Origin: an uncultured Pseudomonadota bacterium
Lineage (GTDB): Bacteria; Babelota; Babeliae; Babelales; RVW-14
NCBI GenBank assembly: GCA_964354855.1
Contig: CAYHBO010000001.1
Coordinates: 31,045-95,044, forward strand
Length of the DNA stretch: 64,000 nt
Reading direction: 5' to 3'
Shown here: positions 1 to 64,000 of the stretch, one piece after another
Numbering within the stretch: the first letter of the stretch is position 1
How the letters are laid out: every line of letters begins with the position of its first letter
Notes under the pieces: model-generated
Seen by the model: only the letters and a program-made list of their open reading frames with translations
The model's database searches: none
Told to the model about the DNA's origin: nothing
Position numbers and translations under genes: made by a program

Positions 1-97
1 GTTACTATGTGGCGAAAATCGACGATGACCTCGTTGCATAGAATAAACCTGTGCCTGCACAAGAACCAATATTATAAGAAAAAATAGATAATTTGTC

Positions 98-568
98 CTA
101 CGCTGCATTCGGAACCGATTTAAACAATTGAGAAAACTTATGATCTTGAATCGCTTTACAACAAAGGCTTTCTAATGCAATCAAATCACAAATAGAAAAC
201 GGAACTTCGGGGCCCCTTTGAGTATCTTTTGCACGAAACTGATACGTTTTTTCGTCTTTTGAATCGACTACTCCATACTTACCCAACTCATTTACTGCTA
301 CTTTTATAACAACAAAAACACGTTCATTGTTCTCTTCCTCATGTTTAGCTAAACATGATTTCCACCCACTCTCTTCAATAAAAATTATTGAATCTTTTTC
401 TTCTCCAAAAGGCTCCAAATACCCTCTAGTTTCATAAATCTCAATAATTTTTTTAGGAAGAATTTTGTAAAGACATTCTGGGAATTCTGCTCTAGGCTGC
501 ATAGCAATCAATCCCGATCGCATGACAAATAATAAACAAAAACCTAACATTAATTTTTTAATCTTCAT
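98..568 (-). CDS. secreted hypothetical protein carrying the MKIK...AMQP leader
   Basis: 156-aa ORF. The N-terminus MKIKKLMLGFCLLFVMRSGLIAMQP has a basic n-region, a hydrophobic core and an AMQ junction, as in the 32.9-37.3 kb array. No domain recognised. Confidence 0.5.
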   Translation of the reverse strand: MKIKKLMLGFCLLFVMRSGLIAMQPRAEFPECLYKILPKKIIEIYETRGYLEPFGEEKDSIIFIEESGWKSCLAKHEEENNERVFVVIKVAVNELGKYGVVDSKDEKTYQFRAKDTQRGPEVPFSICDLIALESLCCKAIQDHKFSQLFKSVPNAA

Positions 569-966
569 CGAATAAACCCTTCATAACAAAATCGCTTAGG
601 AATCCAATATCCCTTAAGAAAATAAGCAACTCTTCCTAATGTATCTAGCTCGTATTCCAAAGAACACCCAACAGATTTCATCTCTTTTAATGACACTAAA
701 TATCGGCTTTCTTTCCAGTGGACACTTTCTTGTTCTGTGTACAGGCGTGTACGTCCACCAATGATGTAAACATCATACTCAAGCGCTGAATGTGACGGGA
801 TAAACGTCACTCCATTAGGATTATCACAAACAAGAACATCTCGCGCCTTGCCATTAATTTCGTTTTTGAACTGAATCCACACTGGAACCTTAGTTGCTTT
901 AATGTAAAGCAAAGGCAGATCTTGGTACTGCATCGCAACCAACCCATCTTGAGCCCCAACCAGCAA
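565..966 (-). CDS. hypothetical protein, possibly a pseudogene with an interrupted leader
   Basis: 133-aa ORF from a TTG start. Directly upstream and in frame is GTG-H-K-I-L-M-I-I-TGA (967-993), so the family-type leader ...LLVGAQDGLVAMQ is split by a stop codon. The 4-nt overlap with the downstream ORF suggests an operon. Confidence 0.4.
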   Translation of the reverse strand: MLVGAQDGLVAMQYQDLPLLYIKATKVPVWIQFKNEINGKARDVLVCDNPNGVTFIPSHSALEYDVYIIGGRTRLYTEQESVHWKESRYLVSLKEMKSVGCSLEYELDTLGRVAYFLKGYWIPKRFCYEGFIR

Positions 967-1002
967 TCAAATAATCATCAAAATTTTATGCACACCTTAC
1001 AT

Positions 1003-1428
1003 TTAAACTCCCTTGTAACCCATATCTTTTGTTATAAGAGAAAAATCTTGAAGCGAGATAATAAAGCAACCGCGGCGAAATGGGAAGCCCCAGTGCTGCT
1101 TATTTTTTATAAAGGTTAATTCATTAATCAATGGTTCGATAGAAATGTCCTTAATTTTCTTGAATGCTACGTCACGTCGCCAGGGAATAAAATCATCACT
1201 CATCTTGAATTGATAAGGCTCACCTTCTTGCACTTGTCCCAATGCGGTAAATTTTCGGTACGGCGTTTTTTCACCAAAAATTTCTACGGGAGAGTAGTAC
1301 AAAACCCAGTCTCCTGGCTTGATTCGTTGCAAGGGGCCACATTTACCATGGCACACTTGCATGATGCCCGCCTTAACCCCAAGTCGCACATGTTCGCGAC
1401 TTGCAACCGCTATCCAATAAGACGTCAT
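1003..1428 (-). CDS. EVE (PUA-like) domain protein
   Basis: 141 aa. YWIAVASREHV...GIMQVCHGK...IKPGDWVLYYSP matches the typical N-terminal pattern of the EVE/DUF55 family. Confidence 0.7.
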   Translation of the reverse strand: MTSYWIAVASREHVRLGVKAGIMQVCHGKCGPLQRIKPGDWVLYYSPVEIFGEKTPYRKFTALGQVQEGEPYQFKMSDDFIPWRRDVAFKKIKDISIEPLINELTFIKNKQHWGFPFRRGCFIISLQDFSLITKDMGYKGV

Positions 1429-1796
1429 ACAGGCTCCTCAGGCCAAAACACTCTAATGCGGTGTCCATCTGGATCAAGCGCAACAAAAGTACGCCCGGCT
1501 TCATCAGTTGTTGGTTCTTGCGCCATTGAAATACCAAGGCCACGCCATTTACGATATGTATCGTCGACCTCTTTTTCAGCAAACGCAATCTCACTTGCTC
1601 CTGGAAGCCCGGTAACTTTTGGCATCGCAGTAACCGCTGACCACAAGCCAAGGCTTATCCCATTAGGCATCGTAAACATCACGAATGTTGCTGATTCCTG
1701 TGTCGGCTCAAGATTTAAAAGACGCGCATAAAAGTCACCACTGATTAATGGATCTTTTACAAACAAAATAACAAAGTTAAGTGATTGAACTGACAT
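1425..1796 (-). CDS. VOC (glyoxalase/bleomycin-resistance) family protein
   Basis: 123 aa. FVILFVKD...FY..LL and FVALDPDGHRIRVF are typical VOC beta-alpha-beta-beta-beta module motifs. Overlaps the EVE gene by 4 nt. Confidence 0.7.
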   Translation of the reverse strand: MSVQSLNFVILFVKDPLISGDFYARLLNLEPTQESATFVMFTMPNGISLGLWSAVTAMPKVTGLPGASEIAFAEKEVDDTYRKWRGLGISMAQEPTTDEAGRTFVALDPDGHRIRVFWPEEPV

Positions 1797-1865
1797 AACA
1801 AGCCTTTCATTTTAGTAGTTATTAATATTATATGTATACATACTATAATAATGGATTTTGAGAAT

Positions 1866-1930
1866 TACGTCAAATGGGGCGCTTAGCCGCTCGTACCCCT
1901 CTACTCACTCGTTCCATCGGGGCGAACGGC
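1866..1930. repeat. PE2 GC-rich element (left module), intergenic
   Basis: ...CCCCTCTACTCACTCGTTCCATCGGGGCGAACGGC matches 20842-20890 and the reverse complement of 8490-8536. Confidence 0.7.
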
Positions 1931-2017
1931 ATTTTAAAAAAGGCCCCCTTCTTTTTTTATGCATATATGCTAAAATGCAACCCTAGCGTTATATAATCAC
2001 AAAACAAAGGAGCCTCC

Positions 2018-2677
2018 ATGAAGAAATTATTAACCCTACCTTTTCTCCTCTCATCATTACACGCACATACATTAACTCTTAACCCGACCGACACAAAGCC
2101 AACAAAAATTGACCCTCTTTCAAAAATCACCGTAACCAGCAAGAAAGCAATTGGAAAAAAAGACAAAGACTGCAAATCAGCTTTCAGCTTTAGTTATCAA
2201 GGGGATGTAAAAACAACTTTTGCTGACGGCAGCACTATAACCTCTGATCAACTTGATATCGCCATTGATAAAGATGCTATCTCCACAAATAATGTTGTTT
2301 CTTCTCTTACCAAAGAAATTAAGCATGATGCTACATCACAACTTAAAAAAGTTTCTTTTTTACGCAACGTATCCATCAAACATAACAAGCAAGTTATCTT
2401 AGCTGATCGTGTCGAACTAGATCCACAAAGACGCTGTTGTATACTTCAAGGAAATGTCTCGGTTACTCAAAGTAAAACAAAGGCATCCGATGTTCCTATC
2501 AGTTTAAAAAGCGACCAAGCGGTTTTATCACTTGATTCAGGCACCGTTACCTTTTTGGGTTCAAGCATGAAGCCAGTAAGTACCGTCATCAACGTAACCG
2601 ATGTTAAAATTTTTGATAAATTAGATAAGCCAAAGAAAAAAAAGCGTGAACAAAATACATCTCCTACCCGCGCATGA
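2018..2677 (+). CDS. periplasmic LptA/OstA-like protein (tentative)
   Basis: Signal peptide MKKLLTLPFLLSSLHA. ILADRVELD....CILQGNVSVTQ resembles the OstA/LptA beta-jellyroll repeat. Lys-rich tail. Confidence 0.4.
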   Translation: MKKLLTLPFLLSSLHAHTLTLNPTDTKPTKIDPLSKITVTSKKAIGKKDKDCKSAFSFSYQGDVKTTFADGSTITSDQLDIAIDKDAISTNNVVSSLTKEIKHDATSQLKKVSFLRNVSIKHNKQVILADRVELDPQRRCCILQGNVSVTQSKTKASDVPISLKSDQAVLSLDSGTVTFLGSSMKPVSTVINVTDVKIFDKLDKPKKKKREQNTSPTRA

Positions 2678-4577
2678 AGCTCAGAAGATTGCTGCAGGGG
2701 AAGTTATTGAACGGCCCGCACATATCATAAAAGAGCTTCTTGAAAATGCGCTGGATGCAGGCGCCACTAAAATTGATATTTATCTTGAACAAGCCGGAAA
2801 AAAACTTATTCGCATTGTTGATAACGGATCTGGCATGTCACCTGATGACGCTCGTCTCTGTTTTGTTAAACATGCTACCAGTAAAGTTACCTCGCTAGAT
2901 GATCTTGAACATATTAGCTCATTTGGCTTTCGTGGGGAGGCGCTTGCAAGTATTGCTGCCGTCAGCAGAACGACCCTTAAAACTAACACAAACAACACTG
3001 ACGGCAACACTTCTCTAGGCATTGAAATTGATTATGAACAAGGCAACATCATTCGCGAACAAGCCATCGCTTATCAAACTGGCACTGAATTTATCGTTCA
3101 AGATCTTTTTTACAACATGCCAGCTCGACGAAAATTTTTACGACAAGATGAAACTGAAATTAACCAGGTAAACCAACTCATTAATGCGGCCAGCTTAAGT
3201 CATCTCAATGTGAATTTTCGATTTTATGTTGATAATAAACTGGTCCTCAATGCTCCTGCGAACAACAACCTTTCTGAACGCATTACGCAGCTCTGGGGAT
3301 ACAACACGGCACAAAATTTGGTGCCCATGCTCTCACCGCTCATCCTGAGGAGCCCGCAGGGCGTCTCGAAGGATAACAAGCATTCCTGGGTATCCATCAC
3401 TGGCGCCGTATCACAAAACAGTTTTTGGCGTCACGGACGTGACCGTATTTTCTTTTTTGTTAACAATCGTTGGATTAAAAACAATGAGCTAAGTAAAGCC
3501 GTTTTAAAAGGCTACGCAAATGCATTGCCTCCAGCAAAATTTCCTATGGCGTTTATTTTTATCACCATCGATCCAAGTTATGTTGATATCAACGTACACC
3601 CTAAAAAAGAAGAAGTTAGATTTCTAAAACCTGGGATCATTGAAACACTTTTACAAAAATCCGTACAACAGGCACTTGAGAATCAAATCACACAATTACT
3701 AAGCGCAAGCACACAAGAATTTATTCCCGCACCTGAACCTATTTTTTCAGGTCAAAAAAGCACTTCTATGCCTCGAGAATTTTCACCAAGCTTCCCTGGA
3801 TTTTCAATGCCGTCTTTTTTTAGACAGCCGCAAGAAGTTGAACCTAATAAGGCCGCCATGACTCAAAACGATACGCTCCTAACCACGAACGACGATAAAC
3901 AAATTTTCCAAAATAATCCCAAAGAAGTAGAAAAAACGCACAAACAAGACCCACTCGTCCCAAGAAGCCAACAGGGCATCTCGAAAGATTTGAGCAACCC
4001 GACCTACACCATCATGGGACAACTTTTCAACACCTACATCGTTTTAGAAAAAACTGACGAATGCATCATTATTGATCAGCACGCGGCCCATGAGCGCATT
4101 TTGTATGAACAATGGAAAAGTAATTTTGAAGGATTAGAAGGGATCAGCTTACTGTTTCCAGAAGTTATCACGATCCCAGAACACCAGGTTGCCATGATCA
4201 TGCAAGCACAAGATATTTTTGCAAAACTTGGCATTACCTTAGAGCAATTCGGCAAACAAGAACTGATCATTAAATCATCGCCACCAAAAATTCAAGGCAC
4301 CAACTTAAGTAACACCATTAAAGAAGCAGCAATTTTTATTGAAGAACACAACACTCTTGATGAAAATGATCTTCGCAAAAAACTTTATGAACACATACAT
4401 AGCCATATGGCTTGCAAAGCAGCGGTGCGCGCGGGCGACACCCTTACTCCCAGCATGATCAAACAACTCATTAACGATTTATTAACCGTCGAAAATCGCT
4501 TCCAATGCGTCCACGGTCGTCCGACCATGTGGACAATCACTAAGCTTGAATTTGAAAAAAAATTCAGGCGCTGTTAA
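2646..4577 (+). CDS. mutL: DNA mismatch repair protein MutL (endonuclease type)
   Basis: GTG start. GHKL ATPase motifs are present (AAGEVIERPAHIIKELLENALDAG, DNGSGM, GFRGEALASI). The C-terminal region has DQHAAHERILYE, ACKAAVRAGD and QCVHGRPT. Carries two in-frame PE2 repeat insertions. Confidence 0.95.
   Translation: MNKIHLLPAHEAQKIAAGEVIERPAHIIKELLENALDAGATKIDIYLEQAGKKLIRIVDNGSGMSPDDARLCFVKHATSKVTSLDDLEHISSFGFRGEALASIAAVSRTTLKTNTNNTDGNTSLGIEIDYEQGNIIREQAIAYQTGTEFIVQDLFYNMPARRKFLRQDETEINQVNQLINAASLSHLNVNFRFYVDNKLVLNAPANNNLSERITQLWGYNTAQNLVPMLSPLILRSPQGVSKDNKHSWVSITGAVSQNSFWRHGRDRIFFFVNNRWIKNNELSKAVLKGYANALPPAKFPMAFIFITIDPSYVDINVHPKKEEVRFLKPGIIETLLQKSVQQALENQITQLLSASTQEFIPAPEPIFSGQKSTSMPREFSPSFPGFSMPSFFRQPQEVEPNKAAMTQNDTLLTTNDDKQIFQNNPKEVEKTHKQDPLVPRSQQGISKDLSNPTYTIMGQLFNTYIVLEKTDECIIIDQHAAHERILYEQWKSNFEGLEGISLLFPEVITIPEHQVAMIMQAQDIFAKLGITLEQFGKQELIIKSSPPKIQGTNLSNTIKEAAIFIEEHNTLDENDLRKKLYEHIHSHMACKAAVRAGDTLTPSMIKQLINDLLTVENRFQCVHGRPTMWTITKLEFEKKFRRC
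3338..3374 (+). repeat. PE2 element (right module) in frame in mutL
   Basis: GCTCATCCTGAGGAGCCCGCAGGGCGTCTCGAAGGAT, giving peptide LILRSPQGVSKD. Confidence 0.8.
3952..3989 (+). repeat. PE2 element (right module, diverged) in frame in mutL
   Basis: CACTCGTCCCAAGAAGCCAACAGGGCATCTCGAAAGAT, giving peptide LVPRSQQGISKD. Confidence 0.7.
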
Positions 4578-4646
4578 ACAAATTTCTTGTAAATTAACTG
4601 CCCCATTGCTTATACCAAGAACAAACCTTTAATAAAAAGAAAAATC

Positions 4647-5594
4647 ATGAGACATTTTATGCTATTTATTTTGTTTTTTTTAAATTATTGTTTTGTGGAA
4701 AATATAAACACCATGCAGCCAAACAACCCATTAGAAACAACAGCTCAACAAAATCCACAAAGATCCTGTATGGAGTTATTTCAAGCAATATCAAATAGAA
4801 ATGAATCAGAATGCTTGAGAATCATTGCTCGCCTTAATCATATTTTAATTACATGGCCTGATGAATATGGCTGCAAACCAATGCACTATGCAGCTTGTTT
4901 CTTGCCAGAACAATCTGCTTTGAAAGTAATAAAAGCACTTATTGATCGCGGAGAAAACTGTAATTCTACGGATAATAGTCAAAAAACACCCGCTCATTAT
5001 GCCATGGAAACAGGAAAATTTAATTTAGTTAAATATCTTGTTAAAGAAATGCGAACATTTCTAATTAAAGATTCGAATGGAAACTCCTTAATGGATATTG
5101 CCAGAAAAACAAATAACAACGACATGCTTACCTATTTTCAAAATCTTTATGATGAAATAGGCCTTACTTGTGCAACTGGACTATTTCCTTATGGCTTCTT
5201 TTTTAAATTTCAAAATATAGCGTATTTTTATACTGATCTTTATTGTGGACTAACATGGCGAATTAAGAATTATCTAGATCAATTTCCCGAACACGTAAAT
5301 ATTACAATCGGAGAAACTCAACGAACCCCTCTTCATTATATAGCAATGGCATCCAAAAACATTGTACAAGAAGATCTTGCAATAGAAATAATTGAATATC
5401 TCCTTTTAAAAGGCGCAAATCCAAGAATTCAAGACGCACAAAGAAGAACCCCTATGCACTATGCCGCAGAAAACGGCAGTCTTGTTCTTATGATTATTCT
5501 TGCAACAGACGAAAGCGATCTTGATACTCCTGATCATAATCAAGAAACTCCTACAAGTATTTCCGTGCGATGTAAATTTATTAATACTCCCTAA
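4647..5594 (+). CDS. secreted ankyrin-repeat protein
   Basis: Leader ends ...NTMQP. ANK motifs include GCKPMHYAA, KTPAHYAMETGKFNLVKYLV and RTPMHYAAENGSLVLMIIL...GANP. Confidence 0.8.
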   Translation: MRHFMLFILFFLNYCFVENINTMQPNNPLETTAQQNPQRSCMELFQAISNRNESECLRIIARLNHILITWPDEYGCKPMHYAACFLPEQSALKVIKALIDRGENCNSTDNSQKTPAHYAMETGKFNLVKYLVKEMRTFLIKDSNGNSLMDIARKTNNNDMLTYFQNLYDEIGLTCATGLFPYGFFFKFQNIAYFYTDLYCGLTWRIKNYLDQFPEHVNITIGETQRTPLHYIAMASKNIVQEDLAIEIIEYLLLKGANPRIQDAQRRTPMHYAAENGSLVLMIILATDESDLDTPDHNQETPTSISVRCKFINTP

Positions 5595-5640
5595 CAATCT
5601 GACTATTTACTCCAGTCCGTATCAATGAAATCGTAGCTAT

Positions 5641-5860
5641 AAAGTTATCGGTACTAGTAATACTTACAATTTCATGCTGAAGCGACACAGTTGAAATCGA
5701 AACAAGAATTGCATCAGCCAAGAAACAGAAAAGTTCAAAAATATAATATGCTTTACTAATAATGAGTCCAACATGTTTTTCTGATTGCGTCCAATGCTCA
5801 GTAGTAAGGTGGAAATCTTAGAATTTGTGATGAAAATAGCGATTCTCCTGTTGGTATCAT
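5641..5860 (-). pseudogene. degenerate fragment of the Gfo/Idh/MocA C-terminal region of the 7469-9655 oxidoreductase
   Basis: DNA similarity to 7821-8030 is visible by eye. Example: tttttctgattgcgtccaatgctcagtagtaaggtgg versus cttttctgactgcgtccaatgctcagtagtaagatagcc. The reading frame is broken. Confidence 0.55.
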
Positions 5861-5890
5861 GATGTGGCTTGAAATGAGACAAGATGAAGA

Positions 5891-6724
5891 TTAAGGCTTT
5901 GTCTCCGTTAATTCAGCCTTAAAATAATCCCATGGGAATGCGTCTATTAATTTTTTCTTATCAATAAATCCAGGAGGCTCTCCTCCCATTTGCAACGCAT
6001 CTTGCACCGAGGTTGCATAACGAAAGTTTGGCCTGCCGGTAGATTCATAGTAATCTTGATACTTTAGCAATGGCTCAATCCAGGTCATTTTCAGTAATCG
6101 AGCAGGGATTCCAAATGATTCAGCAACAATAATGCCATGAAGCGAGCTAGAGATGACAAACTTGCTTTGTGTTATTTTTTTTATAATCTCATCCCATGAC
6201 CAGACAGGATACACAACATTTTTATACGAGCTAAAACAATCCATCTCTCCTATGTTTGGAATGATAATGTAATCATACACAGGTTTTACATTCTTAAATT
6301 CTGGAAATAAATCTGCCATTAATACCGCTGGATCACCATACACTTCGGGGCAATCTATTCCCATCTCGAGAAGGAATGCTCGCGTTCGAGGTCCTCTAAC
6401 AGCTCGAATATTAAGACGAGTAAATCTATTTTCTAATAAAGGATTTTCTCGAAATCCACTACCCCAAATAACATCGTCATTACGCGCAAAATGCAAAATT
6501 GACCCTGCCGCTAACAATGTGTTTTGGCCTTTATTCAATGTTAAATTATTATGCTCAAGCGGATAACCAACAATTTTTTCTACAATTACTCTAGATAATT
6601 CATCACCAAAATTAATACTTCCACGATCTGTCTTCCACCAAAACATACTTTTTTCTAATGAAAAACAAGGTAAAGAGATCGTAATCAACATACCAAAGAC
6701 AATGCCTCTATTTTTAGTCTTCAT
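5891..6724 (-). CDS. polysaccharide pyruvyl transferase family protein
   Basis: 277 aa. INFGDELS near the N-terminus and SSSLHGIIVAESFGIPA near the C-terminus resemble PF04230-type pyruvyl transferases. Confidence 0.6.
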   Translation of the reverse strand: MKTKNRGIVFGMLITISLPCFSLEKSMFWWKTDRGSINFGDELSRVIVEKIVGYPLEHNNLTLNKGQNTLLAAGSILHFARNDDVIWGSGFRENPLLENRFTRLNIRAVRGPRTRAFLLEMGIDCPEVYGDPAVLMADLFPEFKNVKPVYDYIIIPNIGEMDCFSSYKNVVYPVWSWDEIIKKITQSKFVISSSLHGIIVAESFGIPARLLKMTWIEPLLKYQDYYESTGRPNFRYATSVQDALQMGGEPPGFIDKKKLIDAFPWDYFKAELTETKP

Positions 6725-6744
6725 AGACCTCTCATTCGTGATTT

Positions 6745-7461
6745 TTAACTACTTATTAATTTTTGTGCATTCTTACTTCGTTGTTCGTCTTTGCGAAAAA
6801 GAAAATAACTCGCCGAAGAGGAAAACGAAGATATGAGCTCAGTTCTTTCTAATAAAAAAACTAATGTCTTTTTCATACTCCACGAATTTGGATCGTTAAG
6901 TAATATATATCCACCATTTTTTACTTTAAAAAAATAAGTCGTCGCATCTTGATAAAGGGTCGTTTCATTTTTACTTCCATCAAAGTGAATAAAATCTATG
7001 GTTTCATCTTCAAACAAATGAATGGCCGTTTGTGATGTCTGCCTTACTAAAGAACCGTATTGATTCAATTTATTTTGATTAAGTAATAAGATTGCTTGCC
7101 GATAGAAATGCTCATAATCCAAGCTATTCCACCAAGCATGATTGGGATCATTAACATTAAACCCCTTAATCGCTTCTTGAGCACTCCAAGCATCAATACC
7201 AAAAGCATACCCTGCACCATTATACTGCAATGTTTTAATGATAGGGAACAATGACTTTCCCGAAAAAGTTCCAATTTCAACACAGTACCGTAACTGTTTT
7301 TCTTTTATCAAGTCCATCATCAATCCAGCCTTCTCTGGAGAACACCATCCAGAAATATTTTCTATTTTCACGACAACTTCATCTTTAAAAGATTGCCAAT
7401 CACCTTGTGCTATCAAAGACAACGTTGTTACAGATAAAACAAATGAAATTAATTTAATCAT
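6745..7461 (-). CDS. class I SAM-dependent methyltransferase (O-methyltransferase-like) with N-terminal hydrophobic leader
   Basis: CVEIGTFSGKS (motif I-like) and IDFIHFDG. The start is placed at the internal ATG (MIKLISFVL...) to avoid overlap with the upstream gene. Confidence 0.6.
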   Translation of the reverse strand: MIKLISFVLSVTTLSLIAQGDWQSFKDEVVVKIENISGWCSPEKAGLMMDLIKEKQLRYCVEIGTFSGKSLFPIIKTLQYNGAGYAFGIDAWSAQEAIKGFNVNDPNHAWWNSLDYEHFYRQAILLLNQNKLNQYGSLVRQTSQTAIHLFEDETIDFIHFDGSKNETTLYQDATTYFFKVKNGGYILLNDPNSWSMKKTLVFLLERTELISSFSSSASYFLFRKDEQRSKNAQKLISS

Positions 7462-7468
7462 ACAATTT

Positions 7469-9655
7469 TTACCCCAAAAAGGCCTGGTTGCCGCCTCCAT
7501 TTAGTACTAACTTATTTACCGTTAGCGTCAATTCAGTAGTTATCAATAAACGCTCATATGATACCTGAGGCTTAACGTCTTTGTTTTTTACTTCTTTAAA
7601 AAATGCCCTTAATAAATGTTCATGTCCTTTGTTAGGACTGCTTGTCTTAAGATTATCTGCAACAGCAATACCATAGCCCCGTAGTTCACGATAATCATCC
7701 ATCGTGATCGACTTGCCATCAAAAAAAATTTCCATATATTCTTTATTCATACTCGATGAGCCAGTCGAAGTAAACGTCAACGTACACACAGAACCATCAG
7801 ACATTTGCACCGTGGCAATAAAATTATCGGTACACGCAATACTCGCGATATTATGTTGTAATGGAATGGCCGAAACTGACACTGGCACTGCATCAGTTAA
7901 GAAACAAAAAAGCTCAAAGATATGACACGCTTCACCAATAATGCGCCCACCATGCTTTTCTGACTGCGTCCAATGCTCAGTAGTAAGATAGCCGACATTC
8001 ATCCGATAATTGATCATCAACGGCGTTGTTCTTTGAGTAATAAGTTTTTTGGTATGCACCATGAAGGGTGCCCATGATCGGTTAAAATCAACTGATAATA
8101 AACTTTGTGGATTATTAGCTAAGCAATTTTTTAATTGCTTAAGCTGCTCGAAATTTACGACGGCAGGTTTTTCGGCAAAAACTGCTTTACCATACTCAAG
8201 AAATTTTATGATTTGTTCGCTATGAAAATAGTGAGGCGTTGCTATGACTACGGCATGAATATCAGGATTATCTAACAACTGTTCATAAGTTGTACTTACG
8301 TTTTGGATTTTGTACTGGCGAGATGCATTGATTGCAACACTATTCACCGTATCAACCACTGTATGTAATGAAACATTTTTAATCGATGACAGTATCGGCA
8401 GTAACTTAACTTTACAAAAACCACCGGCGCCGATAACGGCAACATTGATAGTGGAATGTCCTTCGACAGGTTCAGGATGAGCGGGATAGTAAGTAATGTC
8501 GTTGCGCCCCGATGGAGCGAGTGAGTAGAGGGGAGCTATGGCATCCTTATACCTCAATACAATTCCTAAACTCTGCTGCGTCTGCAACTTTTCATAAGCA
8601 AGATCAGCCTGCTCAAAAGAAAATTCATGTTGAATCAGCGGCTCAATAGAAACTTTACCATCTTCAACTAATCGGGCAAAAAGTTCCATGTTACGATTCT
8701 CCGTCCAACGAACATAGGCATACGGATAATCATTTCCTTCACGCTCATAAGTCGCATCATAACGACCAGGTCCGTAAGAACATGAAATCAGCAGATCGAT
8801 TTCTTTGGTGTAAAACTGCTCACGATCAAAATCAAGTTTCACATCACCAACAATTACTACCTTACCTTTGCGGCGCGTAACCTGCATCGCGTCATTAATC
8901 AAATCACCCGTGCTACTTGCAGCGGTAATAATAACCGTATCAACCCCCTGATGACTTGTTGCGAACGCAATGCTCTTACGCCAATCTTCTTGTTTAGGAT
9001 TAAAAACATAATCGGCTCCAAACTTTTTAGCGAGCCCTATACGACTATCTTGTACATCAACACCAAAGACCCGCGCACCAGAAAGCTTACAAAGTTGAAC
9101 CGTAAGCTGACCTAAAAGCCCGAGCCCAACTACGCACACATTTTCACCAAGCTCAACATGCGCACGACGAACGGCTTGCATCGCAATCGCCCCAATGGTA
9201 GTAATGCTGGCATCTTTTAATGAAGCCTCATGATTAAGTTTAACCATAAGATTTTCCGGAACGACTACAACTTGCGCATGATTTGCGCTGCCGGATCCCC
9301 CACAAGCCACAAAATCTCCAACATGAAATCGCGTAACTCTAACCCCTACACCAATCACTACCCCTGAACAGGAATAACCAACTGGCAACACTTGAGTCAT
9401 AGAGCCTTTAATGAGTGACGTAGTCCCCTGCAGACCATTTTCTTTAAGCGAACCAAGAACTTTAGTCGTACTTTGACTTATGTTTGAAACAAACTTTTGA
9501 TAAATATTTTTACCAGAATTCGTAACGGTTGCATACTCGGTTCCACTGCTGATAAATGAATAATGAACTTCAACAAGAACTTCTTTTTCCCCAAGAAGGG
9601 GAATGTCTGTATCGAATAATTGCGCTTTCCCGGCCTGCAAAAAAACCTGTTTCAT
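7469..9655 (-). CDS. bi-domain oxidoreductase (MDR zinc-ADH-like N-terminus plus Gfo/Idh/MocA C-terminus)
   Basis: The N-terminal half has an MDR fold (GDFVACGG...VVGLGLLG). The C-terminal half has INVAVIGAGGF plus a Gfo/Idh/MocA C-terminal region. A PE2 repeat is inserted in frame at the domain junction (APSGRN...AHPEPVEGHS). Start could be TTG at 9664. Confidence 0.8.
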   Translation of the reverse strand: MKQVFLQAGKAQLFDTDIPLLGEKEVLVEVHYSFISSGTEYATVTNSGKNIYQKFVSNISQSTTKVLGSLKENGLQGTTSLIKGSMTQVLPVGYSCSGVVIGVGVRVTRFHVGDFVACGGSGSANHAQVVVVPENLMVKLNHEASLKDASITTIGAIAMQAVRRAHVELGENVCVVGLGLLGQLTVQLCKLSGARVFGVDVQDSRIGLAKKFGADYVFNPKQEDWRKSIAFATSHQGVDTVIITAASSTGDLINDAMQVTRRKGKVVIVGDVKLDFDREQFYTKEIDLLISCSYGPGRYDATYEREGNDYPYAYVRWTENRNMELFARLVEDGKVSIEPLIQHEFSFEQADLAYEKLQTQQSLGIVLRYKDAIAPLYSLAPSGRNDITYYPAHPEPVEGHSTINVAVIGAGGFCKVKLLPILSSIKNVSLHTVVDTVNSVAINASRQYKIQNVSTTYEQLLDNPDIHAVVIATPHYFHSEQIIKFLEYGKAVFAEKPAVVNFEQLKQLKNCLANNPQSLLSVDFNRSWAPFMVHTKKLITQRTTPLMINYRMNVGYLTTEHWTQSEKHGGRIIGEACHIFELFCFLTDAVPVSVSAIPLQHNIASIACTDNFIATVQMSDGSVCTLTFTSTGSSSMNKEYMEIFFDGKSITMDDYRELRGYGIAVADNLKTSSPNKGHEHLLRAFFKEVKNKDVKPQVSYERLLITTELTLTVNKLVLNGGGNQAFLG
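8458..8536 (-). repeat. PE2 composite element in frame in the bi-domain oxidoreductase
   Basis: The reverse complement reads GCTCCCCTCTACTCACTCGCTCCATCGGGGCGCAACG...CGCTCATCCTGAACCTGTCGAAGGAC. Confidence 0.8.
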
Positions 9656-9664
9656 AAACAACAA

Positions 9665-10975
9665 CTAGAACGTTGCTGTTTCTAAATTGCCAATTGCATG
9701 GGTAAAGTTTGCAAAAGAAGATTGAAGATTCTTTTTATTAAGATCATAAAGAAGGCCGCATGTATCAAGAACAACTTTTCCTTCAAGAACTTCCTGAGAA
9801 AGTGACATAAAAACTTTATGTTTTACTAAAACAAGAATGATATCGGCATCAAGCATAACACGTTGCAATTTGGTGGTAAAAGAAACCTCAAACTTTGCCA
9901 ATTCACTCAAATCTATATGCGGATCATACGCAACAAAATTCAACTGATCCTGTTTCTTAGTTAGTGCTTGTGAGATCATAAGCGCAGGAGACTGTCTAAA
10001 ATCATTTACATCTGGTTTGAACGTAAGCCCGAGAGCCAAGACTGTTGGCTTATCTTTACCAAGCGTCTTCATTCTTTGTACTTGATCCATCACCTGCTGA
10101 ATAACCTGGTGTGGCTTTTGATCATTAATATCACGCGCTTTACGTAACAACTCAGTTTGCTCAGGGAAATCATTAATCAAAAACCATGGATCAACAGCAA
10201 TACAATGACCACCAACCCCACAACTTGGAGATAAAATATTAACACGAGGATGCTTATTGGCGAGTTCAATAACTTGGTATGGATCAAGCCCCGCAGCATC
10301 ACACAGCGCGGCTACTTGGTTAGCAAACGCAATTTGCACATCACGATTACTATTTTCAATCAACTTAATTGCTTCAGCGGTCTTTGCATCGGTTATATGC
10401 AGAATGCCTTTAACAAATTTTGTATAAAATGCTAACGCCATCTCAGATGATTTGTGACAAACGCCACCAAGAACACGCGCATTACTAATCAGTTCATCAA
10501 AAATTTTACCAGGCAGAACACGCTCAGGACAATGAGCTACAAAGAAGTCTCGACTACATTTTAACCCGGAAAATTCCTCAAGTAAGGCCGCAACTTTTTC
10601 AGTCGTACCCATAGGAACGGTTGACTCAATAATCACCAAGTTACCCGGCATTAATCGCTTTGCAATCTCTTTTGATGCGTCAAAGACATGGTCAAGAACT
10701 GCTTTTTTTTGTTTATTAAAAGGAGTTTGTACGGCGATAATAAAACAGTCGGCATACTCTAAAGTAGACCCAACTTTAAATTTTTTCTTTTTAAGCGCTT
10801 TATCAAGACGCTCATTAATTTCATCTTCTTGGATATCTACGGAAGCGCTGTTGATTTTATTGATCTTGTTAATATCAATATCAAATCCAAAAACATCGTA
10901 GCCAGACTCGGCAGCTACTATTGCAGTTGGGATTCCGATGTACCCAAGTCCCAAAATAGAAACGCGCTTCATCAA
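9665..10975 (-). CDS. wecC: UDP-N-acetyl-D-mannosamine dehydrogenase-like nucleotide-sugar dehydrogenase
   Basis: VSILGLGYIGIPTA Rossmann motif, catalytic GVGGHCI, and adjacency to wecB. Confidence 0.8.
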   Translation of the reverse strand: MMKRVSILGLGYIGIPTAIVAAESGYDVFGFDIDINKINKINSASVDIQEDEINERLDKALKKKKFKVGSTLEYADCFIIAVQTPFNKQKKAVLDHVFDASKEIAKRLMPGNLVIIESTVPMGTTEKVAALLEEFSGLKCSRDFFVAHCPERVLPGKIFDELISNARVLGGVCHKSSEMALAFYTKFVKGILHITDAKTAEAIKLIENSNRDVQIAFANQVAALCDAAGLDPYQVIELANKHPRVNILSPSCGVGGHCIAVDPWFLINDFPEQTELLRKARDINDQKPHQVIQQVMDQVQRMKTLGKDKPTVLALGLTFKPDVNDFRQSPALMISQALTKKQDQLNFVAYDPHIDLSELAKFEVSFTTKLQRVMLDADIILVLVKHKVFMSLSQEVLEGKVVLDTCGLLYDLNKKNLQSSFANFTHAIGNLETATF

Positions 10976-11029
10976 ATTATCTCCGCTTCGTCTTTTAAGT
11001 TTTTAATACAGGGTACAGAGTAACAGAAT

Positions 11030-12202
11030 TTATATAACGTGCAATTGAGATGTACTTTGAGTAACAAATTTTTTTTCCATCAAATTCTGCTTAATTACCC
11101 CGATGATTTTTTTACCCGCCTGACCATCGCCATAAATGCCATTAAGTACGATTGATGCTGATAAATGAGCATTATAAAAGTCATGCATCGCCCTCAATAA
11201 AAATCCTTCATTAGTCCCGGCAAGCACCCCAAATCCTTCCAAAACCCCCTCAGTACGTTCGGTAGTATCCCGTAAAATGATCACCTTCTTGCCCAGGCTA
11301 ATTGCCTCCTCCTGGATCCCCCCTGAGTCAGTCATTACCCAATGCGCATTTATTAAAAGATACACAAGGTCAGGGTACGCAGTCGGTGGAGCAAAAATAA
11401 TATTTGAAACATTATGAAGTGAAGTCTCTTGGATTGCTTTATGAACGTTTGAATTTGGGTGCACGGGAAAATAAATCAACACATCAGAATGTTCAAGTGC
11501 AAATTTTTTGATACTCGAAAAAATTCTTATTAAGCCACCATCAAAAGATTCACGTCGATGAGCCGTCAATAAGATAAGTTTTTTCTGTTGGTTTTGTGCT
11601 TGTACAACCATGCCCTGTACGAAAGGATCAATATTAATCAGTTTTTCTTCAATTTTTTTCTTAATCACCAATAATGCATCAACAACCGTATTCCCCGTAT
11701 AAAAAATCTTATCCCGTGGGATTCGTTCAGCTAACAGGTTGGCAACATTTAAATTCGTTGCAGCAAAATGATAGTCAGCAACCATCGAAATAAAACAACG
11801 ATATGCTTCCTCAGGAAAGGGCGCTTGCATATTACCAGTGCGCAACCCGGCTTCAACATGCCCGATTAACACTTTAAAATAATAAGCAGCCAATACCGTA
11901 GCAAAGGCGGTTGCCGTATCACCCTGAATCAACACCAGATGTGGTTTTTTATCATGAATCACATCACGCATTTTTTCTAAAATAGTCGCGGTAAGATAAG
12001 CAAGGTCCTGATCTTTACGCATCACATCAAGGCGAATATCGGGAATTACCCCAAACAAATCAAAAACTTGTTGTAAAAGTTCATCATGTTGAAAGGTCGC
12101 ACACAATAAAACCTTAAAATGTTCTTTTTTTAATGCTTGATAAAGAGGGATGAGTTTAATGGCATCGGGACGCGTCCCGACAACAACAAGGATCGTTTTC
12201 AT
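11030..12202 (-). CDS. wecB: UDP-N-acetylglucosamine 2-epimerase (non-hydrolysing)
   Basis: VVGTRPDAIKLIPL, QGDTATAFA, HVEAGLRT, TDSGGIQEEA. Confidence 0.9.
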   Translation of the reverse strand: MKTILVVVGTRPDAIKLIPLYQALKKEHFKVLLCATFQHDELLQQVFDLFGVIPDIRLDVMRKDQDLAYLTATILEKMRDVIHDKKPHLVLIQGDTATAFATVLAAYYFKVLIGHVEAGLRTGNMQAPFPEEAYRCFISMVADYHFAATNLNVANLLAERIPRDKIFYTGNTVVDALLVIKKKIEEKLINIDPFVQGMVVQAQNQQKKLILLTAHRRESFDGGLIRIFSSIKKFALEHSDVLIYFPVHPNSNVHKAIQETSLHNVSNIIFAPPTAYPDLVYLLINAHWVMTDSGGIQEEAISLGKKVIILRDTTERTEGVLEGFGVLAGTNEGFLLRAMHDFYNAHLSASIVLNGIYGDGQAGKKIIGVIKQNLMEKKFVTQSTSQLHVI

Positions 12203-13101
12203 GGAAAAGAAATAAAAGCTTTACCTAAAAGCTCTTCTTGAAACGATTGTCCAAAGGAGGTACGTTTTTCGAGTTGCAATGTCTTTTCAATATCGCCATA
12301 ACGTTCTTCAAGACTTAAGATTCGACCATCCTCTTTTGCAATAAGCTTAATTACTACATACTTATTGTTAACTTCAATCGGAGGCGTCACGGCTCCGATT
12401 GTAAGCTTAGTAGCCGCAGCATAGCGAGGATCAAGCTCATCTACATCAACAAACCCAAAATCTTTCCAGGTAAGTTTATCTTGAGCGAGAAGAGACTTGT
12501 AGTTATCAACATCTTCACGATCAAGTACGCCCATACTCAAATGAAATTTTTCTTTTATGGTTGCAGGATTCTGTTGGTAATAATCTTCAACTTCTTGCGA
12601 AGTAATCAAAACTTTTTCGCTAATTTCAGCCTGCTTGGCATTATTTACCGCCAAAAGCCTGCCCAGTTGTTTTCGGTAACTTGCCAAGGTAAAGCCATAC
12701 TCTTTAAGATGTTCTTCAAATTGTTCATTAGAAGCGGTATTAAGATTAAGTTGCATTTTAAAAGACACAATCTGACGATCTATGTCAGTCGATGTTGGTA
12801 ATAGATGTTTCTCATGTGCCCGTTGAAAAAGTAACTCTTCACCAATAAACTCATTAAGGGTATAAAATCCACCTTCTTTGCCAACCTGAGGCCTTTCCAG
12901 GTCTGACTTCAACACATTCGCTCCGTTAACACGCGCAATAATTTTATCAATAACCCATTTTGTACCAACACGAACAGCTTTTTTTGGTTCGACTGGTTCA
13001 GTAGCTATTACAGGAGATGCGTTCAACACAAAACCTGTCAACATCATACCAGCAACAATATTTACTAAATTCTTCTTTTTCATATGGCTTCCTATCCTCA
13101 A
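12199..13101 (-). CDS. SurA/PrsA-like periplasmic chaperone
   Basis: Signal peptide, then a SurA N-domain-like IIARVNGANVLKSDLE. The C-terminal segment is parvulin-like but degenerate. Confidence 0.5.
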   Translation of the reverse strand: MRIGSHMKKKNLVNIVAGMMLTGFVLNASPVIATEPVEPKKAVRVGTKWVIDKIIARVNGANVLKSDLERPQVGKEGGFYTLNEFIGEELLFQRAHEKHLLPTSTDIDRQIVSFKMQLNLNTASNEQFEEHLKEYGFTLASYRKQLGRLLAVNNAKQAEISEKVLITSQEVEDYYQQNPATIKEKFHLSMGVLDREDVDNYKSLLAQDKLTWKDFGFVDVDELDPRYAAATKLTIGAVTPPIEVNNKYVVIKLIAKEDGRILSLEERYGDIEKTLQLEKRTSFGQSFQEELLGKAFISFP

Positions 13102-13229
13102 TGTAAAAATATGCCCTTTCGTTATACCAATCTTTTAAGTATCTCTCAAGATCATTGAATTCTAACAGCCAAAAAACTATGTTGAGTATTATTTCAAACG
13201 ATACCTATGGTGTTATTTTAAGGAGTCAT

Positions 13230-15254
13230 ATGAAATCACTCAGCTTTTTTTGTAAATTTATTACCGGGGTTATCTTATCTTTAGGGATCATTATTTCTGA
13301 AACTATACACGCCCAAGAAATAAGAATTATTTCTTCTAATATTTTAGGTGAAGATGCTTATAAGAAATTTGTAAAGTGCGAAAAAATGGACTTTACAAAA
13401 CGCGCAAAAGCTTTTACAGCCTTCTTAAAAACCCAAGGGCCTGACGTTATGTGCTTACAAGAAGCAGATGCTTCATGGGCTACTGAACTACAAAAAATAA
13501 CTGACTACACCTTCCATTGTAACCAAAGCTCATATCTTGCCATCTTATTTAATCCTAAAAAATTAATTTTGATAGAAACAATTACTGACATTCAACATGA
13601 AAACCAAAGCAAAGGTATTCAAGCTTATCGATTTAAAACCATGACAGGACAAGAATTCGTTGTGATAAATATTCATGCATTGTTTAAGCCTGCAGCTCAA
13701 ACGTATGAATATGATCACCAAAAAACCTTAACCCCTCTAACAAACATTCCCGTCTTCGCCATGGGTGATTTAAATACAGGGTCAACTAATAATGCCACGT
13801 TCTTTCCAACACTATTCAAAGATTTTCAAGAACTTACAAAAGAAATTACCGTTACTTCACGAAATGTTAACACTAATCAGCCAGAAAAACTTGATTACAT
13901 CTATGGCCGCAACATTGATAAACTTGGCATAATAGACTCTGTATGTACCGTTCCCTCTTGCAGTAAAAATAATGTTAAATTACTTTTACCACACGTCGCC
14001 AGCAAAGCATTTAATACAGCTGACGAAAACAATTTCTACTCAGATCATGCCGCCGTTATAGTAACTATTACTCTCCCGGAAAAAGAACCTACCTATAGCC
14101 ATCCTACAATACTTGGAATTGTAGAATGGGACACTGATGGATTCTTAATTTTGAAAAAAGATAATGGAACGATAGTTAGGGTTGCACCTAATTCAAAAAA
14201 TCCTATACAGGTTTACATCATCGACAGATCCAAGCCGGGACAAGAAAATTTTGGGTTTAAGAAAGACGATAAAGTGGCTCGCGATTACTCCACAACAACG
14301 CTCACGCCTCCACCAGCAAACATTCCGGGCAAAGCCACCGTCAACGAACTTTCCAAACTCAAAGGATCTCTAGAACAAGTCGGCGAAACCATTAAGTTCT
14401 TACAAAAAAAATTAAAAAACTTACAAAAAACAATCCCACAAGCACCATCGCAACAAAAAGAACCTCAATTAAATACAACAGACAATGTTTACATCACGCT
14501 TGTACAAGGCGCCGATCTTCCATACCAACGCTTTGTAAATTGGCAAAAATCAGCAACAGTAAACCCTGCAAATTCAAGTTTAAATTCTGGAGGACTCGGA
14601 GAAGGTGCTTTTATTGAAGCAGCAACCGGCAATAGCGCTTGGGGAGATTTACTTAAAAAAAATAGAACATACTGGGAAGGTAAGGGTTGGACATCTGGCG
14701 ATAAGGCAAAAGGAAATGCCGTTATTTCTGATGCTGGCAACTTATGCACAGCGCAACTTATGAATTATATCATTCATGCCGTAGGGCCCTGTTTAGGTAA
14801 AACAGAGGGTAGAAAGCTCATATTAAAAGAAACGTACGAAAGTATTTTGGCGTTTGCCGACATGAAGCCATCAGATGATCTTGTTAAAATCGGACTTGGA
14901 GATAAAAATAATTACAAAGGCCTTGAGGCTGTTGCGATAAGCCTCGCTGGACTAGGCTCATGGGTGGGGGACCAAGGATTAGGAGTTGAAAGCAAACTTG
15001 TTATTGGCTATGTCCTCGATTACCTTAAAGCTTATCCAACATCACAACTCAAAGAGGTTCGATTTATTACCTACTCTAAAGAAGAATACGATATTTTTAA
15101 GACAGCACTTACATCTTTTGTCTCCCAAAATCGCCTCAAAATAGCAAACAACATTCCCTCTAATTTATTAACTACACTAAATCAAAGTTGCGTAAAAAAT
15201 CCAACAGGATATAAATCAAAAAATACCCCTTTAATTTTCACACTAATACGATAA
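13230..15254 (+). CDS. secreted endonuclease/exonuclease/phosphatase (EEP) domain - macrodomain fusion protein
   Basis: AAGGAG RBS precedes the ATG at 13230. EEP motifs: DVMCLQEAD, GDLN, YSDHAAVIV. Macro motifs at about 14487-15120: VNPANSSLNSGGLGEGAFIEAATG, YIIHAVGP, VRFITYSKEEYDIF. Confidence 0.8.
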   Translation: MKSLSFFCKFITGVILSLGIIISETIHAQEIRIISSNILGEDAYKKFVKCEKMDFTKRAKAFTAFLKTQGPDVMCLQEADASWATELQKITDYTFHCNQSSYLAILFNPKKLILIETITDIQHENQSKGIQAYRFKTMTGQEFVVINIHALFKPAAQTYEYDHQKTLTPLTNIPVFAMGDLNTGSTNNATFFPTLFKDFQELTKEITVTSRNVNTNQPEKLDYIYGRNIDKLGIIDSVCTVPSCSKNNVKLLLPHVASKAFNTADENNFYSDHAAVIVTITLPEKEPTYSHPTILGIVEWDTDGFLILKKDNGTIVRVAPNSKNPIQVYIIDRSKPGQENFGFKKDDKVARDYSTTTLTPPPANIPGKATVNELSKLKGSLEQVGETIKFLQKKLKNLQKTIPQAPSQQKEPQLNTTDNVYITLVQGADLPYQRFVNWQKSATVNPANSSLNSGGLGEGAFIEAATGNSAWGDLLKKNRTYWEGKGWTSGDKAKGNAVISDAGNLCTAQLMNYIIHAVGPCLGKTEGRKLILKETYESILAFADMKPSDDLVKIGLGDKNNYKGLEAVAISLAGLGSWVGDQGLGVESKLVIGYVLDYLKAYPTSQLKEVRFITYSKEEYDIFKTALTSFVSQNRLKIANNIPSNLLTTLNQSCVKNPTGYKSKNTPLIFTLIR

Positions 15255-15313
15255 TCACTTTGCAATAATTACGATGTACGCTAAGCTTTCTACCAAAAGT
15301 AACGGAGTAGGAA

Positions 15314-16426
15314 ATGAAGCGTACATCGATATTATTACTCTTAGTGCCCAATAATTTTTGGCGCATTTTTACCGTATCATTTGATCTTATAAGACGTCAT
15401 CCTCGCGAAAGCGGGGATCCAGGGCTTACTTCTTTTTTAATTCTTTTTTTTGAATTACTTTTTATTAAAAAGACCTGGATCCACGCTTTCGCGAGGATGA
15501 CGTGCGGATTACTTATCTGCTTCTTCAATCAACAGATTTTTTGCAAAGAAAAAGAAACAGTACAAGAAATAATCGACACCCACAAAAAAACACTTTTTCA
15601 AACATATCCAACCAAAACAGAGCAACAGCAATTTACCAATGACCTTGTTGAGCAATCGTTCTCAGGCAAACAAGCAGATCTCTTTTTAAAAATGCATAGC
15701 GATAAAACTCAACACGAATCACTCCAATTTTTGTACACAACCATGTGGTCAGTGCTTGCTGAACATGGCTGGTGTACGTGGGATAGCTCCTGCCTCAAAG
15801 CACTCAAACAAGAACATGATTCTGGAAAAACGATTGTATACATCGGCGGGGGCTGTGATATTTACGAGCTCATCACCAATGGCATCTACAACATCATCGT
15901 CATAGACCCCATTTTACCAACCCAAAAAAATTATTACCCTGATGATTATCTTTATTTAATCCAAGGTTCAGGCCCTGATCATGGCCTGAATGATCAAATC
16001 ACCGGGCTTGCCGGCAACAAAAGGCTTACACTTAAGCGTAGCGGGTTTGAAAGTATGCCTGACTACATAAGCTTTAGCTTACCATCCGGGCAACAACGCT
16101 GTACTCAAGTATCAAAAACAACCTGGACCGTTCTTGATAAAAAACAACATCCGATTGGCACCATTATCTTTGATCGTAGATTTACCACACAAAAAGATTT
16201 TGAATTAGCACCAGACAGAGTGCTATTGTTTTCATGGAACGAGCTATTTTTTGTGATCAATGGTGAATGGGGGATCAAAACAAATCAATTTCAAGATGAC
16301 ATCACGCTTTTTATCAAGCAGCTCAGAAAGCCCATTACCAAAGAAATGATCGATAACATGCATCACGCCCATGAACTTAATCGTTCGAAGTTCAAATTTA
16401 TTGGCCTAGGAAGTCATGTTGTTTAA
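15314..16426 (+). CDS. paralog 1 of a triplicated secreted family (GG-x-D-[IV]-Y / IDP-x-LP-[TS]-Q domain)
   Basis: The roughly 230-aa C-terminal domain aligns with the next two ORFs (TIVYIGGGCDIYELITNGIYNIIVIDPILPTQKNYY, FDRRFTTQKDF, IKQLRKP). A full PE1 element lies in frame in the N-terminus. Confidence 0.6.
   Translation: MKRTSILLLLVPNNFWRIFTVSFDLIRRHPRESGDPGLTSFLILFFELLFIKKTWIHAFARMTCGLLICFFNQQIFCKEKETVQEIIDTHKKTLFQTYPTKTEQQQFTNDLVEQSFSGKQADLFLKMHSDKTQHESLQFLYTTMWSVLAEHGWCTWDSSCLKALKQEHDSGKTIVYIGGGCDIYELITNGIYNIIVIDPILPTQKNYYPDDYLYLIQGSGPDHGLNDQITGLAGNKRLTLKRSGFESMPDYISFSLPSGQQRCTQVSKTTWTVLDKKQHPIGTIIFDRRFTTQKDFELAPDRVLLFSWNELFFVINGEWGIKTNQFQDDITLFIKQLRKPITKEMIDNMHHAHELNRSKFKFIGLGSHVV
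15394..15503 (+). repeat. PE1 palindromic element, full copy (inside CDS)
   Basis: ACGTCATCCTCGCGAAAGCGGGGATCCAG ... CTGGATCCACGCTTTCGCGAGGATGACGT with an AT-rich spacer. Confidence 0.9.
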
Positions 16427-16457
16427 AGAAAAATTAATTTTATTCAGGAATACTTAC

Positions 16458-17840
16458 ATGCTTAAAAAGTTAAATTACTTATTGCAGACATTGCAACGCC
16501 TTACGTCATCCCAGCCTTCGCTGGGATCCAGGTCTACTCTACTACTGCTTCTTCTGACTACTTTTCTTACCTCTCATGCCACCCCCGTTATAAAAAACGG
16601 ACCCAATGTATTTGAAAAATGGGTAACGAAACAAACGATCCTAACTGATCGATCTCCAACCGAAATGGCCGCACTCCTCAACGATCACTACTTAACTCAA
16701 TTTCGTGCTTACTACGAAAGTAATTTTGCACTACTAAAACCATTAACTGGATTTTTAAATAGGTTAACCGCAGAGCAAATTAACCAGCATGGATACCGAT
16801 TTGAATCAATATTACCAGCGCCTATGACATCAACTTTAACCTCTTTATACGATCAACTTGAACACAATCAACAAGCATTTGTTAATACCTTAAAGCACCT
16901 CCAATTTTCATCTCCTATGATTAATCACATTGAAGAATCGTGTAAATATGACTTCACCGTTGAAAAATATAAAATGCTGTCACGGTTGCTTTTCAAACAA
17001 GAAAACCGATTTAAAGAAGACGAGTTTCTTCTTGGGATGGCCAATAGAATTTTTGAATACTGTTTTCAAGAAGTCTCTTTTCCCCACTACCAAGCATTAC
17101 TTAATAATCAAAGTGATTATCCCCTCGTACGATTTTTACACAGCACTCTATGGTACAACTTAGTTGGCAGCAACTGGCTCAACTGGCATAAAAATAGCTT
17201 AGAATTAATAGAACAGTCAGCCGATGCAGGCAATAGAATTATGTACCCAGCAGGCGGAACCGATGTATACATGCTCCTACAAAACGGCGTATACAATATC
17301 ACCATTGTTGATCCATTTTTACCAACACAAAAAGATTACTACACAGAAGGGTGGGATTGGTTAGTAAGAAGCAATACTCAAGATGGTGGCATCAATGATG
17401 AAATCAACTTTAATCCACCATACCGGCACCTTACATTAAAGCGAACCGCTTTTACCGAAGGCGATTCATTTTATGCTAAACTTTCTACCGGCGATGCCGT
17501 AATGATCAAAAAAAGCACCACCACCTGGACTGTTCTTGATGGTAGCACCAATGCAACGCTTGGTTCCATCATTATTGATCGACGTTTCACAAACCAACAC
17601 GATTTCACCGTTAAGAATAATCCCATTGTTATGTCATACGATGAACTTGTATGTGCCATATCTCCAGAGATGCTGAGTGGCTGGGGCATCGACCCTGACC
17701 TAATACATGATGATCAAGTCATCATCGTTAAGCAATTACGTAAACCGGTTCCCAAAAAAATACTGCAAAACTTGCGCATTGCAATTGCAATGAATGCCGT
17801 AAATATGAAGTTTATTAGTTTTGCATCAGATCCAACATAA
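16458..17840 (+). CDS. paralog 2 of the triplicated secreted family
   Basis: RIMYPAGGTDVYMLLQNGVYNITIVDPFLPTQKDYY, IDRRFTNQHDF, VKQLRKP. A solo PE1 arm lies in the leader (RLTSSQPSLGSRS). The start could be 16416. Confidence 0.6.
   Translation: MLKKLNYLLQTLQRLTSSQPSLGSRSTLLLLLLTTFLTSHATPVIKNGPNVFEKWVTKQTILTDRSPTEMAALLNDHYLTQFRAYYESNFALLKPLTGFLNRLTAEQINQHGYRFESILPAPMTSTLTSLYDQLEHNQQAFVNTLKHLQFSSPMINHIEESCKYDFTVEKYKMLSRLLFKQENRFKEDEFLLGMANRIFEYCFQEVSFPHYQALLNNQSDYPLVRFLHSTLWYNLVGSNWLNWHKNSLELIEQSADAGNRIMYPAGGTDVYMLLQNGVYNITIVDPFLPTQKDYYTEGWDWLVRSNTQDGGINDEINFNPPYRHLTLKRTAFTEGDSFYAKLSTGDAVMIKKSTTTWTVLDGSTNATLGSIIIDRRFTNQHDFTVKNNPIVMSYDELVCAISPEMLSGWGIDPDLIHDDQVIIVKQLRKPVPKKILQNLRIAIAMNAVNMKFISFASDPT
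16503..16532 (+). repeat. PE1 solo arm (variant hairpin CCCAGCcttcGCTGGG), inside CDS
   Basis: ACGTCATCCCAGCCTTCGCTGGGATCCAGG. Confidence 0.75.
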
Positions 17841-17850
17841 GGAGCGCGCC

Positions 17851-19365
17851 ATGATATTTTTTTTAACTATTTTTTTGGCATTATTATTTTTTATGCTGTT
17901 ACTTTTTACCTCTAAGTCATCCTCGCGCATGCGGGGATCCAGTCTTTTTCTTAAAAATAAGCAGCTTTTAACAAAGAAGGCATGTATCCCCGCATGCGCG
18001 AGGATGACGTCACAAGAACCTCATTGGCTTCTCTCAACCACAAAGAAAATAACATTAAACGTTCTTTTAATTCTACTTATCATCCCCTCCATCAACGCCA
18101 TCGAAGCAAAACGCGCCTCCGATGTCTTTAAAAAATGGCTTACCTGGCAAGAGTGCTTTACCCCAGTAAACCTTGCTGACGAACAAGAAAAACTTGCTCA
18201 ACAATTTTCAAAGAACTTTAAAACTGTTTATGAACAATACCTTCCGCTCCTTCGCACTTACCACACGCCATTTTTGCAAAAACTTACTGATAGCCAAGTA
18301 AGCGAAGCTGGACATCAGATCACTGATTTAAGACATGAAAATATTCGATCAACATTAACCAAACTCTACGTGGCGGCACAAAACGATATGCCAACATTTA
18401 TCAACATGCTCAATAATTTATCATTCAACGAACATTCTCTAAGTATTCCTCAAGCATTTACACAAGATGTCATTGATAACAGCTTACGAACCAATGCCGC
18501 TCTATGTTCTTGTATCTTTGGTCAAGACAACCAACACAGCTCAGTTAACACGCTAAAAGACACTGCTATCCTTTTTGAAGTTGCCAACAAGTTTGCTAAT
18601 TTTTGTTTTGAGCCTAAAACATTCCCCCTATTTCAAGAAATGTTACTCCAAAAAAAATACCGCGCTACCGCACAGTTCCTCTTTTCAACCATGCATCAAC
18701 GCTTTTCAGGTTCAGGCTGGCACAATTGGAGTACACAATGTTTAAGCGATCTCAAAACAGCATCAGAAGAAGGAAAAACAGTTGTTTATGTCGCAGGAGG
18801 GAGTGATATTTATCAACTCATCACTCATGGCATTTACAACATTAAAGTGATTGATCCTCAGTTGCCATCACAACCACAATACTATGCTGATGAGTGGGCA
18901 TGGATTATAAAAGGCGACATTGGAGATCAAATTGTTTTTGACACACAGAACATCATCATGACGAGAACAAGTTATCAAGAAGAGAATAAGTCATTCATAG
19001 CTCGATTAGAAGATGGACAAGAAGCAAGTATTAACCCAAGTAAAACAGTCTGGTTTATTGCTAATATCGATGGGAAAAAGCTTGGATCATATACATTAGA
19101 ACGTCGTTTTGTGAGACAAGAAGATTTTAAAGAAGCGCCCGATCAGGCGCTTCTTATGTCATTTAATGAACTCTTTTTTATCGCATTGCCTGATGTATTG
19201 CAAGGCTGGCATATCGAACCGAGTAAATTTACTGATGATCTTAACATTTTCATCAAACAGCTTCACGAGCCAGTCACTAAGGCAGAAGTGTGTAATATGC
19301 GCAATGCAAGCTTATTGAATGCAACAGATTTTAAGTTTATCCCACTAGGCTGCAGAATTAATTAA
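17851..19365 (+). CDS. paralog 3 of the triplicated secreted family
   Basis: AAGGAG RBS. TVVYVAGGSDIYQLITHGIYNIKVIDPQLPSQPQYY, LERRFVRQEDF, IKQLHEP. A PE1 element lies in frame between two hydrophobic segments. Confidence 0.6.
   Translation: MIFFLTIFLALLFFMLLLFTSKSSSRMRGSSLFLKNKQLLTKKACIPACARMTSQEPHWLLSTTKKITLNVLLILLIIPSINAIEAKRASDVFKKWLTWQECFTPVNLADEQEKLAQQFSKNFKTVYEQYLPLLRTYHTPFLQKLTDSQVSEAGHQITDLRHENIRSTLTKLYVAAQNDMPTFINMLNNLSFNEHSLSIPQAFTQDVIDNSLRTNAALCSCIFGQDNQHSSVNTLKDTAILFEVANKFANFCFEPKTFPLFQEMLLQKKYRATAQFLFSTMHQRFSGSGWHNWSTQCLSDLKTASEEGKTVVYVAGGSDIYQLITHGIYNIKVIDPQLPSQPQYYADEWAWIIKGDIGDQIVFDTQNIIMTRTSYQEENKSFIARLEDGQEASINPSKTVWFIANIDGKKLGSYTLERRFVRQEDFKEAPDQALLMSFNELFFIALPDVLQGWHIEPSKFTDDLNIFIKQLHEPVTKAEVCNMRNASLLNATDFKFIPLGCRIN
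17914..18010 (+). repeat. PE1 element, diverged full copy (inside CDS)
   Basis: AAGTCATCCTCGCGCATGCGGGGATCCAG ... ATCCCCGCATGCGCGAGGATGACGT. Confidence 0.85.
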
Positions 19366-19432
19366 TTAAAAGAGACTCGTTTTTTCACCAAGCCTCTTTT
19401 ATAAACTTAATGCAATATTTTTATCTTAATTC

Positions 19433-20290
19433 TTACGCTGCAAGCAACAAGCCCATTTGATAATATATATTTAATCCAACAGAATCTAGCCTTTGTGACG
19501 CTATCACTCTAGCAGTTACATTAACAGGAGTTTCGCCATTACAAACAATATTTCGATTCGCCCCTGCAATAATTAATGTATGCATAATTTTTAACGCATC
19601 TTCATTTGCATGAACATCAACATTGGCAACAATATGCAACGCTGTTTCACCAAAACAATTTGTGTGATTAATAAAAGCTAGAATATCAGACCGTGAACAA
19701 AGCTGACGCACTTTTACCAAACTACCAACCAAGCAAGCATCTAAGAGTATATCCCCGAAAGAATTATCTTGAGAATCAAAAACGCCTTGTATTCTCAAAC
19801 ACTCACACACATCCTGGTCATTACAAGTTGTTACCGCAGAAACAAGAGAGACTCCTTGCTTACTGACAACTTGTAAGGCAGTTTTCCCCTCATGATTTTT
19901 AACATACACAGATGCCCGACCTTCTTTTATCAAAATAAAAGCTTTAGTCCATTGCCCACCCATTACAGCAAAATGTAACGCTGTATTGCCATCTTCATCT
20001 TTGGCATTAACCATAGCGCTTTCACTATGAACTATTGCTCGCAACTGTTCAACGTCACCAGACATTACCGCAACCATCAAAGGCGTCGTCCCTGTTCTAT
20101 GAGTTACCGCGAAATTTACCCCCGCATCAACTTGACGATAGAGATCTTTAGTTTGTTGATAATAAACAACCAAAACAGCATCAGTTTTTTGTCCAAATGC
20201 CCCTAAAGTATATGAATTAACATCCGGATTCATAGCATACATATTACTAATAAAACAAAGGCCAGTCGCAATTAACATTAATTTTTTCAT
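19433..20290 (-). CDS. secreted ankyrin-repeat protein
   Basis: Leader ...NMYAMNP. ANK motifs: GTTPLMVAVMSGDVEQL, DGNTALHFAVMGG, GKTALQV, GETALHIVA. Confidence 0.85.
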   Translation of the reverse strand: MKKLMLIATGLCFISNMYAMNPDVNSYTLGAFGQKTDAVLVVYYQQTKDLYRQVDAGVNFAVTHRTGTTPLMVAVMSGDVEQLRAIVHSESAMVNAKDEDGNTALHFAVMGGQWTKAFILIKEGRASVYVKNHEGKTALQVVSKQGVSLVSAVTTCNDQDVCECLRIQGVFDSQDNSFGDILLDACLVGSLVKVRQLCSRSDILAFINHTNCFGETALHIVANVDVHANEDALKIMHTLIIAGANRNIVCNGETPVNVTARVIASQRLDSVGLNIYYQMGLLLAA

Positions 20291-20458
20291 TAGGAAATCC
20301 TTCTCAAAAATTGTTATTAAAAATACCTAGGGAGAGATAAGATACTTATATTTTTTAAAAACACCATTTAATTATCAAAAAGTACAAAAAGTAGCTATGC
20401 TTTATCGATCAACGTAATTCAATCTTTTTTTCATATAGAGTTTTAAAAACGAGTTGTC

Positions 20459-20728
20459 GTGTTCCCGTTATTTTTCCCCTACTTACATATTTTTATTGTT
20501 ATCATAGCGCTTGTTATTGCTTGGTATGCGCTTGTTATTAAGCCACAACGAATCATGCAAAAACAAATAGCCAAGCTTCAAGCAGCGCTCTGCGAAGGGG
20601 CTATTATTACCACCAATACCGGCATCCAGGGCACAATCATCACTATTATGACTAATGCCATTATCATCAGAACTGTTGATGGCGAACTTATTGAAATACT
20701 CCCATGGTCCATAACAAGCCTACCGTAA
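20459..20728 (+). CDS. yajC: preprotein translocase subunit YajC-like
   Basis: 89 aa with a single TM segment, then KPQRIMQKQIAKLQAAL..GAIITTNTGIQGTII, which is YajC-like. Confidence 0.55.
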   Translation: MFPLFFPYLHIFIVIIALVIAWYALVIKPQRIMQKQIAKLQAALCEGAIITTNTGIQGTIITIMTNAIIIRTVDGELIEILPWSITSLP

Positions 20729-21909
20729 ACGCATTATTCGCTTTTCCCCTTGTCGGCCTTATAGCCGGGATTACCCTGCAATCTTTTATTGGGTGCTCGT
20801 TAGTATGGGGGATAGGTATTTCGATGGTTATAGGGCTAGTCGCTCTCCTCTACTCGCTCATTACATTCACTCCATCGGGGCGAACGGAATCGCCTCTCGC
20901 TCATCCTGAGGAGCAGCGCCAAGCTACGTCTCGAAGGACCATTCTCATTACCCTCCTGTTTTTTTGTGTCGGTCTCATCATCTATCCCCTCCAACGCAAC
21001 CATAACGATTATCTGCGAGATCATTACACCGGCAAATCATGCACTATTATTGCCGAAGTTGATGATGTGCAAACCTCTCCCGGTAATTTATTTGAAGGCA
21101 TTGCCCACTTAACGGTTAACCGTATAAAACCAATCGAAGATGACCACTATGAAAACACATCATTTTCTTTTCTCTGTTACAATAAAGAGGCTTTTGACCT
21201 TGAAGTTGGTGATGAATTATTCTTTGAAAATATCACCCTACCCCTTCCTTCAAGCAGCTCTCTTGCTCAAAATACCCCATTCGGCGATTATCTGATAAAA
21301 GAAAATATTGTCTCTGCCGTGTTTTTACAAAAAAAGGACATGTTTAATATTATCAACAGAATTAATTTTTCACTCAGCAAATGGATCTGGCAGCAAAAGA
21401 CTCGCGTTTTAAGTACCATCAAAAAAAGCGTTTCTCCACTAGCGTACTCATATTTTGCACTCATCTTTTTAGGGTATAAACAACTCGCACAAAACCATGA
21501 ACTTCGCAAAGTCTTTAACCTCTGGGGACTGGCACATTTTCTTGCACGCGCCGGCCTACACATCATGCTTTTTATCTGGCTCTGGCAATTATTCTTAAGT
21601 TTTTTACCGCTATCTATCATTGTCAAAAGAATCATCCTCTTTTTAGTGTGCTTCACGTATGCATTATTTTCCTGGTCAAGCATCCCCTTCTTCCGCGCTT
21701 ACGTTGTGTTTGTTTTAGCAAGAATAGCCCACTTTCTCGATCAGCAAACGCATTTTTTACATTTACTTACGGTCACCTGCCTGTTTGTGTTACTACTAAA
21801 CCCCATACAACTATTTTTCCTAGACTTCCAACTCACCTTTGCACTGACCTTTGTTCTAGGATGGTTCTCACAGATAAGTTCGGTTAAACAGGTAAAAAAA
21901 ATAATCTAA
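20704..21909 (+). CDS. ComEC/Rec2-like membrane channel protein (no beta-lactamase domain)
   Basis: Polytopic. WGLAHFLARAGLHIMLF corresponds to the ComEC competence-domain motif. A composite PE2 repeat is inserted in frame (TPSGRTESPLAHPEEQRQATSRRT). Confidence 0.65.
   Translation: MVHNKPTVNALFAFPLVGLIAGITLQSFIGCSLVWGIGISMVIGLVALLYSLITFTPSGRTESPLAHPEEQRQATSRRTILITLLFFCVGLIIYPLQRNHNDYLRDHYTGKSCTIIAEVDDVQTSPGNLFEGIAHLTVNRIKPIEDDHYENTSFSFLCYNKEAFDLEVGDELFFENITLPLPSSSSLAQNTPFGDYLIKENIVSAVFLQKKDMFNIINRINFSLSKWIWQQKTRVLSTIKKSVSPLAYSYFALIFLGYKQLAQNHELRKVFNLWGLAHFLARAGLHIMLFIWLWQLFLSFLPLSIIVKRIILFLVCFTYALFSWSSIPFFRAYVVFVLARIAHFLDQQTHFLHLLTVTCLFVLLLNPIQLFFLDFQLTFALTFVLGWFSQISSVKQVKKII
20842..20939 (+). 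repeat. PE2 composite element in frame in comEC
   Basis: GCTCTCCTCTACTCGCTC...TCCATCGGGGCGAACGG...GCTCATCCTGAGGAGCAGCGCCAAGCTACGTCTCGAAGGAC. Confidence 0.85.
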
Positions 21910-21933
21910 GTATAAAAAACATACGGGAGCGTT

Positions 21934-23211
21934 ATGAAAAACAGATATGGTCTATTATTTGTTATCTTTTTAGAGGGAGTATCTATTTGCGCAACTCCAG
22001 CCACCATTACTAAATCAAAAGAAATATCAAAAGTAGGAACCAAGCAACTTAACGTCATGGTGTATTTTGCCGGCAACAATGACCTTTACGACATATGCGT
22101 TAAACAGATGCAACAGATGGCGGTCATTGGCTCTTTGTTTCATGTAAATTTTATTACGCAGCTTGATGTTTTAAATGAACACAAAGTAAAAAGATATTAC
22201 ATAGCAAAGAACGATATTATTGAACTTGAAGAAATATCAGAAGGCCCTGAAGCCATTAGTGGCACCCCCGCAAGCCTCGCATCCTTTGTACAATGGGGTA
22301 TGGAAAAATTTCCTGCACGAGATTTATTTTTAATTATTTCTAACCATGGTGATGGCATCAAAGATCGCAATTACTGGAGTCACGCTAAAACCAAACGCGG
22401 TATAGCCATCAATAACCATGCCAACTGTTATCTCACCAATCAAGGCCTTGAAGAAGCTCTTAGGTTTATTTCCCAACGCGTTCTTGGTGGACGCAAGATT
22501 TCGCTCGTACTTACGGATGCATGCTTTATGTCAATGGTCGAAATTTGCTCTCAAATTAAGCGCTCGGTAAAACTTTTCGTAGGCTCTCAAGACACAGAAC
22601 CATTTCTTGGCTATAATTATACCGATCTTTTTAGCGTTTTCACCGACTCTGATGGAGATCATCTAAATTCAGAAAGATTTGCTCGATGGGCAGTAGATAG
22701 TTATATCAACGAACATAAAAATTCCGGGAAATCAATCACACATGCAGCTATTAACCTAGAATCCATTGAAAAAGTTGAAGACAACCTTAAACAATTAGCA
22801 CTCTTATGTTCCGAATGCATCGACCAAAAACCTGAGTTTTTTGAAGCAATATATAACATTAGAGAACATACGAACATCAAATTTAGAGACTTAGATTATA
22901 TCGATTTGCACCACTTTTATAACGACTTAATCAACATTATTACTCCAATGCTATCAGAAAAGTCTCATCGACGTCGCGAGGTTGTACGCCTTGCACTCGA
23001 AGGAAAATCATTACTGGGTGATTGTATTCTTGCAAACCAAACCGGCCCTATAAATCCTGGGGCCATGGGCCTGTCACTTTATTTTCCAATACACACGATC
23101 CATCAATCATATTATCCAACTATTTTTAATCAAAAAACGGGCTGGAGTACATTTTTAAAGACGTACTTATACCGCTTGTATCACACATTAAGCAGGAAAG
23201 CAGGGGCCTAG
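21934..23211 (+). CDS. clostripain-like (C11) cysteine peptidase, secreted
   Basis: Signal peptide. NVMVYFAGNNDL, His motif ISNHGDG and Cys motif TDACFMS have C11-like spacing. Confidence 0.65.
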   Translation: MKNRYGLLFVIFLEGVSICATPATITKSKEISKVGTKQLNVMVYFAGNNDLYDICVKQMQQMAVIGSLFHVNFITQLDVLNEHKVKRYYIAKNDIIELEEISEGPEAISGTPASLASFVQWGMEKFPARDLFLIISNHGDGIKDRNYWSHAKTKRGIAINNHANCYLTNQGLEEALRFISQRVLGGRKISLVLTDACFMSMVEICSQIKRSVKLFVGSQDTEPFLGYNYTDLFSVFTDSDGDHLNSERFARWAVDSYINEHKNSGKSITHAAINLESIEKVEDNLKQLALLCSECIDQKPEFFEAIYNIREHTNIKFRDLDYIDLHHFYNDLINIITPMLSEKSHRRREVVRLALEGKSLLGDCILANQTGPINPGAMGLSLYFPIHTIHQSYYPTIFNQKTGWSTFLKTYLYRLYHTLSRKAGA

Positions 23212-23260
23212 AAAAAACATCCACTTTGTTATAGTCATTTGATAATCGATAGGATATCCC

Positions 23261-23824
23261 ATGGAAAAAAAGACGTTACTCAATGAGCTCACCAAAAAAT
23301 ATAAAAATTGCCAAGGCTGCCCACTCGCAAAGCTCGGTAGAACTCAAGTTGTTTTCGGCGTCGGCAACCCTGATACCAAGCTTATGTTTATCGGTGAAGC
23401 TCCGGGACGAGATGAGGATCTTAACGGCGAACCATTCATAGGTCGCTCTGGAAAATTACTCACACAAATTATTGAAGACATGGGTCTTTCACGGAGCGAA
23501 GTTTATATTACTAATGTCGTCAAAAGCAGACCACCCAATAACCGAACCCCAATAAAACAAGAACGCGAAGCTTGTAAAACATTAATTTTGGTAAAAGAGA
23601 TCGACATCATTAAACCAAAAATCATCTGTACCCTCGGGTCACCGGCAACTAAAGCACTTCTTGGAGATGATATACAAATTTCACAGGCTCGTGGTAAATT
23701 TGCTGAGTATCGCGGCATCCCAGTCATGCCAACCTATCACCCGGCATATTTACTACGTAATCCCATTGCAAAACATACAGTGTGGGAAGATATGAAAAAA
23801 ATTATGGAAGAACTTAAAGATTGA
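23261..23824 (+). CDS. uracil-DNA glycosylase, family 4
   Basis: C..C...R.QVVFG.GNP, GEAPGRDEDLNGEPFIGRSGKLL, HPAYLLRNP. Confidence 0.9.
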   Translation: MEKKTLLNELTKKYKNCQGCPLAKLGRTQVVFGVGNPDTKLMFIGEAPGRDEDLNGEPFIGRSGKLLTQIIEDMGLSRSEVYITNVVKSRPPNNRTPIKQEREACKTLILVKEIDIIKPKIICTLGSPATKALLGDDIQISQARGKFAEYRGIPVMPTYHPAYLLRNPIAKHTVWEDMKKIMEELKD

Positions 23825-23887
23825 GAAAAAGTAACTAAAACTTATAAACTCCATCTTTTATTTTTTTAGCAGCTGATTCTTAGACTT

Positions 23888-23975
23888 GTCATCCTGAACT
23901 TGCCTGCCCGCCGAAGCTCCTGGCTCGACGTAGCTTTAGCGTAGGCGGCTTGGCGTAGGTTGGTTTCAGGATGAC
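23888..23975 (+). repeat. PE3 palindromic element, long form, intergenic
   Basis: GTCATCCTGAACTTGCCTGCCCGCCGAAGC...CTTGGCGTAGGTTGGTTTCAGGATGAC. Confidence 0.85.
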
Positions 23976-23990
23976 AATTAAGAAGACAAA

Positions 23991-25448
23991 TCAACTTTTC
24001 GTCACCGGGTCAGGGATTAATAGAATATTCAACGGATCTTGCGGCCAGGTTCTGCCTGATGGTACCCATAAAAATCGCTTACCGGTACGCTCCTGAATCG
24101 ATCTTAATGGATAATCATAAACCTTCATAGCACAAGCATCATACGTTTCAGCAAGGATAATCTCAACACATCCCTCACTATTCAACTTAGAGCCTGATAC
24201 GGTAGACACGGTAAACACCGGTCCGTAATGTTGCATGTAAAATTGTGGGCTTTCACCAGAGACCACTTCTTTCCAGTCCAAAGGCCTGTTTTTAGGATCT
24301 TCAAATGGCTTTCGTAGCAAGTCTGCATCGATATTTATTTCTTTATCTCTGAACAACTTTAACACCGCAATAGAATCTTGATGGCCGCGAATAAGGGCAT
24401 CTACCTGTTGATTATTAAGTATACATTCAACGGCAAACAGATCCGCACTATGAATATCATTCCCACGATTAGATTTCGAAAATAATTTTCTACGCAAGCT
24501 TTCTTCGATTGCTTCATTATCACAATTTTGTTTAACCAATATGGCCCTTTCTGGATCATGATGAATGATATCCGTCCATAAGTAATGTGAAAAATAAACC
24601 CCTACAATCGGATTATAAAGATCTTTCAAAAAAATTGGTTTAAAGGAAGCCTGGCTACTCAATAATAGCTCCTTAGGATCAAATTTAGGCTCAGGAGCAC
24701 CGTGACAAAATTGAAGAATTGCACCCCCACAGCGCACATAGTGTGTCAATGCAAAACATGAGTAAAGTGTATCTAGTTGCTCAATAAGACCTTCAGGTTC
24801 ATTAAACAAATACTTATCCATAATTTCTCGGATGAGGCCTTTAGCTCCATAATATCTATTAATCTCTACCCATTCATGATTCCCGCGCAACAAAATAACA
24901 CGATCAAAATTAAGCATTTTAAGACAAAGCAAGAGAGCTAGGCATTCAACACTATATTTTGTTCTATCAACATAATCGCCAATAAAAATAAGAGAACATC
25001 CAGGGTTGAGCGTTAAATCTTCATTGAGCACTCCCTCAATAACCCAACGCCGCAACTGCCGCAATAACGTAAAATAAGATCCATGAATATCTCCAACGAC
25101 AAAAAGATGATCTTCTGGCGTTAAATGCCATGATGAAGCATGGCCAACATGGCCATCTTTATTGCTGATGCCAAAATCAGCAAGTTGCCTTTCTGTCTCT
25201 ATGATAAACATATCAATCAATGCAGAAAAATCTTTCTGATAAATAAGAGCATCCAGATGCTTATCTAACAATGGAATTTCTGGATAATTTTGTTCACTCC
25301 ACCATACCGTCTCTTCAAGTTCTTGTAGGGTTTTGAAATCATAGAAATCTTTAAGTTGCTTAAAATCATCAGGACCTGCAAGAAGGGCCGGATGCAGAGA
25401 AAGAAAGATAGCGAGAAGAAGTTGTGTAATTAGAAATTTAAATTTCAT
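23991..25448 (-). CDS. secreted PPP-family (calcineurin-like) Ser/Thr phosphatase, paralog A
   Basis: Signal peptide. GDIHG, GDYVDRT and LLRGNHE are the PPP signature GDxHG/GDxVDR/GNHE. Confidence 0.8.
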   Translation of the reverse strand: MKFKFLITQLLLAIFLSLHPALLAGPDDFKQLKDFYDFKTLQELEETVWWSEQNYPEIPLLDKHLDALIYQKDFSALIDMFIIETERQLADFGISNKDGHVGHASSWHLTPEDHLFVVGDIHGSYFTLLRQLRRWVIEGVLNEDLTLNPGCSLIFIGDYVDRTKYSVECLALLLCLKMLNFDRVILLRGNHEWVEINRYYGAKGLIREIMDKYLFNEPEGLIEQLDTLYSCFALTHYVRCGGAILQFCHGAPEPKFDPKELLLSSQASFKPIFLKDLYNPIVGVYFSHYLWTDIIHHDPERAILVKQNCDNEAIEESLRRKLFSKSNRGNDIHSADLFAVECILNNQQVDALIRGHQDSIAVLKLFRDKEINIDADLLRKPFEDPKNRPLDWKEVVSGESPQFYMQHYGPVFTVSTVSGSKLNSEGCVEIILAETYDACAMKVYDYPLRSIQERTGKRFLWVPSGRTWPQDPLNILLIPDPVTKS

Positions 25449-25501
25449 ATGAGGTGCTCAACTATTTTTTACTTCGTTCATAAAACATTCTTCGCAGCCA
25501 T

Positions 25502-25634
25502 ACGTCATCCTCGCGAACGCGGGGATCCAGGCCTTACTTACTTTTACAGACCTTCTAAAAACTTGTTAGAAAAGAAGTATAAAAATTTTAAAGTAGAAAA
25601 AAGTTCTGGATCCCCGCATTCGCGAGGATGACGT
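25502..25634 (+). repeat. PE1 element, full copy (intergenic between the two phosphatase genes)
   Basis: ACGTCATCCTCGCGAACGCGGGGATCCAGG ... CTGGATCCCCGCATTCGCGAGGATGACGT. Confidence 0.9.
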
Positions 25635-25715
25635 AGTCAAAAACCCAATTTCTCATAAAATTTCATAAAATCTCAAATCCTCAGAAGATATCGTTCTTTC
25701 TAAAAAAGTAACCGT

Positions 25716-27338
25716 TTATTGAGGCCAATCTTCAGGATTTTGTTGAGCAGAAGGCCACCGACCTGTAACCGTTCTGACTTCAGGTTCTACATCAGCAGCA
25801 GTTTCTCTTCGCTGCCGCATAAACCTATCTCCACCATATTCTTCATCTAAATCCCCAGTATGAGACAAGTCTAAAAGGCTAAAGGGAATATCTTCATCTT
25901 CACCACCTCGTCGCTGTAACCGCGCCAAATTACGTCTTGGCGGCAATGGCGTTAACGATCTATCCTGAGGTGAAAGATCTCTTACAGGCTCAATCACTAA
26001 TGGATCTTGAGGCCAAACATTGCCAGATGGTCGCCACCTAAAACAGTTATTCACGCGCTGATTATAAGGGAGCAAGGGATAATCATACACTTTCATCACA
26101 CATTTATCATAAGTTTTTGCAAGAATAATTTCTACACACCCCTCACTATCAATTTTTGATCCAGACGCCGCAGATAAGGTAAAAACAGGGCCATAGTTTT
26201 TCATATAAAATTCTGGATTACGACCCTCTACAACATCTACCCAGTTAAGTGGAGCATTTCTTGGATCAGTAAATGGATTAACCATTGTATCCGTATCAAT
26301 AATCACTTCTTTCTCTCTAAATAATTTTAATACTGCTATCATATCCTGATGCCCACGAATAAGAGCATCAACAAAGGTTGACTTAAGAATACGATCTATA
26401 GCAAATAAATCAGCACTAACCAAATCATGCCCTCGAGCAGAAGATGAAAATAAGTTTGCATTCAAGCTCGATTCAATAGCCAAATAATCACCTTGCTTTA
26501 GAAAAGCCTCTCTTGCTGGATCATGATGAATAATGTCGGTCCACAAGTAGTGTGAAAGATTAACATTTTTCGATTCTAATTCTTCTTTTTCAAGTAAAGA
26601 AAAAAACGAATCCTGACCCAATATTAATTCAATTGGAGGATTTTTTGGCTCAGGAGCCCCATGACAAAACTGCAACAGCGTACTGCCACAACCAACATAG
26701 AGCGTTAATGTAAAACATAAATACAATTGATCTAGCTGATCAATAACTTCTTGAGCCTCCCTAGAGTACTTATTTCTAATCTCTTGTGTAAAGCCATAAT
26801 CTGCATAAGAATTATTCATTGCAACCGATTCATGATTACCTCGTAATAACACAACCCGATCTTCATTAATTAATGCTAATAAAAGCATAATCGTTAAACA
26901 TTCTAAGCCGTACACTGTTCGATCAACATAATCACCAATGAAAACAAGTGAGTACCCCGAGAGAAGTCTTAAATCTTCCGTCATCACTCCTTCAAGAACC
27001 CAACGATCAAGTTGCCGCAACAATGAAAATAATGATCCATGAATATCTCCAACCACAAAAATTCGATGTTCAGGGCCTAGCACCCATCCCTGAGCATACC
27101 CAACCCCACCTGAAGCATTTGCGCCCTTAAGCTTACGCTGTATAACGCTTATAAACTCATCCATCAAGGCACAAAAGTCTTTTTTAGAAATAGAAATTCT
27201 TGTATTAGAGAAATGCGGAATTTCTGGATAGGTAGAAAAAAGCTGCCTGAGCCCAGAAACTGTTTTAAATTCGTCGGGAATGGCAAGTAAAGATGGTATG
27301 ACCAGTAAAAAAAAAAGGTTTAAAATTTTCAACCTCAT
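25716..27338 (-). CDS. secreted PPP-family Ser/Thr phosphatase, paralog B, with extended charged C-terminal tail
   Basis: GDIHG, GDYVDRT, LLRGNHE. Collinear with paralog A, plus about 85 extra C-terminal residues rich in R/E/D/P. Start placed at MRLKILNLFF. Confidence 0.8.
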   Translation of the reverse strand: MRLKILNLFFLLVIPSLLAIPDEFKTVSGLRQLFSTYPEIPHFSNTRISISKKDFCALMDEFISVIQRKLKGANASGGVGYAQGWVLGPEHRIFVVGDIHGSLFSLLRQLDRWVLEGVMTEDLRLLSGYSLVFIGDYVDRTVYGLECLTIMLLLALINEDRVVLLRGNHESVAMNNSYADYGFTQEIRNKYSREAQEVIDQLDQLYLCFTLTLYVGCGSTLLQFCHGAPEPKNPPIELILGQDSFFSLLEKEELESKNVNLSHYLWTDIIHHDPAREAFLKQGDYLAIESSLNANLFSSSARGHDLVSADLFAIDRILKSTFVDALIRGHQDMIAVLKLFREKEVIIDTDTMVNPFTDPRNAPLNWVDVVEGRNPEFYMKNYGPVFTLSAASGSKIDSEGCVEIILAKTYDKCVMKVYDYPLLPYNQRVNNCFRWRPSGNVWPQDPLVIEPVRDLSPQDRSLTPLPPRRNLARLQRRGGEDEDIPFSLLDLSHTGDLDEEYGGDRFMRQRRETAADVEPEVRTVTGRWPSAQQNPEDWPQ

Positions 27339-27535
27339 ATCTACCCCCCGTAGAAGAAACATCACATTTAATTAAAAATTACCCACATAAAAAGCATGCT
27401 TGTTTTAGTTTAAAAAAGTAAACGGTTACTCAATTACTCACAAAAACTCTCTATCTTAAACTGTTAACGCTTTCTTGCCATTTTGATTCATATGTGTAAG
27501 ATATTTCTTAGGTTTTTTTCCAAAGGAGTTCTATT

Positions 27536-28141
27536 ATGAAAAAACAGACGTTACTGCTCATTACTGCATTGTCTGCAGTAAGTTTCGGATTCGTATCTGC
27601 TAAAAATGAACCGCTTGTTTCAATCGACAGCGTGCACATTATGCAAGAATCCAAAGAAGGAAAAATTTTAGCCGAAAAACTTAAAGGCAAAATTACCGAC
27701 TACCAAAATTTTGTTCAAAAGTCACAACAGGAGATGGTTGCGCTACAAGATGAAGTCACCAAAAAAGCTGATGTCTTAAGCAAAGAAGCTCTCCAAGAAA
27801 AAACAGAAAGTCTTACACGTAAAAAGAAAGATTTCGAAAGAATTCTTGCTGACCGCGAAGAAGGGCTTCGTGCTGAACTTCAACGTGAACAAATCAAACT
27901 TCGTGATAAACAACTTCTTGTAGCTAATACTATAAGCGAAGAAGAAAAATGGGGCTTAGTTGTTGATAAAAATACTCCTGGCGTTTTATTCGTTAACAAA
28001 GCAATCGACAGAACAAGTGTCGTGCTTAAAAAAGTTGATGAAGTATTCGGCCAAACAAGCACCATGAAACAAGATGGTGTTGTTATAGCAAGCAATAAAC
28101 CAGCTACCGTTAAGCCAGTAGCCGAAGCTAAAAAGGCGTAA
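27536..28141 (+). CDS. skp: OmpH/Skp periplasmic chaperone
   Basis: Signal peptide, long coiled-coil OmpH-like body, and position directly upstream of lpxD. Confidence 0.75.
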   Translation: MKKQTLLLITALSAVSFGFVSAKNEPLVSIDSVHIMQESKEGKILAEKLKGKITDYQNFVQKSQQEMVALQDEVTKKADVLSKEALQEKTESLTRKKKDFERILADREEGLRAELQREQIKLRDKQLLVANTISEEEKWGLVVDKNTPGVLFVNKAIDRTSVVLKKVDEVFGQTSTMKQDGVVIASNKPATVKPVAEAKKA

Positions 28142-28147
28142 TCGATA

Positions 28148-29203
28148 ATGCAGCTTAACCTCACGTCAACACAACTTATCGAAATTATCGGTGAGGGGGT
28201 CTTAACAGCCCCCCTCACTCATTCTATCGTTCGTCTAGCATCCCTTACCAGCGCAACCAAAAACGACCTCGCCTTGGTCTTTGACCGTGGTGATGCTTCA
28301 GTTTTCAGCGCCGTTAACCAAGAAATTATTAAAAAGTCACAAGCAGGACTCATCATTACTTCACAAACAGTGGTTCCTTATAAAAATTACTTAATCGTTA
28401 AAGACCCGCTTGATGCTTTTCAAAAGCTTGCTTTATACGCACAAACACAGAAAAACATTATAGCAGCCACCAAAACTACCATTATTCCAGATTCAACCCA
28501 TATCGCATCAACCGCCATTATTAAACCGGGCTCCGTCATTGGTAAAAAAAGTATCATCATGGATCAAGTTTATATTGGTTATGACTGTATTATTGGCAAT
28601 AATGTACTACTCTATCCAGGCGTTAAAATTCTTGATGAATGCATTATTGGAGATGGCACCATTATACATGCCGGCACCATTATCGGCTCCGATGGATTTG
28701 GTTACCAAATAACCAAACAAGGATTGCGCAAAATTCCTCAAATCGGCATTGTTAGAATTGGCAGCCAGGTTGAAATTGGCGCAAACTGTACCATCGACCG
28801 CGCCGCTTTTGATGAAACAATTATTGAAGACCTCGTTAAAATAGATAATTTAGTTCACCTTGCACATAACGTAAAAATTGGAACTGGTTCAGCAATTCTT
28901 GCACAAACAGCAGTTGCAGGAAGTACCTCCATAGGAAAAGGTTGTCAAATTGGCGGACAAGTCGGAATAAAAGACAATATCATTATCGGTGACGGTGTAA
29001 AAATTGTTGGAAAATCTGCCGTTATGACATCAGTTAATCCTGGTGAAACAATAGCAGGCATTCCCTCTATATCATTCATTCAGTGGAAGCGTACTACCGT
29101 TATGCTTACCAAGCTCCCAGAATTATTCAAACAAGCTCAAATAATTTCCGAGATGCTCAATAAAAAACGATCATCCTGGTGGTCACGCTTATTTAAATCA
29201 TAA
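28148..29203 (+). CDS. lpxD: UDP-3-O-acylglucosamine N-acyltransferase
   Basis: N-terminal LpxD domain, then hexapeptide left-handed beta-helix repeats (IG.N..I..G..IG) and HLAHNVKIG. Confidence 0.9.
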
Positions 29204-29211
29204 AAAATCAC

Positions 29212-30099
29212 ATGCTAAATTACATAATTACTTCTGATCAACACTCAACACTGGCACCTTCCCTTGCATCACAACTTGACAAAGAACATCTGATTATTCA
29301 CGTTGGCCAATTTCCAAGTTCTGAAACTAAGGTTACTAGTTTTGAAGACAAAAGATTAACCGGCAAGCATATTTTACATGTACATCAGTTTTCTTCTGGA
29401 TCGCAAGCCATAAACCAATCGCTCTTCGACCTGCTACTCATCTTAGAATCACTCAAAGTTATAGGAGTAAGCAACATCAGACTTCTTATGCCTTATATGC
29501 CCTATGCACGACAAAACACAACCATGCCTCTTATTATAAACATGCTATACCAAGCAGGCGTCAAAATTATCATCACCTATGACATTCATAACCCATCACT
29601 CATCAACCAGGAGCCTTCAGGTATTAAAAATATAAGTACAACCGACTATTGGGTTGATCTTATAAAAAACATTCCACCTGACTTAAAAAACATATGTATA
29701 GCAACCCCTGACTACGGAGCAATGGCACGCACCATGCCGATTGCACAAAAACTTGGGGTCCCATTAGTCTGCTTGACCAAGAAACGTATCGAAAATAACC
29801 AAGTAATTATTACCGCCATCGATAGTAATGTTGCTGGAAAAAAAATCATTATGATTGATGACATTCTAGACACCGGCAATACAGCCATCGCAGCATGTAA
29901 TGCATTGCTAGAGCAGGACGCCTTAAGTGTTTCTGGCTTATTTTCTCATGCTGTTTTATCTGAAGGAGCTGTTAAAAAACTTCAGGAAAGCAGGTTTGAA
30001 AAGATTTTTGTGGGCAACTCGTTGCTGGGGTTAGAAGAGCTTGGGGATAAGTTTGTGATTGTAGATTTGTATGGGCATCTTTCAGAAGAAGTCTTGTAG
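29212..30099 (+). CDS. prs: ribose-phosphate pyrophosphokinase
   Basis: MPYMPYARQ, TPDYGAMAR and the PRPP-binding loop IIMIDDILDTGNT. Confidence 0.85.
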   Translation: MLNYIITSDQHSTLAPSLASQLDKEHLIIHVGQFPSSETKVTSFEDKRLTGKHILHVHQFSSGSQAINQSLFDLLLILESLKVIGVSNIRLLMPYMPYARQNTTMPLIINMLYQAGVKIIITYDIHNPSLINQEPSGIKNISTTDYWVDLIKNIPPDLKNICIATPDYGAMARTMPIAQKLGVPLVCLTKKRIENNQVIITAIDSNVAGKKIIMIDDILDTGNTAIAACNALLEQDALSVSGLFSHAVLSEGAVKKLQESRFEKIFVGNSLLGLEELGDKFVIVDLYGHLSEEVL

Positions 30100-30133
30100 T
30101 TTTTAATATCTTTTAACACACAATTCTCGCCTT

Positions 30134-30163
30134 ACGTCATCCCCGCATTCGCAAGGATGACGT
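30134..30163. repeat. PE1 collapsed/minimal palindrome
   Basis: ACGTCATCCCCGCATTCGCAAGGATGACGT. Confidence 0.7.
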
Positions 30164-30178
30164 GTCCTGCGATCAAGC

Positions 30179-30206
30179 CTGGATCCTGAAATAAGTTCAG
30201 GATGAC
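30179..30206 (-). repeat. PE3 minimal module
   Basis: CTGGATCCTGAAATAAGTTCAGGATGAC, which is the reverse complement of GTCATCCTGAAC..TTCAGGATCCAG. Confidence 0.7.
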
Positions 30207-30299
30207 AAGTCCAAAAATCAGCATCATAAAAGTATCCATGTGCAGAAAAATTCAGAGTGACATATCCTACACTAAAACCTAAACCCTCAACATAGCCCC

Positions 30300-32021
30300 T
30301 TACACCAATGTCGGTGTAATAAAAATCAACAGTTGTTTATCCTCAAGCTTCTTGCGTTTACCCTTAAAAAGCCATCCAATTACCGGAATCTCCTGAATCC
30401 ATGGCACCCCGGTATGAATAACATCTTTCGAGTTTTCGATAAGCCCACTGATCATGGTCGTCTGTCCGTCACACAACACTACTCGATTACTAGAGCGAGA
30501 CGTCATAATCGTGTAAGGAAATGATCCAAGCTGTGAAGTATTAGACGAACTTGAAATAGTTGCGGTACTGGCTTTAACAAAAGAATTTTGCACAAAAATA
30601 TCTAAGAAGATCGATTTCTGATCAGGCGCCACCGTCGGCTTAACTTTTATTTTCATCCCGATATCTTTATACCCAATCGTTGTAACATTGGTTGGGCTCC
30701 CCGCAACCGTCTCTTGCAACACGGTTGCCTGTGGCATTTCTTGTCCAACCAAAATCTCTGCACACTCCTGGCTTTTTACGAGCAGTGATGGCTTTAGAAT
30801 GGTTTCTAACTCATGCTTTGTTTCCGCAGCATTAAGCATAACATTTAACCGATTGGTACTCAGATTTTTATTTCCGAAAGAAAACGGAATTTGTACAGTT
30901 TTGATGCTAGAAATCGAAGTTGGAATAAAATTTAATGCCCACCCCAAAAGATTCTCAAAGCCGGACGGTTCACTTCCATTTTTTGTACCAACACCAATCC
31001 CTGCAAACTGAAAACCATTCTGAGAGATACTTGCACTACGATCATACATACCGGACCATTCAAAACCAATAGCCTCTTCAAAATCTTTTGATACCATAAC
31101 AATGCGTGCATCAATTCTCACTTGTGGCACATGCATATCAATTTCCTGTAGCGCTTTTTTGAAATCAATTACAAAGTTTTTTCTGCCACGACAAAAAATT
31201 TTACGTGATTCATCATCAAACACAATGTAATGACTTTTAATAAGAATATGGCCAACAATACCATTCCAAAGTTGCTCAATGCGCTTTTTAAATTCAGCAT
31301 TCCAATTTACATAGTGAATGGTAATGTAGTCGGCAACAGTATCCTGCTCGATCGATTTTTCAGCCTTCACTTTTAACTCTTCTATAGCTACATTTTGCTT
31401 AAGAATACGCCATACACCACGGTCATTAATCAACGCAAGTCGTGGAAGATTATTACTCAATAAAATTGAAAGCACCGCAGCTAAAGACGCATCATTGAAC
31501 GAAAAATTTCTGATATACCCATCAACATCGGCATCCATAACAAAATTAATATCGGTAAGCTTACCCACAAGTTCTATTGCCTTACGTAAACTTACTTCGT
31601 GTAATTTTATGGTTACTTTTTTTTCGGTTAACAAAATATCATCATACTGCTTTTCCAATAAGAGCCTGATCTCAGGAACCAAGAGATCTACAACTGCTTT
31701 GGTGGCAGCCTGCTGTTGCGTATTTCCGCGAGGACACTTCGTACAATTTTTATGTTTATTTTTTTTACGCTTTTTCTGGGCAGGCTTTTTGTCATAACAC
31801 TCTTCGTTTTCTTCATTTACCACACGCTCAACAATCGAATTTATGTTTTGAAGTTGCTTCTTTTCTTTCCGATCATACTCCTGTTTTGCAAGTAACGAAT
31901 TGGTTGGCGGAATGGTTATACCATAATGTTCATGCGGCCAGAAGTCTTCTTTCTGTTCTTGTTCATCAGCCCCAAGAACCGATACACCCATAAGAACGGC
32001 TAACAAAAACATTCTTTTCAT
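30300..32021 (-). CDS. pilQ: secretin (PilQ/GspD family)
   Basis: Signal peptide, an STN-like N-domain (VSLRKAIELVGKLTDINFVMD) and a secretin C-domain ending GVPWIQEIPVIGWLFKG......LLIFITPTLV. Confidence 0.85.
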   Translation of the reverse strand: MKRMFLLAVLMGVSVLGADEQEQKEDFWPHEHYGITIPPTNSLLAKQEYDRKEKKQLQNINSIVERVVNEENEECYDKKPAQKKRKKNKHKNCTKCPRGNTQQQAATKAVVDLLVPEIRLLLEKQYDDILLTEKKVTIKLHEVSLRKAIELVGKLTDINFVMDADVDGYIRNFSFNDASLAAVLSILLSNNLPRLALINDRGVWRILKQNVAIEELKVKAEKSIEQDTVADYITIHYVNWNAEFKKRIEQLWNGIVGHILIKSHYIVFDDESRKIFCRGRKNFVIDFKKALQEIDMHVPQVRIDARIVMVSKDFEEAIGFEWSGMYDRSASISQNGFQFAGIGVGTKNGSEPSGFENLLGWALNFIPTSISSIKTVQIPFSFGNKNLSTNRLNVMLNAAETKHELETILKPSLLVKSQECAEILVGQEMPQATVLQETVAGSPTNVTTIGYKDIGMKIKVKPTVAPDQKSIFLDIFVQNSFVKASTATISSSSNTSQLGSFPYTIMTSRSSNRVVLCDGQTTMISGLIENSKDVIHTGVPWIQEIPVIGWLFKGKRKKLEDKQLLIFITPTLV

Positions 32022-32023
32022 TA

Positions 32024-32326
32024 CTACCCAATCTCAACACGTTTAATCTTATTTTTCTTCATAAACTCAACATAATCCGTTGCAATTGTATGCAGCGTAT
32101 AACCTTTTATTTTATCCCCAACCCCCAACGTACGCTGCTTCTCACCATCCTGCACAAGAATGCCACGTAATTTTTTATACTGTACAACCCCGATAATATG
32201 AAAAAGCTTTTTGCGTTTTCGCTGCTGATCAACAGATATTGGAAAAGAAAAAGGGTCTCGAAGTTTTTTTGGGGTAGCAAAAATTGATGCAGACGCCACG
32301 AACAAGAATAAAACAGCCCTAATCAC
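32024..32326 (-). CDS. PilP-like pilus/secretin-associated protein
   Basis: 100 aa with a signal peptide, the RDPF motif (LRDPFSF), and a beta-rich segment GILVQDGEKQRTLGVGDKI.GYTL..I. Adjacent to the secretin gene. Confidence 0.5.
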   Translation of the reverse strand: MIRAVLFLFVASASIFATPKKLRDPFSFPISVDQQRKRKKLFHIIGVVQYKKLRGILVQDGEKQRTLGVGDKIKGYTLHTIATDYVEFMKKNKIKRVEIG

Positions 32327-32856
32327 ACGTCCCCCATATTTATTGAAAGATCAATCTGAAGAAGGCCATGCCCTCCTGATTGTACCGCAAGCCTGATTAC
32401 CACTATCGATAGTTTTTTTACCGCTATAAGTTCAAAAAAACGAAGCAAGTTGCTATACGAACCATTAAGACCCATCACAATCTCACCAGCAACCTTCGAT
32501 GTCACTGGTGGCGCAAACTGGTAGCAGATAAGCCCGGAATTTTTAAATACATGAAAGAGATCGTCAATAAGCCCTTGATGCTCTCCATAACTTTTATACT
32601 GCTCTTTTAGATCATGATATTGTGTCTTAAGTTTTTCATGAACGCCTACAGAATCAGTATATTTTATATGCTTCTCATGTAAATTCTTTAACAAGCTCTC
32701 ATGAGTATTTATGTCTATTTTTTTAGGATGAAGGAGGTGAAGATAGATGATACCGGTCGTCAATCCCAGTACCGTCATCGACAGCATAACGCGCTTAGGA
32801 AAATCAATCCCACGCAGGCCTGCTTTCATTTTTGATTCATGAAGCCAGAAGGACAT
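32323..32856 (-). CDS. PilO/PilN-like bitopic membrane protein (tentative)
   Basis: 177 aa with one TM segment, a coiled-coil and an alpha/beta C-terminus. Overlaps the PilP-like gene by 4 nt. Assignment rests on context only. Confidence 0.35.
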   Translation of the reverse strand: MSFWLHESKMKAGLRGIDFPKRVMLSMTVLGLTTGIIYLHLLHPKKIDINTHESLLKNLHEKHIKYTDSVGVHEKLKTQYHDLKEQYKSYGEHQGLIDDLFHVFKNSGLICYQFAPPVTSKVAGEIVMGLNGSYSNLLRFFELIAVKKLSIVVIRLAVQSGGHGLLQIDLSINMGDV

Positions 32857-32953
32857 ACATTTCCCATTAAGACGAATTTTCTAATCTTGCTGTAAGATAT
32901 GATGCTCAATAAACATAAGTAAATAATTTTAGAAATTTTTATTCTTCTCGAGA

Positions 32954-33685
32954 CTATATTTTATCAATTTCTTCTTCCCAAGCCCCCTGAGCATCTTCCG
33001 GATCTGGTTCAAAACGTCGCCTTAAAAGCTCATCTTTAAAGCCTTCAGGATTCTCATTACTTACCTGTTCTCCTTGAGCATAAATCTCTGCTTCGTCTGT
33101 CCCCGGAAGCCTATTTCTTAAACATTCTATATATCTCACCGCAAGAGCTTTATGATATGCATGCAGCAAGCGCCCCTCGCTTTGTGAATACGAATCAATC
33201 ATCTGAATCATCATTAGAAGACCTCCCAATATTTCTGCATTCTTAAAAAGAGAATAAAAAAAAGCATCATAAGCTTCTTCTTCATGTTTATTTATTAAAT
33301 CTCTTATCACCACACGAGCCTTATCCGATAATCGTACACCTATAATATTTCGAACAACCTCTATCAAATCAGTATCACTGGCACTTGCTTGAGTAGTCCT
33401 CGTTTTTCTACAAAGATCATCATAAATTGCGTTAACAATAGCATCATGTTGCTGTTCAGTCAGCTCAGTAACTTCTTGCTCTTCTTGTGGATGCGCTAAC
33501 GCAGGCAATAACACAGAGCAAGTTGAACCTGGTTGTTGAGGAGAGGATCTCAAGTAAGGCGATCTAACAGAACCCTTCGGCCATTGAGTCCCTTTTTTAC
33601 CAGACGGTTTAGGATTCATAGCACTCACACCACCACCGTAAGCCAAACAGAACATTATCAACATCAATATATTTTTTATCGTCAT
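32954..33685 (-). CDS. array paralog P1 (secreted, unknown function)
   Basis: Leader MTIKNILMLIMF...VSAMNP. Core motifs: IVNAIYDD, LIEVVRNIIGVRLSD, HEEEAYDAFF....NAEILGG, YHKALAVRYI. C-terminal motif FKDELLRRRF. Confidence 0.6.
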   Translation of the reverse strand: MTIKNILMLIMFCLAYGGGVSAMNPKPSGKKGTQWPKGSVRSPYLRSSPQQPGSTCSVLLPALAHPQEEQEVTELTEQQHDAIVNAIYDDLCRKTRTTQASASDTDLIEVVRNIIGVRLSDKARVVIRDLINKHEEEAYDAFFYSLFKNAEILGGLLMMIQMIDSYSQSEGRLLHAYHKALAVRYIECLRNRLPGTDEAEIYAQGEQVSNENPEGFKDELLRRRFEPDPEDAQGAWEEEIDKI

Positions 33686-33757
33686 AACACCACCCCCCTT
33701 GAGTTACTCGTTTTATAAAAAATCGATATTTAATGTACACCCCAGTAATTCAACACA

Positions 33758-34714
33758 TCAAGGCTTCTCACGTTTACGCATGAGACTAATGCCTTTAATT
33801 GCTAGTTCAAGCTGTTTTATTGAGTTAATAGCAGGGGGCCTTGGGGTTAAGCATTTTACAACTATTTCAGGAATAGCTTCGTATTGAGGCTTACGGCGCT
33901 GCTTAAAAAGGGTCTTGTTAAAGCTTTCTTGATCATTTTGGCGAAATTTTATCGCCTTACGATACTTTTTATCCTCATCCACCGTAAAGAATTTTGAACG
34001 AATGCCATTTATATTCCTTATTGCAAGAGCTTTATAAAATGCGCATGAAAACTTAGAATCTTTACATTCATGATAAGAATAAAGGTAAATATACTCCGCT
34101 ACCAGCATAATACCCCCAAGGGCCTCAGCATTATTTAAAACAGCATCAAAATAAAGATCATAAGCCTCTTCTTTGTGCTCTTTGATTAAAATTTCTATGT
34201 CTTCGATAGGTAATTGATTTTTTACAATTTTTTGAACCTCATCGATAAGAGCCGCACGATCATTACATCCTTCACAGCAGGCATTGCGAACTTCATGATC
34301 ATAAATAGCAGTAACAATAAACCCTCGCTGCTTACCATTCAGCAGAGCAAGAAGAGAGTTTTTTCTAGATGCTATTGAAGAAAAAGAGGTAATCTGTTGC
34401 TCTAATAAATCGAGTGATTCTTTTGATGGGATGTGAAGTTGCGGATCAGAAGTTTTATGATGATTAAAAATATTTTTGCCTTGGAAATGATGCGGGGGCC
34501 GATGATAAGCATCAGATCTTATAATAGGCAAATGAAAAGAATCACTTGAATCAGTTTTTTGTGGAGACCTTGACGAAATACCACAAGAAGAGGCATTAGA
34601 ACAAAATTTACGCGTAGACCGAGGACCTTGTTCAGATTGAGGCTTGCTGGGTTGCATGGCAGAGCTGAATTCACCATAAAACATCATCAATATAAATATA
34701 TTTTTTATTTGCAT
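33758..34714 (-). CDS. array paralog P2
   Basis: Leader MQIKNIFILMMF...SSAMQP. Core motifs: IVTAIYDH, LIDEVQKIV, HKEEAYDLYF....NAEALGG, FYKALAIRNI. C-terminal motif FNKTLFKQRR. Confidence 0.6.
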   Translation of the reverse strand: MQIKNIFILMMFYGEFSSAMQPSKPQSEQGPRSTRKFCSNASSCGISSRSPQKTDSSDSFHLPIIRSDAYHRPPHHFQGKNIFNHHKTSDPQLHIPSKESLDLLEQQITSFSSIASRKNSLLALLNGKQRGFIVTAIYDHEVRNACCEGCNDRAALIDEVQKIVKNQLPIEDIEILIKEHKEEAYDLYFDAVLNNAEALGGIMLVAEYIYLYSYHECKDSKFSCAFYKALAIRNINGIRSKFFTVDEDKKYRKAIKFRQNDQESFNKTLFKQRRKPQYEAIPEIVVKCLTPRPPAINSIKQLELAIKGISLMRKREKP

Positions 34715-34762
34715 AACACCCCCCCCAGTTATTAATTTACAAAAAATTTAGTCAAAATAAAT

Positions 34763-35266
34763 TTATCGATTCACTGACTTTATAAAATCTTCATTTGTGT
34801 ACAAAGGCTTCACTTCAAGATCATTCAGTACAGCATCATAAGCAGCAAGAAGTTTTAACTCCCCTTCACCTGGCTTGCACCTAGATAAGATAAGACATAC
34901 TTCCCAATGTTTGAGGTCTGGATTACGGTGCAGTGTATTAAGAAATCTTTTTTTTAAATAATTAAAGAAAACATCGAAAACATATGTATTAACCAAAAGA
35001 ACTGCTTCTTGAAGGCTAAACCCCTCTTTTACAATACTGTCCAAAAGAACTCTTTTTGGATCAGTGTTTATAACCATTATCGCTTCCCCAAAGCGCAACA
35101 AACAGTAACCCTTGATAATTGCCTTAATTTTATCAATCTTATCCGGCACCAGCGTTCGAATAAATTCGGGAATTTCCACAGCAGGCTGCTCTGGTTGATT
35201 CATTGCTATAATATTGCCAAAGAAGCTACTCACAAAAGTCACGTAAAGAATATTTTTAATCTTCAT
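34763..35266 (-). CDS. array paralog P3 (divergent)
   Basis: Leader MKIKNILYVTFV...IIAMNQP. LLDSIVKEGFSLQEAVLLVNTYVFDVFFNYL aligns with P4 and P1. Confidence 0.55.
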   Translation of the reverse strand: MKIKNILYVTFVSSFFGNIIAMNQPEQPAVEIPEFIRTLVPDKIDKIKAIIKGYCLLRFGEAIMVINTDPKRVLLDSIVKEGFSLQEAVLLVNTYVFDVFFNYLKKRFLNTLHRNPDLKHWEVCLILSRCKPGEGELKLLAAYDAVLNDLEVKPLYTNEDFIKSVNR

Positions 35267-35298
35267 AACTACTCCCCTTAAGTTAATTTGATAAAAAA

Positions 35299-35781
35299 TT
35301 ATGCGTTAGATTCAGCAAATTCTATATAAATATCAAGAAGAAAAGCTATGTCGAGACTAGGCCTACAAGCTTTAAGAACTTTAATTTTATCTTCATGATC
35401 GTTAGTAGTATTCAATCTAAGCACAAGATATTCACGGTATACAACAGGAGCATAAACACTAACTAATTCAGACACTTGATCATCAGAAAGAGAATTTCCA
35501 AAGCCTCCTTTGACAACATCTACAAGAGACAGTGAACGATGAGGCCCTTTTGGATAAAATCTTGAATGAAGTGCATCTCTCAAGGTTTTCTTAACTGCTG
35601 TTTTTTGATCTTTAGATAGCGCCTTAATCCACTCAGCAGCCATTGGCGATGCTGGTTCTTGAAAAGAATTATTTGGGACAACAAGTTGTCCATCTAGTCC
35701 AGTAGGACGTTGCTCCATCGCAACAATATTACCAGTAAAACCACAAGCGAGAATTAACATCATAATATTTCTTATCGTCAT
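35299..35781 (-). CDS. array paralog P4 (divergent)
   Basis: Leader MTIRNIMMLILA...IVAMEQ. LVDVVKGGFGNSLSDDQVSELVSVY aligns with the P1 segment LIEVVRNIIGVRLSD. Confidence 0.55.
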   Translation of the reverse strand: MTIRNIMMLILACGFTGNIVAMEQRPTGLDGQLVVPNNSFQEPASPMAAEWIKALSKDQKTAVKKTLRDALHSRFYPKGPHRSLSLVDVVKGGFGNSLSDDQVSELVSVYAPVVYREYLVLRLNTTNDHEDKIKVLKACRPSLDIAFLLDIYIEFAESNA

Positions 35782-35953
35782 AGAAAGATCCTTATAATTA
35801 ATTTATTTTTGTACGCTATTCTTCGATTGTCGCTGGTACAAGGCGATTTAAGGAAATGCAGTATATTTTTAATCGACCTACTCGTCAATAGGTTTCGCTA
35901 ACAAATTGTAATTATCAAGTTTTTTTAACAGATTGTTCTTGTAGAACCTGAAC

Positions 35954-36688
35954 TCATCGTTTGTATAAAGCTCCATAGTATTCAACTGGACTAACAACGC
36001 TCAAGTTTCCTGCAGTTTCATATTTTTGCTCATCTATTTTTTCAAACACTCTCCCACCTTCACAAAGAAGCAGATTGTCTCTTACCATCGCAAGAGGCTT
36101 CCATAAGACTCCCCATCCTTTGGGTACAATTTTTTTTATAACTTCATCTCTAAAGAAATCCGCCACCTCTCTTACTAATTGACGCCCGCCTAAATCTCTA
36201 GCATTAATAAATGTATCTCGAATAAAATTGGTGATTGCTTTTTTCTTAGCTTCAAGAATGACCCTGGAGCCATCTTCATCCTCGATTACATCACTTACTA
36301 GCCCCTGCACCAATCTATTTAATTCTTCTACTTCTGGACCCATTCTGAGCAAAACAGTAGAGACATATTGATGAAATAATACCTGATCAAAACTTTTAAC
36401 CTCTTCTTCTTGATTAAAAAATTTCATAATTTCACCATAATAATAACCATGAAGAACATCAATGAGTGGTTTATCCAAGGCTCCCAAGCGAGTTGGGTTC
36501 TCTTCACTTGATTCTAAGGACCACCCCGGCGTTTTAACCGCAACAACGCCCACCCCTTCTTCGTCTGTAACCGTTATGCCTTCTTGTGTTAATTCCCGAT
36601 TTAAGTTCTCGTCTGCTGACTGCATGGCAATAACATTTGATCCAAAGCCCCACAACCAAAACAGTACCGCTAAGTTTTTTATTTTCAT
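35954..36688 (-). CDS. array paralog P5
   Basis: Leader MKIKNLAVLFWL...VIAMQS. FINARDLGG aligns with the NAE.LGG motif. Its ATG overlaps the P6 stop codon (ATGA). Confidence 0.55.
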   Translation of the reverse strand: MKIKNLAVLFWLWGFGSNVIAMQSADENLNRELTQEGITVTDEEGVGVVAVKTPGWSLESSEENPTRLGALDKPLIDVLHGYYYGEIMKFFNQEEEVKSFDQVLFHQYVSTVLLRMGPEVEELNRLVQGLVSDVIEDEDGSRVILEAKKKAITNFIRDTFINARDLGGRQLVREVADFFRDEVIKKIVPKGWGVLWKPLAMVRDNLLLCEGGRVFEKIDEQKYETAGNLSVVSPVEYYGALYKR

Positions 36689-37287
36689 CCTCCCCCTCCA
36701 CCACCCATTTTTGATCGTCTTCGCAATAAGCGCTCTCCAAACTCGTTGCTATCTCTGGCCTTAAGTCTTTCTACTCGTTCACTTTTTACCCAATCTTGCT
36801 CTGTCTTAGGTCGATTATAAAGCGCTCGTATAACCGAATGATTCAGCACTTCATCATACATTGGTAATAACCATTGATCGCTTGGTTTAAACCGCAGCCA
36901 CGCATCAAAAACATATTCATACCCACTCACAACTTTCGCAACAAGATCAATCCCTCCAAGCTCTTCTGCATTAAGAAGAACGTCGGTAAAAAATTGAAAA
37001 TAAGCCTCAGGTCGATAGCCATTTCTCAAAGTAAAAATCGCATCAGGAGTTAACCTCAATTCAGGAACACTGGCTTTTATGTCTTGCTCAAGCTTTACTC
37101 GAGCATCAGGGTCCCTTTTATACAATCGAATTATATCATCATGAAGAGCGGTAATTATTTTATGTGTTTGAATCTTAGAATGAGCCTGTACCCATGCCGG
37201 TCGCTTATCTTGATTAACCTGCATAGCAAATATAAATTGATAGGTAGAAGAAACAACGCAGCACAAGAGAATATTTTTTATCTTCAT
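36685..37287 (-). CDS. array paralog P6
   Basis: Leader MKIKNILLCCVV...IFAMQ. Motifs: IITALHDD, PEAYFQFFTDVLLNAEELGG. C-terminal FGERLLRRRS followed by a Gly6 tail. Confidence 0.6.
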   Translation of the reverse strand: MKIKNILLCCVVSSTYQFIFAMQVNQDKRPAWVQAHSKIQTHKIITALHDDIIRLYKRDPDARVKLEQDIKASVPELRLTPDAIFTLRNGYRPEAYFQFFTDVLLNAEELGGIDLVAKVVSGYEYVFDAWLRFKPSDQWLLPMYDEVLNHSVIRALYNRPKTEQDWVKSERVERLKARDSNEFGERLLRRRSKMGGGGGG

Positions 37288-37352
37288 AACGCCTCTCTCC
37301 AGTAATCAAACGCCTTTTAACGCATTTTTATGACATTATTTAATTTTTCAGC

Positions 37353-37455
37353 ACGTCATCCTCGCGAATGCGGGGATCCAGACCTTCGAATAAAATAATC
37401 CAAAGACCAACAAGAAAGAAGTAAGACCTGGATCCCCGCATTCGCGAGGATGACG
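37353..37455 (-). repeat. PE1 element, full copy, spacer inverted (intergenic between P6 and pilB)
   Basis: ACGTCATCCTCGCGAATGCGGGGATCCAG ... CTGGATCCCCGCATTCGCGAGGATGACG. Confidence 0.9.
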
Positions 37456-37490
37456 CCTCAAAGAACTAAAATAACCTATTAATAGGTAAC

Positions 37491-39197
37491 TTATATTTCA
37501 TTAGCCTCTTCAAAATGCGCCACACCTAGAACCTCTTCAATTGTGGTAATTCCCAAAGCAACACAACGAATACCATCATTAATCAATAGCGTCATCCCTT
37601 GTTCTAGCGCTTTATTTTTAATGGTTACCGCATCGGCTTTTTGAATAATCAACGTAGCAATCTGATCGGTAATTTCCATAATTTCGAACAATGGCAAGCG
37701 TCCTCGGTAGCCTTTATTAAGACACTCATCACACCCAACCGGCTCATAAAAAGTTATTCCTTTTGCGGTTACTGGTGTTAAACCAATGCGCAACAGCGTA
37801 TCTGAGGTTGGAATATATGCTCGCTTACATTTTTTACACAATCTTCGTACAAGCCGCTGAGAGATAACACAGATCAACGAAGAGGCAATTAAAAATGGCT
37901 CAATGCCCATATCAATCAATCGCGTCACCGTTGCGGGAGCACTGTTTGTATGAATTGTACTAAGCACCAAGTGACCGGTTAATGCTGCTTGCGTTGCGAT
38001 CTGCGCCGTTTCGGTATCTCGAATTTCCCCGATCAGTACAATGTCAGGATCTTGTCGCAAAATTTCACGCAATGCAGTCGCAAACGTTAGCCCAATTTTA
38101 GCGTTAACGTTCACCTGGTTAATCCCATTAATGGTATATTCAACCGGATCTTCGACGGTAACTAAGTTAACATCAGGCTCATTAAGCCGAGAAAGTATCG
38201 AATAAAGCGTTGTGGTTTTCCCGGAACCAGTTGGTCCACTGACCATAATAATCCCGTTAGGGCGCTGAATAATGTTCACCACTTTATCATAATCTGTTTT
38301 ACTAAGATTAAGATTCTCAAGCTCTTGCGTGCCGGTTGATTTGTACAACAAGCGCATTACCACTTTTTCACCAAAGTTTGTCGGCAGCACCGATACCCGA
38401 AGATCGAGTGGCTTGTCGGCAACCTTAATCATGATCCGTCCACTTTGAGGAAGCCGCTTTTCAGCAATATTCATGTTCGACATAATTTTTATACGAGAAA
38501 CAATGGCGCCTTGAAATCGTTTGGGGGGGATCATCCGTTGATACAAGTTGCCATCAATACGATAGCGCACCCGTAACTCTTTTTCGTATGCTTCAATGTG
38601 AATATCAGAAGCCCCTTCTTTAGCCGCTTGAAACAAAAGATGGTTTACCAATTTAACAATGGGAGCTTCATTGGCCATCTCCATGATATCTTTTTCTTCA
38701 ATATCCCCCATGATGCCAAATTCAGCCTCTTCTTCTTCTTTAAGTTCTTCCATCATCTCCCCACCGGTCTCAAGCGGGTAATATTTATTGATGGCATCAT
38801 TAATGCTAATTTCAGTTGCAACCGCATAACGAACATCGCCCGACATCAATAATGCAAGGTCATCAAGTGGTTGTAGATCCCGCGGGTTTGCGGTAACAAT
38901 AGTTTTTTGGCCTTCAAACATGATTGGGATAACGCAATTTTGACGTAGAAATTTCAACGGGGTCTTTTTTAGTAGGCTTACATCGGCCATTTGCTCAGTC
39001 ACCATTTCAATGAACGGAACTTCAACCTGGGCTGCGAGCGCACGTGCAAGATCAATTTTAGAAACGAGCCCTTGCTCAAGTAGTAATTGCCCAAGAAGCT
39101 TGCCTGTTTTCTTTTGCTCTTTTAAACATTCCTGTAACTGTTCTTCGCTGATAATATTGAGGTCTATAAGAAGATCGCCGATACGTTTTCGCAACAT
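37491..39197 (-). CDS. pilB: type II secretion / type IV pilus assembly ATPase (GspE/PilB family)
   Basis: MshEN-like N-domain, Walker A GPTGSGKTTTLYS, Asp/His boxes and the tetracysteine CKKC...CDEC. Confidence 0.9.
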   Translation of the reverse strand: MLRKRIGDLLIDLNIISEEQLQECLKEQKKTGKLLGQLLLEQGLVSKIDLARALAAQVEVPFIEMVTEQMADVSLLKKTPLKFLRQNCVIPIMFEGQKTIVTANPRDLQPLDDLALLMSGDVRYAVATEISINDAINKYYPLETGGEMMEELKEEEEAEFGIMGDIEEKDIMEMANEAPIVKLVNHLLFQAAKEGASDIHIEAYEKELRVRYRIDGNLYQRMIPPKRFQGAIVSRIKIMSNMNIAEKRLPQSGRIMIKVADKPLDLRVSVLPTNFGEKVVMRLLYKSTGTQELENLNLSKTDYDKVVNIIQRPNGIIMVSGPTGSGKTTTLYSILSRLNEPDVNLVTVEDPVEYTINGINQVNVNAKIGLTFATALREILRQDPDIVLIGEIRDTETAQIATQAALTGHLVLSTIHTNSAPATVTRLIDMGIEPFLIASSLICVISQRLVRRLCKKCKRAYIPTSDTLLRIGLTPVTAKGITFYEPVGCDECLNKGYRGRLPLFEIMEITDQIATLIIQKADAVTIKNKALEQGMTLLINDGIRCVALGITTIEEVLGVAHFEEANEI

Positions 39198-39330
39198 GGA
39201 AAAAACCCTTAATTATTTATTGTTCAATACGCCATTCTTACCGTGTACAACTATTCTAAGTGTTGGTATAGTAAATTGTAAGAGTTAATCGTTAACGTAA
39301 TCATTTTATTCATTTTTTTGAAAGAAAATC

Positions 39331-40620
39331 ATGAACGAACAAGGAAAGATTTCATTCTTTACGGCGGTTTTGATGAGCATCAATGTGATGATCGGTGTTG
39401 GTATTTATTTCAACTCACAGCTCATGGTACAAAAAGCCGGGGAGTGTAGTTTCCTTGGTTGGATTGCGGCAGCAGTTCTTTTACTTCCCGTTATTTGGGT
39501 TACCGCACTTGCCGCCCGTGTATTTCCAGGAGAAGGTGGTTTTTACAACTACGGAAAAAGTGGCATCAATGAATCGATTGGTTTTATCTCTATCTGGTCG
39601 TACCTTGTTGGTTATGTTGGCATGGTTTCAGCTCAAGTCCTTGCATTGACCGGTGTGGTTAAAACACAGTTCCCAGCTGTTGCTCACTTCCCCATTCTTT
39701 TCAATGTTTTATTTATTGTTGGACTAGCGCTATTCAGCATGCTCAGTATTGCCTGGGTAAGTCGCATCCAAGGAATTGCAACGATTCTCAAGTTGACCCC
39801 TATCATTCTGGTCATTGGGTTACTTTATTTTTACTGGGATCCACAAATTTCTTACGCCGCTTGTTCATATGCCGGGATTGGTTCTACGATTTCATATGCA
39901 TTGTTTGGATACTTCGGATTCGAAGCATGTAGTAACATCGGACAATACTTAAAAGGCGGACCTCAAACAGTTTTTAAAGTAATTTTAACCGCTTTTTTTA
40001 CAACAACGATACTTTACAGTTTATTTCATCTTGGTGTTATGCACATCATGGGAGCGCAAGATTTTGGCGCATCAGGAATTCAAGCGTTACCATTATTTCT
40101 CGGCATTAATTCAACCACAATGCTGGCATGGTTCAATATCATTTTTGGTTGGATTTTAATTTTAACTTACTCAAATGCCGTTTATGGAAACATGCTTTCT
40201 AACGTAACCAATCTCGCCAACATTGCAGAACGCAAGCTCATCTTTGGATCTTCAATATTAACCATATTGAATCGCTTCAGCCGTCCTGTTATGGCTGTAG
40301 TTGTACAATGTCTTGCAACTTTCTTAGTAATTACCTTTGTTCCAAACATCAAAGTAGTTGTTGAGTTGGCAAACTTAGCAGTAGTACTAACCTTAGTCTT
40401 AACAACACTAAGCGTTCTTTGTGCTCAACTTCGACAAAAAGCTTATATTGCAAGTGTTGTTACCGTCCTCAGTTTTGGATCATGTGGCGCTCTTGCTTAC
40501 TTCTGCTGGATGAATTTGAGTGATACAAATCCATTACGCATCATGTACGCGGGGATGTTGCTCGGCGTAATCGCTCTTGGTTATGCCATGTTTAAAGCAC
40601 TGCGTTGCTGTAAGGCTTAG
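39331..40620 (+). CDS. APC-superfamily amino acid permease
   Basis: 429 aa with about 12 predicted TM segments. The N-terminus FFTAVLMSINVMIGVGIY is typical of APC transporters. Confidence 0.75.
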   Translation: MNEQGKISFFTAVLMSINVMIGVGIYFNSQLMVQKAGECSFLGWIAAAVLLLPVIWVTALAARVFPGEGGFYNYGKSGINESIGFISIWSYLVGYVGMVSAQVLALTGVVKTQFPAVAHFPILFNVLFIVGLALFSMLSIAWVSRIQGIATILKLTPIILVIGLLYFYWDPQISYAACSYAGIGSTISYALFGYFGFEACSNIGQYLKGGPQTVFKVILTAFFTTTILYSLFHLGVMHIMGAQDFGASGIQALPLFLGINSTTMLAWFNIIFGWILILTYSNAVYGNMLSNVTNLANIAERKLIFGSSILTILNRFSRPVMAVVVQCLATFLVITFVPNIKVVVELANLAVVLTLVLTTLSVLCAQLRQKAYIASVVTVLSFGSCGALAYFCWMNLSDTNPLRIMYAGMLLGVIALGYAMFKALRCCKA

Positions 40621-40649
40621 TAACTTTAATAAAAATAGCTCTTATGTAG

Positions 40650-40683
40650 AAACCCCCGCAGATCTTAGATCAACGGGGGTTTT
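40650..40683. terminator. bidirectional rho-independent terminator hairpin
   Basis: aaacccccg-(15 nt)-cgggggttt lies between convergent genes and is flanked by A/T runs. Confidence 0.7.
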
Positions 40684-40713
40684 AAATTAGTTACAAGAAT
40701 TAAGTCTTCAAGG

Positions 40714-41781
40714 CTACCGTAATGGGGTAGGATCTTTTCTACATAAAGGGCACGTAGGATTACTCTTTAAGCAATCGTTAATACACTTTTTATGAAACTG
40801 ATTTTTGCAACAGTTAGTAAAGACAACATTCTTTACAAGCGACTCAAGACAAATAGGACATATATCACTTTCAGCCCCCGCAACAACCCCAGAAGAAGTA
40901 CCACTTTCTGCTTCTTGAGTAAGAGTAACAATAGCCGCTGTTAATTCAATAATCTTTTCGGAAAGTCGCGCTGAAGAGGAAAGAAGATTTTTATTCTCTT
41001 CTTTTTGTTTCTGAAGAACAGCTTTAACCTGATTGTATTTAGTAATTTTTGGTTCAAGAACTTTCTTTTTATATTCTTCATAACAAGATTGAAACTCATG
41101 ATGATTTCCTATTCTTTGAACACATTCTGCAACAGGAATAAAGGCATCTTCAAGTTTCTTTACCATAACAGCTATCTGTGGCTGTAAGCCTTCAATTTTA
41201 GTTTTAATTCCTTGCACATCAACCTTTGTTTCTACAAATTTAGCGGCAATTGAACCCTTGTTTTCCGACAACTGCTTCTTAAGTTCTTCGCTTATCTTTG
41301 ACGCTTGAACTCTTAATTTTTTCAAGTCTCTGTAGGCCACATAAAGAGAGGCTTCCCCTGGGTAGCTTTTTTTCGCATACGCCACCAAGTCTTCATTCTT
41401 TAATGGCAATTTTCCTGGAATAGATTCAACGAATTTTTTTGCATCATCAAGCTGTTTTGCAATATCATTATGCAAGGATTCAAACACACCACGCTCTTGA
41501 TTTTCTTTCCACTCAACTGTTTGAGGAAGTACCGCTAAACAGGTCAAGCCCCCAGCAAATAGCCCACAAATTGAAGCCCAAAGCATTTCTTTTGTGCCAA
41601 TAGTCTTCTCTTTTTTATATTTATCCCAAGCAAGCTTTCCACATAATCCCGCAAGCCCTACTCCGGCTGAAATACCAAATACTGCATTTTTACTTACATC
41701 TATACTTGGACTTGTTTGTCCTGCACAAGAAAGCATAAATAATAAAATAAGCGCTTTAATTCGTCTATAATTAAATAACAT
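40714..41781 (-). CDS. membrane-anchored coiled-coil protein with C-terminal RING-H2-like zinc finger
   Basis: Leader plus 2 TM segments and a long coiled-coil. The C-terminus CPICLESLVKNVVFTNCCKNQFHKKCINDCLKSNPTCPLCRK (about 40717-40860) matches the eukaryotic RING-H2 pattern C-x2-C...C-x-H-x-F-H-x2-C-I..W-L.....CP-x-CR. The H4 position is N, and an extra adjacent Cys is present. Confidence 0.75.
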   Translation of the reverse strand: MLFNYRRIKALILLFMLSCAGQTSPSIDVSKNAVFGISAGVGLAGLCGKLAWDKYKKEKTIGTKEMLWASICGLFAGGLTCLAVLPQTVEWKENQERGVFESLHNDIAKQLDDAKKFVESIPGKLPLKNEDLVAYAKKSYPGEASLYVAYRDLKKLRVQASKISEELKKQLSENKGSIAAKFVETKVDVQGIKTKIEGLQPQIAVMVKKLEDAFIPVAECVQRIGNHHEFQSCYEEYKKKVLEPKITKYNQVKAVLQKQKEENKNLLSSSARLSEKIIELTAAIVTLTQEAESGTSSGVVAGAESDICPICLESLVKNVVFTNCCKNQFHKKCINDCLKSNPTCPLCRKDPTPLR

Positions 41782-41824
41782 AATAAATCCCCTAAAAACC
41801 CACCAACCCTAGATACTATAATTC

Positions 41825-42712
41825 TTAACCAAATTTTAGTCTTAACTTATTTATATCTTCTTGTAGTTGTCTTATTTGTGCAAATTTAACCTTATCCTCA
41901 TCCCGAAGACGGGCATTTGTTTCAGTTATATTTTTAAGATCAGCTTCAAGCTCATCATACTTTGCTATTTTTTGCTCAAGCTCATGTTGCTCACAATGAA
42001 ATGCATAATATGAATGACCCTGTATTTCTTTTATACACGAAGTAACATCACCAATAACAGCATTAAGACTTGCTATCAAAGCCGGCAATTCTTTAACTAA
42101 AGCATCAATGCGCGACTTAAAGCCCTGAATGTTAAATTTTGAAGAAGTAAACTTAGGCATAATCGTCGCTGTTATTTCTTCCTGTTGTTTTACCAACGCA
42201 TCATGTATCTTTACCACTTGTTCTCTTAATGGATTCAAATTTTTATCAGCTAAACACAGCGACCATGATTCTTTATAAACTCTAGCAGCATAAGCTCGAA
42301 TATCTTCTTTAACTCTTGGTAGCTTTGCTCGTATATTTTGAGTAAGAAGTTTTGCCTCTTCAAGTTTTTTTTCACCAGAACTACAAAAGCTCTCAAAAAG
42401 CTCTTGCTCTTTTTGTTCTTGCCATTCAACAGATTGCGGCAATAAAACGGCACAGGTAATACCCCCTAAAAACAAGCCACAGAAAGAACCCCACAGCATT
42501 TCTTTCATGCCAATAGTTTTACTATTTTTAAACTTATCCCAAGCAAGTTTCCCACATAGCCCTAAAAAGCCTGCTCCAGCGGAAATACCAAATGCCGTAT
42601 TTTTAGTTAAACCAGCCATTAAACCATTTTCTGATTCCGACCTTATCTGGCTAGCTAAAGAAAGCACGAGCATCAAAACAACAGCTTTAATTAGTTTATG
42701 ATTGAATAACAT
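41825..42712 (-). CDS. RING-less paralog of the 40714-41781 protein
   Basis: The N-terminal roughly 120 aa and the 5' UTR are nearly collinear with the neighbour (MLFNHKLIKAV... versus MLFNYRRIKAL...). It ends in coiled-coil with no zinc finger. The ORF-track extension to 42778 reads through a PE2 repeat. Confidence 0.6.
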   Translation of the reverse strand: MLFNHKLIKAVVLMLVLSLASQIRSESENGLMAGLTKNTAFGISAGAGFLGLCGKLAWDKFKNSKTIGMKEMLWGSFCGLFLGGITCAVLLPQSVEWQEQKEQELFESFCSSGEKKLEEAKLLTQNIRAKLPRVKEDIRAYAARVYKESWSLCLADKNLNPLREQVVKIHDALVKQQEEITATIMPKFTSSKFNIQGFKSRIDALVKELPALIASLNAVIGDVTSCIKEIQGHSYYAFHCEQHELEQKIAKYDELEADLKNITETNARLRDEDKVKFAQIRQLQEDINKLRLKFG

Positions 42713-42749
42713 AATAAATCTCCTAAAAAATCCCACCAACCCTAAATGT

Positions 42750-42787
42750 CGCTCGTCCTGAGGAGCCCGTAAAGGCATCTCGAAGGA
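42750..42787 (+). repeat. PE2 element (right module), in the 5' leader region of the RING-less paralog (opposite strand)
   Basis: GCTCGTCCTGAGGAGCCCGTAAAGGCATCTCGAAGGAT. Confidence 0.8.
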
Positions 42788-42895
42788 TCAACATTATTAA
42801 CCATATCATTCAGATTGAATTAATAACTTTATAAGCCATACCGAAAGACTAAAGCATTAAACCGTGAAGGTCAAACGCCCCTCTGGGTAGATATG

Positions 42896-43888
42896 TCAGG
42901 TTGAAAATATAATTAAGGACCATAAGATAAAAAAGGCCACAGAAAGCGTTATTAGGGAATAAATCAATAGGAACCCGGTTAAATAAGCCATTGATGCGGC
43001 AAAAATTAATAAACTTACACAGGCAACAAATATAAGGATTTTAACCTTAGACCACCCCTTTTTCATTAAATAAATAGAAAAGTGATGAGGGCTACCCTTG
43101 TAAAAGGGTATACCAAGCCACGTACGAATAACCACAAGATAAAAGAGCTCTAATAAGGGAATAGCAAAGATAACGGGAGCAGCGTAGTATGCATCAAATG
43201 ACTGAGAGCTCCAGGATAATAATAATGGCACTGCTGACAAGAACCCACCAACAAACAAAGCCCCTGCATCTCCTAAATAAATCTTTGCCGGGGGTTTATT
43301 GTGCAGAAAGAATGCCAGGATTGACCCCATAAACGCCAAGAGAAGTAAACTAATATCATACTGCTGGAAAAAAAGCGCCATAAAAAAGAATGAACCTGCA
43401 ACAATAAGCGCCACCAAAGAAGACAGCCCATCCATTACATCAATCAAATTAAAGGCATTAATAATAGAAAGCATCCAAAGTCCGGATAAAAAGAAATTAA
43501 AGAAAGAAGAAAAGAAGGCCGTTTTAAGCCAAAATCCACCTTTTAAAAAGCAGAGCACCGCAAATAGCTGCCCTGCAAATTTCTGACCAGGCTTTAACAC
43601 GGCTAAATCATCAATCAATCCCACAAACAAAAGAATAGTTGAGCCGAGGAGTAACCATAAAACCATATTCTTAAATGGGTAGAAAAGTGCCAGAGTCATA
43701 ATAAAAACGCCATAAACCGCAACACCTCCAAGGTACGGAATAGGCGCTTCATGAGTTTTAATAGAACCATCAGGACGATCTAAAATACGTAAACGATATG
43801 CAGCACGAGCGATCATGGGAACCAAAGAATACCCAAGCAGCAAAGAAACCATAAATACCAATATATGACGAATAATAATTTCATACAT
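42896..43888 (-). CDS. polyprenyl-phosphate HexNAc-1-phosphate transferase (MraY/WecA family, GT4)
   Basis: Polytopic. GLIDDL, NLIDVMDGL, YLGDAGALFVGGFLS. Confidence 0.8.
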   Translation of the reverse strand: MYEIIIRHILVFMVSLLLGYSLVPMIARAAYRLRILDRPDGSIKTHEAPIPYLGGVAVYGVFIMTLALFYPFKNMVLWLLLGSTILLFVGLIDDLAVLKPGQKFAGQLFAVLCFLKGGFWLKTAFFSSFFNFFLSGLWMLSIINAFNLIDVMDGLSSLVALIVAGSFFFMALFFQQYDISLLLLAFMGSILAFFLHNKPPAKIYLGDAGALFVGGFLSAVPLLLSWSSQSFDAYYAAPVIFAIPLLELFYLVVIRTWLGIPFYKGSPHHFSIYLMKKGWSKVKILIFVACVSLLIFAASMAYLTGFLLIYSLITLSVAFFILWSLIIFST

Positions 43889-43909
43889 GTTAAACTGCTC
43901 CCTTTTTGC

Positions 43910-45043
43910 TTATAGCCCCGCCCCATTCACAAGTGCCATAAAAAAACTCAGCTCTTCTTGAGATAAAAACGCAAATTCTACCCGTAAAATATACCAGGAA
44001 ACCTTATCATGTAACTGATTAGAGCTCAATAACGGCTTAATTTTCACCCAGTCTTTTTCAGTAGTAATTACCTGCTGTAAACCAAAATCACGCATTGACT
44101 TTATGATTGCAGCGATATCATCAAGAGAGTAATTATGGTGATCTTCAAATCTTGCTTGAGCCCCAACAACAACCCCTACTTGCTTTACACTTGCTACAAA
44201 GCCATTCCATGACCCAATACCTGCACAAATAAAAAATGGTGCTTGTAACGTAGAGCCCGCTACGCGTTCATAATTTTCAAAAAATAAGCCAGAAACGTGA
44301 TGATTTCCGGTAAACACAGGGACGTTCGCGCGAACCGTTTTTTTAAGATCATTCTTAATCACTTGCAAGGCTCTTAAATTCACCTGATCAGCATGAGTCA
44401 GAACAATAACATCTGCGCGTGTAATATCTTTTTCTCGCAATCTTCCAGCAGGAACACAATGCCCGTTTTCAAATGGATAGCGCGCATCAAGCAAAAGTAT
44501 TTCAAGATTTTTATAGAGCGAATGGTGCTGATATGCATCATCAAGAATAATTGCAACGATATTTTCATGTGATTGTTTAAGGTGCTGTTCAAGCAACTTA
44601 CATGACGCAGCCCGATCTTTACCAATAACAACAGGGCCCTTAAGTGCTTGTGCCAACATAAACGCCTCATCACCACTTGTTACTACATCAACAAACACCG
44701 TACGCCCATCACTAACCATAAGACTTCCCTTGGTAGTGCCCCCATACCCTCGCAATAAGACAGCAGGGTTTCCAGGGCAAATGGTCATCAAAAATTGAAC
44801 AAAGACCGATTTTCCAGTTCCACCAAGCGAAATATTTCCAACCGATATTACCGGCCAAGGGGCCCGATATGGTTTACGTAGTAACTTAAAGCGATTAATG
44901 ACATAAAAGAAGAGGCAATATAACGTTTCTAAGAAAAAAAGTAAGAACCATAGAAGTTTTTCTACGATTCTTACTTTTTTATGATCTCGTGTTTTATTCC
45001 AAAAATGTTGTAGCCATGCGCTAATGTTTTGTACGATCTTCAC
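43910..45043 (-). CDS. lpxK: tetraacyldisaccharide 4'-kinase
   Basis: N-terminal TM segment, P-loop GNISLGGTGKS, DDAYQH, TTEKD. Confidence 0.85.
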   Translation of the reverse strand: MKIVQNISAWLQHFWNKTRDHKKVRIVEKLLWFLLFFLETLYCLFFYVINRFKLLRKPYRAPWPVISVGNISLGGTGKSVFVQFLMTICPGNPAVLLRGYGGTTKGSLMVSDGRTVFVDVVTSGDEAFMLAQALKGPVVIGKDRAASCKLLEQHLKQSHENIVAIILDDAYQHHSLYKNLEILLLDARYPFENGHCVPAGRLREKDITRADVIVLTHADQVNLRALQVIKNDLKKTVRANVPVFTGNHHVSGLFFENYERVAGSTLQAPFFICAGIGSWNGFVASVKQVGVVVGAQARFEDHHNYSLDDIAAIIKSMRDFGLQQVITTEKDWVKIKPLLSSNQLHDKVSWYILRVEFAFLSQEELSFFMALVNGAGL

Positions 45044-45045
45044 AA

Positions 45046-47391
45046 TTAGTCGTTAACTTCAACCTCGGTGAAACACTGTACAATGTCATCTTCTTGCCAT
45101 TCATGGAAAACATCTGAGGAGAATGCAAATTCGAATCCGGTATGAATTTCTTTAACCGACTTACGATCACGCTGCAAGCTAGTAATTTTGCCTTCGCCAA
45201 CTTTTCTGCTATCGCGCATACAAATAACTTTACTTGTACGAGAGCAGATCCCTTCGCGAAGATAACAACCAGCAATAATACCAATTCCTTTGATATCAAA
45301 TACTTTTCTTACAACAGCTTCCCCGGTTTTTTTCCAAACTTTTTTAATTACTTTTTTAGCATCTAGTGATTTTTCAATATATTCAATCAACTCATAAATG
45401 ATACCGTATAACTCAATAATAACGCGCTTTTCTTTTGCAATTAACATCGCGTTCTTTTCAGCTTTAACACTAAACCCAATAATCTCAGCCCCGATACCAG
45501 CAGCAAAATCTATATCATTTTCAGTAATATCGCCAATAGTACTTGAAGCAATAACGATTGAACAGCCTATATCTTTTTTAGCTTTTGAAAGTTTTTCTAT
45601 GGAATTAAGAATCGCTTCAAGAGAGCCTCGTGTATCTGCTTTGATCATGAGAGTGATTTGATTTTTGGTCAGCGCAAATGGATCTTGTTGTTGCAAGAAC
45701 CCTGTTGCGCTACTCTTATCATCACGTTTTCCAGCACGAGCCTTTAAATAAACATCAACTGGAACTACAGTAAGCCAATCACTCATTGCATTACTACCAT
45801 TAAATCCTACGATATTGATCGGAGTTGATGGGCCTGCGACTTCTAAGCGTTTACCAAAAGGATCAATTAACAACCGAACCTTTCCAACCGCGTCACCACA
45901 GATAAAGTAATCACCAACCTTAATGGTTCCTTCTGTACAAATTGCCGTAGCAACTGGACCATACCCTTTATCAAGGCGAGACTCTACAATAAATGCCTTA
46001 CCCGGCTCTTCAGCATGACCTTTAAGTTCCATCATTTGAGCTTGAAGTGTAATCATATCAAGCAGATTTTCAACACCTTCACCGGTTTTAGCAGAAACTG
46101 GAGCGAAAATAACATCGCCACCCCAATCTTCAGACATTAAATTTTGTTGAGCAAGTTGACGTTTGATTGTTTCCAATCCGGTCATCGAGCCAAGCTTATC
46201 AATCTTATTAATAGCAACGATAATTGGAACTTTTGCTTCTTGTGCGTGCTTAATTGCTTCTATAGTTTGCGGCATAACACCATCATCAGCAGCAACGACA
46301 AGAACAACTATATCAGTAACACGTGCACCACGCTTACGCAAGTAAGAAAAGGCTTCATGTCCAGGAGTATCAAGAAAAACTATTTTGCCACGAGAACTCT
46401 CAACTTGATAAACACTAATATGTTGAGTAATGCCACCTTTTTCTCGTGCAGCAACTTTGGTCTTTAAAATATAATCGAGAAGAGATGTTTTTCCATGATC
46501 AACGTGACCCATGATTACAACAACCGGCCAACGATATTTTCCACCGTCTACCGTAAGATCTTTTTTGGATAATTCTGTTTTCGCTACAACAGGAGCATTT
46601 GAGAAAGTAATCTCAAACTGTTGCGCCAAATTTTTGATAATATCAGTCGATAGAATTTGATTTTTATTACAAACTTTTCCTTGTTTCAACAAGGTAGAGA
46701 TTAATTCTGAGGCTGGCTTTCCCATAAGTTCTGCAATTTCAAACAACGGCCGCTCTTTATCTATAACCATTTCGGTAACTGCAATTAACTCAGTAACCTG
46801 TTCTTGTTGTGTGCGTCTTTTTCTTCTTCTTGAAGAGCGTCTTTTTGGTTTAGATATCGCAAAGCGACGAGCGAATTTATCTTCTCCCTTAAGCCCTAAA
46901 ACTTTCCCGCCTTCTGAAACAGCTTCTTCAACGACTTCACGTAATATCGCCTCTTCTTCTTTAGTTACGGCACGAAGCTCAGTTGCTTTTCTTCTAGGTT
47001 CCTCATAAAACATATCACTCTGCGACTCATAAGAACGAGGCGTTTCAGCACGAGGAGCCTGTTGTAATTTTTCCAATTTTTCCACTTCTTGATTAGGAGT
47101 TGTTTTCTGATGTTCTTTTAAAGCAGTTTTTGAAGAAGCCACCGGTTTAGCAAAGGGGACAACATTTTTATTCACCGAAGTTTCTTTTTTTTGATTTTCT
47201 TTAGTGACATTCTTTTCAGGGACTTCTGGAGACACGCTTTTGCTAAATTTTTTACGTGCAAGTTCACAATCTTGGTCAGATAACATAGACATATGACTTG
47301 ATGCATCTACCCTTGCATCTTGAAAAAAAGCCAATAAATCTTTGCTTGAAAGACCTAATTCTTTAGCCAACACATAAACACGCGTATCCAC
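45046..47391 (-). CDS. infB: translation initiation factor IF-2
   Basis: GTPase motifs [26 protein letters not shown]-2 domain order. Confidence 0.95.
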
Positions 47392-47418
47392 AATTCATAT
47401 CTTTCATTAAAACTAATT

Positions 47419-48564
47419 TTATTCTAAATCTTCATTACTTTTATCATCAAGAATGGTATCAGTATCCAAGAAACTATTATTAATACTTTCCCGATCTATA
47501 GCACTAAGAGAACCTTCTTCAGCTCTTTGTCCAACAACATCTTGTAATTGAATTTCAACTCCCACAAGTTTAGCTGCCAAGGAAATATTTTGTCCCATTT
47601 TTCCAATGGCAATTGAGCGTTGATCTTGTGCCAACCAAACAATGGCTCTGCCATCTTCAGTAATTTCAACATTATCAATTTCAGCAGGCTTAAGACTTTG
47701 AGCAACTAATTTTTCAAAATCTTCTGTCCATTCAATTAAATCAATTTTTTCCTGGCCAAGCTCACGAAGTATCGGTTTAATACGAGCTCCACCAACTCCA
47801 ACACAGGTTCCAACAGGATCAATTTCTTTTGAACTAGATGCAACAACCGCTTTGGTTTTGTATCCAGCAATGCGTACTATTTTTTTTACCTCAACGGTAC
47901 CTTCATAAACTTCTGGAATTTCTAACTCAATTAATTTTTTAACAAATTCAGCGGAAGATCTGTCAAGAATAAGTTGATAATCTCCACGTGCAACTGACAA
48001 TACTTCTTTAAGTAAGGCTTTAATTTGGAACCCTACACGAAACTGTTCTGCTTGGGCTGATTTATCAACAGGAAGAATTGCTAAGACTTCTCCAATCTTA
48101 ACCACAAGTCCTGCGTGCTCTTTTTTATGAGCAACCCCAGTAACAATAGAGCCTTTTTTATCTTTAAATTCGTTACAGATGGCCATTTGCTCAAGTTCTC
48201 TGATCTTGGTTGCAATAATATTTTTTGCCGCAAGTATTTCTATGCGTCCAATAACTCCATCAAAGGGAACTAATATAATATCATCCAATTTTGCAGTAGC
48301 ATTAATGGCCTTTGCTTTACGAGGTGTAATCTCAATATCTTCATCTTCAACAACGGAAACTATTGTTTTTTCCGCAAGAATTTCCATATCGCCAACTTTT
48401 TTATTAAGCGATACGCTGAATTTTACGTGAGGATATTTCTTTTCATAAGCGGCTAAGATTCCGTCACAAACAATCTCTGAGACTTGCTCTCGATTAAGGC
48501 CACGTTCTTCGATTAGGCTATCAATTACTTCGGTTAGCTTCACAAGCCATCCTTTTTTTAACAT
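47419..48564 (-). CDS. nusA: transcription termination/antitermination factor NusA
   Basis: NusA N-domain, S1 and two KH modules (GPVGTCVGVGGARI-like, IAIGKMGQNISLAAKL). Lies upstream of infB. Confidence 0.95.
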   Translation of the reverse strand: MLKKGWLVKLTEVIDSLIEERGLNREQVSEIVCDGILAAYEKKYPHVKFSVSLNKKVGDMEILAEKTIVSVVEDEDIEITPRKAKAINATAKLDDIILVPFDGVIGRIEILAAKNIIATKIRELEQMAICNEFKDKKGSIVTGVAHKKEHAGLVVKIGEVLAILPVDKSAQAEQFRVGFQIKALLKEVLSVARGDYQLILDRSSAEFVKKLIELEIPEVYEGTVEVKKIVRIAGYKTKAVVASSSKEIDPVGTCVGVGGARIKPILRELGQEKIDLIEWTEDFEKLVAQSLKPAEIDNVEITEDGRAIVWLAQDQRSIAIGKMGQNISLAAKLVGVEIQLQDVVGQRAEEGSLSAIDRESINNSFLDTDTILDDKSNEDLE

Positions 48565-48846
48565 TCATTTAACTTAAGATCTTTTTCTTGGAGATATAAA
48601 AAAAGAATTATCAACAACCCACGTAGTCTATCGGAACTTTTCCAAAAAGTGAAGGCATACCGAGTACGCTTTAAGACATTTCTCATTTTTAATCTTTTCT
48701 TATTGAAAAAAAACTTTTTCTCTCCTTCTTCTTAAATATAAATATTTATATTTAGTAGTAGTAGTAGGCTCGGCGAAAATTGTTGATAACTCAAAAAAAA
48801 ATCAAAATTATATCGTTCTATAACGCGTTATCAACCGGTTTTGAAT

Positions 48847-48901
48847 TGTTGATAACTTGTGGATAACTTGTTGATAACTTGTGGATAACTTGTTGATAAC
48901 T
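48847..48901 (-). repeat. five tandem 11-bp units TTGT[T/G]GATAAC (DnaA-box-like, complementary orientation)
   Basis: Read directly. Units at 48847, 48858, 48869, 48880 and 48891, alternating the TGTTGATAA and TGTGGATAA forms. Confidence 0.9.
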
Positions 48902-48997
48902 TTTTAAGTCTTTCATTTAATCGTGCTATAAGCCTTATTCAATGGATAATTCTCTATAATAACTACCCAATAGACCTTTTCATGACAAGAAAAAAAG

Positions 48998-49042
48998 TTA
49001 TCAACAAGTTATCCACAAGTTATCAACATAGTTATCAACAAT
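48998..49042 (+). repeat. four 11-bp units GTTATC[A/C]ACAA, inverted relative to 48847-48901
   Basis: Read directly. Units at 48998, 49009 (perfect TTATCCACA), 49020 and 49032. Confidence 0.9.
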
Positions 49043-49238
49043 GAAATTTTCCCTATTTATTTCAACCTGAAACATTTAAAGATTAGATGTAATTTTTATT
49101 ATCTGAAGTTAAAAAGTTATTTATAATGGCTTATAAGTCATTAATTTCTATTAGTATATTGATCAAGGGTGGATAAATGTCCTAGGATGGTGAAGATAAG
49201 CAATTGGGCTTAAAAACGAATTATCCTAGGGGGATGCA

Positions 49239-50666
49239 ATGAAGATCTTTAGTACACAGAGCGTTTATCTTTTGAGTAAAAAAATCACATACTTGGTATC
49301 TTTTTTTGTTGTTTTCGCAGCAGGGCTTGAAGTCACTCCTGCTGCTCCTACTGCAGCAGAAAATGCTGATTGGACTATTCTTGTTTATGTGCAAGCACGT
49401 AATAATTTAAGTTCTTTTTCTGGAAGAAATTTTAGTGATATGGCGGCAGTAGGCTCAACAAAAAACCTTAATCTCTTGGTGCAATGGTATAAGCCTGAAG
49501 ATCAAGGGGTATGGCGCTATAAGATTGAAAAAAATCAACTTAATCTAGATGCTCATCTTCCTTCCCCTTCTGATGGGAATAGTGCACAGGATCTTGTTGA
49601 AGCAATGCGTTGGGCGGTCAAAAAATATCCCGCTAAAAAATATTGTTTAATTTTATGGAACCATGGAGTAGGTATTTTGGATCCAATATGGGGTAATTCC
49701 TCAGTTCAAATTAACAAAAAATATTTAATTAATAACCCAAAAATACAAATAGCGGGGATTACTACTGAAGATACAGGTTATGAGTTTGATGAAACAATGA
49801 TGCTTATGGCTGAAAATAATGTTAATAAAGGGATTCTTTTTAATGAACAAAGTAAAACCTATATGAATAATCAAGTTTTGGCTGCTGCATTAAAACAGAT
49901 TAAGAATGAGGTTTTAGATGGGAAAAAAATTGACATAATAGGCATGGATGCGTGCCTTATGGGAATGATTGAGGTTGCTTATCAGATAAAAGACTGCGCA
50001 GACTTTATGGTTACTTCTCAAGAGGTCGAACTTGCTTATGGATGGAATTATTTAGGATGGTTACAAGATCTTTCAGTAAAAATAATTTCTCCGGCTCATG
50101 TTGCTAAAGCAATTGTGCAGTCTTATGAGTCTATGTATAAAAGCAAGATTCCTTTTTATACTCAATCAGCAGTTGACTTAAATAAGGTAGAACAGCTTAA
50201 GAAGGCCGTTGATGATGTTTCTATTAATATGATGACCTGTTATGCCGTAGATGGCCTATCATTCAGCCAGGTGGTAAAAAGAGCTCGGCAGAGTTGTCAG
50301 CAATTTAGCTCGGTAAGTTATGTAGATTTACATTCTTTTATGAAAGAGCTTTCCCGTGAAGTGAAAGCTTTCTATAAGTTTGATGAAAATTTATCTACCG
50401 ATCTTATTGTTGCAATTAACATGTTAAATGGGTCTCTTGATCTGGGTGTTAAAAATGTTGAAGACATTGTCATTTCAAACGTTGCAGGGAAGCATATGAC
50501 ACAAGCACGAGGGGTATCAATTTACTTTCCCCGCTATATGATTGATCCTTCTTATGAGAGGACCTCTTTTGCTCAGGATGGTATGTGGACCGATCTTTTA
50601 AAGCATGTTTTAATTAATAGAAATCACTATCTTTCTTTGATGGGGGATGGGGTGGTAACGCCGTAA
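49239..50666 (+). CDS. clostripain-like (C11) cysteine peptidase, secreted, paralog 2
   Basis: Leader/TM segment. WTILVYVQARNNL, His motif WNHGVGI, Cys motif MDACLMG. Collinear with 21934-23211. Confidence 0.65.
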   Translation: MKIFSTQSVYLLSKKITYLVSFFVVFAAGLEVTPAAPTAAENADWTILVYVQARNNLSSFSGRNFSDMAAVGSTKNLNLLVQWYKPEDQGVWRYKIEKNQLNLDAHLPSPSDGNSAQDLVEAMRWAVKKYPAKKYCLILWNHGVGILDPIWGNSSVQINKKYLINNPKIQIAGITTEDTGYEFDETMMLMAENNVNKGILFNEQSKTYMNNQVLAAALKQIKNEVLDGKKIDIIGMDACLMGMIEVAYQIKDCADFMVTSQEVELAYGWNYLGWLQDLSVKIISPAHVAKAIVQSYESMYKSKIPFYTQSAVDLNKVEQLKKAVDDVSINMMTCYAVDGLSFSQVVKRARQSCQQFSSVSYVDLHSFMKELSREVKAFYKFDENLSTDLIVAINMLNGSLDLGVKNVEDIVISNVAGKHMTQARGVSIYFPRYMIDPSYERTSFAQDGMWTDLLKHVLINRNHYLSLMGDGVVTP

Positions 50667-50674
50667 TAAACCTG

Positions 50675-50714
50675 TATACTAAGCCTTTGTTTTAAAAAAT
50701 AAAGGCTTAGTATA
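50675..50714 (+). terminator. perfect 14-bp stem hairpin (terminator and/or RBS-sequestering structure)
   Basis: tatactaagccttt-(12 nt loop)-aaaggcttagtata. The 3' arm ends at the A of the ATG of the 50714 ORF. Confidence 0.55.
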
Positions 50715-50974
50715 TGAATCAAGAAATTAGTCAGCCGTTTATGGCTTGTGTGTATTATCAAGCTAATGTTGACAAGAAGCGCGCCTGGTTTGTTATGGGT
50801 GTGTTCCGAAATGAAGACAACGTTGCCTTTGTGCGTGCGCTAGATGGTCGTAGTGATAAGTTTGAGTTCTTTGTTCCAAGGGGCCTTGTAGAGGAATTTC
50901 TTCACGCAGCAAAATATCTTACGACACATGGGTACATTGATGGACTTGAGCAGATGAAAAATAGGTTGGCTTAA
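50714..50974 (+). CDS. small hypothetical protein
   Basis: 86-aa ORF with no leader and no recognised motif. Confidence 0.4.
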   Translation: MNQEISQPFMACVYYQANVDKKRAWFVMGVFRNEDNVAFVRALDGRSDKFEFFVPRGLVEEFLHAAKYLTTHGYIDGLEQMKNRLA

Positions 50975-51756
50975 CCGGCTCGTTCGAATCGCTTAACGAT
51001 CATTTTAGCGTCGATTTCTGTTTGTTTTCTGGGCTGAGGGACAGGGGCCTGTGTATCAAAAATTGGCTCATGCACATAGAAAGAGAGTCGGCTCGTCCTT
51101 TGTAAATCGCGTAGCTTAAATCCAAAGTCATGTTTTGATAGATTTTCATCTTTATTATTACAAGCTATAGATTCATGTATATACATTGGCGTCTTGAGGG
51201 CAAGTGCGTCATACATTGATAACTGTAATGCCGTATTATTTAAGTGATCTTCTCCGCGAATGACATGGCTGATTTCCATCAGAACATCATCAACAAAATT
51301 ACTAAAAATAAAGGTGAATGACCCGTCTTGAAGGGTAAGGGCAAAATCTGCAAAGTGTTGCATGTCAATCGTGTGGGTTTTGTGATTAATGGTGTTGAAT
51401 AACAGCGCTTGATGTTCATTAATTTTAAAACGCCAGATGTAAGGTTGTTTGGCTTCCATTTTTTGTGTAATGCAATCGGTAGAAAGATTCAAGCAGCGGC
51501 GATCATAATGTGGTAGCTTTTTCATAGCAATCTGTTTTTTCCCCATTATTTCAAGTCGTTCTTCTGAGCAAAAGCAACGGTATGTACGTCCCATGTTGAC
51601 AAACTCAATTAGTTTTTCTTCATAAAAATGAATTCTTTGAGATTGAAGAGAGGGCTCGTGTTGGCTGCCAATAATAGGGATTTTGTCATAGTTTAATTCA
51701 CGCCATTTTATCTGAGTAAGCAATATGTTGGCGTTACGTGTGATATTGGTTGACAT
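50971..51756 (-). pseudogene. N- and C-terminally truncated glutamyl-tRNA synthetase-like catalytic core
   Basis: RTYRCFCSEERLE...HYDRRC and FVDDVLMEISHVIRGEDHLNNT...NLSKH align with the GluRS core. The first roughly 50 residues (HIGH, RIEDTD) and the anticodon-binding domain are absent. KMSKS is degenerate (NLSKH). Confidence 0.6.
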
Positions 51757-51851
51757 GAAAAATCCTCTGGAAAAATCATCTGGATACGATAGGCAAAATC
51801 GACGTTAAAAATGTAATAAAGAGGTTATCTCATGCACGTATTCCGTCAAGG
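51746..51851. repeat. direct repeat copy 1 (divergent promoter plus two gene 5' ends)
   Basis: About 85% identical by eye to 52878-52968. Contains the MST start on the minus strand and a remnant pgeF-like start (MHVFRQGPL, 51832-51912) on the plus strand. Confidence 0.8.
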
Positions 51852-51862
51852 GCCTTTGTTTA

Positions 51863-52888
51863 TTAAAGCCTGGAAAAAAGGCGCCCCTGTAAGAGTGCGT
51901 AATAAAATTTGATGATATCTTCGGGTTGTAAAACTTTACATCCGCCACGTCTTTCCTGTGGTGTAATGAGGGTGAGTTGTTCTGCAATCTCAGGGCAACG
52001 AAAAAGCTCTAAACAAAGTTTTAGTTGTAATTCAGCTGATTCTTTAATTCTTTCTTGAATTGCAGACATTTTATTTATTTCGGCTTCTTCTTGGCCATAT
52101 TTTTCTAGACTTCTCCTAGAATTAACTTCTGATGCGGCATGAAGTGTATAGAGTTGGGCCATGTATAATTCAAGAGCGTCTGCTGTTAGAGCTCGTCCAA
52201 AAACTTTAATTGATGCTTCAATGGTTTTTTTTATTGATGCAAGATTTCGTTTGGCTATTACATTGTAAATGGCTTCTCTAACCTTATTTTCGGATGTTTC
52301 TAATTTAATAGTCAGGGTATTGATATAATTATGTTGTTTTACCACTAAGCATTTGAGTCGTGTATATAACTCTTCTCTTTTTACCCACATAATTGCTGTG
52401 GTGCATTCAACTTTTTCTCCATTTGGCACTATGTTGGGAATATTCATGTATCCCATCATTAAAACTATAACAGTTAGAATATCCGAGGTCATTGTGTTTA
52501 TGATGTTAGCCAGCATTTTTTCTTCATTATTATTGAGGGTACTTATATTATTTATGCCGAGTTCTCTAAGTTCTTGTATAAATTGAGTCATCAAATCTTC
52601 TATGTTGTCTATACGTCCTGCTTTGGCTTCTTTAAGTTCTTCTATGAACCGGTCTTTTATCGTTGTTATGTAATCATTGAGCGCCTCTATGTACATAGAG
52701 TGCTCCAGCTCGTGGTGAGCGAGCTCTTCTAGGGTTGCAAGCTTTTGTATAAAGCTATTCGTTAACTCTTTTACTTTTGTATAAAAAAACATTCCATGAA
52801 TAGGTTCACTTGAGAGGAAAAACGTTATAAGAAAAACCATTAAGCTTGTTGTCGGTGGAACGAAGAGTCCGCGAGTTTTGGTTGACAT
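51863..52888 (-). CDS. coiled-coil protein with N-terminal TM/leader
   Basis: Start placed at MSTKTRGLFVPPTTSLMVFLITFFL, which shares its 5' end with the repeat. Long helical, heptad-like sequence. No domain recognised. Confidence 0.5.
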   Translation of the reverse strand: MSTKTRGLFVPPTTSLMVFLITFFLSSEPIHGMFFYTKVKELTNSFIQKLATLEELAHHELEHSMYIEALNDYITTIKDRFIEELKEAKAGRIDNIEDLMTQFIQELRELGINNISTLNNNEEKMLANIINTMTSDILTVIVLMMGYMNIPNIVPNGEKVECTTAIMWVKREELYTRLKCLVVKQHNYINTLTIKLETSENKVREAIYNVIAKRNLASIKKTIEASIKVFGRALTADALELYMAQLYTLHAASEVNSRRSLEKYGQEEAEINKMSAIQERIKESAELQLKLCLELFRCPEIAEQLTLITPQERRGGCKVLQPEDIIKFYYALLQGRLFSRL

Positions 52889-52968
52889 GAAAAATCCTCT
52901 GGATACCATAGCAAAATCGACATTAATATTATAAAAAGAGGTTATCGTATGCTTACATTCCGTCAAGG
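52878..52968. repeat. direct repeat copy 2
   Basis: See 51746-51851. Contains the functional pgeF start (MLTFRQGSL). Confidence 0.8.
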
Positions 52969-53689
52969 ATCGTTACGCATTTTTTGGGGCGATAAGGCAT
53001 CATGCCCGGTCTCCAAAGAGGCTCCCGAGTTTAAAGATTTTTGCATAGGTTTTGCCCAGAGGCTTTCACTTGATGAATTAGCTATTTTATATCAAGAACA
53101 CGGCGTTGTCGGTTATGAGGCACATGAAGAGCTTTCGCCCGGGGTTTCCGTTTTTGAAAAATCTGGCGATTGGCTTATGACGAATAAACCTGGCCTTGGG
53201 GTGGGCGTTCTTTCGGCCGATTGCTTACCAGTTGTTTTTTATGATCCTGAGCATCATGCTGCCGGCGTTGCGCATGCTGGGTGGAAGGGGGCGGTAAAAA
53301 ATGTGGTAGGGGTTACGTTAGATTCTATGGTCAAAAAATTTAGAACAGATCCGTCACGGGTCCAGATATTTTTTGGGCCGGCTGCGCGTACCTGTTGCTA
53401 TGAAGTGTCGCCTGGGTTTGAACGAGAAATTCCTGAAGGGTTTGATCGTGAAGAATTATTGATCAAGCGTGATGGTAAAATTTATTTTGATACGGCATTG
53501 CTGTGTATGCGTATGTTGGGAAAGTCTGGGGTTGACCAAAAAAACATAAACCAAGACTTTAATGTTTGTACGATGTGTGATGATCGTTGGCACTCGGCCC
53601 GGCGGGACAAAGGGATGGAAAGAAATATTACAATGGTTTCGCTTGATAATGTTACGGTTGCATCAGTTTTACAAAGCACGCAGGAGTAA
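52949..53689 (+). CDS. pgeF: YfiH/PgeF-family (DUF152) purine nucleoside phosphorylase / peptidoglycan editing factor
   Basis: SADCLPVVFYD, AHAGWKG, TCCYEV, C..C....HSARRD. Confidence 0.85.
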   Translation: MLTFRQGSLRIFWGDKASCPVSKEAPEFKDFCIGFAQRLSLDELAILYQEHGVVGYEAHEELSPGVSVFEKSGDWLMTNKPGLGVGVLSADCLPVVFYDPEHHAAGVAHAGWKGAVKNVVGVTLDSMVKKFRTDPSRVQIFFGPAARTCCYEVSPGFEREIPEGFDREELLIKRDGKIYFDTALLCMRMLGKSGVDQKNINQDFNVCTMCDDRWHSARRDKGMERNITMVSLDNVTVASVLQSTQE

Positions 53690-53691
53690 CT

Positions 53692-54471
53692 ATGAAAAGA
53701 ATATTTATTTTAGTAGCAGTTTTTAATTTAAATGCTTATGTCGAACTTGGTGCAATGCGGCGCTTTGTGTCTCTAGGCGTCTCTGATGCTGCGGTTGCAG
53801 CAAGAAAATCGCAAGGGTTTATGGCGTTAGCTTCTTACTATGCTCATTTAGTGGATGCATTGTCATGGTCAAAAATTCATAATGTTATGGGGCAGAAGTC
53901 TTTACCTATAACAAGTCCTGAAGATGGGGTAGTTCTTGGATTGGTAACCTCAATATTTCACCCTGATGGGGTTCAGTGTTATCACCTGGATGATGATACT
54001 AAAATTGGCTTGATATCAGAAGAGGGCAAGGTGCAAAGAGTAAGTACCTGTATTTCTTTTGAGTGTCCTTATCAAGGTATTTTATCCGAACGGTTTATTG
54101 CTGAGTTTGAAACCCTTAATGCGTGTATCCGTAAGAATTGGCATCTTTCAAATGAGCATTGTTCAGAGACTCTTGAGAAAGAATTTTCCGAATATAACTC
54201 AAGCGAATGGCTTTGTTACACTAAGGTTGTTGAGTTTTATTTAGATCATGAGCTTATTGAGTCTGATGCGCCCGTAAAAAGTGGGGGATTAGATGTTATA
54301 ACAAGCGAAGAGATGTTGATTCGGTTTCTTATCTTAAAGTGCCATCTCTGGCCAAATATTGTTATTAAAAGCACATCAGGACTATCTCGTCGCATTCTTA
54401 TCTTATTTGTCAGGAATACTCCTGAGGGAATTGAGGCAGCAGAAGAGTTTTTTGGGATTAATATTGAATAA
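53692..54471 (+). CDS. secreted hypothetical protein
   Basis: 259 aa. Leader MKRIFILVAVFNLNAYVELGAM. No recognised domain. Confidence 0.45.
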   Translation: MKRIFILVAVFNLNAYVELGAMRRFVSLGVSDAAVAARKSQGFMALASYYAHLVDALSWSKIHNVMGQKSLPITSPEDGVVLGLVTSIFHPDGVQCYHLDDDTKIGLISEEGKVQRVSTCISFECPYQGILSERFIAEFETLNACIRKNWHLSNEHCSETLEKEFSEYNSSEWLCYTKVVEFYLDHELIESDAPVKSGGLDVITSEEMLIRFLILKCHLWPNIVIKSTSGLSRRILILFVRNTPEGIEAAEEFFGINIE

Positions 54472-54545
54472 TCTTGCCTAACCCGCTATGCTTATTTTTG
54501 CTTTCAAAATGGTAATAAAAACACTTTATCCCTTGAGTTATTATT

Positions 54546-55523
54546 ATGTTTAATAAAAACACCTTATCGCTTATCGGCAATACACCTTTAGTAAAACTTG
54601 ATATTGACGCTAAACCAACCGTTTATGCAAAATTTGAATTCTTGAATCCAGGCGGCAGCATTAAAGATCGTAGTGCTTTGTATATGGTTGAAGATGCTGA
54701 GCGCAAAGGGCTCCTTAAAGAAGGTGGTACCATTGTTGAAGCAACGTCTGGCAACCAAGGAATAGCGCTTGCTATGATTGGTAAAATTAAAGGCTATCGT
54801 GTGGTTATCACCGTTCCTGATCGCACCTCAGAAGAAAAAGTGGCTATCTTAAAAGCGTATGGCGCAGAAGTTTATGTGTGTCCAAATACCGCTAACCATC
54901 ATGATCCAGCTGGGTATGTGGCTCGTGCGCAAGCTATGACTAAACAAATTCCAGGGGCGTTTATGCCCGATCAATATGTTAACCCGGTTAACGCTGATGC
55001 ATACTATCAAGGCCTAGGCCCAGAAATTTGGGAACAAACTAACGGTACTGTGACGCATTTCATTGCGGGTGCGGGGACCTGTGGAACCATTTCAGGTGTT
55101 GGTCGTTATCTTAAAGAAAAAAATCCGAACGTAAAAATTATCGGTGTAGACGCGGCAACTTCATTCTTTTCAAGCAAAGAGCCTAAAGCATACAATGTTG
55201 AAGGCCTTGGTATCGATATTATCAGTGATGTGTTTGACCAAAAAGTGGTTGATGAAATTATTACGATTACCGATGATGACGCTTTTTCTGCTACCCGCAG
55301 ACTTGCATTCAAGCAAGGCATTATGGCGGGGATCAGCAGTGGTGCAGTGATGCATGTTGCTGCGGAGTATGTTAAAACCCTTGCTCCAACCGATGTTGTG
55401 GTGTTGATTTTTGCTGACTCTGGTCGTGCTTACTTGAGTAAAGTGTTTAATCCTCAGAAGGTTCAAGCGTCGATTCTTGAAAAATTCAAAGACGTTGCGC
55501 CATCAAAAAAGCATTGTTGTTAA
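54546..55523 (+). CDS. cysK: PLP-dependent cysteine synthase / cystathionine beta-synthase family
   Basis: NPGGSIKDR, TSGNQGIALA, GTCGTISG. Confidence 0.8.
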   Translation: MFNKNTLSLIGNTPLVKLDIDAKPTVYAKFEFLNPGGSIKDRSALYMVEDAERKGLLKEGGTIVEATSGNQGIALAMIGKIKGYRVVITVPDRTSEEKVAILKAYGAEVYVCPNTANHHDPAGYVARAQAMTKQIPGAFMPDQYVNPVNADAYYQGLGPEIWEQTNGTVTHFIAGAGTCGTISGVGRYLKEKNPNVKIIGVDAATSFFSSKEPKAYNVEGLGIDIISDVFDQKVVDEIITITDDDAFSATRRLAFKQGIMAGISSGAVMHVAAEYVKTLAPTDVVVLIFADSGRAYLSKVFNPQKVQASILEKFKDVAPSKKHCC

Positions 55524-55584
55524 AATTCTTTTGACTCTTGATGATTAAGTTAAGTTAGTATTTTTTAAGTTATCATTATTTCTT

Positions 55585-55688
55585 ACGTCATCCTCGCGAA
55601 AGCGGGGATCCAGTCCTTACTTCTTTCTTTTTTCTTTTGGATAATTTTTATAAGAAGATCTGGATCCCCGCTTTCGCGAGGATGACGT
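55585..55688 (+). repeat. PE1 element, full copy (intergenic between cysK and dapF)
   Basis: ACGTCATCCTCGCGAAAGCGGGGATCCAG ... CTGGATCCCCGCTTTCGCGAGGATGACGT. Confidence 0.9.
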
Positions 55689-55757
55689 AACAGAGATAAC
55701 CTTGAATAACTTAGAATCTGGCTGAAAAATGTTAGAACTAATAAGATTGGTTAAAAA

Positions 55758-56582
55758 ATGTTAAATCTCAACCCTTCTCTTCAACTCTTCTTTAAATACC
55801 AATCCCTTGGGAACGATTTTATCGTGTTCGATTGGTATGAAAATTCTGAAGAACACACGCAACAAATGCTTTCAGGCCCCTCTTGGCCTCAACGGGTTAT
55901 CAGGCTTTGTGATCGTCATACCGGTATTGGTGCTGACGGGATTCTAATCATTATGCAAAAAAATCAGAAATCGTTTATGCGTATTTTTAACGCTGATGGA
56001 ACCGAAGCTGAAAATTGTTTAAACGGCCTACGGTGCGTAGCACAGCACTTGGGCACTTATCACAAATTTTCAGGATACTTTGCAATTGGCATTGGCAATA
56101 AAGAAGTTTTTTGTACGGTGACTGGTCTTGGAGTATCGACTATAATTCCATTTGTTCAGTACCAGCAACCTCACGAACTAAGTTTTTCAGGTGGTATTTT
56201 GCAGGGGCATCAGGCAGATGCGGGAAACCCGCATTTCATTGTATTTCAAGAAAAAACGTGCGCATGGCTTTATCAGTACGGCAAAGAGCTTGAATCACAT
56301 GCTGATTTTCCCAAGAAATCGAATATTTCTTTTGTGTGGAAGCGTGAATGCGACTATGTCGTTCTTACTTTTGAGCGTGGGTGTGGGATCACTCAAGCGT
56401 GTAGCTCGGCTGCTTCGGCTATTCTTAAAACGCTTTCTGTTCTTAATAAAATCCAGTTAAACGAAAACATTAAGCTCAATTTTCTTGGCGGGGCTGTTTC
56501 TGGTTTTATTGATGATCAAAATCGGGTGGTACTTCAAGCCCAAGCTCATGAAGTTTTTAGCGGATTTATCGCACTTTTTTAG
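55758..56582 (+). CDS. dapF: diaminopimelate epimerase
   Basis: GNDFIVFD, FNADGTEAENCLNGLRC, ERGCGITQACSSAA (both catalytic Cys contexts). Confidence 0.85.
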   Translation: MLNLNPSLQLFFKYQSLGNDFIVFDWYENSEEHTQQMLSGPSWPQRVIRLCDRHTGIGADGILIIMQKNQKSFMRIFNADGTEAENCLNGLRCVAQHLGTYHKFSGYFAIGIGNKEVFCTVTGLGVSTIIPFVQYQQPHELSFSGGILQGHQADAGNPHFIVFQEKTCAWLYQYGKELESHADFPKKSNISFVWKRECDYVVLTFERGCGITQACSSAASAILKTLSVLNKIQLNENIKLNFLGGAVSGFIDDQNRVVLQAQAHEVFSGFIALF

Positions 56583-56703
56583 CTTTTTGTTCAGATTTTT
56601 TATTAGGGCGTTAATCCAATAACTTAATTATTTACTTCTGATCTCTTTTAGTTATATAATTTATATTAGGAATTTTATTATCTAGTTTCAAAAGGAGACA
56701 AGT

Positions 56704-57231
56704 ATGATGAAAAGAAAAAAAATGTACCTTGTAGGTATGTTAGCGTTGCAAATACTTAGCCCGTTAGGACTGCCTGTTCTAATGTGTAGAGATGATTTAG
56801 AAGCTAAAGAAAATGCGTCTCGACGACCTCTGAAGGGGGCATGGAAATGTAGGGTTTGCCATAAAACTGTTTATAGGGGGAAACATACGTGTCCTGGAAG
56901 AGGAATATTAGATGAGGATACTCAGGAATCACGACCTAGTCTCTCTCAAGAAGAAAATGCGCCTCGACGACCTCTGAAGGGGACATGGCAATGTAAGTCT
57001 TGTGGAAAAACGGTTTATCGTGGAAAGCATACGTGTTCTAGAAGAGAAGAGGGTGAACATCATCAGAGGCCTTTCTCTCGTCGACTTACAGGAGACGTGA
57101 CTGGCAGAGATTCAGAAGCTGAAGAAAGACGACCGAGGCCTATGAAAGGGGTTTCTCGATGCCGCTCTTGTTCTGAGGTCTTTCGTTTAAATCAAAAACA
57201 TCAATGTCCAGAGAAAGAATCGTTGGATTAA
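56704..57231 (+). CDS. secreted protein with three tandem C-x2-C-x(8-10)-H-x-C modules
   Basis: Leader, then RRPLKGAWKCRVCHKTVYRGKHTCPGR, RRPLKGTWQCKSCGKTVYRGKHTCSRR and RPMKGVSRCRSCSEVFRLNQKHQCPEK. The DNA repeat has a period of about 141 bp. Confidence 0.55.
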   Translation: MMKRKKMYLVGMLALQILSPLGLPVLMCRDDLEAKENASRRPLKGAWKCRVCHKTVYRGKHTCPGRGILDEDTQESRPSLSQEENAPRRPLKGTWQCKSCGKTVYRGKHTCSRREEGEHHQRPFSRRLTGDVTGRDSEAEERRPRPMKGVSRCRSCSEVFRLNQKHQCPEKESLD

Positions 57232-57233
57232 AA

Positions 57234-58064
57234 TTATAACGAATATTTATTCTGATTGGGGCGCTTATTATGGCGTCCTTTATCTTTTGGTAGAATTTTT
57301 TCAGAGTCAGGCGCGTACGCGTCGACTATTTTAAAGCATTCAACATAATCACCTTTTTCTGTCATAACCCCGCGATAGCGATTAAGGGCTCTTACTCCTT
57401 CGTCATACTGAATATCTTTAATTTGAGACTTATGGAAGCGTAATGCTTCTATTTTTTTGTCTATTACGTTAGTAATATTTTCAACATAAGACGGCTGTTG
57501 AATAGGTGTCCAGACTTCATAGCAGAGTATTTTTTTTATATCTTTTGCTGATTGTGTAACGGCTTCCCTTACGATCTGAAATGTAACTACGTGATCTTGA
57601 TGATTATCTTCGCTATGGGGCGCGTAAATAATATCGGGATGTTTATCTTTAATAAGCTGCGCGCAGATATCGATTGATGATTGATTGCAGGTTACGTTTC
57701 CATCGGGTATATGTAAAAAAGTTATATCAGTTACGCCTAAAAAAGTTGTAGCCACGCGTGCTTCATGTTCACGAATAGTTCCTAAATTCTTTGGGTGCTT
57801 CTTGCTTGGATTTCCCACTTCTCCTGAGGTCATGTAGACGATTGCGACATAATTTCCTGCTTGTAGGTGGTTAATGATGCTGCCGCCACAGCCGATAATA
57901 TCGTCGTCAGGGTGTGGAGAGAAGACGAGAATGTTGAGGGGGCGGTTGTTAAAGAAGGAGTGGTAGGAAAGCCGCTCAAATGGTTCGAGACGCTGCACTT
58001 CGTTTCGCTCCTCACCACGAACGGCACTCATGAGGAGTATTAATAAAAAACATCCGAACGTCAT
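57234..58064 (-). CDS. PIG-L/LmbE-family N-acetylglucosaminyl deacetylase
   Basis: VFSPHPDDDIIGCGGSI, H..DHQDH. The start is placed at the ATG lying inside the PE1 terminal repeat (ARMTFGCFLLILL...). The ORF stays open to a GTG at 58256 but only through repeat sequence. Confidence 0.7.
   Translation of the reverse strand: MTFGCFLLILLMSAVRGEERNEVQRLEPFERLSYHSFFNNRPLNILVFSPHPDDDIIGCGGSIINHLQAGNYVAIVYMTSGEVGNPSKKHPKNLGTIREHEARVATTFLGVTDITFLHIPDGNVTCNQSSIDICAQLIKDKHPDIIYAPHSEDNHQDHVVTFQIVREAVTQSAKDIKKILCYEVWTPIQQPSYVENITNVIDKKIEALRFHKSQIKDIQYDEGVRALNRYRGVMTEKGDYVECFKIVDAYAPDSEKILPKDKGRHNKRPNQNKYSL
57982..58037 (-). repeat. PE2-like element in the N-terminal region of the PIG-L gene
   Basis: The reverse complement reads CTCCTCATGAGTGCCGTTCGTGGTGAGGAGCGAAACGAAGTGCAGCGTCTCGAACC. 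Confidence 0.6.
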
Positions 58065-58164
58065 CCTCGCGAATGCGGGGATCCAGGCTTTACTTCTGTT
58101 TTTCTTTTTTTTTTGAATAATTTTTATAAGAAGACTTGGATCCCCGCATTCGCGAGGATGACGT
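58058..58164 (+). repeat. PE1 element, full copy (5' end of the PIG-L gene)
   Basis: ACGTCATCCTCGCGAATGCGGGGATCCAGG ... TGGATCCCCGCATTCGCGAGGATGACGT. Confidence 0.9.
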
Positions 58165-58183
58165 ACATAAGGGCTCAAATGGT

Positions 58184-64000: not shown

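Follow-up and report, generated by a model that had tools for sequence, protein, structure and literature searches.

Gene Organization around the Gap

The window, i.e., the whole stretch of DNA analysed here, is 64 kb long, and the locus of interest in it is the intergenic gap of 674 bp (48565-49238) that separates nusA, on the minus strand, from a C11 peptidase gene, on the plus strand; an earlier note on this DNA had delimited the same gap, and we confirm it with these coordinates. The nusA gene heads a nusA-infB-lpxK run, the next two ORFs being assigned to IF-2/GTP_EFTU and LpxK by Pfam, and this run is transcribed away from the proposed origin, co-directionally with what would be its leftward fork. 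The switch in gene orientation that had been pointed out at this place is real, with all genes from 40.7 to 48.6 kb on the minus strand and mostly plus-strand genes beyond. Rfam and tRNA scans of the window gave no matches. All features discussed below are listed in Table 1, including a putative promoter upstream of nusA; related motifs (CTTCACTTTTTTGTTTTT...TAGAAT/TACACT) are found at the equivalent position in the relatives L002, L005, L014, and L018.

Table 1. Features of the nusA upstream gap and its two flanking genes (positions in the window).
Feature	Position	Strand	Remarks
nusA	47419..48564	-	Pfam NusA_N + KH_5
Isolated TTATCAACA box	48608..48616	+	Between the nusA promoter-like site and the start codon; faces the unwinding element
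Promoter-like site, TTCACT-N17-TAGACT	48625..48653	-	Upstream of nusA; putative function
DNA unwinding element, 20 bp, pure A/T	48733..48752	.	AT = 1.00
DnaA-trios, (TAG)x5 = 3'-GAT-5' x5	48753..48767	+	TRF period 3, 5 copies, 100%
Spacer GCTCGGCGAAAAT, 13 bp, GC-rich core	48768..48780	.	AT = 0.46
Trio-proximal (BUS) box TTATCAACA	48781..48789	-	Proximal-array orientation; 66 bp (6 x 11) from the first array unit
Spacer between BUS box and proximal array	48790..48845	.	Length conserved, sequence not
Sigma-70-like site, TTGATA-16-TATAAT	48834 to 48807	-	11/12 matches in promoter scan; reads towards the trios
Degenerate box TTATCAACC	48828..48836	+	Within the spacer between BUS box and proximal array
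Proximal array, five 11-bp units TTGT[T/G]GATAAC, head-to-tail	48846..48901	-	Boxes at 48847, 48858, 48869, 48880, 48891
Inter-array spacer, 96 bp	48902..48997	.	AT 0.72
Distal array, four inverted units	48997..49042	+	Boxes at 48998, 49009, 49020, 49032
Peptidase_C11 gene	49239..50666	+	Opposite side of the origin from nusA; transcribed away from it

DnaA Boxes and the Two Opposed Arrays

Boxes of the form TTATCMACA occur 20 times in the 64-kb window, when 1.97 would be expected from dinucleotide-preserving shuffles (standard deviation 1.57, maximum 9, n = 100 shuffles), and 11 of the 20 are packed into 433 bp (48608-49040), the other nine being scattered singletons. The gap thus contains a cluster of DnaA boxes far above chance, as an oriC should, and no second cluster is present within 48 kb leftward or 15 kb rightward. 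Eight boxes are exact copies of TTATCAACA (48608, 48781, 48847, 48869, 48891, 48998, 49020, and 49032), which agrees with the “at least eight” one-mismatch boxes previously announced, and three are TTATCCACA, at 48858 and 48880 on the minus strand and at 49009 on the plus strand. These last three correspond to the canonical boxes of the earlier note, all present but placed there 1 bp too high; as for the one-mismatch singles it listed, those at 48608 and 48782 (here 48781) are indeed TTATCAACA, while the one at 48828 is TTATCAACC, one further mismatch away.

Most of the clustered boxes belong to two opposed arrays, whose existence the earlier note had rightly reported with a 1-bp slip in each case: the five-unit proximal array starts at 48846, not 48847, and the four inverted units of the distal one cover 48997-49042, the distance of about 96 bp between them being correct (48902-48997). 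Tandem Repeats Finder (TRF) describes the proximal array as a repeat of period 11 with 5.2 copies and a score of 100; because TTATCAACA and TTATCCACA alternate exactly along it, the array also has a perfect 22-bp period. All its boxes are oriented towards the unwinding element. The distal array departs from strict regularity by a single unit spacing of 12 bp, and its first three units, together with their flank, mirror the proximal array perfectly over 37 nt, with 100% complementarity at a distance of 86 nt. Six boxes of the same orientation, separated by 66, 11, 11, 11, and 11 bp, share one register. The spacer between the arrays, compared by eye among eight loci, showed no conserved sequence.

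The direction assigned to such arrays, called convergent in the earlier note, depends on a convention: when boxes are read 5'-TTATCCACA-3', the proximal and distal arrays point apart, and the array closer to the AT-rich element points at that element.

A Box, Spacer, and Trio Module beside the Unwinding Element

The AT-rich run that had been proposed as unwinding element is part of a perfect 22-bp palindrome (TAAATATAAAT/ATTTATATTTA, 48733-48754), and the proposal holds, since this run belongs to the 30-mer (48732-48761) that is the least stable of all 64 kb by nearest-neighbour energy. An AT-rich, readily melted element adjacent to the boxes, another feature required of an oriC, is thus in place. 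The role of the trio-proximal box, the 13-bp spacer, and the (TAG)5 trios lying beside the AT run had been overlooked in the earlier note.

A basal unwinding system (BUS) has been described in the oriC of B. subtilis, in H. pylori, in C. difficile, and in others (Richardson 2016/2019; Pelliciari 2021, PMC8287927), and, by the published search rule, the box may have up to two mismatches and the spacer up to 16 bp (13 being the commonest length), and three or more trios 3'-GAT-5' must be present (PMC8287927). At our locus, the box, TTATCAACA, is one mismatch away from the consensus; the spacer, GCTCGGCGAAAAT, has precisely the commonest length and carries a GC cluster; and the trios, with their central A, are five perfect TAG repeats. 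The polarity is also that of a BUS, the plus strand reading, in order, the AT-rich element, (TAG)5, the spacer, and TGTTGATAA: the trios sit 5' of the box on their own strand, and the AT-rich element lies beyond them. This is the arrangement of the experimental scaffolds, in which a 5'-tail that carries the DnaA-trios likewise places them 5' of the box on their own strand (PMC8287927), and in C. difficile the GC cluster also comes ahead of the trios, with the unwinding element downstream (PMC7561715). Read at the sequence level, the succession of box, 13-bp spacer, (TAG)5, and A/T element is the published BUS layout, and the (TAG)5 repeat is predicted, by analogy, to be the single-strand binding track of a DnaA filament.

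GC Skew

Measured in 2-kb windows, the GC skew shifts at the gap from about -0.17 on the left to about +0.17 on the right. It lies between -0.08 and -0.24 across nearly all of the first 48 kb, approaching 0 only near 38-41 kb, and between +0.03 and +0.18 from 49 kb on; the cumulative G-C curve reaches its minimum within the 64-kb window at position 49067, at the outer edge of the distal array. The skew was also computed separately for the genes of each strand. To the left of the origin, it is -0.110 for plus-strand genes and -0.164 for minus-strand genes; to the right, +0.143 and +0.071, respectively. Gene by gene, the skew is positive in 12 of 12 genes on the right side and negative in 39 of 42 on the left side. 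As its sign is the same for both gene strands on each side, the shift is not an effect of gene orientation, and the negative-to-positive, strand-independent change expected of an oriC is therefore found within the 64-kb window. A reading of the same change as a terminus was dropped, a negative-to-positive change on the plus strand being the mark of an origin.

Search for dnaA

It is usual, without being a defining property, for oriC to lie next to dnaA, and this is not the case here. A regular expression for DnaA motifs had no match in the six-frame translations of the window, and tblastn with domains III-IV of E. coli DnaA gave no hit at E <= 1e-5 in the window or in the 80 related loci presented below. 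Of the 54 non-nested ORFs that reach 110 aa, 50 were scanned with Pfam, which found neither Bac_DnaA nor DnaN; the other four, located at 34.7-37.3 kb, were covered by the motif search and tblastn alone. The 10 kb past the left end of the window hold no dnaA either; MarR, a CCA-adding enzyme, S20, L28, and FtsH are encoded there. The earlier statement that no dnaA is in view was thus correct by motif search, tblastn, and Pfam. The gene is encoded in published Dependentiae genomes; among the 80 relatives, tblastn found none within 10 kb of nusA, as far as the contigs reach.

Conservation of the Locus in Dependentiae

We collected 80 related loci together with flanks of up to 10 kb, and oriented them with nusA on the plus strand. 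Their NusA proteins are 40-67% identical to that of the window, and all but a few of the records are labelled Dependentiae, TM6, Babeliales, or unclassified. The usual order of genes is C11 peptidase, uracil-DNA glycosylase (UDG), origin, nusA, and infB, so that the conserved synteny expected of an oriC among relatives is observed.

The architecture was counted in the 72 loci that extend 750 bp or more upstream of nusA; three or more boxes with no more than one mismatch, spaced by 10-12 bp, were taken as an array. Both opposed arrays are present, in constant order, in 51 of the 72; a single array was detected in 13, and none in 8 under this box definition. Four boxes is the commonest array size in the relatives. 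The trio module, searched as a box followed by 8-16 nt and then by at least three [CT]T[AT] trios, was recovered in 43/72 loci, and its geometry hardly varies: the last array box lies 65-69 bp from the BUS box in 41 of 42 loci (mode 67), and the box-to-trio spacer is of 13 or 14 bp in 41/42, with 21 and 20 loci, respectively. Among closed relatives, OY969622.1, OY969699.1, and CP074345.1 carry the module. The sequences between these elements at conserved distances differ among relatives; a search of the spacer of about 66 bp for a protein site returned only a weak, position-fixed CGAT/GATC in a minority of relatives, which we found unconvincing.

Box density and skew single out the same gap. 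In the 51 full-length loci, boxes amount to 12.9 per kb in the gap vs. 1.08 per kb elsewhere, and 48 of them show a negative-to-positive skew flip at the gap; at control points placed 5 kb to the left and to the right, such a flip is seen in 1/51 and 0/51, respectively. When every locus extending 3 kb or more to both sides is considered, the flip is present in 55 of 58, the exceptions being L023, L037, and L039. As far as the 64 kb of the window and these roughly 50 relatives show, the check on the skew minimum proposed in the earlier note thus places the minimum at the cluster.

In about two-thirds of the relatives compared for it (29/42), among them L005, L006, and L015, a mirrored second set of trios (TAATAATAG, then G/C) brackets the A/T element from the other side, and in 7 of these 29 it is followed by an inward-facing box. 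This mirrored half is absent from the window's own origin.

A Probable Chromosomal Origin and Its Functioning

Judging from its sequence features, the repeat cluster is very probably the DnaA-dependent chromosomal oriC of a Dependentiae (TM6) bacterium. The same reading had been put forward from the boxes in the earlier note, and it is now backed by the skew, the unwinding element, the module of box, 13-bp spacer, and (TAG)5, and conservation. Such a locus is a canonical DnaA-dependent oriC and not a new kind of system; an origin remote from dnaA is, alone, no surprise.

By analogy with the systems of B. subtilis, H. pylori, T. maritima, and E. coli, one may propose how it would work. DnaA would bind the boxes through its domain IV, and ATP-DnaA would line the phased sites as a head-to-tail oligomer, which would reach from the trio-proximal box over the spacer onto the TAG repeats of the plus strand; the filament, by stretching and holding this strand, would cause the adjacent A/T element to open. 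The spacer of 65-69 bp may be bent or looped, perhaps by a nucleoid protein, which would bring the array-bound oligomer to the opened strand; a bend or loop is suggested because this spacer of about 66 bp keeps its length and not its sequence. On the opposed distal array, as on the right half of E. coli oriC, another DnaA subcomplex may form and help to load the second helicase for bidirectional replication. Forks would then depart in both directions, which would explain both the outward transcription of nusA-infB and the C11 peptidase gene and the change of skew sign. The same boxes could, alongside origin function, also regulate nusA.

Comparison with Described Origins

The likeness to a BUS lies in its components (a box, a spacer of about 13 bp with a GC cluster, at least three trios, and an AT-rich element), found in the same order and polarity. 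The differences are that the module is not beside dnaA, that a single good trio-proximal box is present here with no obvious tandem pair, and that this box is in 11-bp register with a five-box array located six turns off. T. maritima offers another parallel: in its oriC, arranged as AT-rich element, TAG repeats, GC-rich stretch, and box 1, both opening and the binding of DnaA to the single strand require three TAG repeats located in the unwinding element (PMC10316083). The TAG repeats, the order of elements, the helical phasing of the boxes, and their number, about five, are common to both (PMC10316083), whereas T. maritima has a divergent 12-mer box and no opposed second array as regular as ours.

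The two arrays closely recall those of E. coli, where a left and a right array of four sites each, separated by 2 bp, have opposite orientations (Rozgaja 2011; PMC6070618). We likewise find two opposed clusters, of four or five sites each, whose 2-bp gaps account for the 11-bp phasing; in both cases the array closer to the unwinding element is directed at it, and both origins are separate from dnaA. The earlier remark that the locus is more regular than classical oriC is fair, yet such regularity is not foreign to the classical case, given the two opposed four-site clusters with 2-bp separation of E. coli oriC (PMC6070618). The nature of the sites differs: arrayed sites in E. coli are of low affinity and fed from flanking high-affinity R boxes, whereas all nine arrayed sites here (9/9) are TTATCCACA or TTATCAACA and, from their sequence, would not be of the low-affinity kind. 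Also in contrast to E. coli, we saw no GATC/SeqA clusters and no recognisable 13-mers in the gap, and identified no IHF site. The R1 box of E. coli has the same polarity relative to the unwinding element. E. coli-style opposed arrays and B. subtilis-style modules of box and trios are usually discussed as alternatives.

Within the phylum, the origin of Chromulinavorax destructans was placed from GC skew and TTATCCACA (PMC6561590); it is thus a case of the same phylum, based on the same type of evidence, and the predicted region, of about 600 bp, is comparable in size. That paper gives coordinates only, without architecture, trios, nusA linkage, or phylum comparison (PMC6561590). In the searchable literature, we found mention of origins in Dependentiae for Chromulinavorax and Babela only, of DnaA boxes in the phylum only in the Chromulinavorax paper and its preprint, and of neither a nusA-linked origin nor such an architecture, although origin databases, e.g., DoriC, may list such regions. 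The stereotyped phylum-wide design and the linkage to nusA thus appear to be undescribed in this literature.

Alternative Explanations

The cluster might instead be a locus that titrates or reactivates DnaA (datA/DARS-like), or a DnaA-controlled regulatory region of nusA-infB, with the true origin elsewhere, e.g., beside dnaA. Dense arrays of high-affinity boxes would titrate DnaA well, datA and DARS are also DnaA-box clusters away from dnaA, and the cluster lies directly upstream of the promoter-like site of nusA. That dnaA is not nearby speaks in the same direction, as does the origin of Babela massiliensis, reported from GC skew alone 152 nt upstream of dnaA (PMC4378268), which means either that this lineage differs or that one of the two predictions is imprecise. 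We nevertheless hold this explanation to be quite improbable. Neither version predicts a skew switch, observed in the window and in 48/51 relatives, nor five perfect TAG trios at the canonical distance of 13 bp from a box, nor the least stable duplex of the window right beside these trios; datA and DARS have no unwinding element, trios, or skew switch, and all three are found here. The datA/DARS-like role to which the earlier note would have fallen back thus leaves precisely these three features unexplained.

It is even harder to see the gap as one half of a bipartite origin, of the kind known in B. subtilis and H. pylori, whose second box cluster would lie outside the window, e.g., flanking dnaA; we consider this highly unlikely. 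Bipartite origins are admittedly common. In those that are known, about 1-2 kb separates the two halves, which lie around dnaA. Here no second cluster exists over 48 kb on the left or 15 kb on the right, and the gap already holds both a box-rich oligomerisation region and an unwinding module.

Least credible of all is that the repeats are the iteron or repeat region of a mobile element (an integrated plasmid, a phage, or another), or that they bind an unrelated transcription factor. The same 11-mer does occur in short arrays with 11-bp phasing in phage and microvirus genomes and in one small endosymbiont plasmid, but these matches are limited to the array itself and cover no more than 28% of the query, the locus is not flanked by rep, integrase, or phage genes, the synteny from C11 peptidase/UDG to nusA-infB extends across a phylum with NusA at 40-67% identity, and the repeat unit is the canonical DnaA box. 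A scan of viral contigs for three consecutive 11-mers retrieved three contigs, with short arrays devoid of origin features.

Implications of a Probable nusA-Linked Origin

Taking the locus as the chromosomal oriC, we venture a broader proposal, which we regard as doubtful at this stage: Dependentiae may share, across most of the phylum, one origin of fixed geometry, uncoupled from dnaA and tied to nusA, that would merge E. coli-style opposed arrays (here made of consensus boxes) with a B. subtilis-style module of box and trios, held in register about six helical turns away. Were this true, the mirrored trios of the relatives would make their unwinding module symmetric, so that DnaA could be loaded on both strands, an arrangement that is undescribed.

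The locus is close to a schematic drawing of an origin, yet a natural one, with its exact 11-bp phasing, its (TAG)5 at 13 bp, and its palindrome of pure A/T. Since about 50 diverged variants keep their spacings while their sequences drift, they make up a comparative set on the role of distances in the assembly of DnaA oligomers. The origin would also provide an anchor for an uncultivated, host-dependent phylum that is known almost entirely from metagenome bins: the gap upstream of nusA could be used to orient and check Dependentiae assemblies and to set replichore coordinates, and growth rates could be read from metagenome coverage (peak-to-trough). Among assembled sequences, an 11-kb Logan contig carrying NusA ends about 310 bp upstream of nusA, inside the origin gap.

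Mirrored Trios and Array Size in the Relatives

Among the 42 relatives' nusA loci (L-numbers) in which array, trio-proximal box and trios were measured, 29 have an A/T element closed by a mirrored trio set (TAATAATA[AG], then G/C), reverse-complementary to the CTATTATTA set across this element. In seven of these 29, an inward-facing DnaA box stands 4-14 bp past the mirrored trios, resulting in a symmetric box-trio-AT-trio-box module. Compared at 48700-48732, the window carries no mirrored trio set, and TAAGAAGAAGGAGAG occupies the corresponding place.

The distal array is expanded in some relatives, such as L044 and L066 (see the table); the number of units per array thus changes readily in evolution, though four units are the norm. 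With the box definition applied, eight loci lack an array; among them, L026 and L037 have no box whatsoever in the nusA gap, and L079 (Marinamargulisbacteria, NusA identity of 40%) probably falls outside the phylum. The skew flip at the nusA gap is absent in L023, L037 and L039; arrays are nevertheless present in L023 and L039. Further exceptional loci are L047, L056, L062 and L074. In any of the exceptional loci, the origin could have moved, the boxes could have diverged, or the assembly could be wrong.

Features of the window, the relatives' loci and the microvirus sequence, each in its own coordinates
Feature	Location	Strand	Remark
Promoter-like TTCACT-N17-TAGACT	48625-48653	minus	Between unwinding element and nusA
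Sigma-70-like promoter TTGATA-16-TATAAT	48807-48834	minus	11/12 matches, near-consensus (promoter scan)
C11 + UDG gene pair	21934-23824		nusA side of the origin
Second C11 paralogue	49239-50666		Faces the origin, orientation inverted
Eukaryote-like/host-interaction proteins	40714-41781, 4647-5594, 19433-20290, 13155-15254		
Mirrored trios (L005, L006, L015, L004, L051, L058, L065)	Just downstream of AT-rich element		
Phased boxes, L044	9321-9640		5 + 15 boxes
Phased boxes, L066	9355-9575		6 + 5 boxes
Origin-core-like stretch, L082	180-356		Microvirus

Promoter-Like Sites within the Origin Gap

Two promoter-like sites were found in the gap. The one nearer nusA is probably the promoter of this gene; a closely related motif, CTTCACTTTTTTGTTTTT...TAGAAT/TACACT, lies at the equivalent position in four relatives (L002, L005, L014 and L018), and a short hairpin directly upstream of the window's site was flagged as terminator-like. 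The second predicted promoter sits within the 66-bp spacer and is directed through the trio-proximal box and the trios into the A/T element. Transcription from it into the unwinding element could help the latter to open.

Similar Arrangements in Phages and a Plasmid

A stretch resembling the window's origin core was found in the microvirus L082 (Microviridae, bajarodmic virus 233, PQ006335.1), in a non-coding gap adjoining the replication-initiator gene. It comprises, in order, an AT-rich run, (TAT)x5, GGC, TGTTGATA/TGTTGATAA, about 45 bp and five units spaced 11 bp; four of these five units are TTGTTGATAAC, an 11-mer present identically in the window. Similarity restricted to the array was seen in other microviruses, in E. 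coli phages P483 and nasanit, and in a 3.5-kb Palibaumannia plasmid.

Assembly and Gene Order around the Origin

This organism was also assembled independently from short reads (L081, Logan contig ERR3856787_25501), and that contig ends about 310 bp upstream of nusA, inside the origin gap and before reaching the repeat arrays. Such a break is consistent with the difficulty of assembling tandem arrays and a perfect 37-nt inverted repeat.

In 36-41 of the relatives' loci, genes for a C11 peptidase and a family-4-like uracil-DNA glycosylase (UDG), at ~7400-9500, immediately precede the origin, so that the order is C11, UDG, origin and nusA. As the window's C11/UDG pair is 25 kb away from the origin, where an inverted second C11 paralogue is found instead, a rearrangement around this origin is suggested.

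Elsewhere in the window, four sites encode eukaryote-like or host-interaction proteins: one with a RING finger, two with ankyrin repeats, and one that combines endonuclease/exonuclease/phosphatase and Macro domains. Such a gene content fits the host-dependent lifestyle of Dependentiae.
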